The translations under genes and the position numbers were made by a program. From an uncultured delta proteobacterium (GTDB lineage: Bacteria; Desulfobacterota; WTBG01; CAIYCZ01; CAIRTM01), in assembly GCA_963804955.1 (NCBI GenBank), contig CAWDSQ010000011.1, forward strand, positions 1-64,000: a stretch of 64,000 nt of DNA. The letters run 5' to 3'. The notes beneath the pieces were generated by a model, which did no database searches, was not told the origin of the DNA, and saw only the letters and a program-made list of their open reading frames with translations. Shown here one piece after another: positions 1 through 64,000 of this stretch. Each line of letters starts with the position of its first letter. The first letter of the stretch is position 1.

Positions 1-453
1 CCCGTGCTTTGTTATTGCCTGTGGCAACTGTTTTTGTTTTTTTACTGGGGTGTTTTTCCGGCTGCCGGCGGAGCGCACAACCTTGGCCTGCCCTTTGTCG
101 GGATATTTCGCTATGTTTTCGAACTGTTTCCGCCGGCTTCGGCTGTGGCAGGATTGTACTGTTTCGAGCTTATTTTTACCGGCTGCGGTCTAGTAGCCGC
201 AGCCATCGCCTTGCGGTCATCTGCTGCGGATCTGCATATTAAAATCAGCTGGCTGCTCTACAGCCTGCTGATTGTTCTGCTGACGCAGCTGATATGGTGC
301 GAAGATTGGGCATTTATGCGGGCATATACAGAATGCGGCATACTGAGTGCCATAATCGTGCTGGGCGCAAAAAGCCGATTGCTGCCGCCGCTTTTTGTAT
401 ATGAAGCTATTGTCTGGCTGGGGGTGTTTTCTATGCGAATTTTGTATGTGTAG
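1..453 (+). CDS. Integral membrane protein, 5'-truncated by the window edge (possibly GT-C-like)
   Basis: Several hydrophobic segments; ORF open from the window start. Confidence 0.55.
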   Translation, partial: PVLCYCLWQLFLFFYWGVFPAAGGAHNLGLPFVGIFRYVFELFPPASAVAGLYCFELIFTGCGLVAAAIALRSSAADLHIKISWLLYSLLIVLLTQLIWCEDWAFMRAYTECGILSAIIVLGAKSRLLPPLFVYEAIVWLGVFSMRILYV

Positions 454-531
454 CCTATTGTTTCAGGAAGGCTGGATCGTTTCTGTTCTTCCGTTATGGT
501 TTGCGGGCCGGATTGAGCCTGCGCCGGCATT

Positions 532-1449
532 TCAGCCGTTTCGGGTTTCAAGCCAGGCAGCCACTGCGGCAACCTTGGCGCGCAGGTTCAGGATAAAGGG
601 CTGTCGCTTCTGGATATGCGCGGGCTGGGCATCGTACTCTTCTGCGGTTATCCGCGCCACCACCTTCTCCTGATCGCCCTTAAGCATATTCAGATACTGT
701 GCAATCATATTTTTATAGGCTGTGGCCGCAGCTGCCGCTTCTGAAAGATAGCGCTGCACTTCATCGCCTGCAAGAATTCCGCTGTGAGGCATGCAGATTG
801 CCCGCGGCCGCAGGCTGCGGATTTTTTCTATGGATGCAAGATAGTCTTCATAGCTCACCAGATACGGGCTGTGTATAAAGCCATGCTCAAGCGCACCTGC
901 CGTATCACCGATGAAGGCGATACCCGTGTCCGGGAAGTAGTAGGTGAGGCTGTCGCGCGTATGGCCGGGCGTTTCAAGCACCCGGCAGACGCGGCCTGCG
1001 TCAAGCTCTATGCTATCGCCGTCTGCGAGCCTGAAGGTGACATCAAGAGCGGCAAACGATACATCCTCGCCGGCAAGCTCGGCCGCCATGCTTTTTTCAT
1101 ATTCGGCGTTCAAACGGCAGATAAGCTCAACGGCATTCGGACGCTTGAGAATTTCTGCGCCGCGGCTGCTTGCGGCAAGCCGAGCGGACGGAATTTTACG
1201 CATGAGATAGGCTGCGGCTCCACAGTGATCGAAATGGGCATGGGAGAGAGCGATAATAAGGTTGTCGGGGCTGCGGGTATGCGCCCGCAATTTTTCCACG
1301 CACAGGGGGCCGAAGGCTGAGACTCCCGGATCAAACAGTATAGGCGGGGAGCTTGCGCAGATGGCAGCCGTCACATGGCCGCCGCCCAGTGATATGAAAT
1401 CTTCATACTCGCGGCTAAACTCGAAATGCAGTTTTTTCTGGTCTATCAC
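532..1449 (-). CDS. MBL-fold metallo-hydrolase
   Basis: SHAHFDHCG (HxHxDH), TPGHT, GD and PHSG motifs. Confidence 0.9.
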   Translation of the reverse strand: MIDQKKLHFEFSREYEDFISLGGGHVTAAICASSPPILFDPGVSAFGPLCVEKLRAHTRSPDNLIIALSHAHFDHCGAAAYLMRKIPSARLAASSRGAEILKRPNAVELICRLNAEYEKSMAAELAGEDVSFAALDVTFRLADGDSIELDAGRVCRVLETPGHTRDSLTYYFPDTGIAFIGDTAGALEHGFIHSPYLVSYEDYLASIEKIRSLRPRAICMPHSGILAGDEVQRYLSEAAAAATAYKNMIAQYLNMLKGDQEKVVARITAEEYDAQPAHIQKRQPFILNLRAKVAAVAAWLETRNG

Positions 1450-1468
1450 ATATTTCTCCTCAGAGACG

Positions 1469-2155
1469 CTACTGCTTCAGAAGCTCTTCAATGTCAGTAT
1501 CAAAAAAGCCCCGCCACGTTTCAGGCGGCGGCGCTGTCCAGAACAGTGGTGTTTTCAGAACCGGGTGCTCAAGCCCGAGCCGGTAGCAGTGCAGCGCCAG
1601 ATTTCGTCCGTCAAACTCCCTGCGGCTGCTATAGCGAAGGTCTCCCACAATGGGCAACCCCCTGCTTGCCAGCTGCACGCGTATCTGATGGGGCCTGCCG
1701 GTCTTGAGGTCAATGTCAAGCAGGCTCAGCCCGCTGCTCTCGGCACGGGCCTGCCATGACAGCTCGGCATACAGGGCTTTCGGGAACTTGGGCCCGACAA
1801 TCCGCACTTTTTCATTTTCCTTCAGAAGATAATCCGTGCACACCCCCTGACCCTGGACGCTGCCCTGCACGATAGCGATATATTTTTTCAGCGGCGTGCT
1901 GTCGCGGAACTGCTCCGACAGCCTGCCTGCGGCCTTGGAGGTGCGGGCAAAGGCCATGACGCCCGACACGGGCCGGTCAAGCCGGTGCACCAGGCCGAGA
2001 TAGGCATCGCCGGGCTTGTCAAAGCGCTGCTTGATATAGTCTTTCAGAAGGCTCAGCAGGTCCGGGTCGCCGGTGCGGTCCTGCTGCACCGGCAGGCCCG
2101 CCGGCTTGCAGACAATAAGCAGGTGATTGTCGCAGAACAGAACCTCAGGTGTCAT
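1469..2155 (-). CDS. RluA-family RNA pseudouridine synthase
   Basis: KPAGL, HRLDRPVSG and TGRPHQIRVQL motifs. Confidence 0.93.
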   Translation of the reverse strand: MTPEVLFCDNHLLIVCKPAGLPVQQDRTGDPDLLSLLKDYIKQRFDKPGDAYLGLVHRLDRPVSGVMAFARTSKAAGRLSEQFRDSTPLKKYIAIVQGSVQGQGVCTDYLLKENEKVRIVGPKFPKALYAELSWQARAESSGLSLLDIDLKTGRPHQIRVQLASRGLPIVGDLRYSSRREFDGRNLALHCYRLGLEHPVLKTPLFWTAPPPETWRGFFDTDIEELLKQ

Positions 2156-2556
2156 GCCGGCGCCTGCGACTTTTTTGCTATGCGGGCATTGAATTTATCT
2201 GCCTTGATGATAAAGCGCTCGTGCAGCGCCTCGCCGATTTTTTCAATTTCATCCCATGCCTCGAGCCTGAAGGACAGCTTTGCGCCATCAACTGCCGTTA
2301 CCTCGGTGGCGACACGAACCTTCATCCCCAGGGGTGTTGCCGCCGAATGCTTGATGTCCATGGATATGCCAACGGACTGCTCTCCCGGCTCGAGATAGTC
2401 CTGCATGAGCTCTGCCGACACCCGCTCCATGAATCCGGCCAGAAACGGCGTGGCAAAAACATCCGGGAGATTTTGATAGAAGTATCGGGCGGTGTGCTCC
2501 GCTCCGGTCTCACAGGTTATTTCACGGGTTGCGCCGACAGCGATGGGTCTGCTCAT
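2152..2556 (-). CDS. FlK-like hot-dog thioesterase
   Basis: VFATPFLAGFME, SVG..HSAATPLG and GEALHERFII motifs; AAGGAG RBS before ATG 2556. Confidence 0.85.
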   Translation of the reverse strand: MSRPIAVGATREITCETGAEHTARYFYQNLPDVFATPFLAGFMERVSAELMQDYLEPGEQSVGISMDIKHSAATPLGMKVRVATEVTAVDGAKLSFRLEAWDEIEKIGEALHERFIIKADKFNARIAKKSQAPA

Positions 2557-2895
2557 GGACATGCTCCTTTTAAAAAATTCAGGTGAGTAGCCTTTTAAAC
2601 TGACAATTTTTAAACATAGCCAGGGGATATTTCCTAACAGCCTACAGTCCAATAGCCTAAGTATTAACAGCCGTAAAAGTGTAATCGTATGCCCGCCTCT
2701 TGTCAAGAACGAGCATGCTGCAGAGCAGGGACGCTTGCATTTGGTTTGAATTTTTGGCTGAAGTAGTGTATCTCTATAATGCGGGAGAAATGCCTTTTAC
2801 AAGCGGCCATGCCGTCCGGCGGCAGTACTGCATAAGAGGGCATATAAATAAGGTAATTAACAAAAATCATACAGTTCGGATGCATCGGTTGTGAC

Positions 2896-4554
2896 ATGAT
2901 TCTGGCTGATATAAAAAATTCTACTCTATCAAAGCGCAAGCTTTTTCAGATCGAGCGCGCCGTTGAGCGCGAGGTAGTTGACCTGTGGTGCAAGGAAAAG
3001 TCATATTTCGTCGATAATTTTGCCGAGGCAGTTGACATCGACTTTAAGGGCAAGCATATCGAGATTTCTTTCACGAATGCCATGCCCATGAAATACGGCT
3101 CGCCTGAGGCGACCGTCAACGATATGATGCGCGGCCTTATTCTCACCATGGCAACCGATCAGAGCAGCGGGCTTCTGCTGAAAAACCATGAGGCTATCAT
3201 CGGCAATATCCTTGATGTGTTCGTGCATCGCCTCAAGGAGCTGGGGGAGCGCAAGTTCATTTTTCAGCGGCTGCAGAGCTTAGAGCTCGGATTTTCCATC
3301 GCTTTCGGCCTGGATAAAGAGTTTTATGCAATCAAGCGGGCCCGCAGGCATCTGGAAGAGGTTCTGCATATGGCAAGCCTTTCAAATGCCGGTGAGACGG
3401 CCAGTTCTCTTATTCATGACATGCTGGAAAGCGAAACGCTCGCGGCAGCCGAACACGGGGTCACCTTCCATATTTTTATGACCAGGCCCGATGTGGCCAG
3501 TTTTTTGAGCCTGCCGTTCGGGGCTGAGCAGACAAGCTATGTGGCTCTGCTCGGAACCCATACGCTGCGGTGCAATATTCTGGCGAGGGTTGATGGAGCG
3601 TCGCTGATCAGGGAAGGCATCATGAAGATCGATGCGCCGTCAAATCCCATGAACTTCATCAAGCAGAAGGGGCTGAGCCTTGCTATAGACCGCACTGCTC
3701 TCATGGACAAAATGTGCGCCACCTGCATGTTTTCGCTGCAGGACTTTACACCCGATGAGCTGACTTTCCTGAAGCTGCTGTTCAATGAATACGTGCAGCT
3801 TGCCTGGTTTCTGCTCTCAAGCGGCAGAATTGATCCCGCTCTTCGCATCCTCATCATTTTCCCCCGGATCAATTTTTTTAAGATTCTGAACGAGGAAAAT
3901 CCTGCTATTCCGCCCGACGAGCCGCAGACGCTCAGGGATATCGGCATGCTGCACGACAGGCTTTTCACCCTGCCGGCTCATGAAGCCGTAAAGCAGAAAA
4001 TTTCAAAACGCATTCCCGAGCGCGTCATTCAGGACAAAATATCCGAAGCGCTCCAGCTGTTTGCACGCAATGTGCTTCAAAATATCTATAACCCGCTCAC
4101 CGGCATCCGCCGCGCCATGCTGTATTATGCGCAGAAAGGGTACAGCGACAGTCAGCAGCTTGCGTCCATTAAAAGCAGCATTGACTGCGTGTCGGCATAT
4201 TTGAAAAAGCTGCAGCGGATGCAGCGTTTTGTGATCGACCCGGTGACCGGCATGTTCGATCTGGAGGCCTCGACTATCGATAGTACCGCACCGAGCCCGT
4301 CCAATGCCCTTGAGGAAATCGTGCAGAATATTCAGACCGCCGAGGTTGACCAGACACGGGAAGTAATCGTTACCAAAATGCTTGACTATCTTTCTTTTAT
4401 AACGGTTCGGCTTGAGCAGACTGAGCGGGTTTCATCGAAGTATATTAAACAGGAAGTGGTTAAAGAGATGGAGATTTATACGCTGTCCATTCTCCGCCAG
4501 GCAAAATCATTTTACCGCCTCATCATGGGTAAACAGGATCGTAAGTACCGCTGA
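2896..4554 (+). CDS. Hypothetical 552-aa protein with a degenerate HisKA-like segment
   Basis: Long intact ORF; LQNIYNPLTGI resembles the H-box HEINNPLTGI without His. Confidence 0.7.
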   Translation: MILADIKNSTLSKRKLFQIERAVEREVVDLWCKEKSYFVDNFAEAVDIDFKGKHIEISFTNAMPMKYGSPEATVNDMMRGLILTMATDQSSGLLLKNHEAIIGNILDVFVHRLKELGERKFIFQRLQSLELGFSIAFGLDKEFYAIKRARRHLEEVLHMASLSNAGETASSLIHDMLESETLAAAEHGVTFHIFMTRPDVASFLSLPFGAEQTSYVALLGTHTLRCNILARVDGASLIREGIMKIDAPSNPMNFIKQKGLSLAIDRTALMDKMCATCMFSLQDFTPDELTFLKLLFNEYVQLAWFLLSSGRIDPALRILIIFPRINFFKILNEENPAIPPDEPQTLRDIGMLHDRLFTLPAHEAVKQKISKRIPERVIQDKISEALQLFARNVLQNIYNPLTGIRRAMLYYAQKGYSDSQQLASIKSSIDCVSAYLKKLQRMQRFVIDPVTGMFDLEASTIDSTAPSPSNALEEIVQNIQTAEVDQTREVIVTKMLDYLSFITVRLEQTERVSSKYIKQEVVKEMEIYTLSILRQAKSFYRLIMGKQDRKYR

Positions 4555-4590
4555 TAGCCTGCTTGCCGCTCACACATCTAGCATGCTGTA

Positions 4591-4715
4591 CAGGCTGTTC
4601 AAAAATGCTCAGATGCAAGGCGCGCGAAATCATGCGACATGAGGCGTACTTTTTCGTACGTCGCAATGAAGTATGATGAGCGCAACGCGGCAGATGGGCG
4701 TTTTTCAACAGCCTG
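4591..4715. mobile_element. MITE family B, copy 1
   Basis: TIRs CAGGCTGTTCAAAAA...TTTTTCAACAGCCTG; near-identical copies at 21910 and 35576; CTAG adjacent. Confidence 0.8.
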
Positions 4716-4730
4716 CTAGAGAGGGTCTGT

Positions 4731-5131
4731 ATGTTTTCTGAAGATATGCCTAAAATTGTGGCCGGATATTTTGAACTGCTTGACACCGTTGAGCTGCACT
4801 TTAAAGATGCCTATGCCACGGAGCGGCTAAGCCGGCAGGGCGAGCTTGCCCTTGTATTCAAAAATGCAGCCGGCGGCAGCCTTCTCTATGTGGGTGTGCG
4901 CTGGGATTTGTGGAGCCGCATGCACCTGCCCATGTGGCTGGGGGTGCGGCCCGACTGGGGGCAGGCCGCTGCCGATGCGTTTGCCGTGCGCAACCAGGGC
5001 AGGTGCTTTATGCACGACGGCTACAGCCTGTGCCCGGCTGAGCCGGCCATTGCCGCGGGCACGGACATGCGGCAGCGCTGATCGCGCTTGTCCAAGCCGA
5101 GCTTGAAGCGATACAGGGTAATGATAAATAA
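4731..5131 (+). CDS. Hypothetical protein (probable frameshift near 5070)
   Basis: 116-aa ORF that continues in another frame as ALIALVQAELEAIQGNDK*. Confidence 0.55.
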
Positions 5132-5146
5132 AAATTTTTGTGCTTT

Positions 5147-5287
5147 GTGTCTGAACGAAAACGCTGTTTTTATATCCATGTCATCTCGACCGAAGGGAGA
5201 GATCTTTGCATGTGCTAAAGATTTCTCAGTCGCTTCGCTCCTTCGAAATGACAGTTTTCGCTGACAGAGGGGTTTTCGTTCAGACAC
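5147..5287. repeat. TIR shell (GTGTCTGAACGAAAAC) enclosing REP-like palindrome A (5179-5253)
   Basis: 16-bp perfect inverted repeat at 5147-5162 / 5272-5287; inner TGTCATCTCGACCGAAGGGAGAGATC...TTCGAAATGACA. Confidence 0.75.
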
Positions 5288-5355
5288 TACTTAAGAAGAA
5301 GTGCATGCATAAGGGCAAACCAGCAAATCCTGCTTAACCAAGGTCCAATAAAATT

Positions 5356-5817
5356 ATGGCAGAAACGCAGAAGCTCATCGCGCAGAACAAAAAAGCGCGC
5401 CATGATTATGAAGTGATCGAGACCATTGAAACGGGCATCGCGCTGTTGGGCAGTGAAGTCAAATCATGCCGGCACGGGGGCGTGAACCTGAAGGACAGCT
5501 ATGCACGCTTCGACGGCGGCGAAATTTACCTGCTCGAGACGCATATCAGCCCCTACAGCCATGCCAACCGGTTGAACCACGAGCCCCTGCGCAAACGCAA
5601 GCTCCTGCTGCACCGGGGCGAGATAAAAAAGCTGTACGGAAAAATACGGGAAAAGGGCCAGTCATTCGTGCCCCTGCGCATGTATTTCAACCAGCGCGGC
5701 AAGGTGAAGGTCGAGATGGCGCTGGTGCACGGCAAAAAGCACCACGACCGCCGCGAGGACATCAAGAAGCGCGATATGCGGCGCGAAACCGAGCAGGCCT
5801 TGAAGCAGCGGCGGTAG
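5356..5817 (+). CDS. smpB: SsrA-binding protein SmpB
   Basis: IAQNKKARHDY, GIALLGSEVKS, RKLLLHRGEI and GKK.HD.R motifs. Confidence 0.97.
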   Translation: MAETQKLIAQNKKARHDYEVIETIETGIALLGSEVKSCRHGGVNLKDSYARFDGGEIYLLETHISPYSHANRLNHEPLRKRKLLLHRGEIKKLYGKIREKGQSFVPLRMYFNQRGKVKVEMALVHGKKHHDRREDIKKRDMRRETEQALKQRR

Positions 5818-5882
5818 CCATGCAGCATCACCGCGCAGTTGAAGGTTCGGATTAAGTTGAAAGACTTTGTCCGCCGAATTAA

Positions 5883-5930
5883 ACAATCAAAAGGGTGGTA
5901 CACGCGAAGCGTGGCCACCCTTTTGATTGT
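5883..5930. terminator. Hairpin downstream of smpB
   Basis: ACAATCAAAAGGGTGG...CCACCCTTTTGATTGT inverted repeat. Confidence 0.55.
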
Positions 5931-6089
5931 GATAGATTAAAGATTTCTTCCGATACTATGGAATATTCAAGGAATGGTCCGCAGTCCATAGAGAGCCGTA
6001 GTGTGGAGTTTAGGGCAGGCAGGCAAGGGCACAAGATGTTGTGATTTGACTTCAGAGCCAGGCGTCTCGCCCTTCCCCCTTGGACGTCT

Positions 6090-6128
6090 ATGAGTACAAG
6101 TACTCATGGCCACTGAGTATTTTTACTG
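6090..6128. promoter_or_regulatory. Palindromic operator-like site upstream of the LRR gene
   Basis: ATGAGTAC-AA-GTACTCAT, followed by the degenerate copy CTGAGTATTTTTACTG. Confidence 0.45.
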
Positions 6129-6207
6129 TATTTCTTTTAATATAATAACTTGCTATTATACAATTTATAAAAACCGGCATCCAAAAATTCTTTAGAGGAG
6201 GGGTTCT

Positions 6208-9200
6208 ATGGATTTCAGGAAATCGCTGTTTATTTTTTCCCTTATTAGTTGTGTGTTTCTGCCTTCTTCCGCCCTTGCGCTGCAGTGGGGGGATTTCATC
6301 CTACGAGGTATCTGCCAGCGACAATGTCACCATCACCGGCTATGCCGGGTCGGGCGGCCCTATTTTGTGAATTTTCCCGATACAATAGACGGCAAACCGG
6401 TTGTCTGCATTGGGGCAAACATAGCGACTGGCGCCTGCCTACGGCCAGCTTGGAGTCTATTGTTGACACCACCCGATACGATCCGACAATAAACACCCAT
6501 ATTTCCCCCCCATCCCCTGTCATACAGTTACTGGTCGTCTACTACTGTTTCGGACAATTCAAGCAGGACCTGGGCCCTTTCCTTCTATGACGGCTTTCTG
6601 TACAACAGCCGTAAGAGCAACAGCTTACATGTTCGCGCGATGCGCCGATGCGGCGTTTCGTTATGTGGCTCTTTGGCCCGTTTTGGTTGCGGCCAAATAA
6701 CCAGCGTCCGTCACCATTCCTGACAGCGTACTTACGAGCATGGAAGAAACGCATTTTTCACCCCGGCATATACCAAGCTTGCTGAAGGCTGCATACCCCT
6801 GCCCGACACTGCCGCAACCTGCAGGTTGCATGAGTATGACCAGTTGTAAGTATTGGAAGCGGTGTTACGAGTATTGGGGACCTCAATGTTGCAGACGGTA
6901 CCTAACCGAGTATGATAACAATTCCGAAACCGATGGCGGCTATGAAGGCTTGCGGGCGCAGTACGCGATTTTTGGATTTTATCCGGGCCATGAGCACCGC
7001 ACACTACGGGGGTGTCAGATTGGCGCATGCCAACGGTTCACGAGCTGCATTCAATTGTTGATTATGGTTTAACCAGTATATGACTATTCCGGATAGCGTG
7101 ACGTAGCATTGGGCACCACGCATTTTACACTATTACGGTAGGGCTAGTGTGAAGCCTCCTATGGGCAACGTGTACTACAATTATTAGTCTGAAGACGTTT
7201 ATTTTCGAGCAGTGGTTCGCGTGTGGTGCTTTTCCCCTCGACAAGCGTTACGACCGGAGATGCAACGCAACGTCTGTAACTGCAGCGGCACATCAACAAG
7301 TATCGGCGGTGATATCCGACCAGCGCTACGAGCATTGGACCATGATCGACCACAACAACTACAGCTAGCCCATGTCCGGCTAAAAGGTGTTGTGGGTGCA
7401 CCGGTTTGACCAGTGCGTTAATTCCTGACAGCGTTACGAGCCATTGGTCAGATTGCGTTTTTTCAGTTGTACCGGTATGACTGCGTTGTTATCCCAAGCA
7501 GCGTTACGAGCATTGGGAGACAGGCGTTCTCCAGCTGCACCGGTTGGACCAGCATAAAGTTGATGTAAGCAACGCTGCCTATAGTAGTCCGCAAGATGGT
7601 ATTCTTTACGTAGTCCAAAGCAAAGACAACGCTTGTTGCAATATCCTGCCGGAAAAAAAGATTTGGAGTTTTGATTTGACCAGGACGAGCCGTAATGTGG
7701 AGTTTTGCATGTCGGCAGGGGCACCATGCCTGATAATGTTACTCACATTGGATTTGCGGCTTTTAACTTTTTGCACAGGTTGGACTTGGTTCCCGGAACG
7801 TAACCATACCCGACAGTGTTACGCACATTGGGGATGGTCGCTTTTTCTGATTGCAACGGGATTAGGCCACCGAAAAAATATTGCACATCCTTACGGCTGA
7901 AGGTGATCATCTTTACGCCTTTTTTCTCCAAAGGATGCGATCGGGATAGATCCGGGACCTTTGCGATTTAGCGGAGCTCCGGGCTGACCAGCGTGACTAT
8001 CCCCAAGAGCAGCGTGTACGAGCATTGGGAGTGGTGCATTTGGCAGATGCACTGCATTGACCACTCTCGCGAGTTGGTCCGGTAGCATCAGCGATTATTG
8101 AGAGTGCTACAGTTGCTCCGGTTGCACCGGCTTGAACCAGTGCGACCATCCCAGCTGGTGTTATAAGAATCGGTTCCTAGTCATGTAATAATCTTAGTCT
8201 GGAGAAAATTGAGGTGCATTTGCAGGGTGTACCGGTTTGACCAGTATAACCATACCAAGCAGTGTTACGAGCATGGGTTTTATGCATTTGAAGATTGCAC
8301 CGGTTTAAAAAACGTGACTATTCCGAGCAGTATTGAGAGCATTGAGGATGCTGCATTTGCTGGTCTGCGCTGCTTTAACTGCTGTCATATTTCCTTATGG
8401 GAACGCACCCGTTATGGGGAATGACGTTTTCGCTGACTGCGCGTGAGATGGGCTTTACCGTTTACTGTACTGCCTGCAACACGGGTTTTACAAATCCGTG
8501 GTATGGGTGTTCGGAATTTCATATCAACGCTATCAATTATTGAGTGCTTTGATGCCGCCATCGTCACTTTTTTTAATAAACTCAACAGTTTTTTCGGCAG
8601 CTACCTTGACCCGTCAATTAATGAATTTTTTGACCAGGTGCAGGATGAGGACCTTCGCAACTCATTTAACGGCTGTCTGGCAATTATCCCCACCTTGGGA
8701 AGGTCGGAAATCGTCAGTTCTTTTTTTGATTTTGTGGCACTTTTTGACTGGTTTACTGAAGACATAATCACCGAATATGCTCACCTGTTAAAAGTAAAAA
8801 GCTTTGATACGGTAAAAATTACTGAAAAAACCTCCGGTTGCGATGCTTCACAGTATCTGTCGTTCCGCACCGGCGATGAAGATTCCCATCCTACGGCGGT
8901 GTTTATCCGATCTGTATATCAAAAACACAAGTCCGAATACAATCTGGCTTGCGAGTTACATAGAAGATGAAAAAAAATGGTCATGTGCCGTCGGGTATTT
9001 GGCGAAGAGGTGCCCGGCAAAATGTTCTCGGCGATGACAATACGAATCTTGAACGACTGCGCACAGTTCAGAGACAACACCCTTGCCCAAAGTACTATGG
9101 GACGCAAAGCCATTCAAATTTATTACGAACAATGCCGGACAGTAGGTAAGCATGCCGGCCTTAGAGCGTTAGCAAAGAACCAAATAGTAAGAAAAAAAGC

Positions 9201-9305
9201 ATGCATTCTGATTTAAACGCTTTAAGGGCCGTTGCCCGAAGGGTTCTTGAAGTGATTGCGCCGATGGTGAGCAGGGAAAAAGCAGTAACTCTGCTGGATA
9301 AATAG
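6208..9305 (+). pseudogene. Large secreted BspA-type leucine-rich-repeat surface protein with a CFI-box-CTERM-like C-terminus; heavily frameshifted or garbled
   Basis: GGAGG RBS and signal peptide (ALA-LQWGDF); fragments FPDTIDGKPVV, IPDSVTS(IG), AFEDCTGLKNVTIPSSIESIEDAAF, VDVSNAAYSS..DGILY, YGNAPVMGNDVFADC; C-terminal FRDNTLAQSTMGRKAIQIYY...ALRAVARRVLEVIAPMV. Confidence 0.75.
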
Positions 9306-9696
9306 CAGATCAAGGCAGTGCAAAGGGCCTGCGCATACGGGAAATACCGGTGCGCTACCGGCCCAGAATCGGCACGTCAAAAGTTTCCGGAACGCTTTCA
9401 GGAAGCATCAAAGCGGGCTGCAAAATTCTCTATACTATCGGAAAATACGCCCACACCAAAATCCTCTGAGAAATACTAGTGAGCCTCACTTTATTCGCAA
9501 GTAACGAAAAGGTTTAACTATATAAAATAATGGCGCCGCTTTCTAGATATGGTGGTTAGGACCTTTCTTGAAAAAGTCAACACTACGTGTCATAATCAAG
9601 ACATGCGGTCAGGACAAATTTATTACATATTTGCACTGGTAATATGTAATTGTCCGATCAAGTTGGCAGGGTTTTGATCCGTTGGTCTGAAACGCT

Positions 9697-11608
9697 TCAA
9701 CCCTGCTTGCGCAGCACGCGCTTGTCGCCCAACGCGCAGGGTCAGTTTTGTCTTGTCGAAATATTCAAGCAGCGGAATCATGAATTTGCGGGACAGTCCG
9801 GTTGTTTCCTTGAAGCCCGCAAGGGTCACTTCGCCATTGTTTTTTGCAGCAAGCTCCAAGGTTTTTTTAATAAGCCCTTCAAGAGCCTGTGCCTCGAAGT
9901 AAAGCTCTTCATCAATCTTTACCAGCAGGCCTTCGCGCATCAGCAGACCCAGCATGGCCGTCACTTCTTTGGGCGGTGCTTTCAACGCGTCGCCCACCTC
10001 TTTCAGTGTGGGCGGCGTGATGCCGCCGCTGCGGTACAGGCCGAGCATGCGGCCGCGCAGGCTTTTTTCATCATCCTTCAGTACGGGCTTGTGTTCGGCC
10101 AGGGCCAGAAATTCATTGGTCACGGTGATTTTTTTACGCTTCTCCAGGCGCTCCAGCACAAAGCTGAAAAGACGGGCATCGGTTGCGCGGGGCAGGCGGG
10201 CGCGCAGTTCCTCCCGCACGGGGCCTGTCTTGAGCGGGTTCTCGCCGTGGTAGGCTTTCAGCGCGGCGGTGATGGCTGTTTCAAGCTCGGCGATGATAGC
10301 AGGCAGGGTTATCTGCAGCGGATTTGTTGCAAAAGCCGTAAGCGAGCCCCCGGCAAGCATGGCCTCAAGCTGCCTGCCAAGGGCCTCGATGCCCAGCCGG
10401 GCCTGCAGTTTCGCAAGCGAGGTGCCGCGCACACCTGCCTCACGGCAGAACAGCAGAATGGCGCTTTCCGTGTCGCCCTGCCTGAGCGTATCAAGATGGC
10501 TGCGGCTGGCATCGGTGAAGCGCTTGAGCCGCGGGGGGCTGTTGTCAAGTATTTCGCCGCCGCCGATGGTAAAGACCGGTGAGAAACTGCGAATGACATA
10601 CCGGTCGCCCGGCAGCAGCACTCCAGGTTCATCCAGTACAAACTGCACATAGCCGCCCGCCCCGGGCTCAAGCTCGTCGGCCTCCAGGAGAATGGCTGTG
10701 GCCCCTGTTTCAGCGGTGCCTGCGTGCAGGCGCACATGTTCGCGGTTTTTGAGGGGCAGGGGAGCGCTGTTCAGATGGTCGAGCCAGGCAGCCACACGGC
10801 TGGTGGGTGCAAGCATGCCGGGAGCAGCAGCAACCGAACCGCGCTGCAGAGCGGTTTTTTCTATGCCCTGCAGGTTCAGGGCGGTGCGCATGCCTGCCAG
10901 TGCGGTATCAGCCGGCAGGTTATGCACTTGAATGCCCCGGAGTTTTGCCCGAATACCCTGGGGCAGAATGTCGATTTCATCGCCGACGGCAATGGAGCCG
11001 GCCACAGGAGTGCCGGTCACCACAGTGCCGAATCCTTTCATCGTAAAGAGGCGATCAATGGGCATGCGGAAGATGCCGCCGCTGGAGCGTTCGGCAACCG
11101 AAGCAACCAGCGTTTCAAGAGCGGCAAGCAGATCAGGCAGCCCGGCGCCGGTGGCTGATGACAGGGCGATGACGGGCGCCGATTCAAGAAAGCTGCCGCG
11201 CACAAAGCTCTTGATGTCCTCGCGCACGAGGGCAAGCCAGTCCGGATCGACAAGGTCTGACTTGGTGAGCGCCACAAGGCCCTGGCGTACCGCCAGAAGC
11301 CTGCAGATATCCAGATGCTCGCGCGTCTGGGGCATGACGCCCTCATCGGCGGCAATCACCAGCATCACCGCGTCGATGCCGCCGGTGCCTGCAACCATGT
11401 TTTTAATGAATTTTTCGTGCCCGGGCACGTCGACGATCCCGACCGCCTGCCCGCCGGGCAGCACAAGGGAGGCAAACCCCAGCTCAATGGTGATGCCCCG
11501 CTGCTTTTCCTCTTTCAAGCGGTCGCAGTCAATGCCGGTAAGGGCTTTGACAAGCGATGTTTTGCCGTGATCGATATGTCCGGCGGTGCCGAGTATGATG
11601 CGCTTCAT
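9697..11608 (-). CDS. selB: Selenocysteine-specific translation elongation factor SelB
   Basis: [27 protein letters not shown] and C-terminal winged helix [14 protein letters not shown]; a 1-nt indel near 9730 hides the true end ([13 protein letters not shown]). Confidence 0.96.
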
Positions 11609-11640
11609 ATGTTTCGTGGAGATTTTTGTATTTATTATTC

Positions 11641-11739
11641 AGGCTGTAGGCTGTTAGACGAGAGGCTATAGGAAAATAAAACCGCGCCATGGTTTTTTGA
11701 TTTACCTAACAGCCTACAGCCCAAACTGCTGACAGCCTG
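11641..11739. repeat. Heptamer-like short tandem repeats in inverted arrangement
   Basis: AGGCTGTAGGCTGTTAG... / ...CCTAACAGCCTACAGCC; the same motif occurs at 2632-2672. Confidence 0.55.
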
Positions 11740-11828
11740 ATGAATCTGAATACTGTTGACAGTGACCCGGCTCATACACTATCGTCATTGCAGCACCGTG
11801 TAAAGAGTTTTCATTTTTGCAGATGCCC

Positions 11829-12567
11829 ATGGAAGAGACCCCTTCAAACTCCGAGCTGCATGAGCTGTTCGACGGCAGGCTGAAGCTGTATCAGCCTGCG
11901 CGCGGCTACCGTTTTTCTATCGACGCGCTGCTGCTTGCCGTGTTTGCCAGGGGCCGCTGCGCAGGTTCCGTGGCCGATCTGGGCACAGGCTGCGGCGTGC
12001 TGCCGCTGCTGCTTGCCCGCCGCGATGAAGTTGTGCATGTGACGGCCGTGGAGATACAGCAGGAGCTTGCCGGGCTTGCCCGCCGCAACAGCGAGCTCAA
12101 TGGCTGCTCAGAAAAAATTACCGTGCTGTGCGGGGATGTGCGCGCCATAGGAAAGATGGCCCCGCCTGAGAGCTTTGACGCCGTTGTCACCAATCCGCCA
12201 TTTTACCCCGTCGCTTCAGGCCGCATCAACCCGATGGCTCAGAAAGCCGCAGCCCGGCATGAGGTGCATGGCTCACTGGATGACTTTCATTGCGGCAGGC
12301 TCGTATCTTTTGAAGCGGGGCGGCAGATGCATGGTCGTCTACAGCGCATCCCGGCTTGCCGACCTGCTTGTCGGCCTGAGAAAGAAAAGCCTGGAGCCCA
12401 AAACGCTTCAGTTCGTGCATGCCCGCAGCGATGAGCCTGCAGCCATGGTGCTTGCCGAGGCGGTGAAGGGTGCGGGGGCTGAGATGAAAATAGAGCCGCC
12501 ACTGGTGCTGTATGAATCGCGGGGAGTGTATTCCGGGCAGGCGCAGACGCTGTTTGCGTCTCTGTGA
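11829..12567 (+). CDS. tRNA1(Val) adenine(37)-N6 methyltransferase family (frameshift near 12287)
   Basis: QPARGYRFSIDALLLA, DLGTGCG, NPPF, AAARHE; second frame gives LEPKTLQFVH, PPLVLY. Confidence 0.88.
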
Positions 12568-12596
12568 CAGCGCCGGGGCAGGGCGGACGGTTCGTG

Positions 12597-13584
12597 TCAG
12601 TCTTTGAACAGAGTCAATATTTCGTCGATTTCATTCTGCGTTTTTAATTCAGGCTCCGGCATGCCGATGGAGGTCATGCAGATGTCCAGGCGCTGCTCAA
12701 GCATGGGGAGCTTGCCCTCGGCGGCATTGATGGTGTCTATGCTGGTGAAGCATTCCGCGAGCACGGCTACCACCAGGTTCAGGTTGGTGATGATCAGGCG
12801 GATGGTCATGTTTTTGATTTCAGCGCAGCCCGTTGCCAGGAGCGAGGTTCTGCGGGACAGCTGGGAGAACTGCTCAAACCCCATGGATGCGGCGCCGCCG
12901 ATGAGCCGGTTGAGCTTTTGCGCAAACTCGACAAGCTTGGCCGATTCCTGCGCATTGGGTATTCCGACGGACTTGAGCTGCTCGCCGATCAGTTTCAGGT
13001 CGGACAGCAGCATGGTTGATTCATCAATAAAAAACCTGAGCGCTTCATCATGCAGCGTTGTCATCGTCGGCTCCGGCACCGGCGCCTGCTCGATCTCGGG
13101 GGGGCTCAGATCATACTCGCCCTCATCATCATTAAACAAATCGTCAAATGACAGCACCACGCTTCCCGGCTCGGGCGGTATAAACGCCGGTGGCTTGCCG
13201 GCAGCCTCTTCAGCCGGCAGGCGCTCCAGCATGAGCCGCGTGGTCTGGTCGATCTGTCCGGCCATGGACTTCATCATCTGATCGATCATCTGGGGCCGGT
13301 TATAGATTATTTCGTAAATAAGGCTGCTGTGGTAGGAGGCGATGCGCGCTTTGGTCTGGGCCGTCGCGCAGAAGTCATAGGGCTTGTTCATGATAATAAA
13401 ACTCTATGCCGAAGATATCGCCTTCCTTGAGCGTGCGCAGCAGAATGCCGTTCTGCGCAATATCAACGCGTCCATGCAGTATAACGAAAAACCGTTCCTG
13501 TGAAGCCCCCGCATCAATAATCTGATCATGGGGGTTGTATTCACCGATGATGACCTTCTGAACGCTGTAGTCAATCTGTTGCAT
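12597..13584 (-). CDS. cNMP-binding domain + HPt-like domain protein (frameshift near 13392)
   Basis: FFVILHGRVDI...LKEGDIFG cNMP barrel; KLNRLIGGAASMGF HPt-like helix; tail TQNEIDEIL. Confidence 0.7.
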
Positions 13585-14090
13585 ACTTGTGCTCCGTATT
13601 GCAGCAGGGAATTAACGATTCGATGATTTTAAAAGCCTGCACTTGAATAGTATTTTAATTTTTATTTGATTATATAGCAAATTTTTTTATCTCACTAGAG
13701 AAAAAACCCTTCGCATAAAAAAATATACGAGAGCGGAATTGTTGTTTATGTATTGCCGCATTCGAGCCTATCCCCTGAAGAGGCCGGCATCGTTTTTATC
13801 GCCTCTGTGTTTATATAATATGGAAGCCGGTGTTTATGGGGAACCAGAGGGTGGCTTGACCTCAAATAAGCTCAACTAAACCGTAAGGCTCATGATCTTG
13901 TCGTCCTTGTGCAGTGAATAGTTCAGACAGAATGAAGGGCATGCCTGTATGGTCTGAAAGTTGCCGGCCAGTCGAGTCCGGCCATTCGTCAGCCTAAATT
14001 TGCTTTTTATGAATCAATGCGTTATATAAGTATTAAAGTAAAATCTGAGAGCTTAAAGAAAAATATGCTGTATATAAAAATGGAGGATGT

Positions 14091-16261
14091 ATGAAGAAAA
14101 ATAATATTGTTTTTATACTTTCCCTGCTGGCGGTTATGTTCGCGCAGGCTTCCTATGCCGCCACTGATAAGGTAGCAGTTCTGATTACCGGCTGGGGTAT
14201 CCCGGTGGGATATAATTTCGACTATGCCTGGACCACAAGCGATTATCCCCGCATCGGCGATAAAACGGAAACCGAAAATCAGGCCTGTAAAATCGGCCAT
14301 GTGGGCGAGTTTCCGTATCAGTCCCATATCAATATGATTCCCTGGGCCATTACCTACCTGACTCCGGATTTCGGTTCTGAATGGTATGACTATCACGGCA
14401 TTTATAAAAAAGAAGGAAATAAATATATAAGTCCTGCCGTTAATCTCGATCCAGCCTTAAAGAAGCCGGAGTATCTGATCGAGATAGAGGATAACGATAG
14501 CCTGCTTGATAATGCCACCATCACCCCGCTCAGGGAAGTCAAGGACCAGTATGGCGTGCTCACCTATCCGCTCGACCCGCGTGACAACACGACGGATTAT
14601 CTTGACGGCTGGTACCGCATCGGGAGCTTTGCCAACCAGTTTCCCAACGGCATGCACGACCTCGTGGAGTCGGGCCCGCCGCTGTACATGTGGCTTTCCG
14701 GCATTTTCGGCACACCCACTGAAGGCGACGAGGGAAGTGCTCCGCCGCCTGCGGTCGCGGCCCAGGACGAGTATCTCAAAACCCTTATGGAAAATGCTTT
14801 CGGCGACAGGGTCGATATGCGCTTCGGTTATTATACGGCCATGGAGGGCTCTGCCACGCCGGAGCAGTACAAGACGAAAATGGAAGATGATGTGGCAGAG
14901 GAGTTTGCCACTGAAGGGTTCCGCAAAATGATCATCGCCCGGGAAACCACGGACCATAACCGGTATGCCAATGAGTTTATGAGCGGCAACTATGTGAAGG
15001 AGCGGCTCTGCGAGCTTGATGTTTTGGATGACATGGAAATATACCAGTCTCGCCAGGTCGGCCGCACGCCCGAGTTCAATGCCATGAATATTAAAAATCT
15101 CAGGCCATTTATTGAGAAATACGCCGAGGGCAGTACGATCGCCATGGTGTATGTCACGCGGGGCCTCACCTGGGGCAAGGCGGAGACAACCGGCAACGGT
15201 TTCGGCGCGGCCCATCCCTGGAGCAAGGAAGTGTATCATGAGAACGCCTATCTGAACTACCTGTCGTGGAAAAAAGCCCTGCAAGAAGGAATTCGGCGAG
15301 CCGGTATCATCTTGTTTTTACAAAAAATGACAGTGACAGCGACAGCCGGACCGACAATTTTTACACCTATGGCCTGTCGACCGATGTCGATCTGAAGGGC
15401 TATAGCAATGAGGGAGGCCAGAAGGTCTATTATGGTCTTCGCGATGCACTCGACATGGCAAAGGCAGGCGGCTATGACAAAATCATCGTCGCGCCCTGCC
15501 ACTGGAATTTCGACAATCTTGACACGGCCATCCGCATGAAGCAGCTTGCCAAGCTGCCGCTGACGCCCAAGACGCTCATGGACAACGGGACCTTCGAGCA
15601 CACGAGCTGCGAAAACGCAGCCGGCAGGGAAGTGGACTGTGATAATGAAACGGCAACTGCTGAAATTACCGTCGCCCCCTCCTACAGCAAGCTGCCCGAG
15701 GAGTTCTCGACAGCCTATTTCGTTATGCTGCGGGGAGCTCTGGAGCGTTTCGGCCTGTACCCGCAGGATGAAAAAATCTTTCGCGCCGCATCCCGGCGCA
15801 TTACCAAGCTAAAGGGCGGCAGGCTGTGGGTGCTGAACCCTCTCAGCCCCGCTTTCAGGTCTTCTATCGCTATTCCGGCTGATCCGTATCCGACCCGGCC
15901 TGATGAGTTCTCGCCTGATAATGCAACGGCGATGAATGACCCTGCAGACACCAATGACTGCATGTGGGAAGACATGAAGATGAATATCTCCTGGCGGCAG
16001 AATCCTCCGGACATGCAGGCGGGCGTCAGGGCGATCGGGCCGGCGGTGCATTTCGGGCCGTACCGCACGGTGTTTAACCGCGATGTCACGGTACGGATAC
16101 CCTACAGGTTTTTTGCAGCCCTGGGCAAAGAGGTTACAGCCTATATGTATAACCATGTCACCGGGCAGTGGGACGCCCTTGAGGCTGAGAAGGCTGCAGG
16201 CGGCATGCTGGAATTTAAAACCAAGGTGCTGGGCCTGTTCCGGGCAGGTATAGCCGAGTAG
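14091..16261 (+). CDS. Secreted protein with a ferrochelatase-like fold and a C-terminal ZU5-like beta domain (frameshift near 15290)
   Basis: Signal peptide ASYA; VAVLITGWG, MVYVTRGL and KIIVAPCHWNFDNLDT; C-terminal GPAVHFGPYRTVFNRDVTVRIPY. Confidence 0.6.
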
Positions 16262-16423
16262 CGGAAGCCCTGTTCTGTTTGCGACGTTAAAGCCGCAAAG
16301 AAGCCCCGTGCTTTTTTGCGGCTTTTTTTATTAAAGACTAACTTTCTTGCCCTTTCCTGTGGTAAGAGAAAAAAGATATGAGTGAACTGGAATACCCCCG
16401 CAACCACTTAAGGAGCTGCCACT

Positions 16424-16558
16424 ATGTTTCCCTATGACTCGCTGCGTGACTATGCCCTGGCCCTGGAGGCCCGGGGCAAGCTGAAACGGATTAAGGAAAT
16501 GGATCAGGATGCCTATGAGATGACGGCATTTGCCTACCGTCTTCGCGCTGGTGGATAA
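16424..16558 (+). pseudogene. N-terminal remnant of a UbiD-family decarboxylase
   Basis: AAGGAG RBS then MFPYDSLRDYALALEARGKLKRIKEMDQDAYEMTAFAYRL; truncated; absent from the ORF track. Confidence 0.6.
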
Positions 16559-16620
16559 AAAATGGGCAACCTGTTAACATGCTATAATAATAGTAAACAT
16601 ACTATGGAAGGAGCACAGCA

Positions 16621-18436
16621 ATGAAGACATACGGGAAGAAACTATATCGGTGCATGGGAATACTGTGTCTTGCTGCGCTCGTCTGCACACTGGCGGCAGG
16701 ATGCACAAGAGATTTGCGTGTTTATGAAACCGTCACGGGCGACGACGGCTCGAAATGGGAGCAGGTGAGCAAGCCCGGTTTTGGCAACAAGAATAACGGG
16801 AGCATCGTCTCCATGGCAGAGTTTCAGGACAGCTTGTATGCCGTCACCAGAAACGATGTGAGCGGATTTGAGCTGTGGCGCACCAGGTTTGGGCGCTGGG
16901 ATAAGGTGAGGATTCCGGGCTTTACGGACAGTGTGTTTCATGACTTGATGATTAATGTCTGGTCTGATCTGATTGTTTTTCAGGATAAGCTCTATGTTGC
17001 CGTTTCCTCCGGCTATCAGGGTTCAAAGCTCTATAAAAGCGTCGGATTTGAAATCTGGCGCTTTGACGGCAAAAATTGGGAGCCTGTCATATCCCATGCC
17101 GCAGGCGCGCAGATTGAAGGAAGAATAAGCGCCATAGCAAGCTGTGCAGCCGGTGACGGCTCTTCAACAGCGGAATTTACGGATTCGGATGCCAGCTGGA
17201 CAGTCGATCAGTACAAGGGCGGCATACTCTGGATTACCTCAGGAGAGGGCAAGGGCCGCGCTTTTGATATTGTCGGAAATACAGCAAACACCCTAACCGT
17301 TCAGCAGAATGAAGCCGCCGGCACGGCCGAGGATACGGTTTGCGACAACCAGACCTTCACCGCAGATCCGCCGTTCCCGCCCTATACCGTGGGGACGATT
17401 GAAACAAGGGATGAATATAAAATTACTAAAGGCGTGACCGCAAACGGCTTCGGCGAGCTGTGGAACAAGAGCATTGTCGATCTTGAAATCTACAAAAACG
17501 AACTCTATGCCTCTGTCGGTTTCAATTATGAAAAGGGCGCCCGCGTCTGGAAATCCGTAGACGGCATGAGCTGGGAACCGTCGTCAGACTACAGCATGGG
17601 CTCCTCTCATGGCTATGACCCTCAGGGAAATCCTTCCGGCGTGTGCCTTATTCCCGGTTTGGAATCCCGCAATGGCCAGCCGGTATCATCAAGTCTTCCG
17701 CGGTTCGGGAAATTCACTGTGGGCGGTGAGGAAATCATGGTTATCGGCGGAACCGGGACCGGCGGCTGCAATGGCAGGGGCGTGCGTATTTTCCGCCTGT
17801 ATGATGCCGAAGGCTGGAAGGCTATTGTGGACTATTTTGTCGATGCTAATGACAACGGCACCAATGAAAACGGCATCGGCGACGATGGGAGCGCGTCAGG
17901 AGGTTTTACCTCTTCGAATTTCCAGGCCTGGAGCTGGGCAGTGTATGATGGCAAACTTTTTACCGGCATGGGCCGGCTTGTCGGCGGCCGCATTCTGTAC
18001 ACACCCAATGCTGATCCGGCAGACGGCAACTGGCAGTATGCCGTGGGCGGCGATTCGGACAAGCCTGGAGGGGCTTGGCTATAATCCAAATATCGTTTTT
18101 AATATTTTTGCCCTGGACAACACGACGCTTGTTGCGGGTACGATAGAGGAAGAAAGCTTTACCAGCGCAGACGTTATTGCCGCACAGCGCGGCGCTGATA
18201 TCTGGTGGGCGACCGGTCCTGCCGGCAGCCTGACCTGGACCCAGGTAACCAGGGATGCTTTTGGTGATGCAACCATAGTTCAGTTTGAATCTCCCCGAAA
18301 GTTTTTCAGCGATCAGTTCTATATCGCAGCGTCAAGCTTCGGGCCGTCAACACCTTTGCCTGCAACGCCAATCTATGGCGCTCGCGAAGGCTATACCGGC
18401 GCTAAAGTATACCGCCTGGCATCTGAATTGAAATAA
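16621..18436 (+). CDS. Lipoprotein, probable beta-propeller (frameshift near 18070)
   Basis: Lipobox LAAGC; repeated blades FQDSLYA, FQDKLYV, YKNELYA, YDGKLFT with W..V...GFG motifs. Confidence 0.7.
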
Positions 18437-18451
18437 GACTGCGCCAGCGAT

Positions 18452-18483
18452 AAAAAAGGCCTGCACAGTGCGGGCCTTTTTTA
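18452..18483 (+). terminator. Rho-independent (bidirectional-type) terminator
   Basis: AAAAAAGGCCTGCACAGTGCGGGCCTTTTTT. Confidence 0.8.
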
Positions 18484-18639
18484 TGTGCTGCGGTAAACGC
18501 TGCATCGGAGCAGCCCGTCTGTTGTTTCTTCGGTTCCCGCATAATACGGTTTTGCGGCTTGATTTTATAAAGCTTTCTGTTACTTATAGTAGTAAACTAT
18601 TTATGCTCCAACGTATTCACCTTCTAAAGGACTATGTGT

Positions 18640-20507
18640 ATGCATACAGGCTATATGGGCACTATTCTGCGGGTAAACCTGTCAACCGGCGCGATAAAGC
18701 GTGAAGAGCTTTCTGATGAACTGAAGCGCCGGTTTATCGGCGGCAGGGGCTTTGGCGCAAAGATTTTTTTTGATGAAATCAAGCCCGGCACAGATCCGCT
18801 CTCGCCTGACAATAAGCTTATATTCCAGTGCGGGCCCCTTGCGGGCACGGGCGCCCAGTCATGCAGCCGCTGGATTGTGACAACCAAATCGCCCCTCACC
18901 GGCGGCTATTTCCGATCATGCGCCGGCGGGCCTTTCGGTGCTGAAGTGAAATCCGCAGGCTACGATATGCTGATTGTCGAGGGGCGGGCTGCCGAGCCTG
19001 TCTATATCCGGATAGATGATGAGAAAGTCGAAATCCGCGATGCGGCGCATCTGCGCGGCAAGCTCACGCAGGAAACCTCTGCTGCTATCCGCGCAGAGCT
19101 TGGCGACAACCGGATCAAGGCTGCGGTCATCGGTCCGGCAGGCGAAAAGCTGGTGCGTTTTGCCGCTATTGTTGATGAGCGACGCACCGCAAGCACGGGG
19201 AGGCGTCGGCGCCGTGATGGGCTCAAAAAACCTCAAGGCCGTTGCCGTGCGCGGCGTCGCAGCATCCGCAGATCGCCGACAAAGCCGGGCTCATGGAAAT
19301 TAGTAAAAAAGCAAATGGAGCGGGTAAAAACCGATCCGCGGCTGCAGGGCTTCCGCAAGCTCGGCACGGCGGCGGCAGTCGGCTTCTGCCATCAAATGGG
19401 CATTTATCCGGTGCGCAATTTTCAGGCCGGGGTCATGGCCGGGGTCGACGGCAATCTCACGGCAGCGAAATTCGACGAGCTTTTCCAGCGCGATGCCTAC
19501 TGCAAGAGCTGCCCGATCCACTGCGGCGGTATTTATAAAGTGCCCCCGGGCCCGTTCAGCGGCGAGCCGTGCGAAGGGCCGGAATATGAAACCCTCTATT
19601 CCTTCGGAGGCGAAATCGGCAACAGCGATCCGGCCCTGGTGCTTGAGGCCAATCGCCTGTGCGATGACTATGGCGTCGACACGATGACCGCGGGCGCCAC
19701 CATCGGCTTTGCCATGGAATGCTATGAAAAAGGCATTCTTTCCAAAAATGACCTTGACGGCATCGAGCTTACCTGGGGCAATCAGGCAGCCATCATGGCG
19801 CTGCTGAAAAAAATGGTGCGCAGGGAAGGAGCCGGCGACCTGCTTGCTGAAGGATCGCGAATTGCAGCACAAAAAATCGGCAAAGGCGCAGAGCGCTACT
19901 GCCATACAGGTAAAAGGGCTCGAGCTTGCCGGCTATGATCCCCGGGGGCTCAAAGGCCTTGGCCTGAATTATGCCACGGCCCCGCTGGGCGCAAGCCACT
20001 GCGTGGGACAGTGCCCGCAGGAGGTGATGGGTACAGGCCCGAATGACCGGTTCGCCTATGCGGGCAAGGGCGCCATGTGCATGATGAATCAGGATAAGGT
20101 AGCGGCATTTGAAACCGGCATAGTCTGCATTTTTCCCATGCAGTTCCATTTGATAGATTTTGCAGGCCTTGCCGCGATGCTGCAGGCTGCAACCGGCATT
20201 GAGGAGTTCGGGGATGAAAATTATTTAAAACTGGCCGGCGAGCGCATTTGGAATCTGGAGCGGGCATGCAATCTGCCGGGAGGGCTTTACGCGGGCCGAT
20301 GACAGCCTTCCTGCGCGATTCCTGGAAGAGACGCATCCGGAAGGGCCGCTTATGGGCAGCACGGTTGAGCTTGAGGCCATGCTTGATGAGTATTACAGCG
20401 TTCGGGGCTGGGACAAAGAAACCGGCTGCCCTACGCGGGCAAAGCTTGAGATGCTTGACTTGAAAGATATTGCCGACGAGCTTGCCCGCTGCGGCAAGCT
20501 GGATTAA
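18640..20507 (+). CDS. Aldehyde:ferredoxin oxidoreductase family (W/Mo), several indels
   Basis: GYMGTILRVNLSTG, FIGGRG, KSPLTG, GAVMGSKNLKAVAV, C..CPIHC, EGPEYET, GVDTMTAG, YYSVRGWD. Confidence 0.92.
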
Positions 20508-20535
20508 TATTTATATTTCACAATGGAGGATCTTC

Positions 20536-21149
20536 ATGCTGACACAGAAAAAAGAACATCCCGGCGCCTGAACTTGAACAGGAGATCATAGACTTTCTCA
20601 TGGCCCGGGCCACGCACAGCGGGGGCGCGCACAGCAGCCCGGGGTGCAACCTGCGCCATGGCAAGGCCTGCGTGCTTGCCACCTGCCATGACAATATACC
20701 GCGCGCAACACCCGTTGATTTTTTTTGCGACGGCACGCTTGCAATCTGGATCAGCGCCGAGCCGGGAGGCAAGATCGCCAATATCATGCGCAACCAGCAG
20801 GTGGCCGCAGGCATCTATGACCCCGTTGATCACAGCATTGAGCAGAAGAGCATGCAGATCTGGGGTACTGCCGAGCTGATGAATCTGAAAAATAATCCCG
20901 GGCTGTTCATGGCAAAGATGCGCAGTTCGGCCTCGATGAAGCCATGGCAGGCATTATCGAGGAAATGGCGGTAAGGGGGATAGTGCCTCCGGTGCTCTTC
21001 CCGAAACAACAGAAAAAATCCAGAAGATGATCAACTTTATAAAAATAACGCCGGCAAAAGTATCGCTCCTGCATATGAAACCCGGCGGCCTGCCGGTAAA
21101 GAAAATATGGGAAAACGGCACGGCAACCGAGCAAATCGGCATGGTATAA
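20536..21149 (+). CDS. Pyridoxamine 5'-phosphate oxidase-like (split barrel) protein, frameshift near 20920
   Basis: CVLATCHDNIPRATPVDF, GGKIANIMRNQQV, IKITP. Confidence 0.75.
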
Positions 21150-21167
21150 TGTTGCGGAGGAATCAGC

Positions 21168-21909
21168 ATGGACAATGAGCTGTTTGTAAAAAATTATCTC
21201 CATCCGTCCCTGGACGGCCTTGACCGGCAGTTCACCCTGCCCCTGCCCGATGATGAAAGCCTTGAAAAAACCGGCGAATTCATTGTTCAGAGCCATTGCC
21301 CGTCGACCTACTCCACCAATGTCATCACGCGCTATGAGCGCCCCGATGACGGCATCCGGCTGGTGGAGGTCTATAAAAGCAGCCAGAACATGGACAGCGG
21401 CACGTTCGTGCGGCTTGTGGGCACCATGGCCCTGGTAAAGAGGGGCTATCCGTTTCTTTTTCTTGATGCCGCGGTTACCAACATAAACATGCAGACCGGC
21501 GAGGCTGCAGACCTGACCACCCGCATTGCCATCCACATGCCGCAGGCAACAGACAGCGGCAGGGCGGCGCTTATGGAAAACCTGTCCCGGCAGGCAGATG
21601 AGGCAGCGCTGCCCTGGGGCACGGTGAAGATCGAGCGCCCTGCCCCCCTTCTGGGGGCCGCTGTGGCATGTGCGCATGGAGGGTGTTGCCCTTGACGCGA
21701 TAGAGCAGCTTCGTTTGTTTGCCTGGAAGGCCTATCATGACTTTTGCGCAGCCGCTCCTCCGGCGGAAAGCTTTGATTACCTGCCCGTGCAGGTGCAGAT
21801 GATACTGAAAAATTCAAAGGCCGAGCAGGGGCAGTTTCTGCGCATGGGCCTTCATGTGCCCGTTGAGGTGCAGGCCGCTTTTTTCAGCGTGCTGTGCGCG
21901 GGTGTTTAG
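21168..21909 (+). CDS. Hypothetical protein (frameshifted near 21630-21690)
   Basis: GGAGG RBS; two consecutive ORFs forming one coding region. Confidence 0.6.
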
Positions 21910-22068
21910 CAGGCAGTTGAAAAACGCCCATCTGTCCCGCTGGAGCGGGATTGCGCTCATCATGCTTCACTGCGGCGTACGATAAGTACGCCTCATTACG
22001 CATGATTGCCTGCAAGCAGGTGTCAGAGACAACACGCGCCTTGCATCTGAGCATTTTTGAACAGCCTG
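21910..22068. mobile_element. MITE family B, copy 2 (opposite orientation to copy 1)
   Basis: CAGGCAGTTGAAAAACGCCCATCTG...GCATCTGAGCATTTTTGAACAGCCTG, directly after a TAG stop. Confidence 0.8.
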
Positions 22069-22112
22069 TATGCAGGAAATCTTAAATAAATAACATTCAA
22101 TAAGGAGCCATC

Positions 22113-22670
22113 ATGAACATCGCGGATGCAGGACTCACCTTTGAAGAGCAGCAGGAGCAGGCGGAATATTTTCTCAAGAAGCTTACTATTCCGGTTAAAA
22201 GGCTCAACCGCAAGGAGCTTGAACAAGAGGTTGCCGAGTTTTTAAAAAAGCCGCAGTGCCTGAGCCTTGCCACCGTGAACCCCGACGGAACGCCGCATCA
22301 GACCATACTTGATTATGTGAGCGAAGGCCTCGATATCTATATCGCCAGCGCCGGCGGTGAAAAGTTTGTGAATCTCGACAGGTCAAACAAGGTTTCGGTC
22401 ACCATCGGCTTCACCAATGGCTATATCGAGTCGGAATACGGCCTCATCATCGACGGCACGGCCGAGGTCAACAAAGCGCCGCATCCGAAATTTCTCGTTG
22501 GCATGATGAAAATGAAGGGCTTTCTTGAGGAATGGTCAAAGGCCGTGCAGCCCATGGAGAATATTATCAAGCGCGTGGTCACGGCCCGGACCATTAAAAT
22601 CACCCCGGACCGCATAACCTATATGAACATGCCCGGCGGCGTGCCCTGGGTGCGCTGGGAAAAGAAGTAA
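22113..22670 (+). CDS. Pyridoxamine 5'-phosphate oxidase-like protein
   Basis: LSLATVNPDGTPHQT, GEKFVNLDRSNKVSV, IKITPDRI. Confidence 0.85.
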   Translation: MNIADAGLTFEEQQEQAEYFLKKLTIPVKRLNRKELEQEVAEFLKKPQCLSLATVNPDGTPHQTILDYVSEGLDIYIASAGGEKFVNLDRSNKVSVTIGFTNGYIESEYGLIIDGTAEVNKAPHPKFLVGMMKMKGFLEEWSKAVQPMENIIKRVVTARTIKITPDRITYMNMPGGVPWVRWEKK

Positions 22671-22823
22671 TTCGCGAAGCGTAATTGGTTTTTCAGATAC
22701 AGCGGCGGCCGGACAGTTTCAGGCCGTCGTTTTTTTGCACAGCAGTACGGGCCGTGGTGCTTGCTTTCGCACCGGTGCTGTGCTAGGTTTTGCTGCACTT
22801 TATTTATATGGAGGGAAGCAGTT

Positions 22824-23435
22824 GTGGAGCAGAAAAAAAGCAGCAATGTCGTCTGGCACCAGCCGACGATCACTAAAAAAGACCGGGAGAAACTTTTCGG
22901 CCACCGGGGCGCGGCCCTGTGGATGACGGGCCTGTCGGGATCGGGCAAGTCGACTGTTGCCCTTGAGGTTGAAAAAAAGCTGCATGGCCTGGGATGCCAC
23001 ACCTATGTGCTCGACGGCGACAATGTTCGCCACGGCCTGAATGCCGACCTCGGCTTTTCTGCCGAAGACCGGCAGGAGAATATCCGGCGGCTTGCTGAAG
23101 TGGTAAAGCTGTTTGCCGATGCAGGGATCATCGTGCTGTCTGCCTTCATTTCGCCCTACCGCGCCGACCGGGAGCGCGCGCGCAACCTGCTGCCCGAGGG
23201 GGACTTTTTCGAGATATACTGCCGCTGCGGCATTGACACCTGCGAAGAGCGCGACCCGAAGGGCCTCTACAAAAAGGCGCGAGCGGGTGAAATAGCCGAC
23301 TTTACCGGCATATCGGCGCCCTATGAAGAGCCCGACATGCCCGAGATCATCATCGATACCGACCGCCATCCTGTCGAGGTCTGCGCAGACCAGATCATCG
23401 CCCGCCTGAAAGATGCAGGTGTTTTGAAACCCTGA
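22824..23435 (+). CDS. cysC: Adenylyl-sulfate kinase
   Basis: [51 protein letters not shown]. Confidence 0.97.
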
Positions 23436-23445
23436 GATTTTTTCA

Positions 23446-23512
23446 TCCATGGTGATCCCTGAGCGGGAAAATCATTCGTTCACCCTTCGACCGGCTCAGG
23501 GCGAACGGGTTT
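23446..23512. repeat. Degenerate REP-like palindrome (CCCTGAGC...CCCTTCGACCGGCTCAGGGCGAACGG)
   Basis: Related motif CCCTGAGCGAAGCCGAAGGG at about 52643. Confidence 0.5.
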
Positions 23513-23693
23513 ATTCTATTTCCAGTATTCATGAACGAAAAAAACAAAAGCCTCATGAAAAACACGCAGTGGGTGGTTTTGACGTGCTGTATCGCCGGAG
23601 AAACAGCAAAGAGCACGGCATACATTGTTCTGCAAGGACTGTGACCACAATGAGTGTGCCCGCTGCTGCTAAGAGCGCATGAAAGTCATGGAA

Positions 23694-23762
23694 TGTCATC
23701 CTGAACGAAGTGAAGGATCGCTGATGACTAAAACGACGAGATTCTTCGCTGCGCTCAGAATG
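23694..23762. repeat. REP-like palindrome, variant of A
   Basis: TGTCATCCTGAACGAAGTGAAGGATC...GATTCTTCGCTGCGCTCAGAATG. Confidence 0.6.
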
Positions 23763-23763
23763 G

Positions 23764-23884
23764 ATGCCGGTCTACGGGGTTGCGCTTGCATGGCTGGTTT
23801 TGGGCGAGGCGCCGGCGGTTCACCACCGTGCTCGGCGGCCTCATGATCGTTGGGGCGGCGGCTTTTGAGTCATATCGGGCATAA
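23764..23884 (+). pseudogene. C-terminal remnant of an EamA/DMT transporter
   Basis: MPVYGVALAWLVLGEAP..TTVLGGLMIVGAAAFESYRA*; begins right after the repeat. Confidence 0.55.
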
Positions 23885-24046
23885 AGCCGAACGCCTTGAT
23901 TATTGCGGGTGACATTCTTCTATGTAGTAGATATCAGAGTCGTAAGAAAAGAACGCGCATTAAATTGGCCGGATTCGCCTGATAATCGAGCTCCGCCGTT
24001 GCGGCGCAACAAAGGGTTTTCTAAATCAACAAAAGGCACTACGCCT

Positions 24047-25666
24047 ATGATAAAAACAATGCTGATATGTCCTTTGTTGTATCCTTATTTTGTGCGCCTG
24101 CAAAGGCAGGCAGGAGCTCACCCCCGAAGCGCCTGCGGTGCCTCCCACGCGAATCGTCACTGCCGCACACCGTAGTGGTGGAGGAAGAAACGATCTATTC
24201 GCCGGCGCCTGCCGGCAACGGGCAGGCGCCACCGGCCTGCGACTACGTACGCTATCTGCGGTTTCGGCCCGCTTCCGACAATGACACGCCCGTGCCGGTG
24301 AAGGCCGTTGTCATCATGATACCGGGCTATATCGGCGGCGCCGGCAGCTTCGGCTATCTTGCCCGCCAGCTGGTCGCTCTTGGGGGCGATACATTCCCTG
24401 TTGAAGTCTGGGCTCTTGACCGGCGTTCAAACTGCCTTGAGGACCAGACCGGCATGCAGGAGGCAGAAAGCACGTGAAGATCCGCAGGCGGCCCTTGATT
24501 ACTATTATAACGGTGTGTCCATCGATGGCAGTACGTTTGGCGGTTTCTACACGGAAGCCGATACGCCGTATCTTTCTGAATTCGGCCTGCAGCTGCTCAT
24601 GCAGGACATACACGCCATACTTGAAGAAAAAATCCCCGATCCAGCTGACCGCAAAAAAACGGTCTTTATTGCAGGGCATTCCATGGGAGCATCCATTGCA
24701 GCAGCCTATGCCGCATGGGATTTTGACAATGACTCGGCAACACTTGACGATGCAGGGTTCAATAATTGCGCCGGCCTTATCGGCCTTGAAGGCTCGATTG
24801 CCGTGTGGTCGTCATCCACCTCGGAGAAGCGCTACGCTCGAAGGCTTGCCGGGCTGCGCGAGCCTGCGCCTGATCGGCAGGCAGGTTTCAGCATAACGCC
24901 GGAAGCAATGGCGCTCATTGAAATACTTTCCCTGTATGCCGGTTTTGCACCTCAGGATGAATCAACCATTTTTCGCGGCATAGCGGTTTCACCCGCAACG
25001 GAGCGCCTTATTAAGTTTTTTACCACCTACGGCCTGCACAGCGCCGGGCCCTGCGCGCCAGCGCTCGGGGATTTCCATCTGAGCAATGAGGCCATGTTCG
25101 GTCTTTTTTCCGATGACAATTTTCAGCCCATCAGCATCGGCCGGGTGAGCCTCGGGTTTCTGACAGGCGGGCCGGTTGTGCGGCGCAGGAGCCTGTTCGG
25201 GGGCGAAGGACTGTTCGCGCCTGCCGATGCCGACAACGGCACCTTCTACACCTGGGCCAATTTCGATACGACCGGCACGGCCGATGAGCCGGCATACACC
25301 GACATGACCGGCGAGGTAGTGCTGACCACGGCGGAAACGGAAGTGACCGATATACAGGATTATGCCCGGGCCGTTTTTGAAGGACCGCTGAATTTCTATG
25401 AGTGGTATTTCCCCGGTCGGCTGTCAGTCGATCTCGGCATAGTTTCGGCGCCGTTCAGGGCGCGCTACGGCATACGGTCTGATCATCTGGACGGGATAGA
25501 TGCCCTGCCTAAAATAGAGTTCCTCGCGCACAACATACCCGGCTATGATCACCTCGACGTGCTGTGCGCCGCCGCCGACCGGCCACAGCGCAGGAAAAAT
25601 GAAGTGCTTGCGCCGCTGCTTGATTTTTTGAAGGCCCACAGCTCGGGAACCGTTTTTGTTCCTTGA
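24047..25666 (+). CDS. Secreted alpha/beta-fold hydrolase (frameshifts near 24065 and 24470)
   Basis: IPGYIGGAGSF, WALDRRSN, GHSMG nucleophile elbow, GYDHLD. Confidence 0.8.
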
Positions 25667-25818
25667 GGGTTTTTTGACGACAGAGGCAACCTGCGTATTT
25701 TTGGGCATGAACCTTGACACGCACTGGCAGCAGACCTATACTGCTGCCGCAGATTCCGGCACCATCCTTATCACCACAGCGTGAGACGATAATCGATCTG
25801 ATCAACAGGAGTCACTGT

Positions 25819-26891
25819 ATGGCAAGCACCTTACTGGCAGGCGATATCGGCGGCACGAAAACCATTTTATGGCTTGTTGATGTTCGCCATCCCCGCTGCA
25901 GCGAAACCAAGCTCAGACAGTCCTGTATGAAGAGACATTTGTCAGCCGCGACTTCCCTGATCTGGTTCCGCTTCTCCAGCACTTCTTGCGCAATGCGGCT
26001 GCCCGCCTCGGTAATTTGCCTTCTGTCAGCAAAGCCTGTTTCGCCGTTGCCGGCCCTGTTTCTGATAATACCTCTGAGCTGACGAATCTGGGGTGGTCTT
26101 TGTGCGGCGAGCGTCTGGCACGCGAGCTTGGCATTGCACGCGTTCAGTTGATTAATGATTTTGCCGCCGTGGGCTATGGCATACCGGCGCTGCTGCCGGG
26201 GGATACGGTGACGCTGCAGGCAGGTGTGCCGGACGGACATGCACCAGTGGCCCTTATCGGCGCAGGCACCGGCCTCGGGGAAGGCTTTTTCGTGCCGCTG
26301 CCCGGCGGGGGGTATCGGGTATTTCCGAGCGAGGGGTCGCATGCCGACTTTGCGCCACGGTCGCCCCTTGAGTTTCAATTGCTCAATTATCTGCGGGAGC
26401 GCCACCAGATACCCCGGGTGTCTGTAGAGCGGGTCGTGTCAGGGATGGGGATTGTTTCAATATACCAGTTTCTTCGCGATCAGTCGCCGCAGCAGGAGTC
26501 GGCAGCCCTTGCAAAAATCTACCGCACGTGGCAGCAGGAACTCGGCAAGGCGGAAAAAACGATTGATCTGAGCGCCGAAATCTCCCGCGCAGCTTTGACC
26601 GGTGATGATTATCTATGCACGCAAGCGATCAATCTTTTTATCGAAGCCTATGGCGCTGAAGCAGGAAATCTCTGCCTGAAACTGCTGCCCTATGGCGGGT
26701 TGTATGTCGCCGGCGGCATAGCTGCTAAAATGCTGCCCCTGATGCAGGCGGGAGGCTTCATGCAGGCTTTTCGCGACAAGGGACGCATGAGCGCTCAGAT
26801 GGCAAAATTTCCGGTGCATGTTGTCATAAATCCCCGCGTGGGGCTCATGGGAGCGGCAATCTGCGCTGCTCAGCCTTTATGCGCTGCCTGA
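25819..26891 (+). CDS. glk: Glucokinase (E. coli-type family), frameshift in the 5' part
   Basis: LAGDIGGTKT, AVAGPV, LINDF, GAGTGLGE, SEGSHADF, ERVVSG, GGLYVAGGIA. Confidence 0.93.
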
Positions 26892-26975
26892 TATCAAACA
26901 ATAATCAGACAGGGCTGCTGCGTATTGTTGTGGCAGGCGTTGTCTGTTTGCCGTATACCATCACACTAGTAGGTT

Positions 26976-27144
26976 AGTGGCTGAACGAAAGTCACTGAAA
27001 GCAGGATGTTCAGGGATCGCTCAGATGCAAGGTCGTTTCGCGAAGTCATTCGAATACGAGGCGTGGGTTTAGGTGCGAAACCGCAACGTGAAGCTTCGGG
27101 CTGAACGCAACGCAGCAGAAGTGCGACTTTTCAGTTCAGGCACT
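26976..27144. repeat. TIR shell (AGTGGCTGAACGAAAGTC / GACTTTTCAGTTCAGGCACT) enclosing a MITE-B-like core
   Basis: Core GCTCAGATGCAAGG...GAGGCGT...CGCAACGCAGCAG shared with 4591-4715; ends resemble the 5147 shell. Confidence 0.6.
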
Positions 27145-27291
27145 GAATTAGGTGTGCACCTGATATTCGGAACTGTGCATGCAGTAAGCGTTACCGGCCG
27201 GCCATTTTATTTCTTGTCCTCATCAGTCTTGCAATTTTTTTTACGGCAGAGGTGCGGTACACATTTGCGCTCCTGCGGAGCAGGTTTTTGA

Positions 27292-28090
27292 ATGAGACCG
27301 GCCGATGCCCCGCCGCTACATGATGGTGCTTCAGCGGCACAGTATGAGCCGCTGTATCAAGGCACCGAGACTATCGCACTTGATACTGCAGCTGCCGGAT
27401 CAGACAACAACGAGGCGACCGACCTGGACGGCATGGATGTGCAGGAAATCGCCGATTTCAGGTCTGCCAGAGTTGCGCAGTACGCATCATTGAATATTTT
27501 CCCGACCGGCTATACTCCACTTCAGGGCGCGAGCGCAAAACTTTTTAAAAACATTGCGCCGGGGGCGCAATGGATTGAAGCCGCAGCCTACTATATCGCC
27601 AATCCCTACGGCCTTATCATACTCTCATGCGCCAGGCAGATCATGCCCGTAAATCGGCAATGCCGTGAAGGTGCGGTTACGTACAGCGAAGGCCGCATTG
27701 AAGAAACGCTCGACGGAGAAAGCGCGCAGTGCTTTTTTGACATGGTTTACGGGGAAACAGCGGAATTTGCCGGAACGCTGCAGGCAGCGATGGTGAACGC
27801 TTATGACAGCGGGTTTTATTTTGCAGGCATTGATGCTGAGCAGTCGCGGAACATTAAAAACGACAGCACAGCCCGGCGGCATTGTCGGTGGAATTTTCAG
27901 CAAGCCGGCCAATTACCACAGGGGCGTGAAGGATGGAAAAAACACCATAAGCACCGAAGATAAAAAGGGATGGATAACCCTCCTGCAGCGCGACGCGCCG
28001 ACTAAAATTGCCGTCAAGCTGTGGCGGAACAGGCCGCAGTCTGCAGCTGACCCGGCTGATATGCTCTATGTTATTTCTGTAGAGCCGTAA
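27292..28090 (+). CDS. Hypothetical, probably exported protein (frameshift near 27875; true start may be upstream)
   Basis: Overlapping ORFs 27292-27963 and 27803-28090. Confidence 0.55.
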
Positions 28091-28311
28091 CTTCACCCAT
28101 GACGCAGACAGTGAACTATTCATGTCCGGCTGCTGTTGTCCTCTTAGCGCCATACCCCACATATTTCCGCCGACACGATCTATTGTCGAGCTGCTGTTTC
28201 AAAACAAAGAGCCTGGAGAGCAACCGTCATCCGGCTACCGGAATGCGTAGATTAAAAATGTAGATTAGAGCATGTAGCTTTCTTCTGTAGACTGAATAAC
28301 TTCAATTTGCC

Positions 28312-28380
28312 CTCTTGACCGAAGGGAGAGATCTCTAACGATTTGCTGCTTCCCGCCTAGCTGCCGGATTCGAAATGACA
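28312..28380. repeat. Degenerate REP-like palindrome A
   Basis: GACCGAAGGGAGAGATCT...GGATTCGAAATGACA. Confidence 0.6.
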
Positions 28381-28410
28381 CCCGGCTCTCATGCTTAGTT
28401 AAAAATGTCT

Positions 28411-29763
28411 TTAGCGGGTGCTGGCAGCAAAGCCGAATACGCGGCGCGCGCTGTTCATAAACCCTTTTTTGGGTTTGCCCGCGGCGCGTTCCCTTGGCAG
28501 GGAGGCCTCTTTTTTCTCCGGGCGACGGGAAGGCTGCTGCTTCTGAGCTGCCCGGTAAGCAGGCTTCTGCTCAGGCCTTGACGCGCGGCGCGGGGGCTGC
28601 TGCCGGGGACTGCGGCTTGCAGGCGGCTGCAGGTGCGAGTAGGCCGGTGTTGCCGTGGTTTCGGTTTTCTGAAGCTGCAGCTTGGCGCCCAGCGACCGCT
28701 CAAGGCAGCGCACGAGGTCCTTATCGTCGCGCGTTACAAAGCTGCATGACTCGCCGGTCTTTTCAGCGCGGCCCGTGCGGCCGACGCGGTGCGTATAGGC
28801 CTCGGCGGTATCCGGCATGTCATAATTGATGACATGGGAGATATCGGCCACATCGATGCCGCGGGCGGCTATGTCGGTTGCCACAAGCACCCGGTAGGTG
28901 CCTTTGCGGAAACCGTCAAGGGCCTGCTGCCGCTTGAGCTGCGACAGGTTGCCGTGCAGCGACGTCGCCTCGAAGCCTGTTCTTTCAAGCTGCTGGGCAA
29001 GGCTTTTTGCCCGGTGCTTCGTGCGCGTGAACACGAGCACGGACGAGGCGCCATTGTCGCTCAGGATGTTTTTCAGCAGCGTTGTTTTGCCTTCCGACTC
29101 AACAGCATAGAAGGCCTGCGTCACGGTTGATGCCGGCGCTGCATGGCCGATCTGTATGGTGACGGGATCGCGCAGGATATCGCGCGCCAGGGTCTGTATT
29201 TCCCGGGGCATGGTGGCTGAAAAAAGCAGGGTCTGCCGGTCTTTGGGCAAACGCTTGATGATTTTCCGGATGTCCGGGAGAAATCCCATGTCAAACATCT
29301 GGTCGGCCTCATCAAGCACCAGCACCTCGACGGTTGCAAGGTTGATGGTGCCGCGCTCCACATGGTCAAGCAGCCTTCCCGGGCAGGCAGAGACGATATC
29401 CACGCCGCTGCGCAGCTTTTGAATCTGGGGCTGAATGCTCACGCCGCCATAGATGCTCATGCCGCGATGCTGCGTATGGCGCCCCAGGCCCTGCACAACC
29501 TGATTTGTCTGCTCGGTGAGCTCGCGCGTGGGGGCAATGATAAGCGCCCGCACATTGCCGCGGGCTTTGTTCATCATGCTCTGCAGTATGGGCAGCACAA
29601 AAGCTGCTGTTTTGCCGGTGCCGGTCTGGGCCGTGCCCATGACATCGCGGCCTTCAAGAATGGGGGGCATGCCCTGCTTCTGAATAGGTGTGGGCACGCT
29701 GTAGCCAAGGGCCTTGATGCCGGTCTTAATTTTGTCGTCAAAATTGAATGTATCAAAATTCAT
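28411..29763 (-). CDS. DEAD-box RNA helicase (RhlE-like)
   Basis: PTPIQ, AQTGTGKT, PTREL, DEAD, SAT, ARGID, HRVGRTGRA; basic C-terminal tail. Confidence 0.96.
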   Translation of the reverse strand: MNFDTFNFDDKIKTGIKALGYSVPTPIQKQGMPPILEGRDVMGTAQTGTGKTAAFVLPILQSMMNKARGNVRALIIAPTRELTEQTNQVVQGLGRHTQHRGMSIYGGVSIQPQIQKLRSGVDIVSACPGRLLDHVERGTINLATVEVLVLDEADQMFDMGFLPDIRKIIKRLPKDRQTLLFSATMPREIQTLARDILRDPVTIQIGHAAPASTVTQAFYAVESEGKTTLLKNILSDNGASSVLVFTRTKHRAKSLAQQLERTGFEATSLHGNLSQLKRQQALDGFRKGTYRVLVATDIAARGIDVADISHVINYDMPDTAEAYTHRVGRTGRAEKTGESCSFVTRDDKDLVRCLERSLGAKLQLQKTETTATPAYSHLQPPASRSPRQQPPRRASRPEQKPAYRAAQKQQPSRRPEKKEASLPRERAAGKPKKGFMNSARRVFGFAASTR

Positions 29764-30528
29764 AGTTTTTTGTTCTCTCTTTTTAATTAATAGGTACTGT
29801 AGTTCTGTGTGTGCCATGCATATGCATGGCGGTTTGTGTTTCTGTTGCCTGTCTGGTTTTACATTGCCTGCTGTATGCTCCCTGTGACCTCGGATTAGTG
29901 ATTAGGGACGCTGAATAGAAAAAAAGCCCGGGGAAGCAACTTAAATCCCGCGGGCTTTTATGTATTAAAAGATACTGGATTTTCAATCAACGTCTATGCT
30001 TATTACTGCTTACAGAATAATATACCCGTTAGCAACAAAAGTCAAACTATAATTTTATTTTTTTTATTTAAAAACCGCATCGATGATTTCGGCAAAGTAA
30101 TTGATTGATAAAAATCCGGTTGCTCTACGCCATTTCCGGCATGCATATCAAGCGTCGGTCTTCATGTCCGTTGTTAGAGCATTTTTCATTATTTTGAAGC
30201 CACTCTGTACACCCGTTCATGGTGGCTGTCGAACCATGAACGGAAAAATGCCCTACGCACTCCTGAAATTCCGGCAATAAATCGTCAGCCATAACAATCC
30301 CCCATGCTATGCGGAACTCCGTATAAGCAGGTATTACCAACAAAATACGGAGTTTAAAATTATTAATTTGACAAAATTATTGCCTTTTGAAATAAACCAT
30401 TTAAGGCAAATCCAGAAATTACGGAACTCCATATAATAATTGTTAGCAACAAATAAATAATCTTGATTTGCTGTTTATTATTGGCCTATATTTAGACCAT
30501 TAAATGAGTCAAAATAAGGAGCTATATT

Positions 30529-30813
30529 ATGAAAACCATTTCCATTACTAATGACATTGTTCCTATTGCCGAATTCAAGGTGGGCATCTCCAAGTGGTTC
30601 AAGAGCCTCAAGGTTACCGGTCATCCTTTGATCATTACGCAAAATGGTAAACCAGCCGGCGTACTTTTATCACCGGGCGACTATGACGAGCTGGTATATA
30701 AAAAATCTTTTCTTGATTCCATTGGAAGAGGACTAGCCGATGCTGATAGCGGAAAAACCTATCACACTGAAGAGGTGCGTGCGTCATTAACCGCAAGAAG
30801 GAACAAAGGATAG
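30529..30813 (+). CDS. Phd/YefM-family antitoxin
   Basis: IVPIAEFK...PLIITQNGKPAGVLLS; upstream TTGATT-N18-TATATT promoter-like sequence. Confidence 0.9.
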   Translation: MKTISITNDIVPIAEFKVGISKWFKSLKVTGHPLIITQNGKPAGVLLSPGDYDELVYKKSFLDSIGRGLADADSGKTYHTEEVRASLTARRNKG

Positions 30814-30819
30814 ATCCTG

Positions 30820-31119
30820 ATGAAAATCAGATGGACACATGAGGCCCTTGAGCGATTAATGGAAATTGAAGAGTATATTTCAAAAGACAGTCCGGGCCGT
30901 GCTGTTCAATTTGTTGAAGAACTTATCGAACACGCGGAAGTATTATCTGACAAACCACGTATAGGCAGAATAGTCCCCGAACTTGCCAACCCCGACATAC
31001 GAGAACTGCTATTTAAAAAATATCGTATTGTCTACAGGCTTAAAGCAAACTGCATCGAAATACTAACCGTTTTTGAAGGCCACAGGCTTCTTCGAGTAGA
31101 TGCATTTGATGTTGAGTAG
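30820..31119 (+). CDS. RelE/ParE-family toxin
   Basis: MKIRWTHEALERLMEIEEYI.KDSP, GRIVPE, IRELLFKKYRIVY. Confidence 0.92.
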   Translation: MKIRWTHEALERLMEIEEYISKDSPGRAVQFVEELIEHAEVLSDKPRIGRIVPELANPDIRELLFKKYRIVYRLKANCIEILTVFEGHRLLRVDAFDVE

Positions 31120-31136
31120 ATAAAAACACTGAACAC

Positions 31137-31190
31137 ACATAACAAATCGCTTCAGCCGACCGCTTTCAGCGGCTGATTTTTTCGTTATAC
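31137..31190 (+). mobile_element. Integron attC site
   Basis: R'' ACATAAC, stem TCAGCCG..CGC/GCGGCTGA, R' GTTATAC, just after the toxin stop codon. Confidence 0.7.
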
Positions 31191-31468
31191 TTTATGTAAA
31201 CAAAAGAAAAGATGCATCTCGCAGATGCATTCAGCAGCGCGCATATGCAGCCGCGAGTCGTATAAAACCTTCTATACCCCTTGCCATTCACGGCTTCCAC
31301 TCCCGGAAAACCCTTCACAGGTGCGTTGCACGGACAGGCATCAAAGACCTGCCGGCCATGCCTTTTCCACCTGCTCCTGAAAGCCGCATATATTTTTACA
31401 TTGCACGGTAACCGGGATCATACTATGTTAGATATATAATTATTATTTTACATAAAGAGACGTTGATT

Positions 31469-32491
31469 ATGCATATGGCAGATGCGCTTATATCTCCGGC
31501 TGTGGGCGCTACCATGTGGGCAGCTTCCGGCGGGCCTCATCGCGTACTGTTCAAAAAAAGTCCGCGCAGAGCTTGACGACCGCAAGGTGCCGCTTATGGG
31601 CGTGCTCGGGCGCGTTTGTGTTTGCCGCGCAGATGATCAATTTCAGCATTCCCGGCACCGGCTCAAGCGGCCATCTGGGCGGCGGGCTGCTGCTTGCCAT
31701 ATTGCTGGGCCCGCATGCCGCCTTTCTCGCCATTGCCTCGGTTCTTATCGTGCAGGCGCTTTTTTTTGCCGATGGCGGCATTCTTGCCCTTGGCTGCAAT
31801 ATTTTCAACCTCGGGTTTTTCCCCTGCTTTATTGCCTATCCGTTTATATATAAAAAAATAGCCTCCGGCCCTTGCAGCAGCATACGCCTGGGCATCGGGG
31901 CGATGCTTGCGGCTGTTGCAGGGCTGCAGCTTGGCGCCTTCAGCGTGGTGCTGGAAACATGTGCTTCGGGTATTTCAGCCCTTCCTTTTGCGACATTTGC
32001 CATGTTCATGCAGCCCGTGCACCTTGCCATCGGGGTTGTTGAGGGCGCTGCAACCGCCGGCATTGTTTATTTTGTCATCAAGGCGCGGCCCGATATTCTT
32101 GATGCAGTGCCCGATGGCTCCCCTTCGCTGCGCAATGTTGCGGTCGGGCTCGGCATAGCGGCACTGCTTATCGGCGGGGTTTTTTCGTGGTTCGCCTCTG
32201 AAAAACCAGACGGCCTTGAATGGGCAATGTCCCGTGTTACGGGCACTGAAGAGATAAGCCCCCGGAAAACCGCAACGCACACTGCTTTTGAGCGCCTTCA
32301 GGAGAAGGTTGCGCTGCTTCCGGACTATGCTTTTAAAAAGCCTGACAATGCTGAGGCAGGGCAGGGACAGGCCGCGGCCGGCGGTCAATCCCGAGACCTC
32401 TGCCGCAGGCATAATCGGCGGCCTGCTGACCCTCGGGGTTGCGCTGCTGACGGGAGTTTTGCTGCGACGCCGGCGCGGCGGAAAAACATAA
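31469..32491 (+). CDS. cbiM: ECF Co/Ni transporter S component CbiM/NikM fused to a PDGLE domain (indels)
   Basis: MHMADALIS N-terminus; GSSGHLGGG, QALFFADGG, FASEKPDGLEW. Confidence 0.9.
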
Positions 32492-32517
32492 CTTGATTTG
32501 TTGGGTTCGCATCACAG

Positions 32518-32652
32518 GTAGGGTGCGCCGTCCGCACCGATGACGGATGGCTTATTGTGTTGCTATGCCCGGCAGTGTGCAAAACCGGGTTGGTGATGGG
32601 GTTTTAATTTTGTTTTTTGATTTGACTTATCGGTGCGCACGGCGAGCCTACG
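32518..32652. repeat. GTAG-type REP doublet
   Basis: GTAGGGTGCGCCGTCCGCACC ... GGTGCGCACGGCGAGCCTAC in inverted orientation. Confidence 0.65.
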
Positions 32653-32717
32653 GGCTTAACCTAACCTGCAAACAAAGTCACTAACAAATATGATGCCGTA
32701 TGGCAGAGCGCTGATCC

Positions 32718-33530
32718 ATGACGTCAAACGACAAGCAACTGTTCAACCTCAACTATCTTGATATTCTTTCCCGTCAGGACACGCCCCTGCACCGCCTTGA
32801 CCCGCGGGCGAAAGTGTTGACCGTATGCATCTTTATTGTGGCCGTTGTTTCGTTCGGGAAATATGAGGTCTCGGCGCTGCTGCCGTTTTTTCTGTTTCCG
32901 GCGGTCATGATCGGCCTTGGCAATCTGCCGGCGGCATATCTTGGGCGGAAGCTTCTTGTGATACTGCCCTTTGCCCTTCTCATCGGCATTGCAAATCCGG
33001 TGTTTGACCGCGAGGTGCTCCTGAGAATCGGGCCTTTTTCTGTTTCCGGCGGCTGGATTTCCTGCTGCTCTATTATTCTGAGATTTGTTTTGACGGCCCT
33101 TGCCGCGCTTATTCTTATTGCCACCACGGGGTTTATAGGTGTCTGCGCAGTGCTTGAGCGCCTGGGGCTGCCGCGCGTTTTTACGGTGCAGCTGCTGTTT
33201 ATACACCGGTATCTGTTTGTCCTCACCGATGAGGCGGCGCGCATGTCGCGGGCCCGTGCACTGCGCTCTTTCGGCATCCGGGGTATGACGCTTAAAACAT
33301 TCTGCCCCCTGGTGGGCCATTTGCTGCTGCGGACCATCGACCGTGCGCAGCGTATCTATCTTGCCATGGTGTCGCGGGGATTCACCGGAAGCCTGCGCAT
33401 GCGCAGCAGGCTCGGCTTCGGCCGCCGCGAGGCAGTGTTTACTGCGGGCTGGGCCGCGGCATTTATGCTCATGCGTATCGTGAACCTGCCCGAGGCAGCG
33501 GGGCGGGCTATTGAAGGAATATTAAGATGA
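32718..33530 (+). CDS. cbiQ: ECF transporter T component CbiQ
   Basis: LHRLDPRAK, RYLFVLTDEA, ARALRSF, AMVSRGF. Confidence 0.93.
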   Translation: MTSNDKQLFNLNYLDILSRQDTPLHRLDPRAKVLTVCIFIVAVVSFGKYEVSALLPFFLFPAVMIGLGNLPAAYLGRKLLVILPFALLIGIANPVFDREVLLRIGPFSVSGGWISCCSIILRFVLTALAALILIATTGFIGVCAVLERLGLPRVFTVQLLFIHRYLFVLTDEAARMSRARALRSFGIRGMTLKTFCPLVGHLLLRTIDRAQRIYLAMVSRGFTGSLRMRSRLGFGRREAVFTAGWAAAFMLMRIVNLPEAAGRAIEGILR

Positions 33531-34327
33531 GCCACCATATTATCGAAGTTTCGGACCTGCGTTACAGCTACCCCGACGGCACGCATGCTTTGCAGGGCAT
33601 TTCATTCAGGGCCGTGCATGGCGAATCGGTGGCCGTTGTGGGGGCTAACGGGGCCGGCAAGTCGACCCTGCTTTTGCACCTGAACGGCTATCTTATGCCG
33701 TTACAGGGCAAAATCCGCATCGGCGATCTGCCTCTTACCAAAAGCACGCTGCAGGAAATCAGGCGCACGGTCGGGATGATTTTCCAGGACCCCGATGACC
33801 AGCTCTTTATGCCCACGGTGTACGATGATGTGGCCTTTGGCCCTCTCAACCTGGGCCTGCCGCTTGACGAGGTCGATATGCGGGTGGCAAAAGCGCTCGA
33901 TCTGGTCGGGGTCCCGCATCTGAAGGACAAGCCGCCCTACCGGCTCTCAGGGGGCGAGAAGCGGCGCGTGGCCATAGCAACGGTCATGTCCATGTCGCCC
34001 GATATTCTGGTGCTCGACGAGCCCACGACAGGGCTTGATCCGCTGGCCCGGCGGCAGCTCATCGGGCTGCTGGGGAATTTTCGCCATACAAAAATTATTG
34101 CAAGCCATGATCTTGACATGGTCGCAGACCTGTGCGAGCGCACTATCGTGCTGCATGAGGGGGCCGTCCGTGCCGACGGCCCCACGGCCGATATTTTCAG
34201 GGACGATGCCCTGCTTGCGGCCTGCCGTCTTGAAAAGCCGCTGTCCATGCAGAAGTGCCCTGTGTGCTCTCCCAGAATAAATAAAGCGTCGTGCCCACAC
34301 ACGACCATCATTGAAGGATTGCCATGA
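33527..34327 (+). CDS. cbiO: ECF transporter ATPase CbiO
   Basis: GANGAGKST, FQDPDDQLF, LSGGEKRR, LDEPT. Confidence 0.93.
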   Translation: MSHHIIEVSDLRYSYPDGTHALQGISFRAVHGESVAVVGANGAGKSTLLLHLNGYLMPLQGKIRIGDLPLTKSTLQEIRRTVGMIFQDPDDQLFMPTVYDDVAFGPLNLGLPLDEVDMRVAKALDLVGVPHLKDKPPYRLSGGEKRRVAIATVMSMSPDILVLDEPTTGLDPLARRQLIGLLGNFRHTKIIASHDLDMVADLCERTIVLHEGAVRADGPTADIFRDDALLAACRLEKPLSMQKCPVCSPRINKASCPHTTIIEGLP

Positions 34328-35575
34328 CGGCATTACGCGGCATTATCGTACTCATGGGCTCGGGAGAGCTCACCTCCACCATGGTAGAGGTGCACAAGGA
34401 GCTGCTGGCGCGCCTCGGGCCTGCGGCAAGGGCGGTCTTTCTGGACACGCCTGCAGGTTTTCAGCTCAATGCCGACCAGCTGTCGCAGAGGGCTGTCGAG
34501 TATTTTAAGACGCATGTGCACCGGGGGCTTGAAATTGCCTCCCTGAAATCCTATGAGACAGGAAGAACCTATGGCGCTGAAAAAGCATTTCAGACGCTGC
34601 GGGCTGCTGACTTTGTTCTCATCGGGCCCGGCAGCCCCACCTATGCCGTGCGGCAGTGGCGCGCAAGCCCGGTACCCGATATTCTGCACAAGCGCATCCG
34701 GGACGGCGCCTGCCTTATCGCGGCAAGCGCAGCGGCCCTTACCGTTGGGGGCTTTACCCTGCCGGTCTATGAAATTTACAAAGTAGGAGAAGACCTGCAC
34801 TGGGTTGAAGGCCTGAACCTGCTCGGGCAGTTCGGCATACAAAGCTGCGGTCATTCCGCACTGGAACAATGCCGAGGGAGGCACGCATGACACGCGATTC
34901 TGCTATATGGGCGAGCCACGGTTCAGGCAGCTTGAAGCGATGCTGCCCCCGGAAGCGCTGGTCATAGGGCTTGACGAGCACACGGCCTGCATCATGGACC
35001 TTGAGCGGGATGAGGCTCTTGTCAGGGGCATAGGCAGGGTCATTGTCCGCACGAGAACCATGGAGGCGGCATTTGCAAAGGGCGAGCGCTTTCCCCTTGC
35101 GCTGCTGCGGGGCGAAACAGCGGCGCATGATCAGCAGTTTGCGCCCCTGCAGGCTGAACCCGTGCAGGAGACGGCGGCACCTCCGCAGGACTCTTTCTGG
35201 CAGCAGGTTCATGGGCTTGAGGACGCTTTCCGGCAGGGGCTTAGCGGAAACTCCTGGGAGGAAACAACAGGCGCGCTGCTGTCTCTTGACGATGCCATCT
35301 GGAAAGCCCACGAGCAGGGCGAAAGCGAGGAATTTATTTCCCAGGCGCGGGAAGCGCTGCGGGACATGCTGGCAGATCTCGGGAAACGGCTGGGCGCAGA
35401 GTCTGCGCATACTGCCCCTGCTGTAGCGCCCCTGGTTGACGGGCTCATTGCGCTGCGCGCCCGGCTGCGCGATGAAAAGAAATGGCAGGAGGCTGACGCG
35501 CTCAGGCTGTGCCTTGAACGCGCGGATATCATGATCGAAGATGCCAAGACGGCCCCCTGGCATGTGCGGCAATAA
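34324..35575 (+). CDS. Peptidase S51/cyanophycinase-like domain fused to a CysRS C-terminal-like domain (frameshift near 34845)
   Basis: LMGSGE, GPGSPTYA, AASAAAL, IPHWNNAEGGTHDTR; C-terminal LIALRARLRDEKKWQEADALRLCL..ADIMIED. Confidence 0.75.
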
Positions 35576-35724
35576 CAGGCTGTTGAAAAACGCTCATCTG
35601 CTGCGTTGCGCTCATAATGCTTCACTGCGGCGTACGAAAAAGTACGCCTCATTACGCATGATTTCGCCTGCATAGCAGGTGTAGAGACAACGCGCCTTGC
35701 ATCTGAGCATTTTTGAACAGCCTG
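35576..35724. mobile_element. MITE family B, copy 3
   Basis: CAGGCTGTTGAAAAACG...TTTTTGAACAGCCTG, directly after a TAA stop. Confidence 0.8.
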
Positions 35725-35775
35725 TATGCATGATTTTTTCAACAACCGGCTAAAGCCGCAGGAGAGGAGATCGGC

Positions 35776-37424
35776 ATGTACGAGCATCCACAGCTTGCTG
35801 TTTTATGCGTAAGCGCTGCGGGAGACAGCAGCCTTGCCGGTTTTGCGGCATATCTCAAAGCGCTGCGGCATGTGCGGCTTGAGACGGCCGAGCAGCTGCC
35901 GCAGGACCTGGCCCCGTACGGAGCCATCATCACCGCCGGTTTTGCTTCATACGCCGCTCATGAAAAAAACCTGACCGATTTCGTGCGCGCAGGAGGCGGG
36001 TGGCTTGCTTTTGCTGTCAATGCAGAGGTGAAGCTTCCGCAGATTTTTGGCGCCACATGCGGGCCTGCCGGGCCTGAGGCCGAGGTCCGGGTTATGTTTA
36101 CCCACAAAAACAATCCTCTGGCTGTGCGGCTGCCCGATGCCGTGTATGTGACCGGCACGTTCAGGCCCCTTGAGCTGTCGGCTGCTGACACGGAGACGGT
36201 TTTATATGCCGACTGGCACTACACACACCAGGCGGTTCTTGTCACCCGAAGGGAAGGCGCTGGCCGCGTTGCCTGCACAACCCTTGCCCCGTTGCGGTAA
36301 TGAGGCGCTGCATCAAATACTTTACCGGGTGCTGCGCCGGCTCGGAGCATGCGCGGACCGGCCTTCGCCTCTTAATGTCGGCATACTTGGTTATGCGCCA
36401 TCGGTCGGCAAGCTCCACGGCTGCGGAGCGGCGGCCACCCCGGGCCTGCACCTGCACGGGGCATGCGATCTGAGCCCTGAACGGCTCGATCAGGCCTGCA
36501 AAGACTTTCCCGGCATTTGCATATATGCAACAAGTGCCGACCTTGCAGCCGACCCCGCCATTGACCTTGTGATTATTGCAACTGCCCCCAACACTCACGC
36601 GAAGCTGAGCATAGAGATGATGACAGGCCGGCAAGCATGTCATCTGCGAAAAGCCTTTAGCCCTCAGCCGGACCGAGACCGATGCCATGCTTGCAGCCGC
36701 TGAAGCAAACAGGGTGCACCTGAGCTGCCACCAGAACAGGCGGTGGGACCAGGATTACCTCGCCATCAGGCAGGCCCTTGCGGCAGGTCTCATCGGCGAC
36801 CTGTTTTATATGGAAACTTTTGTGGGCGGGTTCAGCCATCCCTGCGGCTACTGGCACTCCCATGCCCCGGTTGCGGGCGGCACCAGCTATGACTGGGGCG
36901 GCCATTACCTTGACTGGATCGTGGGCCTCATGCCCGGCCGTATTCAGTCTGTGCGGGCAACCAGCCACAAGCGCGTGTGGCATGATGTGACCAATAATGA
37001 TCAGGAGCGCCTGCAGCTGCGCTTTGCAGACGGCTGCGAGGCCGAGTTCATGCATTCCGATATCGCTGCCGTGCGCAAGCCCAAGTGGTATCTGCTGGGA
37101 ACTGAAGGGGCGATCATCGGCTCGTGGCGGGATGTGGCGGCCTATGAAATCGATCCGGTTCTCTACTATCACCGCCGCGATATACCCCCGACAGAGATGA
37201 CCCCTGAACTGAGCCTGCATCGCCGGGAGCCCTCGGGCCGGATCGTGGCGCGGGCCCTTGATATCGCCCCGCGGCAGGATTTCGGTTTTCACCGCAATAT
37301 CGCCGATCACCTGCTTACGGGCGAGGCCCTTGCAGCGCCCGTTGAAGACTCGGCACACGTCGTTGCCGTGCTTGAAGCTGCGGCGCGCTCCATGGCCCGC
37401 GAGCGGGGCAGAGGAGGTGCTTGA
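35776..37424 (+). CDS. ThuA/GATase-like N-terminal domain + Gfo/Idh/MocA oxidoreductase (two indels)
   Basis: FVRAGGGWL; VGILGY, ATAPNTH, GKHVICEKP (shifted), HQNRRWD, DWGGHYLD. Confidence 0.8.
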
Positions 37425-38452
37425 TGCCTGACCGGGTCAGATGGGGAATTCTCGGCAATGCACACATTGGCCGCACCTGCGTTATCCCGGCCATGCAGAA
37501 GTCGCGAAACTGCGCAGTGCTGCAGCCTGGGAACCAGGAATCCCGCTGCTGCATAGGCTCGTTGCAGGCAGCACGATATCGCGAGCGTCGTTGACGGCTA
37601 TGAAGCCGTGCTTGCCGACCCGGCACTTGATGCGGTCTATATACCTCTGCCCAATCATCTGCACTGCGAGTGGACACTCAAGGCTCTTGCCGCCGGCAAG
37701 CATGTGCTGTGCGAAAAGCCCCTTGCCTGTAATGCCGGGGAGGCCCGGCGCATGGCCGATGCCGCTGAAAAGGCGGGCCTGCTGCTCATGGAGGCTTTCA
37801 TGTACCGGTTTCACCCGCGCACGCAGCGTATCAAACAGCTGGTGAGCGACGGCGCCATCGGCGAGCCGCGGCTGGTGCGCGCCTCGTTTTGCTTCTCCAT
37901 GGATCCGGTCACCCTTGCCGATCCCGGCAACCCCCGGCTCAGGCCGGATACGGGCGGAGGCGCACTGCTTGATGTGGGCTGTTACGGCGTGAGCGTCGGC
38001 GCGGTACTTTTTCGGGTGCGAGCCCGAGGCTGCGCAGGCCCAGGCAATCTATAATGATGCCGGTGCGGATATGCTCTTTGCGGGCACGCTTCAGTTTCCC
38101 GGGCGGCAGGCTGGCAACGGTGGAGGCGGGTTTTACGGCAGCCCTGCAGCAGACCTATGCTATCACGGGCAGCCGTGGCTCTATCGAGCTGCCCCATGAC
38201 GCGTTTATCCCCCGGGAACATGATGCAGCATATACGCTGCGGGGCGAGCATGATGAGAACGGCAGACTTTACAGTGTTGCCGGCGCTGATGAATACCGGC
38301 TCATGGTAGAGCATTTCAGCGACGCGGTGCTGGGGCGCGAGCCCCTTGCTTTTTTGCCCCGGGAAAGCGTCTGCAATATGCAGGCCCTTGACGGGCTGGC
38401 GCGCGCCGCCCGGGATGGTACGGCCATATGCCTGCAGGAATTTCAAGCATGA
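37424..38452 (+). CDS. Gfo/Idh/MocA oxidoreductase (indels)
   Basis: RWGILG, YIPLPNHLH, GKHVLCEKP, EAFMYRFHP, GGALLDVGCY. Confidence 0.88.
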
Positions 38453-39441
38453 ATCAGCCAGGCAGCATCTGCACCGTGACGCGGGTAGCACCGGAGGGCT
38501 TCAAACGCTGCTGGGAGCAGAGCGGCGCCACTCTGGACTGGGCTTGCCCGTTTATGCTGCCGCCGTGGATAACATCATGGCTGCAGCATTTCGGAGCGGG
38601 AAGGGAGCCGCATATTTATCAGGTCAGCGCCGGGGATATGCTGCTCGGCATTGCGCCTCTGCTTGTGGGCGGCGGCACGGCAAGTTTTATCGGCAGCCCG
38701 GACGTGTGCGATTACCTTGATTTCATTGTAGCGCCGGGCATGCACGGGCGGTTTTTTGCAGGCCTCGCCGCACATCTCAGGAAGCAGGGAATCGTCTCGC
38801 TTGATCTGGGCCCGCTGCGGCCTGACTCGGCGGCTTTTGCCTGCTGCAACGGCGCAGCAGCGCAGTTTGCATGCAGCCTGACCAGCGCTGATGAGGATGT
38901 ATCCTATGAGCTTGCGCTTCCGGCGGATTGGGATGCCTATCTGAGCGGGCTTGCCGTGCAGCAGCGCCATGAGGTGCGGCGCAAGCTGCGGCGGCTTGAG
39001 GAGGCGGGGCCGTTTGACTATCGCATCGGGGATTCCCCTGAGGCGATTGATGCTGCCATGGACATGTTTCTGCATCTGTTCACAATAAGCAGGCCGGACA
39101 AAAGGGCTTTTATGACCGCAGCCATGGAAGCATTCTTTCGGAGCCTTGCACGGTCCATGGCAGACTGCGGTCTTTTACGGCTCGGATTTTTAGACATCAA
39201 TGATGGGCCGGCAGCAGCCGTCATGTGCTTTGAGTACAGCGGTACGGTGTATCTGTACAACAGCGGTTTCGACCCGCGGTTCAAGCGCCTCAACGCGGGG
39301 CTTCTGTGCAAGGTTCTCAGCATCCGCGACAGCATCCAGCGCTGCAAAAAGGTGTATGACTTCCTTAAAGGAGACGAACCGTACAAACAGCGCCTCGGCG
39401 GCGGCGTCGTACGGCTTCAGCGGTGCAGGGTGCTGTTATGA
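38449..39441 (+). CDS. GNAT of the CelD/BcsL (Acetyltransf_6, FemAB-like) type
   Basis: W...W..HF, DYLDF, WDAYLSGL...RHEVRRKLRRL, LYNSGFDP, YDFLKGDEPYK. Confidence 0.85.
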   Translation: MNQPGSICTVTRVAPEGFKRCWEQSGATLDWACPFMLPPWITSWLQHFGAGREPHIYQVSAGDMLLGIAPLLVGGGTASFIGSPDVCDYLDFIVAPGMHGRFFAGLAAHLRKQGIVSLDLGPLRPDSAAFACCNGAAAQFACSLTSADEDVSYELALPADWDAYLSGLAVQQRHEVRRKLRRLEEAGPFDYRIGDSPEAIDAAMDMFLHLFTISRPDKRAFMTAAMEAFFRSLARSMADCGLLRLGFLDINDGPAAAVMCFEYSGTVYLYNSGFDPRFKRLNAGLLCKVLSIRDSIQRCKKVYDFLKGDEPYKQRLGGGVVRLQRCRVLL

Positions 39442-39541
39442 ATTCAAAATTGAAGATTCAGAATTCAAAATTTAAGTATTAAATGTAGAGATTGCAGCCT
39501 CGCTCTGTTTTTTTTAATTTTGAATCCGGATGAAGTTAATA

Positions 39542-39625
39542 CGTCGTGCACCCCGGTGAATACCGGGGTCCAGAAAAATCTGATTAATCGCAAAAGACTG
39601 GATACCGGCTTTCGCCGGTATGACG
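39542..39625. repeat. REP-like doublet (GTC..CCCCGG...TCCAG / CTGGATACCGGCTTTCGCCGGTATGAC)
   Basis: Two hairpins in an intergenic region. Confidence 0.6.
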
Positions 39626-39671
39626 GAAAACAAGGAGTCTGCTTTGAAAGACACACAAGCTCAGCATCGCC

Positions 39672-40883
39672 ATGATCAGCATTCATGCGAGCCCCCTGGG
39701 GGCTCTGGGGACACGGGATAACGGCGGCATGAGTGTTTGTGTTCGCGAGCTTGCGCGAGAGCTGGGACGCCGGGGGCACAGGGTTGATATATTCACCAGG
39801 GCTTCCCGGCCATCTGACAAAGACTGTATTGTGCTTGCCGACAATGTGCGGCTTGTGTATTTGAAGGTTCCGAAAGCCTACCGTGCGGCCAAAGATGCGC
39901 TGTTCCCGCATCTGCCTGATTATTTCAAGAGGCTTGAGGCCTTCCGCTTGCGCGAGCGCATTGCATATGACCTGGTGCACAGCAATTACTGGCTCTCGGG
40001 ATGCATCGGCAGCAGGGCCCAGGCATGCTGGAGCGTGCCTCACCTGACGACATTTCATACCCTGGGGCTTTTAAAGAACAGAATCGGCAACGGCCTGCAT
40101 GAGCCGGACCTGCGCATCGCCGCAGAAAAGCAGGTTGCGCAGGACTGCAGCCACATCGTCGTGGGTTCGCGGCGGGAGCGGCAAAACCTCAGCCGCCATT
40201 ATCATGTCGCCAAAAGCAAAATAGGCATAGCGCCCTGCGGTGTGGATTTGAAACTTTTCCGGCCCCTTGGCAGAGCGTATGCCCGGCGGAGGCTCGGGCT
40301 TGACACAGGTGAAAAAATCGTACTGTACGTGGGCCGGTTCGATCCCCTGAAAGGCATCAGCCGTGTTGTCGAGGCCATAGGCTTATTACGGCAGCATCCT
40401 GTGCGTTTTATCATCGCCGGCGGCGACGGACAGGCAAACCCTGAAGTGCGCAAGCTGCAGGCGCTGTCCGGCCGGCTTTCCCTTGACGGCGCTGTCCGGT
40501 TTGTCGGCAGGGTCGACCAGCAGGTGCTGCCCCTGTACTACAGCGCTGCCGATGTGCTTGCCGTGCCCTCGCTGTATGAGAGTTTCGGCATTGTGGCGCT
40601 TGAAGCGCTTGCCTGCGGCACGCCCGTTATCGCAACGCCCGTGGGCGCCATGGACAGCATTATCAGAAACGGCCGCAACGGCCTTATTGTCAAAGGCGAA
40701 ACGCCTGCTGCATTCGCCCGGGCCATTAAAGCCTTGACTGCGACAGGCGCGGCGCCGGTGCCCGCACGGGAGACTGTCAGGGAAACGGTTGCCGGGTACA
40801 GCTGGGCCTGTGCCGCAGACAGCATGCTTGAACAGTACCGGGCCGCAATTGCAGGATACAGCAAGGCGCGGCAGCATACCTGA
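39672..40883 (+). CDS. GT4 glycosyltransferase, MshA-like
   Basis: SIHASPLG..G.RDNGGMSV, VDIFTR, HSNYWLSG, TFHTLG, GRFDPLKG, ESFGIVALEALACGTPV. Confidence 0.88.
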   Translation: MISIHASPLGALGTRDNGGMSVCVRELARELGRRGHRVDIFTRASRPSDKDCIVLADNVRLVYLKVPKAYRAAKDALFPHLPDYFKRLEAFRLRERIAYDLVHSNYWLSGCIGSRAQACWSVPHLTTFHTLGLLKNRIGNGLHEPDLRIAAEKQVAQDCSHIVVGSRRERQNLSRHYHVAKSKIGIAPCGVDLKLFRPLGRAYARRRLGLDTGEKIVLYVGRFDPLKGISRVVEAIGLLRQHPVRFIIAGGDGQANPEVRKLQALSGRLSLDGAVRFVGRVDQQVLPLYYSAADVLAVPSLYESFGIVALEALACGTPVIATPVGAMDSIIRNGRNGLIVKGETPAAFARAIKALTATGAAPVPARETVRETVAGYSWACAADSMLEQYRAAIAGYSKARQHT

Positions 40884-40896
40884 ACGGAGGTTTTGT

Positions 40897-41593
40897 ATGG
40901 CAGCACACGCAGGCATACTCGTAATAGCTCCCCATCCCGATGATATAGAGTTCGGGGCCGCCGGCGCCATTGCCCGCCTCATACAGGAGGGCAAGCAGGC
41001 GGTCTACGCGCTGTGCACCAGCGGCGATAAGGGCACGAGCGACCGGAGCATCACCCCTGAGCAGCTTGCCGGCCATCCGCGAAAGCGAGCAGAAGGCCGC
41101 GGCGCAGGTGATCGGCGTGAGGGAGGTTGTCTTTTTGCGGTATCCCGACCAGGGGCTTGAAGACAGCCCCGCTTTCAGAAAAGATATCGTGCGGCTCATC
41201 AGGCGGTTCAGGCCGGAAACGGTCATGACCTGCGACCCCTATCACCGGTATGTCTATCACCGCGACCACCGCATTGCGGGGCAGGCTGTGCTTGATGCCG
41301 TATTCCCTTTTGCCCGCGATTACCATGCCTACCCTGATCTGATCCAGGAGGGCCTTGAGCCCCATAAGGTGAAGGAACTTTTTTTCTGGGGTTCGGAGAA
41401 TATCAATTACCGCTGCGATATAACTGATACATTTGTGCTGAAACTTGAGGCTCTGCGCTGCCACGCAAGCCAGATCAAGGAGTTTTGCATTCCTGATCTT
41501 GACGCATGGCTGCGCAGCCGCTGCAGCGAGATGGCCACAGGCGAACCCTTCGAGCTTGCAGAAGCATTTCACCGCGCTCTGCTGCCGCCATAA
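40897..41593 (+). CDS. PIG-L family deacetylase (MshB/BshB/Mca-like), frameshift near 41070
   Basis: PHPDDIEFG, TSGDKG, HRDHR, ALRCHASQ. Confidence 0.9.
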
Positions 41594-41661
41594 CGCCTGT
41601 ATGCGCAGCAAGGCTAAGCATAAAGCCCCACAAAAGAGGAGGTTAAAAAATTCCCCCTTTA

Positions 41662-41806
41662 GCAGACTGTGTCAGCAATTAACTTTGCTGTCATCTCGAC
41701 CGAAGGGAGAGATCTTTTGTAGTAAGTAAAATCAAGGGCTTAACGATTTCTCACCGCCTGCGGCGGATTCGAAATGACATTAATAAATCAATTGCAACAC
41801 AGGCTC
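41662..41806. mobile_element. MITE (GAGCCTGTGT-type TIR) carrying REP A, inserted into host palindrome C
   Basis: Flanked by TTA on both sides inside TTCCCCCT-TTA-GCAAAGGGGGA; empty site at 50914-50937. Confidence 0.75.
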
Positions 41807-41916
41807 TTAGCAAAGGGGGATTAAACAGGCTTATTTTTTCGTATAAAATTAATAGTGCCCCCTTGGTTGAGGGGAGCTGCGCTTAGTCTGAATAACGGGG
41901 GAAAGGAGGCTCTTTT

Positions 41917-43420
41917 ATGCAGCAGAGTTCCAATTACCATTTCTGCCATGACCTGCCCACAAATCCTCTGCCTGAATTGGGCAGAATACTTGTCACCGGC
42001 GCTACCGGCTATATAGGCGGCCGGCTTGTTCCGGAGCTGCTGGAGCGGGGATACCGGGTTCGGGCTATGGTGCGCGGCATTGCTCCCGAAGTAATTGAGC
42101 GCTGGCCGGGGGTTGAAGTCGCCGTTGCCGATGCGCTGGAGATTGACAGCCTTATGCGGGCACTTGAGGGCGTGCATACCGCCTATTATCTTATTCATTC
42201 TCTGCTGCTCGGCCAGAAAAAGTTTGAATCCGCTGATATTGAAGCAGCCATCAACTTCAGGGAGGCGGCGGAAAAGCAGGGGCTCAAAAGGATCATTTAT
42301 CTCGGGGGGCTTGGCGATGTTCAGTCTGAACTGTCGACTCATCTCAAGAGCAGGATTACGGTTGCGCAGGACGCTGATGCGCGGCACGGTGCCGACAACT
42401 TTTCTGAGGGCTGCCATCATCATCGGTTCCGGCAGCGCCTCGTATGAAATCATCAAGCACCTCGTGCAGAATTGCCCGGTCATTCTTGTGCCGTCATGGG
42501 CACGCACCAAATGCCAGCCGATCGCAATCCGCGATGTCATCAAATATCTCGTCGGCGTACTGGAGAAGCCTGAGGAAACAGCAGGCCGGTCATTTGATAT
42601 CGGGGGCAGCGATATACTGACCTATGAGATGATGCTGAAGACTTTATCCGAGATTCACCTGATAAAAAGACCTTTTATATCATTTCCTCTGAAAACGGTA
42701 AAGCTCTATGCTTACGCCGCCAGCCTCCTGACACCTGTTCCGGCAGCCATCACCATGTGCCTTATGGAGAGCTGCCATAATGATGTTATCTGCCAGAATG
42801 ATGACATACAGCGGATTATTCCTTTTCAGACCATGCCATACCGGGAGGCGCTGGTGCGGGCGATGTCGCGCGAAGAAACTGATAATGTATCCACCAGATG
42901 GTCTGATTCATATCCCCCTGCACACGAGCTTGCCATAAAGCTGAACGAAGTTGAAAGTTTTCCGCTGTACCGTTCAGCCTATTCAATGCTTACCGCAAAA
43001 AAAGCATCATCGCTTTTTGATTCCATAACCAGAATTGGCGGCAAAGAAGGATGGTTTCGCAGCAATCTTCTCTGGCGGATTCGCGGGTGGGGTGACCGGA
43101 TTTTAATGGGTGTGGGCGTATCCCGCGGGAGAAGAAGCTCCGCCACGCTGCGCATCAATGATGTCATAGACTTCTGGCGGGTTGAAGACCTCAGGGAGAA
43201 CGAGCGGCTGCTGCTGCGGGCTGAGATGAAGATGCCGGGCAGGGCCTGGCTTGAGTTTACCATTACGCCCGACACGAAATCTCCGGCACATGTTCTATCG
43301 GTTAATGCGTATTTTCAGGCCCGGAGTTTCTGGGGGAAAATATACTGGTATCTGTTCCTGCCGTTTCACGTATTTATTTTCAACGATCTTATACAGCAGA
43401 TTGAAAAAAGGAGCCTGTAG
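41917..43420 (+). CDS. SDR/NAD(P)-binding + DUF2867 protein (YbjT-like), frameshift near 42370
   Basis: ILVTGATGYIGGRLV, YYLIHS, IIGSGSASYE, QPIAIRDV, DFWRV, AEMKMPGRAWLEF. Confidence 0.9.
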
Positions 43421-43482
43421 AGCTGCGAGGGAGCTTCCTCGAGGAATAAAAAATTCGGGCTTTTCTTGCATCCAGCGTTCAA

Positions 43483-44772
43483 TTACATGAGGACAGGCTG
43501 CGGTTTTTTTCGAATCATTATTTTATCGATTCTCGGGCCATCCATATCAACAATTTCCAGCAAAAAGTCCCCAAGGGAAAGGCTGGCCCCTTCGACGGGT
43601 ATGTTTTTCAGCCGGTCGAATACAAACCCGGCAATGGTGGCGTATTTTTCATGCTGCCCGTCAGGCAGGTCCAGGTGCAGCGCATCCATAATGTCAAACA
43701 GCGGGGTGCTGCCGTCAACCAGCAGCGCGCCATCGGTCATAGTCACAATGTGGTGCTGGTCTTCTCCCGCATCCGGCATATCACCCAGCACATGCTCGAT
43801 AAGATCATGCAGGGTCAGCACGCCCTCAAAAGCGCCGTATTCATTGACAACGATGCCGAAATATATTTTTGCCTCTCTGAAAATTTTGACTATTTGCAGA
43901 GGCGTAAGTCTTTCCGGAAGAAAGACCGGCCGTATTAGTATCGTGCGAGGGTCGAATGTCGGGTCGCAATGCCCTGCAAAAAAATCCTTTGCCCGCAGCA
44001 CGCCGATAATATTGTCCAGCGATTGTTCATACACGGGGAAGCAGGAATGCATGCTTTCCCGGATTGTCCGCTCTATTTCACCGCAGGGCCGGGCAATATC
44101 CAGTATGTCGACTTCCGCGCGATTGGTCATGATATGAAACGCCCTTTTATCGGAAAGCAGAAACAGATTCTCATGGAGCTGCATTTCCTCGTGTTGCAGA
44201 ACCCCCTGCCTGCCCGCCGTTTTAATCATGACGCGCAGCTCCTCTTCGGAGAGCGGCGGCTCAGCCTCCTGCCGTATGCGAAATGCCCTCAGAATCAGCC
44301 GGGTTGTGGCCGAAAGCAGAATGATAACGGGATAGGCTGTTCTGGTGAATGCCGCAATAAACGGAACCAGGAAAAAAGCGATGGGCTCGGGATTGCTCAG
44401 GGCGATTGTTTTGGGAATGAGCTCTCCGAAAACAATAGAGCAAAATGTGATGACAATGACCAGCAGCACCATGGAAATCTGATGGGCATAGGGCGCCAGC
44501 GCTTCAATTCGAGCTATAGAGGGCCGTAGATCTTCGGCAAGCGCAACACCGCTATAGGCTCCTGAAACAATGCCGATCAGCGTTATGCCCACCTGTATTG
44601 CCGACAGGAACCGTTCCGGGTCCTCCAGAAGCGCAAGAACGGTTTTTGCCCGCGCATTGCCCAGTTCTGCAGCATGCCCCAGCCTGCTTTTTTTGCAGGA
44701 CACAATCGCAATCTCAGCCAGAGCAAAAAGACCGTTCAATGCTATTAAAATACTGATGATAGCTATGTGCAT
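43483..44772 (-). CDS. Hemolysin-family CNNM/CBS/CorC protein
   Basis: LNGLFALAEIA, FLSAIQVGIT, GELIPK, HSCFPVY, VNEYG...TLHDLIE, DMDGPRIDK. Confidence 0.93.
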   Translation of the reverse strand: MHIAIISILIALNGLFALAEIAIVSCKKSRLGHAAELGNARAKTVLALLEDPERFLSAIQVGITLIGIVSGAYSGVALAEDLRPSIARIEALAPYAHQISMVLLVIVITFCSIVFGELIPKTIALSNPEPIAFFLVPFIAAFTRTAYPVIILLSATTRLILRAFRIRQEAEPPLSEEELRVMIKTAGRQGVLQHEEMQLHENLFLLSDKRAFHIMTNRAEVDILDIARPCGEIERTIRESMHSCFPVYEQSLDNIIGVLRAKDFFAGHCDPTFDPRTILIRPVFLPERLTPLQIVKIFREAKIYFGIVVNEYGAFEGVLTLHDLIEHVLGDMPDAGEDQHHIVTMTDGALLVDGSTPLFDIMDALHLDLPDGQHEKYATIAGFVFDRLKNIPVEGASLSLGDFLLEIVDMDGPRIDKIMIRKKPQPVLM

Positions 44773-45183
44773 GCGGATACTTCTCCTTAAAATTTTTCAG
44801 GGGCTGCACCGTTTGCGGGCTGTTGCCGCATGCTCCGGCTCGTGCTGTGCGGATAACGTACAAAGCATACGCAGCATCATGCGGGCCGCTGATTTTACCA
44901 AAACAGGGGTAGTGCTCCCCGATGTTTTCCTGCCCAGTGGCTGCTCTTCGAAATTATATCACATGAGTCACTTCGGAATGGAGAGAAATCACGCAAAAAA
45001 AGGCCGCCGGTTCTCTTGCGCGATCCAGATGAAGGGCATGATTTGTATAATAGAGCAGGAGATACATTTGTTTGTAATTGTTAAACCCTTGAATAATAGA
45101 GGGCTTTTATGTTATACAGTGCGTCAGAGACCGACACTTACACAAGGGGGGATGATCACACTCGGCAATTCTTTGCATACCAA

Positions 45184-45215
45184 CAACTGATGGGTTCCGC
45201 TTCGCTGCACCCATC
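45184..45215 (+). repeat. 32-bp direct repeat, left of the MNT-HEPN pair
   Basis: CAACTGATGGGTTCCGCTTCGCTGCACCCATC; copy at 46013-46044 with one mismatch. Confidence 0.8.
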
Positions 45216-45319
45216 CGATCTGCGCTCGACAGGGTGTCAATCTGGAAGTTTCCTCCTGTTGACACACAGCATCCTTTGCACTATACTTTTTGCCAATTCA
45301 AAAATACTGTGAGGGATGT

Positions 45320-45634
45320 ATGGCACGAATCAATCGTCCGGCGCTTTCCATAGAAGCTATCAATGCGCTTTTAACCTCCCATAAAGAGCTCCTGCAAAAA
45401 TATAAAGTCAAAAGAATCGGCCTGTTTGGTTCACATGTCCGACAGTCACAAAACAAACGCAGCGATATTGATTTTCTCGTGGAATTTGAAAAACCATCCT
45501 TTGACAACTACATGGATCTACTCTTCTCGCTTGAGCGCCTGTTCGGCAAGTCAATTGATCTCGTTACGCACAATGGCTTAAGCCCGTATATGCGACCCTA
45601 TGTTGAAAACGAGGTCAGGTGGCATGAAGTCTGA
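45320..45634 (+). CDS. Minimal nucleotidyltransferase (MNT) antitoxin
   Basis: IGLFGSHVR...SDIDFLVEF, IDLVT. Confidence 0.92.
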   Translation: MARINRPALSIEAINALLTSHKELLQKYKVKRIGLFGSHVRQSQNKRSDIDFLVEFEKPSFDNYMDLLFSLERLFGKSIDLVTHNGLSPYMRPYVENEVRWHEV

Positions 45635-45962
45635 CCTTGTTTTTTTGCAGCACATGCTTGATGAAATAAACTTCCTGCAGAAGGAATGTAAATCTTTCAC
45701 ATTTAAAGATTTTACCGACAATGAGCTATTGATGCGCGCAGCCTCAAGAAGCCTTGAAATTATTGGCGAAGCCGCAAAAAACCTTTCAATGGAATTCCGG
45801 AAAACACACAAAAGCATCCAATGGAAAAAGATTGCCGGATTGCGAGATAAGATCATTCATTTCTATTTCGGCGTTGACTGGGAAATTGTCTGGAATGTTA
45901 TTCAAGAAAAACTTCCGGAACTAAAAAACAATATTGAAGAAATTTTAAACACGCCCCAATAA
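45624..45962 (+). CDS. HEPN (DUF86/HepT-like) RNase toxin
   Basis: RSLEIIGEAAK, WKKIAGLRDKIIHFY (Rx4HxY). Confidence 0.92.
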   Translation: MKSDLVFLQHMLDEINFLQKECKSFTFKDFTDNELLMRAASRSLEIIGEAAKNLSMEFRKTHKSIQWKKIAGLRDKIIHFYFGVDWEIVWNVIQEKLPELKNNIEEILNTPQ

Positions 45963-45978
45963 CTTTGACTGTAGGAGT

Positions 45979-46081
45979 CGTAGGTCGGGTTGAAGAATGA
46001 AACCCGACAATTCAACTGATGGGTTCCGCTTCGTTGCACCCATCTACAGCTCAATACGGGCGGGATAACCTCGCCCCTACA
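45979..46081. repeat. REP cluster including the right direct repeat (46013-46044)
   Basis: GTAGGTCGGGTT..AACCCGAC, GATGGGT..ACCCATC and GGGCGG..CGCCCCTAC hairpins. Confidence 0.65.
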
Positions 46082-46184
46082 ACACTCCGAACCTGAACCC
46101 CGACCCGCCCTCAATTTCTCATCAAACGCGCGTCGCATGGAAATGCAGACTGCGGCTGCATATGGGTATGCTGCATCAAAAATG

Positions 46185-46778
46185 TCATGGCTTGCGGGCA
46201 AAACCGTAGAAGAGCAGGGCGGCCAGCTCGCTGGCTCGATCCTGAATGTCGGGCATGATATTCACGAAATCGCGGTGGTTGACCAGGTCGCACAGGTGGT
46301 CGAACATGAACAGCAGCACGGGCATTTTTAAATCCGGGTGTATATGCCCCTGCTGCTGGGCCAGTATGAAAAAATCCACCGAGAGCTTCCGCGTTTTTTT
46401 CTGCATATCGCGGAAATAGCCGTTCAGGGGGGAATCCTCCCTCATCATGTCATCAAGCAGGGCCGGCCCCACGGCATGAATCTGTGCTGTTGTCTGCAGA
46501 AGCATTTTTTCAACCTTGGCGGCAAAAGGCCCATCCTCCAGCATCATGTCCTGAAAGGCTGCTATGCCGAAGTTAACAAGGGCGTCCAGCATCGTTCGGG
46601 CTATATCCCATTTGTCGGTAAAATATTTATAGCAGGTCATTTTGCTGACACCTGCTTCTTTGCAGATTTCCTCAACCGTCACCCGGCGAACGCCGTATTT
46701 AAAGAAAAGCTCCTGTGCTGCTTCCAGGAGCAGTTGCTTTTTTACCGGCTGTTGAGCGCCCTCTTTGTCAATCTTCAT
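46185..46778 (-). CDS. TetR/AcrR-family regulator
   Basis: LLEAAQELFFKYG...TVEEICKEAGVSKMTCYKYF HTH. Confidence 0.92.
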   Translation of the reverse strand: MKIDKEGAQQPVKKQLLLEAAQELFFKYGVRRVTVEEICKEAGVSKMTCYKYFTDKWDIARTMLDALVNFGIAAFQDMMLEDGPFAAKVEKMLLQTTAQIHAVGPALLDDMMREDSPLNGYFRDMQKKTRKLSVDFFILAQQQGHIHPDLKMPVLLFMFDHLCDLVNHRDFVNIMPDIQDRASELAALLFYGFARKP

Positions 46779-46851
46779 TGCCTATCCTTACGAATTTAGT
46801 CTAAGTATACCGTTTTAGTAACTATAATGCAATAAAAATAAATTTACTGAC

Positions 46852-46898
46852 TTGACATTGTTATACGATTATTGTATTAAAAAAAGAGAATCGTATAA
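46852..46898 (+). promoter_or_regulatory. Sigma70-like promoter overlapped by an inverted repeat (candidate TetR operator)
   Basis: TTGACA-N17-TATTAA; TTATACGATT (46861) / AATCGTATAA (46889). Confidence 0.6.
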
Positions 46899-46981
46899 TA
46901 ATTGATTTGTTTGGGTTGGTCATTCCAAAACTCATAATCGACTCAAACAGATCAAAACAATCAATGGAGAGGAACTGTCTT

Positions 46982-47743
46982 ATGAAGCGCAGACTTTTTC
47001 TCAAAGCACTGGGGATGGGGTGCCTCGGCTGTTGCTGCCAACCGCTGGAGGCTTTTGCTGCAATCGGCCAGAAGACCTACAGCACAACCAAACTTCTCGC
47101 GGATTATGATCTTAATCTACAGTGGCGTCGGGAGCTGTATCTCAAAAATCCCGCTTTAGCAGGCGATATCGACGGTGTTCTCGACGAGATGCGCGATTCC
47201 TACGAAGCGCATCATTCCGGACATCCCCTATATCGGTAAAAGAAATTTCCATCTCCAGTGGGCAATACCGAATGCTGAAAAACTCGCCGACTACCTTGTG
47301 GCCAAAAAGTACGGGGTAACGATTCCGGAGTTCAGCAGGCTGCATCTTGACCAGGCTCTGAGCGATCTGATGGTTATCCGACGGAAGAAAAGCGCCGGAA
47401 GATCGGCAGCATGCAGTTCGGGCCGATGTCCGATATGCTGATGCGTTTCGTGGCATGGCGCTCGCAGTTGCGAATATTTCCGGATGATTATATTTTGAAA
47501 TTCGTTCCGGGTGACGGGGTCGATTTTGACTGGGGCCTCGACTACACGCAGTGCCCCAATGTTAATCTCTACAGCAGGCACGGTGCTGCAGATCTTGTGT
47601 ACCCTATGATCTGCACCATGGACTATGTGGCCGGCAAGGCGCTTTTTGTCGGTTATCACAGAACCATGGATCTTGCCAGAGGAGTCCCAATGTGCGATCT
47701 GCGCTGGAAGAAAGGCGTTGAGTCCGTCATACCGGAAATATGA
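46982..47743 (+). CDS. Tat-exported protein with an ATC-hydrolase-like (V4R-like) domain, two indels
   Basis: MKRRLFLK twin-Arg motif; GLDYTQCP, ICTMDY, RTMDLARG.PMCDLRW. Confidence 0.7.
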
Positions 47744-47962
47744 GTTCTGTCATGGCGCTGCCTGCATGGTTTCAGATAATGCCTCCCGGCTAAAATTTGT
47801 TGGGCATAAAAGATAGGAGTCAGAAGGCAGGAGTCAGAAGTCAGAAGAAAAATTCAAGATTCCGGATTCAAATTCAAAATTGCAGGGGCAGACCTGTGTA
47901 TCTGCCCTGGGTGATAGGATTATGAGTTGCAGAACTGAAATAATTTATCCGAGGAGAAGGCG

Positions 47963-49213
47963 ATGAAGAAATTGATGATCTGTGCTGCGATACTCTGGCT
48001 CGGCATCGGCATGCTTACCGGCTGCAAAAAGACCTGCGAGCCCGGAGTGAAGCAGGCCTGCTACTGCCCCGAGGGTACCGTTAAAGAGCAGACCTGCAGG
48101 GATGACGGCAAGGGCTGGGACGCATGCCCGTGCACCTATTATTCATCCTGGTGCGACAACACTTCTGGCCTGTGCTGGCAGGACCCGCAGCGCGAGGCCT
48201 ACGACATGGATGAGGGCGGGCTTGAGCCTGCTGATGCGGTGCGTTATTGCGAGCAGGTTGCTTTCGGCGGACATGCCGACTGGCGCCTGCCCACCATTGA
48301 AGAGCTGCGCACGCTGGTACGGGGAAATCCGGCCACCGAGACAGACGGCGAATGCCCGCTTCGCAATGACAGCGTCAGCAGCGATATGAATGATCCGGCC
48401 TGCGCGCCCGTAACAGAATATGGCGGCCCCGGCACCGGCGGCTGCTACTGGCCGCCGGAGCTGACCGGCAACTGCGAAAAGCCCGACCCTGCTTCGCAGG
48501 GACATCCTCTGGAGTTCGTGGCCTCGACCCGGTGCCCCGGCCCTGATGTGGTGGGCTGGTATGGCACGATCATGTTTGAAAACGGCGCTGTCTGCTGGAA
48601 CCATATCAATACCTTTGCCGATGTGCGCTGCGTGCATGCTGCTCCCGCTCCCCCGGAAACCTGTATTGAGGAAGGGCAGTGCATGCCGGGCGAAACGCGC
48701 AGGTGCATCGCCGAAAATTCCAGGGCCGGCGCGCAGGTCTGCGCTCCCTGGGGGTGCTGGGGATCCTGCGACAGCACATCATTCAAAAAATCGCCCCCTC
48801 CAAAAGATGTCTGTTCGACATGCGATCAGATTAAGCTGATCATAAGGGTTCCGGAGAAGCTGGCGGCGCCGCCCGCGCAACTTCTGGCATTTCTGTATGA
48901 TGCCGAGACCTGGACCTTTCCGCCTGCAAGGCCGCCGGATGGCGGCACTTCCGACAACCAGGTGAAGAATCCCGATATTGACGTGGACAAACCATTTAGC
49001 CTGACAGTGCCTGCATGCACCTATTATCGCAAGAAATGTCTCAAGGGTGAATATAAACTGTATGTAGCCATAATGCAGAGCGAGACCATGCCGCCGGTCA
49101 TGCAGGAGGGCGATTACTGGTGGGGAGAGGTTCAGGAGCCCCTTATCCTCGGAGAAGGGCCTGCGCAGACTATAGACATGGATATTACCCTTGTGCCCTG
49201 GACAGCTAAATGA
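47963..49213 (+). CDS. Cys-rich lipoprotein with a DUF1566 (Lcl/CLec) domain
   Basis: Lipobox LTGC; DNTSGLCWQ, AVRYC...GGHADWRLPTIEELRTL, VRCV. Confidence 0.85.
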   Translation: MKKLMICAAILWLGIGMLTGCKKTCEPGVKQACYCPEGTVKEQTCRDDGKGWDACPCTYYSSWCDNTSGLCWQDPQREAYDMDEGGLEPADAVRYCEQVAFGGHADWRLPTIEELRTLVRGNPATETDGECPLRNDSVSSDMNDPACAPVTEYGGPGTGGCYWPPELTGNCEKPDPASQGHPLEFVASTRCPGPDVVGWYGTIMFENGAVCWNHINTFADVRCVHAAPAPPETCIEEGQCMPGETRRCIAENSRAGAQVCAPWGCWGSCDSTSFKKSPPPKDVCSTCDQIKLIIRVPEKLAAPPAQLLAFLYDAETWTFPPARPPDGGTSDNQVKNPDIDVDKPFSLTVPACTYYRKKCLKGEYKLYVAIMQSETMPPVMQEGDYWWGEVQEPLILGEGPAQTIDMDITLVPWTAK

Positions 49214-49443
49214 TCTATCAGCCTGATGCTTTTATGAAGAGAGCCTCGGCTGTTGATAGATGACAGAATAATTAAGCAATAGGGGAGAACAGGGTTTGCA
49301 GAAGGAAATTTTGAGAAGCGGCGATATGTGAATGGAGATGCGTGGATTTCAGACTTTTATGGTTTTTTGAAGAAGGCAACTCAAACACTACGGGTGGTTG
49401 TTGACATACTTTAGTACAAAGCCCCGCAAAGAAGGGGGCAAAA

Positions 49444-49550
49444 AGCCGGACACGAACCTGACGTAGTGCCTTTATTGTAGACCGGACAAAGCAAAGCGTG
49501 TCCGGTGATAGTGTAGGTATTGAGTAAAAGTCAGGTTCTTTGTCCAGCCT
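49444..49550 (+). ncRNA. Candidate structured ncRNA (long rod-like hairpin)
   Basis: GAACCTGAC/GTCAGGTTC, AGTGCCT/AGGTATT (G-U pairs), ACCGGACA/TGTCCGGT nested stems in an intergenic region. Confidence 0.4.
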
Positions 49551-49680
49551 ACGGGTTCTGTTTTTTTTACCCCCTTTATTGTGTGGGCTGTACTTAAGAC
49601 ACAGTGTCCAGGTCAGGAGAGGGGGCTGGTTGTTCACCCCCGCATTTCAAGGTGAAGGCCTGCCATGCTGCATAAATGAA

Positions 49681-49710
49681 AAGAGCCGGGTGCATCAACA
49701 CCCGGCTCTT
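49681..49710 (-). terminator. Rho-independent terminator of the 49747-50190 gene
   Basis: AAGAGCCGGGTG-CATCAA-CACCCGGCTCTT. Confidence 0.75.
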
Positions 49711-49746
49711 TGTACACTTCTTTAAAAGTTCCCGTACCGCGGTTGC

Positions 49747-50190
49747 TTATCGTATTTCAAGCGTACCCGTGCAGTTATCATCATCGCCAACTGTCACCTC
49801 AAACTCGCCCGGTTCCGCATTGGCTTGTATCCATACAAGGGAGAAGATGCGCCGCGGGAATCTGAACTGCAAAATGGTATTGATATCGTCGGTTCCCCAA
49901 TCAACCATATCACCCCTTTCAAATTCCACTCCGTCGCCTTCGCTCACGATAAACATACCAAAACGCCCCAGGCGCCTGCTGCGAATTGATTCCGGGAAAA
50001 CTTTCAGTGTGCAGGTTGATGCAAAGGCCTTGAAGTCTCCGTCCTGTTGAGCTGCATCATCGATGAGCAGCATTTCAGATTCAGCCGGATCATTTGCTGC
50101 GACTTCCTGCGCAGCTGCTTTTCCAGCCATACTGAAAATCAGGACAAGCGCCATGAGTATGCTGAAAAATGCCCCTGTTGCGTATTTCAT
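49747..50190 (-). CDS. Secreted hypothetical protein (beta-rich)
   Basis: GAGGAG RBS; signal peptide ending AAA-QE. Confidence 0.7.
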   Translation of the reverse strand: MKYATGAFFSILMALVLIFSMAGKAAAQEVAANDPAESEMLLIDDAAQQDGDFKAFASTCTLKVFPESIRSRRLGRFGMFIVSEGDGVEFERGDMVDWGTDDINTILQFRFPRRIFSLVWIQANAEPGEFEVTVGDDDNCTGTLEIR

Positions 50191-50686
50191 AGAAGGCTCC
50201 TCTTATGAATGATGAAGCTGTTTTTTGCAGATTTTTTCTTATACATTTATATTTTTATACACTTGCCGGCTTGCTGTCAAGTTTTTTTAGTGTTTTTTAT
50301 GATAAAAAAAAATTAATTTTGTTATTTTAAGTATAAAAAAATAAATTTTTGTATGTCGCTAAGAGAAGAGTCTTTATAAAATATAAAGAACTTTAGAATA
50401 AAGGGTGACCTCTTTCAGGGCAGGTGATACAGGTTCCTGGAAATCAGCCGCATTGACTGCCTGCAGCCATTGTAGTAGATTCTTAGGTAAAAAATTTTTA
50501 GAAAACACTGCGCCGGCATGTGCCGCAACCCTGTGGTAAGCATTCAGGCGCCCTGCTTTGGATGCGGAGCACGAATGATGTATTGTATTCAGGAACCATC
50601 GTTTTAGGCGATGATCCTGAAGACGGCAATTCAAGCAAACCGCTATGCGTGCGGCTTGTTGATTTAATAACCCCGAGGAGCAGATA

Positions 50687-50884
50687 ATGTCAAAAACAGT
50701 ACGGGAAGCATGGATGACTGAAGCACTTGAGGCTGAGCTGAAACGAATTGCCCGGGATGGCTTCGTGAGCTGCGAACAGATTCAGGCCTTTGCGGCAAAA
50801 CACATTATCGAAATCACAAAAATGAAACCTTTTGTGGACTGTATCGGCCTTCAGGTATCCAATTGCCGGGGCCTGTGCGCTTAG
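50687..50884 (+). CDS. Small Cys-containing hypothetical protein
   Basis: GAGGAG RBS; DGFVSC...VSNCRGLC. Confidence 0.65.
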   Translation: MSKTVREAWMTEALEAELKRIARDGFVSCEQIQAFAAKHIIEITKMKPFVDCIGLQVSNCRGLCA

Positions 50885-50887
50885 TAC

Positions 50888-50995
50888 AGCCCCACTCAAA
50901 AGAGGGGGCGAAAAATTCCCCCTTTAGCAAAGGGGGATAAAAACGGCATTTTTTTTGTATAAATAAAATATTGCCCCCTTTTTATGTGGCGAGGT
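50888..50995. repeat. Host palindrome family C, uninterrupted copy
   Basis: AATTCCCCCTTTAGCAAAGGGGGA; flanks similar to 41623-41880. Confidence 0.7.
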
Positions 50996-51132
50996 ACTTA
51001 GAAGGCCTCACTGAACGAAACATCGGCTGCAGACCGCAACATCCCGTATGCTGTGGCCAATGCAAAAATGTCGATACTTTGGAGAAATGTCGGCCTGCTG
51101 ATTCCCAATCTTGATCCTGGTGAGATGAAATT

Positions 51133-52369
51133 ATGCGCATCCACTATGGCATTATTATTCTTGGACTGATTGTGTGTTCCGTGTTCAGCGCGCTGGGCCT
51201 GGCGCGTTTTGGCTATACCAGTATCCTGCCCGCTATGCAGGAAGGCCTGCACCTGTCCAACACGCAAACCGGGGCACTGCAAACCTTGAACCTTGTCGGC
51301 TATTTGCTCACGGTGGTCTTTGCCGGCATTTTTGCCGCCCGGTATGGCCCGCGGATTGTTATAGCCTTTTCTCTGCTCATTGTCGGTCTGTCGATGATTG
51401 TAACCGGTCTTGTTCCAACGGTTGAAGCCGCCTGTATCGGCCGCTTTTTCGCCGGCGTGGGCGGAGCTGGCGGAAATGTTCCGGCCATGGGCCTTGTGTC
51501 GGCATGGTTCGGAGCCAGGAGGCGCGGCCTTGCCTCCGGTGTGGGCGTCACCGGGTCGAGCGTCGGGCTGATTGTGACGGGGCCGCTTATCCCTGCAATT
51601 TTAAATCAGTATGGTCCCGGGGGCTGGCGGATCAGCTGGTATGTGCTTGGAGCTCTCTCTCTTGCTGTGTGCGCTCTATGCGCTGTATTTTTGCGCAACC
51701 ACCCTGCGGAGAAGGGGCTCAAGCCCGTCGGCGAAAATGAAGCTGAATGCATACAACGCAACAAGCGGGGCCGGCGCCCCGTCTTTGCATTGGAATCTGA
51801 TCTGGAGATCGCGCCTGCTGTGGCAGCTTGCCGCGATCTACTGCGCTTTCGGGTTTTCCTATATCATCTATTCCACCTTTTTTGTCAGGCATCTGGTGAA
51901 AGACGGCGGCTTTACGCCTGGCGGCGCCGGGTCTCTCTGGATGCAAATCGGCATGGTTTCAATGATCAGCGGCTTTATCTGGGGCAGCGTCTCTGATCGC
52001 TGGGGGCGGCGCATGGCGCTGCTGTGCGTCTTCACGCTGCAGGGCGTATCGTTTGCTGTTTTCGGCCTGAGCACCCACGTGACCGCCGTTTATTTTTCCT
52101 CTGCATTGTTTGCATTGACCGCATGGAGCATCCCTGCCCTGATGGCCGCCCTTGCCGGCGACGTGTTTGGCGCTCGACTGGCCCCTGCTGCCCTTGGCCT
52201 GATGACAATCGTCTTCGGCATCGGGCAGGCGCTGGGTCCGTATTTCGCCGGCGCTGTTGCGGATGCCACACAATCGTTTTCAACAGCTTTTGTGATAGCC
52301 GGGATAGTCGCACTGGTCTTCGGCACAGGCGGGTCGCTTTTTTTGAGAACGTCAAAAGGCGTCACGTGA
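51133..52369 (+). CDS. MFS transporter (YbfB/YjiJ-like), frameshift near 51770
   Basis: GLARFGYTSILPAM, AWFGARRRGLA, GSVSDRWGRR; about 12 TM segments. Confidence 0.88.
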
Positions 52370-52507
52370 CCTGAGGCCGACACTCCTTAAACAGGGTAAT
52401 TATTAATTTGATGCAAAAAAATATTTCTGTTTCATCCTCCATTGAAAAAAAGGGATACAGGGGGATTTTTTGCAGCCTGACAAATTCCCCTAACCCCCTT
52501 TGCTTAA

Positions 52508-52698
52508 GAGCCTGTGTCGCAATTGATTTATTAATGTCATTTCGAATCCGCCGCAGGCGGTGAGTCTCGCAGGTTGCGCCACCGCGCATGCAATCTTAAG
52601 CCCTTGCTTTTACGTACTACAAAGATCTCTCCCGGAGCCCGCCCTGAGCGAAGCCGAAGGGGTCGAGATGACAGCAAAGTTAATTGCGACACAGGCTC
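52508..52698. mobile_element. Second MITE copy with TIR GAGCCTGTGTCGCAATT, carrying REP A, inside palindrome C
   Basis: Perfect 17-bp TIR; TAA on both flanks; opposite orientation to the 41662 copy. Confidence 0.8.
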
Positions 52699-52886
52699 TA
52701 AAGGGGGAATGTTTCGCCCCATCTTTTTAGGGGCTTTGTCGGGAGTATTAACTTAAGCTTGACACAGTATTGCGGACGCCTGTATGGTTTTAGCGAAGAG
52801 GCATTAATATAATTTACCGGTTATATGAAGGCATACAAGGTGAGCTCCCGGACTGCGGCATGCGCCATCCGTCGGGCAATCCGTTT

Positions 52887-53507
52887 ATGAAACAGGTGAC
52901 ACAGATATCCTTTGTGCGGCACGGGCATGTGCATAATCCCGGTGCGGTCTTATACGGAAGGCTTCCTGGATTCAGACTCGACAGGCAGGGCGTGCAGGAG
53001 GCACAGCGTGCCGGCAGGGCGCTGTGCGGAAAAAATATTACCGCCATCTTCAGCAGCCCCCTGCTCAGGGCCCGCCAGACAGCCCGTGAAGTGCTTGCCT
53101 GCAGCGGAACCCTGCCGCTGCGCTTCTCAAAGCTGCTTACTGAAGTGCATACATACTTTGAAGGCCGGCCGTCAGCTGAAATTGATGCGCTGCAGGATGA
53201 TATTTATACGGGGGCGCCGCCGGGCTTTGAGCAGCCCGCAGATATTGTTGCGCGGGGTATGCGGTTTGTGCAGCGAATGCGCCGGCAGTATGCGGGACAG
53301 CATATTGCCGCCGTTACCCACGGCGACATCATCGTGTTTATGATTTTGTGGGCGAAAGCGATGCCCCTTACACCGGCAAATAAGCTTCGGCTTTCAGCAT
53401 CAGGCGTTCTTGACGCCTACCCGGCACCAGGCTCTATTACAACGTTTACCTATCGAACGCTGTCACCGGATGAAAAGCCGGCTGTGCGCTATGTGAAGCC
53501 TTTGTGA
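52887..53507 (+). CDS. Histidine phosphatase family protein
   Basis: VRHG, SSPLLRARQTA, VTHG. Confidence 0.9.
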   Translation: MKQVTQISFVRHGHVHNPGAVLYGRLPGFRLDRQGVQEAQRAGRALCGKNITAIFSSPLLRARQTAREVLACSGTLPLRFSKLLTEVHTYFEGRPSAEIDALQDDIYTGAPPGFEQPADIVARGMRFVQRMRRQYAGQHIAAVTHGDIIVFMILWAKAMPLTPANKLRLSASGVLDAYPAPGSITTFTYRTLSPDEKPAVRYVKPL

Positions 53508-53614
53508 CTTGTGTATGGCATATGCGAGCCTAACGGTGCAGAATATGTTTCATGCATTTTTTCATACGCGCACTGGTCTCTGCATGGCTTGCTGCTGATA
53601 CATCAAACATACTT

Positions 53615-53947
53615 ATGGATACGTATAAAATCCTTGATGACCTCATCGCTGTGCTTGATTCCCATGGCGTGAAAATCCGCATGGAGTCTCTTGATGACAG
53701 TTCCGGCGGTTTATGCAGATTCCATGAAACAAATATTTTATTTCTTGATAAAAATGCAGGAGCCGACCATCAGCTGCAGGTATGTGCCGGTGCAATTTTG
53801 AAGCTTATTGATATTGGAACAGTCTATCTTAAGCCGGAGGTCAGGCAGCTGCTTGAAAGCATTCAGAATACGGCGGACGAAGCCACGCGCCATATGCTCT
53901 CATTGAAGGCTGGCCATGCACAAGGACCCTGTTATTATTCCCCCTGA
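53615..53947 (+). CDS. Hypothetical protein
   Basis: GVKIRME...GGLCR...LFLDK, YLKPEVRQLLE; C-terminus uncertain. Confidence 0.6.
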   Translation: MDTYKILDDLIAVLDSHGVKIRMESLDDSSGGLCRFHETNILFLDKNAGADHQLQVCAGAILKLIDIGTVYLKPEVRQLLESIQNTADEATRHMLSLKAGHAQGPCYYSP

Positions 53948-54138
53948 CAAGCTTAAGCACAGAGGCCCTTCAGGGTATCATTGAGAAATTCATCCTGCGT
54001 GAGGGGACTGATTACGGAGAGAAAGAGATTGAGATCAGCCGTAAAATTGATGCAGTGAAGCGGCAGATTGATTCAGGAAGGGCATATATCATCTTTGACC
54101 CGGAGACAGAGACAACGACCATTCTGGCGTGCTCGTGA
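53916..54138 (+). CDS. YheU (UPF0270) family protein, indel in the 5' part; missed by the ORF track
   Basis: STEALQGIIEKFILREGTDYGEKE...VKRQIDSGRAYIIFD. Confidence 0.8.
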
Positions 54139-54317
54139 CCCTGCGTTCAAAAAGGCGTTTCCCTTCGAAAAAAGGCTGAAAGCTTCAACTGGGCGTGAAA
54201 AATAGACAGCACAGTCTGTCACTGATTTTTTGCAAGTTAATAAACGGCAGTTTGCTTCAGCCTTCATAGAAGCGCTTTCTTATTCTGATGCGGGAGCATT
54301 CAAGCCACAAACAGGCG

Positions 54318-54694
54318 CTACTTCAGGGCCACCAGCACAATGCCGCCGATGATGAAGGCCGTGCCGATGATGCTGTCGCGGTTGATGCGCTCACCGAGAA
54401 ACAGATAGGACGAAAAAAGGATAATGATGTACTGGATGCTGTCCAGCGGGAAGGCCAGGCTCAGCTCGGCTTCTGCCAGCACCAGAAGCCATACGGCCAT
54501 GCCGCAGCATACCACCAGCAGCCCCACCCAGATTTGCGGCTTTGCCAGCACCTGTTTGCAGAAAGCGCAGGTAGCCTTTGATACCGTGCGGATGTGTCCA
54601 TATCGATGCCGTTGACGCCGTGCTTGAAAAACGTATGCGTGCTGGCGCTGCAGATTTCGGCGATCAAGACGAGAAGGAAAATTTTAAGCGTCAT
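54318..54694 (-). CDS. Small EamA/SMR-type membrane protein (ArnE/F-like), indel near 54570
   Basis: WLLVLAEAELSLAFP, LFLGERI. Confidence 0.8.
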
Positions 54695-55108
54695 CGCGCC
54701 GCCTCCTCATGACGGGTGGAGCGGGAAATAAACCAGATGCCGATGATGATGAGGACAATGCCGCTCCAGCGGTACGGAGAAATCTGCTCGCCCGAGAAAC
54801 ACCATGGAAAGTACTGCAACGATAATATAGCTTGTGCTGCCGGTGGGAAAGGCGACGCTCAAGTCAACTTTGGACAGCACCGTTATCCAGAGAAAAAAGT
54901 TTATGACATAGAGCCCCGCCCCGGTCAGAAATCCGGAGCTCCCAAGCAGCTTGCCCATGAATTCAAAAAAATTATGGAAGGTGACATTGTCGATGCCCGT
55001 GGAGAGCGTGCCTTTTTTCCAGAACAGCTCGGCAAATGATTCGATCACATCGGTCATGATGATCATCGCAAGAACAGAAAGTGTGAGTTTGCCTTTTTTG
55101 TTTTCCAT
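54691..55108 (-). CDS. Small EamA/SMR-type membrane protein (ArnE/F-like), indel near 54792
   Basis: WITVLSKVDLSVAFP..S.SY, FLGEQIS..RW.G. Confidence 0.82.
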
Positions 55109-55137
55109 GAGCGTGTTCTTATAAATTTTAAAAATAG

Positions 55138-55165
55138 CAGGGGCGGTTTGCAAACCGCCCCTGCA
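55138..55165. repeat. REP-like hairpin
   Basis: GCAGGGGCGGTTTGCAAACCGCCCCTGC. Confidence 0.6.
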
Positions 55166-55190
55166 TAATCAATGACACAGGATAGCTTAT

Positions 55191-56612
55191 TTATGCGGTC
55201 TGCTTGATGCCCAGCTGCAGGGCCTCTTCAAAAAGCTGCATCGACAGGTCGATTTCCTGCTCTCGTAATATAGAGCGACGGCGCAAGGGTAAAAACGTTT
55301 TTGCAGTAGCCGCCCACATCAAGGATAAGGCCGCGTTTTTTGCCGCCCGCCGTGAGATTGCCTCCAAGCCGATATTGGCAATGGCATCGGTAAGCTTTTT
55401 GTTGGGCGTGTACCCGTCGGCCTCGCACATCTCAACGCGCAGGGCAAGGCCGATGCCGTCAACATCGCCGATCTGTTTATATTTTTTCTGCAGCGCCTTG
55501 AGCTGCTCCACGAAATAGGCGCCTTTTTCCGGCACCGAGCGCTCAAAATCAGACTCCTCAATCAGCTTCATCGTTTCAAGCCCGACTGCAGTGCCCAGCG
55601 AATTGGATGAGAAGGTCGCATGCGTGCAGCCCGGGGGGAACACCTTCGGCTCGATCAGGTCTTCTCGCGCCCAGATGCCCGAGAGCGGGTTGAGGCCGTT
55701 GGTGAGGGCTTTGCCGAACACAATGATATCGGGCGTGACGCCGAAATGCTCGATGGAGCAGAACTTGCCCGTGCGGCAGAACCCCATTTGAATTTCATCG
55801 TCAACAAGCATGATATTGTGCCGGTCAAGAATCTCTTTGAGTTTTTTGAAATAGTCGTTCGGCGGAATCACGTAGCCGCCCGTGCCCTGTACGGCCTCAA
55901 TATAAAATGCGGCAAATTCGGCCGTGTTGGTCTTGGTGTTCAGCACGGACTGATATTCGGTCTCAAAGAGCTTTTCAAACTGCCGCAGGCAGAACATGCC
56001 GCAATCTTCACGCTTTTTTTCATAATGGCAGCGGAAGCAGTACGGATAGGGAATGAACCATGCCCGATCGGCAAAGTGGCCGTAGCGCTCCCGGTAGCGG
56101 TAGCTTGAGGTAATGGCCGAGGCCCCGAGCGTACGGCCATGATAGCCGCCCATGAAGGCAAAGACGAAATTTTTGCCCGTGCGGTTGCGCACCACCTTCA
56201 TGGAATCTTCAACTGCGGCGGCGCCACCCACATTGAAATGAATGCGGCCTTTTTGGCCGAAAGTTTTTTCAATGCGCCGGGCAAGGGCCGCGGCCAGCTC
56301 TATTTTTTCGCGGTGCAGGTACTGGCAGGCAAGCTGGGGCAGCGTGTCTATCTGGCGTTTCAGCGCTTCATTCAGCCGCTGATTGCCGTAGCCGAAGTTG
56401 ACGGCAGAATACCACATCTGCAGATCGAAATATTCCGTTCCCGCTGCGTCGTACAGGCAGTTGCCTTCTGATCGTGTAAAGATATCAAGCTTTTCAGCAT
56501 AATGAACCGTATCGCCCCAGGAGCAGTATTGGGCTTCGAGTTCGAGCAGTTCCTCGTCAGATAGTGGCCGGTCTGTGCTTTCGATGCAGGCGGCGGGGCG
56601 AGTCGGTTTCAT
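55191..56612 (-). CDS. Class III PLP aminotransferase (local indels near the C-terminus)
   Basis: GGYHGRT, IEAVQGTGG, DDEIQMGFCRTG, PDIIVFGKALTNG, THATF; AAGGAG RBS before ATG 56612. Confidence 0.9.
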   Translation of the reverse strand: MKPTRPAACIESTDRPLSDEELLELEAQYCSWGDTVHYAEKLDIFTRSEGNCLYDAAGTEYFDLQMWYSAVNFGYGNQRLNEALKRQIDTLPQLACQYLHREKIELAAALARRIEKTFGQKGRIHFNVGGAAAVEDSMKVVRNRTGKNFVFAFMGGYHGRTLGASAITSSYRYRERYGHFADRAWFIPYPYCFRCHYEKKREDCGMFCLRQFEKLFETEYQSVLNTKTNTAEFAAFYIEAVQGTGGYVIPPNDYFKKLKEILDRHNIMLVDDEIQMGFCRTGKFCSIEHFGVTPDIIVFGKALTNGLNPLSGIWAREDLIEPKVFPPGCTHATFSSNSLGTAVGLETMKLIEESDFERSVPEKGAYFVEQLKALQKKYKQIGDVDGIGLALRVEMCEADGYTPNKKLTDAIANIGLEAISRRAAKNAALSLMWAATAKTFLPLRRRSILREQEIDLSMQLFEEALQLGIKQTA

Positions 56613-57330
56613 CGGTGTACTCCTTGAAGTAGGTGTAAATGTCGCTGAGGTCGTCAAAAGGCTGGCACTGTCCGCCTGTTTCCAAGCAGATGGCGCTGCA
56701 GGGAGCAGCCCCGTTTGGCAAATACCAGGTCTGAGCGGCGGGCCGGGCACAGGTCCGAGAGGCCGTCGCCGATATACACTGCGCTGTTTGCCTGCGAATT
56801 CTGCTCTGGCAAGCGTTTCCGTCTTGCAGTGGCCGCAGCGCATGCACTCGGTGCCTGCATGCGGAAATGACGGTTGCAGGCAATCGCCGTGCATGCGCAG
56901 CGCGTTTGCATGCACGGTAATACCGCTGATGCCGTTATGATCAAGTATGTAGCGGATAATCTGTGTGAAGCTGTCGCTGACGATCACGGGCTCCACGCCG
57001 TGCCTGCGCAGCAGCGCCAGCAGCCTGCCGAATGCAGCGTCGATGTCACGGTTTTCAGGTAGTCATGCAGCTGGGCGCGCTCAACCCTGATGGAGCGAAG
57101 CTGCCCCTCAAGGCACTGGCGTGAGCCGATTTTGCCTTTTTTCCAGGCCTCTTCATAGGCAACCCAGTCGCGGTTGACCGAAAACTGCTCGATAATGCCG
57201 TCAAGCACGTCAAAGTCGGTAATGGTATTGTCGAAATCGAAGAATACCTGGCAGTTACTCAAGACTGAGCGCCTGTTCAGGAGCAGTATCAGGCAGGTTG
57301 CTGTGTGGCAATCGGCCGCGATGGCGTCAT
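56557..57330 (-). CDS. MtnX-like HAD-IB phosphatase (multiple indels)
   Basis: FFDFDNTIT, IVSDSF, HAN, C..CGHCK, YIGDGLSDLC, VFAK. Confidence 0.82.
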
Positions 57331-57374
57331 GGTGTATATCCTTATCATTAGGCTTTTCAGCGCCGGTTATTATT

Positions 57375-58305
57375 TTACTGAAAAAAGCTGTCCATGCTGC
57401 GGGCAACCGTGGCCCGTTCCTGATCGGCGGTAATCACATGATAGCAGTCATCCAGAAGCACTATTTCTTTGAGTGCCGAGCCGATTTTGTCATAAATAAA
57501 GGTGGAGTTGCGTATGCTGGTCATATCGTCATCGCGCGCCTGAATAAGCTGCACCGGCACATTGATGGCAGGCAGCCTTACCGATAAGATGTCCTATCAG
57601 CTTATAGAGCTGATGCAGCAAGGTCAGGGGGAAATACGGATAGCCGTACTCGGCAACGCCCTGCTGGTCGTGGAAGGTTGCGGCAGTATAATATTTATGA
57701 ATGCGCTTCTGCAGGGCTTTGTTTTTGATGCCGTAGGGCGGCTCCTCTTTAAAGTAAGCCACATGCTTGAGCGGTGTTGCATAAAACAGCGGCAGCAGAA
57801 TTTTGGAGTACCAGGGTATGTTCCAGCCGTCATAAAAAAGGGTCGGCGACAGGCAGCTCACGCCCGCCACCTGGCCGGGAAATTCCTCTGCCAGCAGCAG
57901 CGACAGAAGCGCTCCCATGGAAAGGCCCGCGGCAAAGACGGGGCCGTCAAATTCCTGGCGCACCTGCAGAAAAGCCTCGCGCACGGAGGAGTAAAATTCC
58001 TGCCAGCGGGATTTTTTCAGTATGCTCAGGGGCGCCCCGTGATTGGCAAGCCGGGGGCATACGACCGTATAGCCTTTTTTCTTATGGAAAAAGTTTGCCA
58101 GATACCGCATCTCATTGGGCGTGCCGGTCAGGCCGTGTATGAGAAACAGCGTTCCCGTGCCGGTGCCGTTTAAAATGATATGCCCGTCATCGACCGGTGA
58201 AGGCAAAGCGTTTAAAGGTTTTTTTGTGTCAAAGAAAAACTTTACCGCCACTGCACTATCCTTATGCTGATCACTTGTTTGGCTGAAAGCACCCAAGTAA
58301 GACAT
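57375..58305 (-). CDS. Alpha/beta hydrolase (carboxylesterase-like), indel near 57575
   Basis: LIHGLTGTP.E, GLSMG, AR.DD, D.YHVIT.D. Confidence 0.85.
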
Positions 58306-58599
58306 TGCCTTAAAATAACTGAAAACAGTATTAAATGCACATTAAAATAAATTCATATATCCCGCTCTACACAGTGGGCCACGGAGGTCTGCTTATGAAA
58401 CCAAGCAAGTGAAAGGTTTATTTTTCATCTTATATGTTTTTAAATGTGTTTTGAAGTAAAAATTTGCCCGTATTAAAAAAGATTAACTTGAATACAATAT
58501 GTAATTCATTTAAACATAACATTCTAAACATAAAAAATAGCTGCGCCAACAGTGGTTGCTGCATAGGGAGGCTGCATAGGGACTCCACAGGGGAAACGC

Positions 58600-60235
58600 A
58601 TGTGGCCTATCATGAAAAATATAAAAGTTATAGCTTTGCTGACACTGTTCGGCGCCGTTATGCTCGGCAACCTGGGCGGTTGGGAGCTGCAAAGGCGCAG
58701 ATGAGCCACGGTATGCACAGATTGCCCGTGAAATGCGCGAAACGGGCCAGTATATCGTTCCGCATCTCAACGCTGAGATTTATCCTGACAAGCCGCCGCT
58801 GTTTTTCTGGCTCATGGCTCTTGCGGCAGTGCCCTCAGGCGATGTATCGGCTTTCGAGGCACGCCTGCCTGCGGTCCTTGCCGGGCTTGGCCTCATTCTG
58901 CTCACCTATCTGTTTGCAGCCCGGCTTTTTGACTCCGGCACAGGGCTGCTTGCAGCCGGGGTGCTTTTCTGCTGCGAGCAGTTTTTCAGCACCACCACCA
59001 GCTCACATTTCGACACGATACTGGCATTCTGGACAACGCTTAGCCTGCTGCTTTTTTATATCGGCTATACCCGTATCGAAAAGGGGAAACCATATATGCT
59101 CGGGGCCTATGCCGCCATGGGCGGTGCGCTGCTCACGAAAGGTCCCGTTGGGCTGGTCGTACCGCTTGCGTCCATGCTGCTTTTTGTCCTGGCCAGAAAA
59201 GAGTTCGGCCGCATAAAAGACCTGCATATCGGTCAAGGGGCTTATTATCGCCGTGGGCATCATTGCCGCCTGGCTCATTCCCGCATGCATAATGGGGGGC
59301 GACACCTATACGCAGAATATACTTTTTAAGCAGACTGTGGGCCGCACTGTTGAATCTTTCGCGCATAACGAGCCTTTCTATTATTATTTTCTCGGGCTTC
59401 CCTGTTGATTTTCTCCCCTGGAGCTTGTTTGTGCCCGCTGCCGCCATTATTTCTGGAAATACCGCAGCCGGAACAAGGATATACTGCTGCCGCTTGTCTG
59501 GTTTGCTTTTACCTTTGCCATGTTTACTCTTGTTTCCGGCAAGCGCAACCTGTACCTGCTGCCCCTGTATCCGGCAGCGGCCATGCTCATGGCCAAATTT
59601 TTTACTGACTGTATCCGCAGTGATGAGATGTTTGCCAGGCTTTCCCGCTCGAAGCTTTTCATGGTTCCATGCTATATTATAGCCGGTGCTGTTCCTGCTG
59701 CAGGGTTGGCAGGCATTATCATGCTTATCGGCAATATCGGGCCGGTGAAAAACTTGAGGCCGGCAGATGGGTGCTGTTTGTCGCTGCCTGCGCCGCTTGT
59801 GCTGCGGGGGCTGTCTGGTTGCGCAAGCGGCAGGAACTGAAGCTTGTGAGGCGCTTGCCGTATTTGATCGTTGCCTGTACGACGCTTGTGTATGGGCTTT
59901 TTGTGGGCGTTATGCTTCCTGCCTGGCGAGGAAAGGCCGGAGCATGCATTTTGCGAACAATAGCGTAAGACGGTCGGCCCGAGGATAAGCTGTATGCCAC
60001 TTTTTCGCCGTATTTTTTTAATTATTTTCTGCACCGCTACCCGATCCCGGAACTGCGCGATGAGGCGATGATCCGAAAGCTTCTTGATTCGCCGGAGAGG
60101 GTTTACTGCCTTGCAAGGGAAAAAGATTATGCCAGGCTGCCCGATGATATTAAAAGCATGATAACGGTGCTGGAGAAAGAAACGATCGGCCATAAAATTT
60201 TTTACCTGCTTGTCAATACCCCCCCCACACAATGA
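58600..60235 (+). CDS. ArnT/PMT (GT83/GT39-type) membrane glycosyltransferase, several indels
   Basis: DEPRYAQIAREMRETG.Y.VPHLN...YPDKPPLFFW, LTKGPVG, FLPWS, GKRNLYLLP.YPA. Confidence 0.88.
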
Positions 60236-60527
60236 CGGATAATACTTTTAAATCGCTTGCCGTTTTATCTGCGCCTTCAGGTCAGCATGAACACGGCTGT
60301 GGAAACGCTCGTCCGGAAACTGCAGGGGGCCGAGTTGTCTGTATTTACCAGTGAGAAGCGCTATAACCACAAAAGATAGCTTGGTGCTCTCTGTACCCAT
60401 GGCAAGGCTTGTGCTGAACCAGACCGGCAACTGCTTGCCGACGATCCTGGGGCGCGTCCTGTGCTGTTGTATGTCAGGCAGCCCGGAATACGCTGCACAA
60501 CTTTATTGATCAGCAATGGAGCATGCC

Positions 60528-61205
60528 ATGCGCATACTGCTTGTTGAGGATGACAGAAGCGCCTCGCGTTTTTTAAAAAAAGGTCTTACAGAGGTTGGAT
60601 ACATTGTCGACGCGGTTTTTGACGGCGAGGAAGGGCTGTATCTGGCAACATCGCAAGTGTATGATATTATAATCCTTGATGTCATGCTTCCCGAAATGAG
60701 CGGGTTTGAGCTTTTAAAGGCGGCGCGCCGGGCCGGCATTGCGACCCCTGCTATTTTTCTCACGGCTCGTGATGAGAAAAACGATGTGGTGCATGGCCTG
60801 GAGCTGGGCGCTGATGACTATCTTATCAAGCCTTTTTCTTTCCCCGAGCTGCTGGCCCGTATCAAGGCTGTTCTGCGGCGCGGTCAAAAAGAGAGCGAGA
60901 GTTCGCGGCTGACCCTTGCGGATTTGACCCTTAATCTTATATCCCGCACCGCCGAGCGGGCAGGGCAGGTGGTAGAGCTTTCGGGTAAGGAGTTCGCTCT
61001 GCTTGAATACATGATGCGTAATGCAGGGCAGATTCTCACGCGCACCATGATCCTTGAGCGCGTTTGGGGCTATGATTTTGACCCCTCAAGCAATATCATT
61101 GACGTGCACATTAATCGCCTGCGCGGCAAGATAGACGCTGATGCCGCCGTTAAACTCATCAAAACCATTAAGGGCGTGGGCTATGTTCTCAAAGCTGAAG
61201 ACTAG
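60528..61205 (+). CDS. OmpR-family response regulator (CusR/CzcR-like)
   Basis: ILLVEDD, LDVMLP, GADDYLIKPF, VWGYDFD..SNIIDVHI. Confidence 0.95.
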   Translation: MRILLVEDDRSASRFLKKGLTEVGYIVDAVFDGEEGLYLATSQVYDIIILDVMLPEMSGFELLKAARRAGIATPAIFLTARDEKNDVVHGLELGADDYLIKPFSFPELLARIKAVLRRGQKESESSRLTLADLTLNLISRTAERAGQVVELSGKEFALLEYMMRNAGQILTRTMILERVWGYDFDPSSNIIDVHINRLRGKIDADAAVKLIKTIKGVGYVLKAED

Positions 61206-62589
61206 TTTTTTTTCCCGGCTGGATGTACGGCTCACTGTTTCTTCAACGCTCATCCTGCTGGCCCTGGCCCTCGGGCTGTGTGTTTTTTTCTATATGCGGA
61301 TCGAGTACCTTCTGGAAAAGCAGCTCAATCGTATTCTCGCCGATGAAACGCATGAGCTTGCCGATGACATCGTCGAGCATAAGAGCGTTATCATCGGGTG
61401 CCAGATGTTTGAGTCTGACGTGGCGCGGCGAAAATATTATCAATTTGAGTTTCGGGTGCTGTCGGTCGAGGGCATGGTGCTGTATCAGTCGAAAAGGGCG
61501 GGGAAAATGCCGTTCCCCGACCAGGGGCATAAGCGGGAATTCAGCACTGTGCGCGTGCCCGGCAAATCTGTGCCGTATCGCCTGTTCGAGCGGAAAATTA
61601 CCGTTGATGAGGTTTCCGACCTGTATGTGCAGATCGCCACGGAAAAACGGCAGGAGCTGGATTTGCTGGACCGGTTCTATGAAAATTTGCTGCTCGCCTT
61701 CCCTGCCGTGCTGCTTCTGAGCCTGCTGTGCGGCATGATTGCGGCAAACAAACCCCGAAAGATCATCAAAGGCATCGCGTATGTGGCAAGCAGGATTTCA
61801 TCGCACAACCTCCAGGAGCGGCTGCCTGTGCCGCCGGCGTGTGACGAAGTGCAGGAGCTTACCCTGACGATCAACGCCATGATTGACCGGTTGGAAAAGT
61901 CATTCAGCGAGACCAAACAGTTTACCGCCGATGTGTCCCATGAGCTTCGCAATCCGCTTTTTGCTCTCAAGGGCACCATGGAAGTTGCGCTTTCGGAGAA
62001 CCGCGATAGCAGTGAATACCGTGAGACCATGGCTGAATGCCTGGAGCGCATCAATTTTCTCATAAAGATGGTTAATGATCTGTTTTTGATATCGCGCTTC
62101 GAGATGCAGAAGGTTAACCTGGATTTAACCAGTTTTAACATGGGAGAAGTAGTGCGTGATATGCATGAATTCTTTTTGCCCATGGCCCAGGAGAAGCAGC
62201 TGCAGTTTACCTGCGAACAATGCGATGATGTTGTGATATGCGGCGATAGAACGCGCATACTGCAACTGGTGAGCAATCTGCTGGACAATGCCATCAAATT
62301 CACACCTGAAGGCGGGCAGGTAACAACCATGCTCATTACAAACGACTCTGGCGTTGAGCTGCAGGTACGTGACACCGGCATCGGTATTCCCCCGGGCAAA
62401 ATACCGCACATATTTAATCGTTTTTATCAGGTCGATGCATCTCGGTCAGGGCTCGCCCGCGGAACGGGTCTTGGCTTGCAGATCTGCAAGCGTATTGCAG
62501 ATGCTCATGGCGGAACGATCAGCGTTCAACCGAATACGGACAGCGGCGTTACGTTTACCGTTATGCTGCCATCACAGGCAAAGGGTTGA
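61183..62589 (+). CDS. HAMP sensor histidine kinase (CusS/CzcS-like)
   Basis: Two TM segments; FTADVSHELRNP, NLLDNAIKF, DTGIGI, GTGLGL. Confidence 0.95.
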   Translation: MFSKLKTSFFSRLDVRLTVSSTLILLALALGLCVFFYMRIEYLLEKQLNRILADETHELADDIVEHKSVIIGCQMFESDVARRKYYQFEFRVLSVEGMVLYQSKRAGKMPFPDQGHKREFSTVRVPGKSVPYRLFERKITVDEVSDLYVQIATEKRQELDLLDRFYENLLLAFPAVLLLSLLCGMIAANKPRKIIKGIAYVASRISSHNLQERLPVPPACDEVQELTLTINAMIDRLEKSFSETKQFTADVSHELRNPLFALKGTMEVALSENRDSSEYRETMAECLERINFLIKMVNDLFLISRFEMQKVNLDLTSFNMGEVVRDMHEFFLPMAQEKQLQFTCEQCDDVVICGDRTRILQLVSNLLDNAIKFTPEGGQVTTMLITNDSGVELQVRDTGIGIPPGKIPHIFNRFYQVDASRSGLARGTGLGLQICKRIADAHGGTISVQPNTDSGVTFTVMLPSQAKG

Positions 62590-63348
62590 GCGGTTTTATG
62601 CAGCCAAATTCTTTTTTTTACTGCATTGATTTGATCTGCCTGCCGCTGTTGAGACAGCCCGGCAGCAGGGCATAGGCAAGGGAATCAATAGCAAGTTCAG
62701 GGTCAAGTGAGGCCGGGCGGGTATCCATTTAAATTAATTTATACCGGCTCCGATGCGCTGTGCTGTTTTTAGGGGGCTTTTTGTCTCTATAGGTATGGTA
62801 AACCGCCGAGATGAAATAGAGATGAAAATGATATTAAAAAAATTAATGCAAAACAGCCCTCCTGATCCCGAGGGCGCAAATCGCCGAAGGATATCAGAGC
62901 TTGCTGGTATATCCGGCAGTGAGGTTGTTATGGTTTCTGCATTCCGGTTTTAATTGTTCCTCGCCAGTGAAACCCCTTACTTCAAACACTCCGCGTTCCA
63001 CTGCTCGCAAAGCAGAGATGCGCTCAAAAGCCGTATTAATGCTGCCTGCCTTGGATGGAGTTTCAATAGAACCGCCGGCACTGTTTAGCCTGCTTCCATA
63101 ATCCTGATAGTTCACGCGGGTTACAATTTTTTAATTAGCTTTTAACCGGTAATTCATAAAAGCATGCTATATATATAAGCTCTTGATAAACTGCTCCCGC
63201 AACAGGAGACATACTGTGAGGAATTGAACAGTACTGCTTGTTTCTGAGATTATCGTATGTTGTCATTCGGCCGATTGGTTGCCGCAAATAGGTGCATTTG
63301 CGTAAAGTTTTTGTGCATACAGCCGAATTAATTCATATAATTGAAACC

Positions 63349-64000
63349 ATGAAAAATAAAATGCAGCAGAGCAACGACACCTCAGAAACATCAAAATTGG
63401 TACGGCGATTCACCTTTGGTCACCGTTCGGCTGTTCGAGTAGCACTCCCGGTACTGCTGGTTGCGGGCAGTGTTTTGATATTTTTTCTGCCGCAATTTCG
63501 CGAGCAGTTCGGCCGAATTCACGAAATAAGCGAGTATTTATGCAGCTTTGGCTGGGCAGCGCCACTTGTATTTACCTTTGCCGTTGCGGGGCTGGTGGCA
63601 GTCGGCGTGCCGCGGCTGCTTTTGTGCCCTATCGGAGGAATGGCGTTCGGATTCTGGCAGGGCCTGCTCTGGGCGCAGCTCGGCACCATGCTGGGCTATT
63701 ATGCAACATTTCTTTTCGTGCACTGGTGCGGCCGGGATTTTATAGTACGCACATGGCCCCGCCTGAGCCGCTATACCAGATTTTCCCGGAAAAACGGCAT
63801 GATTTCCGTGCTGCTCATCAGGCAGTTGCCGATTACCGGTTTTTATGTAAATTTACTGCTTGGCCTTATGCCGCTGAAACATGCCGATTTTCTGCTGGGC
63901 AGCTTTATCGGCATTCTGCCTGCGGCAGTTCCGGCAACACTCGTGGGGTCAGGAGCCACTGCCTTCTCTTCCGGAGAAAGTAAAATATATGCGTTTCTGG
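63349..64000 (+). CDS. VTT-domain (TVP38/TMEM64/DedA superfamily) protein, runs off the window
   Basis: Open frame: GWAAPLVF, GVPRLLL..GGMAFG.WQG, VLLIRQLP; omitted from the ORF track (no stop codon). Confidence 0.85.
   Translation, partial: MKNKMQQSNDTSETSKLVRRFTFGHRSAVRVALPVLLVAGSVLIFFLPQFREQFGRIHEISEYLCSFGWAAPLVFTFAVAGLVAVGVPRLLLCPIGGMAFGFWQGLLWAQLGTMLGYYATFLFVHWCGRDFIVRTWPRLSRYTRFSRKNGMISVLLIRQLPITGFYVNLLLGLMPLKHADFLLGSFIGILPAAVPATLVGSGATAFSSGESKIYAFL

Follow-up and report, generated by a model that had tools for sequence, protein, structure and literature searches.

The locus raises the question of whether an uncultured anaerobe of the Desulfobacterota builds a mycothiol-like compound from six clustered genes without the cysteine-ligating enzyme MshC. 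Profile searches of the window (the whole stretch of DNA analysed, 64,000 nucleotides) located six same-strand genes with predicted domains at 34324-41593 (+), in the order S51-CysS_C (hereafter S51-CysC), ThuA-Gfo, Gfo2, GNAT, GT4 and PIG-L. The genes and two repeats are arranged as follows.

34324..35575, + strand: peptidase S51 (cyanophycinase/PepE-like) with a CysRS anticodon-binding tail (S51-CysC), found with Pfam; one +1 frameshift near 34840
35576..35735, no strand: dispersed repeat of ~150 bp with inverted ends, between S51-CysC and ThuA-Gfo, found with blastn
35776..37424, + strand: fusion of a ThuA-like domain and a Gfo/Idh/MocA dehydrogenase (ThuA-Gfo); +1 frameshifts near 36290 and 36625
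37421..38452, + strand: second Gfo/Idh/MocA dehydrogenase, sugar ketoreductase/GFOR-like (Gfo2); three +1 frameshifts
38428..39441, + strand: Fem-type double-GNAT transferase, Acetyltransf_6 (GNAT); intact ORF
39545..39630, no strand: second short dispersed repeat (core), between GNAT and GT4; matched 11 times genome-wide by blastn
39672..40883, + strand: MshA-like GT4 glycosyltransferase (GT4); intact ORF, TIGR03449 305 bits
40897..41593, + strand: PIG-L/LmbE deacetylase, nearest models BshB1/BshB2 (PIG-L); one +1 frameshift near 41068

All six co-oriented genes of the preliminary description, which was made from the letters alone, were found by profile matches with the domains it had assigned, ThuA and GFO_IDH_MocA lying in one gene and a second GFO_IDH_MocA in the next. 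It did not mention that only GNAT and GT4 are intact ORFs in the assembly and that the other four genes are broken. The partial overlap that it reported holds for cbiO/S51-CysC, ThuA-Gfo/Gfo2 and Gfo2/GNAT, but not for the gaps at 35576-35775 and 39442-39671, which contain the repeats. The ATG of the S51-CysC gene overlaps the cbiO stop, and the GNAT copy in the searched collection starts at the second ATG, 38449 (330 aa). The first repeat gave 25 blastn matches genome-wide with a coverage of ~20 over the element. In public contigs, depth was very high in the bin 35539-35781 over this repeat and high in the bin 39427-39669 over the core of the second.

A pattern search of GTDB species genomes gave 596 matches, of which 571 encode a relative of GNAT, putting the number of such genomes at 571 or more; the best 80 were kept. 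Synteny of GNAT, GT4 and PIG-L holds in Desulfobacterota, Chloroflexota and Bacillota. Among loci with at least 4 kb of downstream sequence, GT4 was found in 22 of 23 from Desulfobacterota and 21 of 25 from Chloroflexota, and PIG-L in 17/23 and 24/25, respectively. The core formed by the Fem-type GNAT, the MshA-like GT4 and PIG-L is strongly co-conserved. Outside Desulfobacterota the co-conservation of the set is limited in the case of S51-CysC and the Gfo genes, which were absent from 20/20 Chloroflexota loci with enough upstream sequence and from 5/5 Dehalococcoidia genomes. These three genes are accessory, Desulfobacterota additions, and not a general replacement of MshC. Near the core, relatives encode an MshD-like double GNAT (15/25 Chloroflexota and 5/23 Desulfobacterota loci), which matches TIGR03448 best, over its full length, at 86 bits (cut-off 163), and a GloB-like MBL hydrolase of 213 aa with GSH_gloB as best family (20/25 and 8/23). 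Phosphatase neighbours of the His_Phos_1 and HAD types occur in 7 and 6 loci; no phosphatase gene was seen adjoining the cluster in the window. No tRNA-Cys gene was present in 52 loci or in the window.

The best family of GT4 is the MshA model TIGR03449 (305 bits in the window, 367 in locus L001 and 323 in locus L056), far above the next family (124-132 bits), although all three proteins miss the equivalog cut-off of 462.5 bits. Scores were 91-119 bits with the sucrose-phosphate synthase model and 97-116 bits (97 in the window) with that of BshA, under its cut-off of 273.7. The assignment as MshA-like is thus borne out by profiles, but less clearly by pairwise comparison: C. glutamicum MshA leads the solved relatives (3c4q/3c4v, 243.6 bits), with the sucrose-phosphate synthase TeSPS (6kih) almost level at 236.8 bits. 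K78, Y110, H133, T134 and R154 are conserved in the alignment with C. glutamicum MshA, and N25 of MshA is replaced by Ser in the window GT4. The five conserved residues are reportedly the inositol-phosphate contacts (Vetting 2008). Since GT4 is nearly as close to the sucrose-phosphate synthase structure, their basic residues may signal only a phosphorylated acceptor. The intact PIG-L of L001 scored 58 bits against MshB (TIGR03445, cut-off 224) and 109 against BshB1. All pathway proteins lie under the curated cut-offs of their mycothiol or bacillithiol equivalogs.

A genome search for ino1, proposed with the preliminary description, was positive: PF01658 matches at G000:C24:121065-121403 with 111.6 bits, inside an open frame of 461 aa. 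Among 201 sampled genomes of the phylum, ino1 was present in 33/35 GNAT-positive and 88/166 GNAT-negative genomes, as tallied by hand from two genome lists, and it is common in the phylum regardless (121/201). A distant GNAT match lies 1-2 kb from ino1 in six sampled genomes of two families; the four such loci examined carry a GNAT-GT4 pair at ~30% identity. The expected lack of MshC agrees with the search of the genome (87.4% complete), in which the MshC model (TIGR03447, cut-off 485.1) hit a single CysRS-like gene (311 bits) and a fragment (19.5 bits), and BshC (cut-off 265.8) gave no match. Searches of this genome also found neither GshA nor GshB, and no orthologue of the MshD-like (best 30 bits) or GloB-like (best 50 bits) genes of the relatives.

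Which type of transferase GNAT resembles was evaluated from its predicted structure (pLDDT 92). In Pfam, the protein matches Acetyltransf_6 at 112.5 bits and FemAB_like at 16.5 bits, under the cut-off of 27; no solved chain was matched at the sequence level. Acetyltransf_6 also includes CoA-dependent enzymes. The model has a double-GNAT fold like that of FemX. The best Foldseek matches were the aminoacyl-tRNA-dependent peptide synthases Sbb17/Sba18, followed by FemX, FemA and MprF (TMq 0.55-0.66, E 2e-12 to 1e-9), whereas CoA-dependent tandem GNATs fitted less well (TMq 0.36-0.51). Of the FemX and MshD types that had been put forward for comparison, the nearest solved folds are therefore on the aminoacyl-tRNA-dependent side. 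An invariant Lys-rich C-terminal motif, FLKGxExYK, falls roughly at the place of FemX Lys305 (PMC12945691). According to the same source, Sbb17/Sba18 are Gly-tRNA-dependent Fem-like enzymes acting on the amino sugar compound streptothrisamine, and Orf11/Sba18/Sbb17 show that the amine of an amino sugar can be acylated by a tRNA-dependent enzyme. Identity to these proteins is just 9-15%, and the GNAT family has a widespread distribution like that of primary metabolism, while Orf11/Sba18/Sbb17 belong to antibiotic clusters.

The CysRS C-terminal-like domain claimed for the S51 protein was substantiated, as ~125 residues align with the anticodon-binding end of CysRS. The window pieces score 19.9 bits with PF03575 and 24 bits with PF23493; with the intact orthologue (L001:3943-5196, 417 aa) included, the ranges are 19.9-22.7 bits, slightly under the S51 cut-off of 23.9, and 24-29 bits, above the tail cut-off of 23. 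Profile searches of PDB sequences gave matches to 6nqc over residues 6-257 and to CysRS over residues 290-414 (8qhp, E 3e-9). The tail aligns with CysRS residues 339-459 of 1li5/1u0b, the latter being a tRNA-Cys complex, and the tail of the model also matches 1u0b in Foldseek (E 2e-3). The structures of 6nqc, PepE and cyanophycinase fit the first 260 residues of the model with TMt 0.69-0.82 (6nqc 0.82). S135, H179 and E218, invariant in 20 S51-CysC sequences and aligned with GcSAGA, PHfn and DEvT of 6nqc, presumably form a Ser-His-Glu triad. The protein thus shares the fold and the aligned Ser, His and Glu with peptidase S51 (cyanophycinase, dipeptidase E), and the anticodon-binding domain with CysRS, but has no catalytic aaRS core. 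We found no characterised example of the fusion, which appears in the sources as 'peptidase E', 'Type 1 glutamine amidotransferase-like' or 'CysS/YqeB C-terminal domain-containing'; from the NCBI name 'CysS/YqeB C-terminal domain', the tail is not exclusive to tRNA synthetases. GNAT is also present in 20/24 genomes with S51-CysC, in 10 of these on another contig. That the S51 domain acts as an editing or recycling amidase is a guess.

From the genes, their conservation, folds and co-occurrence, we infer the chemistry of each step, that tRNA takes part, which amino acid is added and that a thiol results. Ino1, encoded outside the cluster, would provide inositol phosphate, to which the MshA-like GT4 would transfer GlcNAc from UDP-GlcNAc. 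A phosphatase would then remove the phosphate and the PIG-L enzyme the acetyl group. The amine so exposed on the sugar would be acylated by the Fem-type GNAT, which would take the amino acid from aminoacyl-tRNA and so stand in for the ATP-dependent MshC or BshC. In Desulfobacterota, the S51-CysRS-tail protein would probably bind tRNA-Cys as an escort, proof-reader or deacylase, and the ThuA-Gfo/Gfo2 pair would probably epimerise one hydroxyl on the sugar or cyclitol. We found no published description of this gene set. The chances are about even that it is a pathway of mycothiol/bacillithiol type making a small soluble aminoacyl-glucosamine, in the likeliest case Cys-GlcN-inositol or a close variant formed via Cys-tRNA.

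The pathway of Actinomycetota (Ino1, MshA, MshA2, MshB, MshC, MshD) shares with the cluster Ino1, a GT4 closest to MshA in family and structure and a subsequent PIG-L deacetylase, and relatives of the cluster add the MshD-like double GNAT. It differs in that a Fem-type double GNAT stands in the operon and MshC was not found, that scores stay below equivalog cut-offs, that the hosts belong to other phyla (anaerobic Desulfobacterota, Chloroflexota, Bacillota) and that Desulfobacterota loci additionally carry S51-CysC, ThuA-Gfo and Gfo2. The GT4 and PIG-L logic is also that of bacillithiol (BshA, BshB, BshC), and BshB1/BshB2 are the best models for PIG-L, but the BshA model scores low and BshC was not found. 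A phosphorylated cyclitol is a likelier acceptor than the malate of bacillithiol; where a genome lacks the MshD-like gene, a product whose cysteine amine stays free would be similar to bacillithiol. Of the earlier interpretation, co-conservation, the MshA-like GT4, the Fem-like GNAT fold, the absence of MshC/BshC and the presence of ino1 speak in its favour, and S51-CysC as a general substitute for MshC has to be given up.

The CysRS tail is the sole pointer to cysteine, and it is missing from the 20 Chloroflexota loci and five Dehalococcoidia genomes. The same route to GlcN-inositol may instead end with a non-Cys amino acid or a CoA acyl group, giving a non-thiol solute, signal or antibiotic-like pseudodisaccharide, an outcome that we consider unlikely but by no means negligible. 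GT4 and PIG-L pairs also begin aminoglycoside synthesis. Nothing in the core specifies cysteine, the sole NCBIfam match of GNAT is a CoA-dependent crotonyl transferase (35 bits), and the nearest solved folds, Sba18/Sbb17, serve antibiotic synthesis with glycine (PMC12945691). However, GNAT strongly co-occurs with the protein bearing the CysRS anticodon-binding tail, relatives have MshD-like and GloB-like, thioester-hydrolase-type neighbours, the genome search yielded no other thiol route, and the distribution is very broad and housekeeping-like, with ~50% identity between phyla.

Less probable still is a membrane glycolipid head group, with GlcNAc added to phosphatidylinositol or a like lipid, deacetylated and then aminoacylated in the manner of MprF. 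PIG-A and PIG-L add and deacetylate GlcNAc in GPI anchors, the step that gave PIG-L its name, and MprF aminoacylates phosphatidylglycerol; inositol lipids also require ino1. MprF/aminoacyl-PG synthase domains are among the fold matches of GNAT (TMq 0.55-0.61), and GT4 matches the models of GlcNAc-PG synthase (83-103 bits) and PimA (50 bits). Nevertheless, GT4 scores three times higher with the soluble MshA than with any model of a lipid-acting GT4, no co-conserved membrane protein or flippase was found among the neighbour families, and the phosphatase neighbours suit a soluble sugar-phosphate intermediate.

Alignment of the intact L001 proteins to the window gave seven frame changes, all +1, in four genes: besides the sites listed above for ThuA-Gfo and PIG-L, they lie near 34843 in S51-CysC and near 37490, 37998 and 38093 in Gfo2. 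Each of the six genes is one uninterrupted frame in L001, among them ThuA-Gfo (L001:5259-6986, 575 aa) and Gfo2 (L001:6976-7989, 337 aa). Exactly one base is absent at 34839/40, 36623/4, 38095 and 41073 in independent public short-read contigs, hence at no fewer than four of the seven sites among the contig matches listed; these contigs are 90-99% alike, no reads of the source organism itself being identified. Elsewhere in the window, genes such as NmrA/DUF2867 at 41917-43420 show the same staggered split. Since the contigs are without the extra base, the L001 frames are intact and other window genes are split alike, the breaks are most likely assembly or consensus errors and not decay. A decaying remnant that makes no product, with real frameshifts, is very improbable: seven breaks fall within 7.3 kb, staggered ORF pairs number 14 in 7.8 kb against a genome mean of 41 per 100 kb (a noisy measure) and two repeats are inserted between the genes, but every break is a single-base event without other damage and the pieces are still 50-68% identical to L001, as are intact genes.

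Sulfate-reducing Desulfobacterota and Dehalococcoidia abound in sediments and aquifers and are relevant to sulfur cycling, dehalogenation and mercury methylation. To our knowledge, no major low-molecular-weight thiol has been described for Desulfobacterota, Dehalococcoidia or some Bacillota, nor do we know of a small thiol that acts as a redox buffer in the sulfate reducers or in Dehalococcoidia. The gene set offers a concrete candidate thiol pathway of three to six genes for Desulfobacterota and Dehalococcoidia. Tentatively, and with doubt prevailing, we propose that all three groups make an undescribed thiol for which the Fem-type transferase would move Cys from Cys-tRNA-Cys to glucosaminyl-inositol; in sulfate-reducer lineages, a serine-hydrolase protein would read the tRNA-Cys anticodon and escort or proof-read the donor. 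If the Fem-type enzyme uses Cys-tRNA, cofactor synthesis would be a further role of charged tRNA outside the ribosome. This would be the first case of a redox cofactor made in a tRNA-dependent way, and an independent third answer to cysteine ligation besides MshC and BshC.

The cluster comprises six co-oriented genes on the + strand, from position 34324 to position 41593 of the window. Pfam and NCBIfam searches recovered, for all six, the domains named in the preliminary description.

Genes of the cluster (window 34324-41593), in order
Gene 1 (+): Peptidase_S51 domain, then CysS_C domain (Pfam/NCBIfam)
Gene 2 (+): ThuA-like domain fused to a GFO_IDH_MocA dehydrogenase, ThuA-Gfo (Pfam/NCBIfam)
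Gene 3 (+): second GFO_IDH_MocA dehydrogenase, Gfo2 (Pfam/NCBIfam)
Gene 4 (+): Acetyltransf_6 GNAT (Pfam, 112.5 bits)
Gene 5 (+): GT4 glycosyltransferase; best family TIGR03449 MshA, 305 bits (cut-off 462.5; next family 126 bits)
Gene 6 (+): PIG-L deacetylase; top models BshB1/BshB2

On the 5′ side, the first ATG of the cluster overlaps the final stop codon of a cbiMQO transporter operon, and this operon is closely preceded by a toxin-antitoxin pair of the ParE and Phd/YefM types (30529-31119). Genes of the NmrA/DUF2867 and CNNM/CorC types follow on the 3′ side. Two repeats fall within the cluster. The S51-CysRS-tail and ThuA-Gfo genes are separated by a ~150-bp dispersed repeat carrying inverted ends (CTGTTGAAAAA...TTTTTGAACAG; 35576-35735); it gave 25 blastn matches genome-wide (coverage ~20), and four metagenome runs cover it at very high depth. 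The second, shorter repeat occupies the GNAT-GT4 spacer (39545-39630), with 11 blastn matches genome-wide; these four runs cover it at high depth too. Among the runs listed as carrying the sequence, none was an RNA run. No tRNA-Cys gene was found beside the cluster, either in the window or in 52 loci.

Only the GNAT and GT4 genes are intact in the window. Alignment with the intact proteins of L001, a locus from a complete MAG chromosome, revealed that the frame shifts seven times, by +1 in each case: three of the shifts lie in Gfo2, two in ThuA-Gfo and one each in the S51-CysRS-tail and PIG-L genes. We read these breaks as probable single-base insertions of the assembly, because the broken pieces match L001 as closely as the intact genes do, because, among the matches listed, public contigs of 90-99% similarity are exactly one base shorter at four of the seven sites (34839/40, 36623/4, 38095, 41073), and because other genes of the window are likewise split. 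Staggered, overlapping same-strand ORFs resembling single-base errors were seen at 41917-43420, 16621-18436, 51133-52369 and 58464-59329; in the first, the NmrA-type NAD domain ends at 103 of 184 model positions and DUF2867 follows in another frame. Staggered ORF pairs, a rough measure and a very noisy one in GC-rich DNA, numbered 41 per 100 kb for the genome, 27 for control loci and 14 in the 7.8-kb cluster. We give a small probability to the alternative that the cluster is truly decaying in this organism. An alternative genetic code was ruled out, since the breaks shift the frame rather than being in-frame stops.

Relatives of the GNAT number in the thousands at ~50% identity. Scanning one genome for each GTDB species gave at least 571 relatives among at least 596 pattern matches, and the best 80 of these loci (at least 571) belong to MAGs bearing the labels Desulfobacterales/Deltaproteobacteria, Dehalococcoidia/Chloroflexota, Bacillota and Poribacteria. 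Synteny was analyzed by tblastn mapping of pieces of the window and by clustering of every ORF in the loci; a locus was counted if it extended at least 4 kb 3′ of the GNAT for downstream genes, or at least 4.5 kb 5′ for upstream genes.

Neighbours of the GNAT gene (Desulfobacterota loci; Chloroflexota loci)
GT4, downstream: 22/23; 21/25
PIG-L, downstream: 17/23; 24/25
MshD-like double GNAT, downstream: 5/23; 15/25
GloB-like MBL hydrolase, downstream: 8/23; 20/25
S51-CysRS-tail, upstream: 18/21; 0/20
Gfo genes, upstream: 12/21; 0/20

These counts show that GNAT, GT4 and PIG-L form the core, and that the S51-CysRS-tail and Gfo genes are an elaboration of Desulfobacterota. Of 14 Desulfobacterota loci that reach far enough on both sides, 6 hold the full six-gene set in the order of the window. 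TIGR03448 is the best family of the MshD-like protein (305 aa), matching it end to end at 86 bits (cut-off 163), and GSH_gloB that of the MBL hydrolase (213 aa), at 94-102 bits (cut-off 201); orthologues of these two genes were not found in the 87.4%-complete assembly of the window. Other Desulfobacterota neighbours encode a histidine phosphatase (7 loci) or a HAD phosphatase (6 loci), and a stand-alone Peptidase_S51 protein of ~242 aa is encoded directly 5′ of the S51-CysRS-tail gene in locus L067 (3186-3911) and nine more Desulfobacterota loci.

The predicted structure of the GNAT (pLDDT 92, pTM 0.89) agrees with the earlier suggestion of a tRNA-dependent enzyme. The top Foldseek matches are all aminoacyl-tRNA-dependent: first Sbb17/Sba18 (E 2e-12), acting on the amino sugar compound streptothrisamine, then FemX, FemA and MprF-type aminoacyl-lipid synthases (TMq 0.55-0.66), whereas CoA-dependent tandem GNATs fit worse (TMq 0.36-0.51). 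The GNAT profile gave no match to PDB sequences at E values up to 1. According to a review, Orf11, related to Sbb17/Sba18, moves glycine from Gly-tRNA onto streptothrisamine, and FemX relies on Lys305 (PMC12945691). The GNAT family carries an invariant FLKGxExYK motif close to the C-terminus.

In profile searches, residues 6-257 of the S51-CysRS-tail protein aligned with the cyanophycinase-like peptidase 6nqc, with matching Ser, His and Glu motifs, and S135, H179 and E218 are invariant in 20/20 orthologues. Residues 290-414 aligned with the C-terminal 120-130 residues of CysRS; for the E. coli enzyme (entries 1li5 and 1u0b, the latter a tRNA-Cys complex) the matched stretch is 339-459. When modelled (pLDDT 78.6), the protein overlays 6nqc, PepE and cyanophycinase at TMt 0.69-0.82; its overlay on 1u0b is weak. 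The family has at least 7998 matches, all under generic names, among them 'CysS/YqeB C-terminal domain-containing', so the CysRS-type tail is not exclusive to tRNA synthetases. The protein was present in 24 of the 201 genomes of a phylum sample, 20 of which also encode the GNAT. In 10 of these 20 genomes the S51-CysRS-tail and GNAT genes are on separate contigs, so that their co-occurrence exceeds a shared neighbourhood. No S51 domain with a CysRS tail was detected in five Dehalococcoidia genomes, where the only such tail is that of CysRS itself. A protein atlas contains look-alike clusters in which Chloroflexota or Actinomycetota is the commonest known phylum. Two related Dehalococcoidia genomes place the housekeeping CysRS gene ~9-12 kb away from the GNAT/PIG-L cluster (G001:C1:1895152-1895295, G005:C7:40124-40501); we discounted this as evidence of linkage, the spacing being too loose and two genomes too few.

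The MshA model scored 305 bits with the GT4 of the window, 367 with that of L001 and 323 with that of a second relative, L056, as against 91-119 bits for the SPS model and 97-116 for the BshA model. Profiles therefore place the GT4 with MshA, as had been anticipated, but in pairwise comparison with solved structures sucrose-phosphate synthase (SPS) of Thermosynechococcus is nearly as close as C. glutamicum MshA (236.8 versus 243.6 bits; BshA, 64). Pairwise alignment showed that K78, Y110, H133, T134 and R154 of MshA are conserved and that N25 is replaced by Ser; the five conserved residues are those reported by Vetting in 2008 to hold inositol phosphate. It is therefore safe to infer only that the acceptor would be a phosphorylated compound. 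One study assigns binding of the acceptor's phosphate in SPS to Arg105 and Arg178, and of the transferred glucose to His158 (PMC7264703).

The genome of the window encodes ino1. In the sample of 201 genomes, the GNAT was detected in 35 (E ≤ 1e-40) and ino1 in 121; ino1 was present in 33/35 GNAT-positive versus 88/166 GNAT-negative genomes, overlaps being tallied by hand and related genomes not being independent. The two GNAT-positive exceptions are G155 (85% complete) and G186. Six genomes of two other families of the phylum carry ino1 1-2 kb from a distant GNAT match. Four such loci were fetched (L092 6155-9535, L093, L094, L095): a GNAT-GT4 pair, ~30% identical to that of the cluster, stands beside the inositol-3-phosphate synthase gene, with no PIG-L gene within the stretch fetched. 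In L092 the pair is divergent from ino1, and its GT4 still scores best with MshA.

No MshC was found in the 87.4%-complete assembly, whose single CysRS-like gene scores 311 bits with the MshC model (cut-off 485), and BshC, GshB and GshA were not found in it either. Literature searches returned no description of such a system, and the available portions of PMC2922099 and PMC12945691 do not describe it. The closest solved relatives of ThuA-Gfo are uncharacterised oxidoreductases and DgpA, and those of Gfo2 are GFOR, a sugar 3-ketoreductase and anhydrofructose reductase; the two enzymes may, as a plausible guess, epimerise one hydroxyl by oxidation then reduction. Cysteine as the amino acid is indicated by the CysRS tail, by the GloB-like and MshD-like genes that accompany the cluster in relatives and by the failure to find another thiol pathway, none of them being proof. 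The main rival is the same scaffold bearing another amino acid or an acyl group; less probable is a glycolipid head group. Mycothiol and bacillithiol routes use an ATP-dependent cysteine ligase, whereas the cluster has a Fem-type transferase. Its anatomy fits a route of this type in which the Fem-type, probably tRNA-dependent, transferase would replace that ligase.
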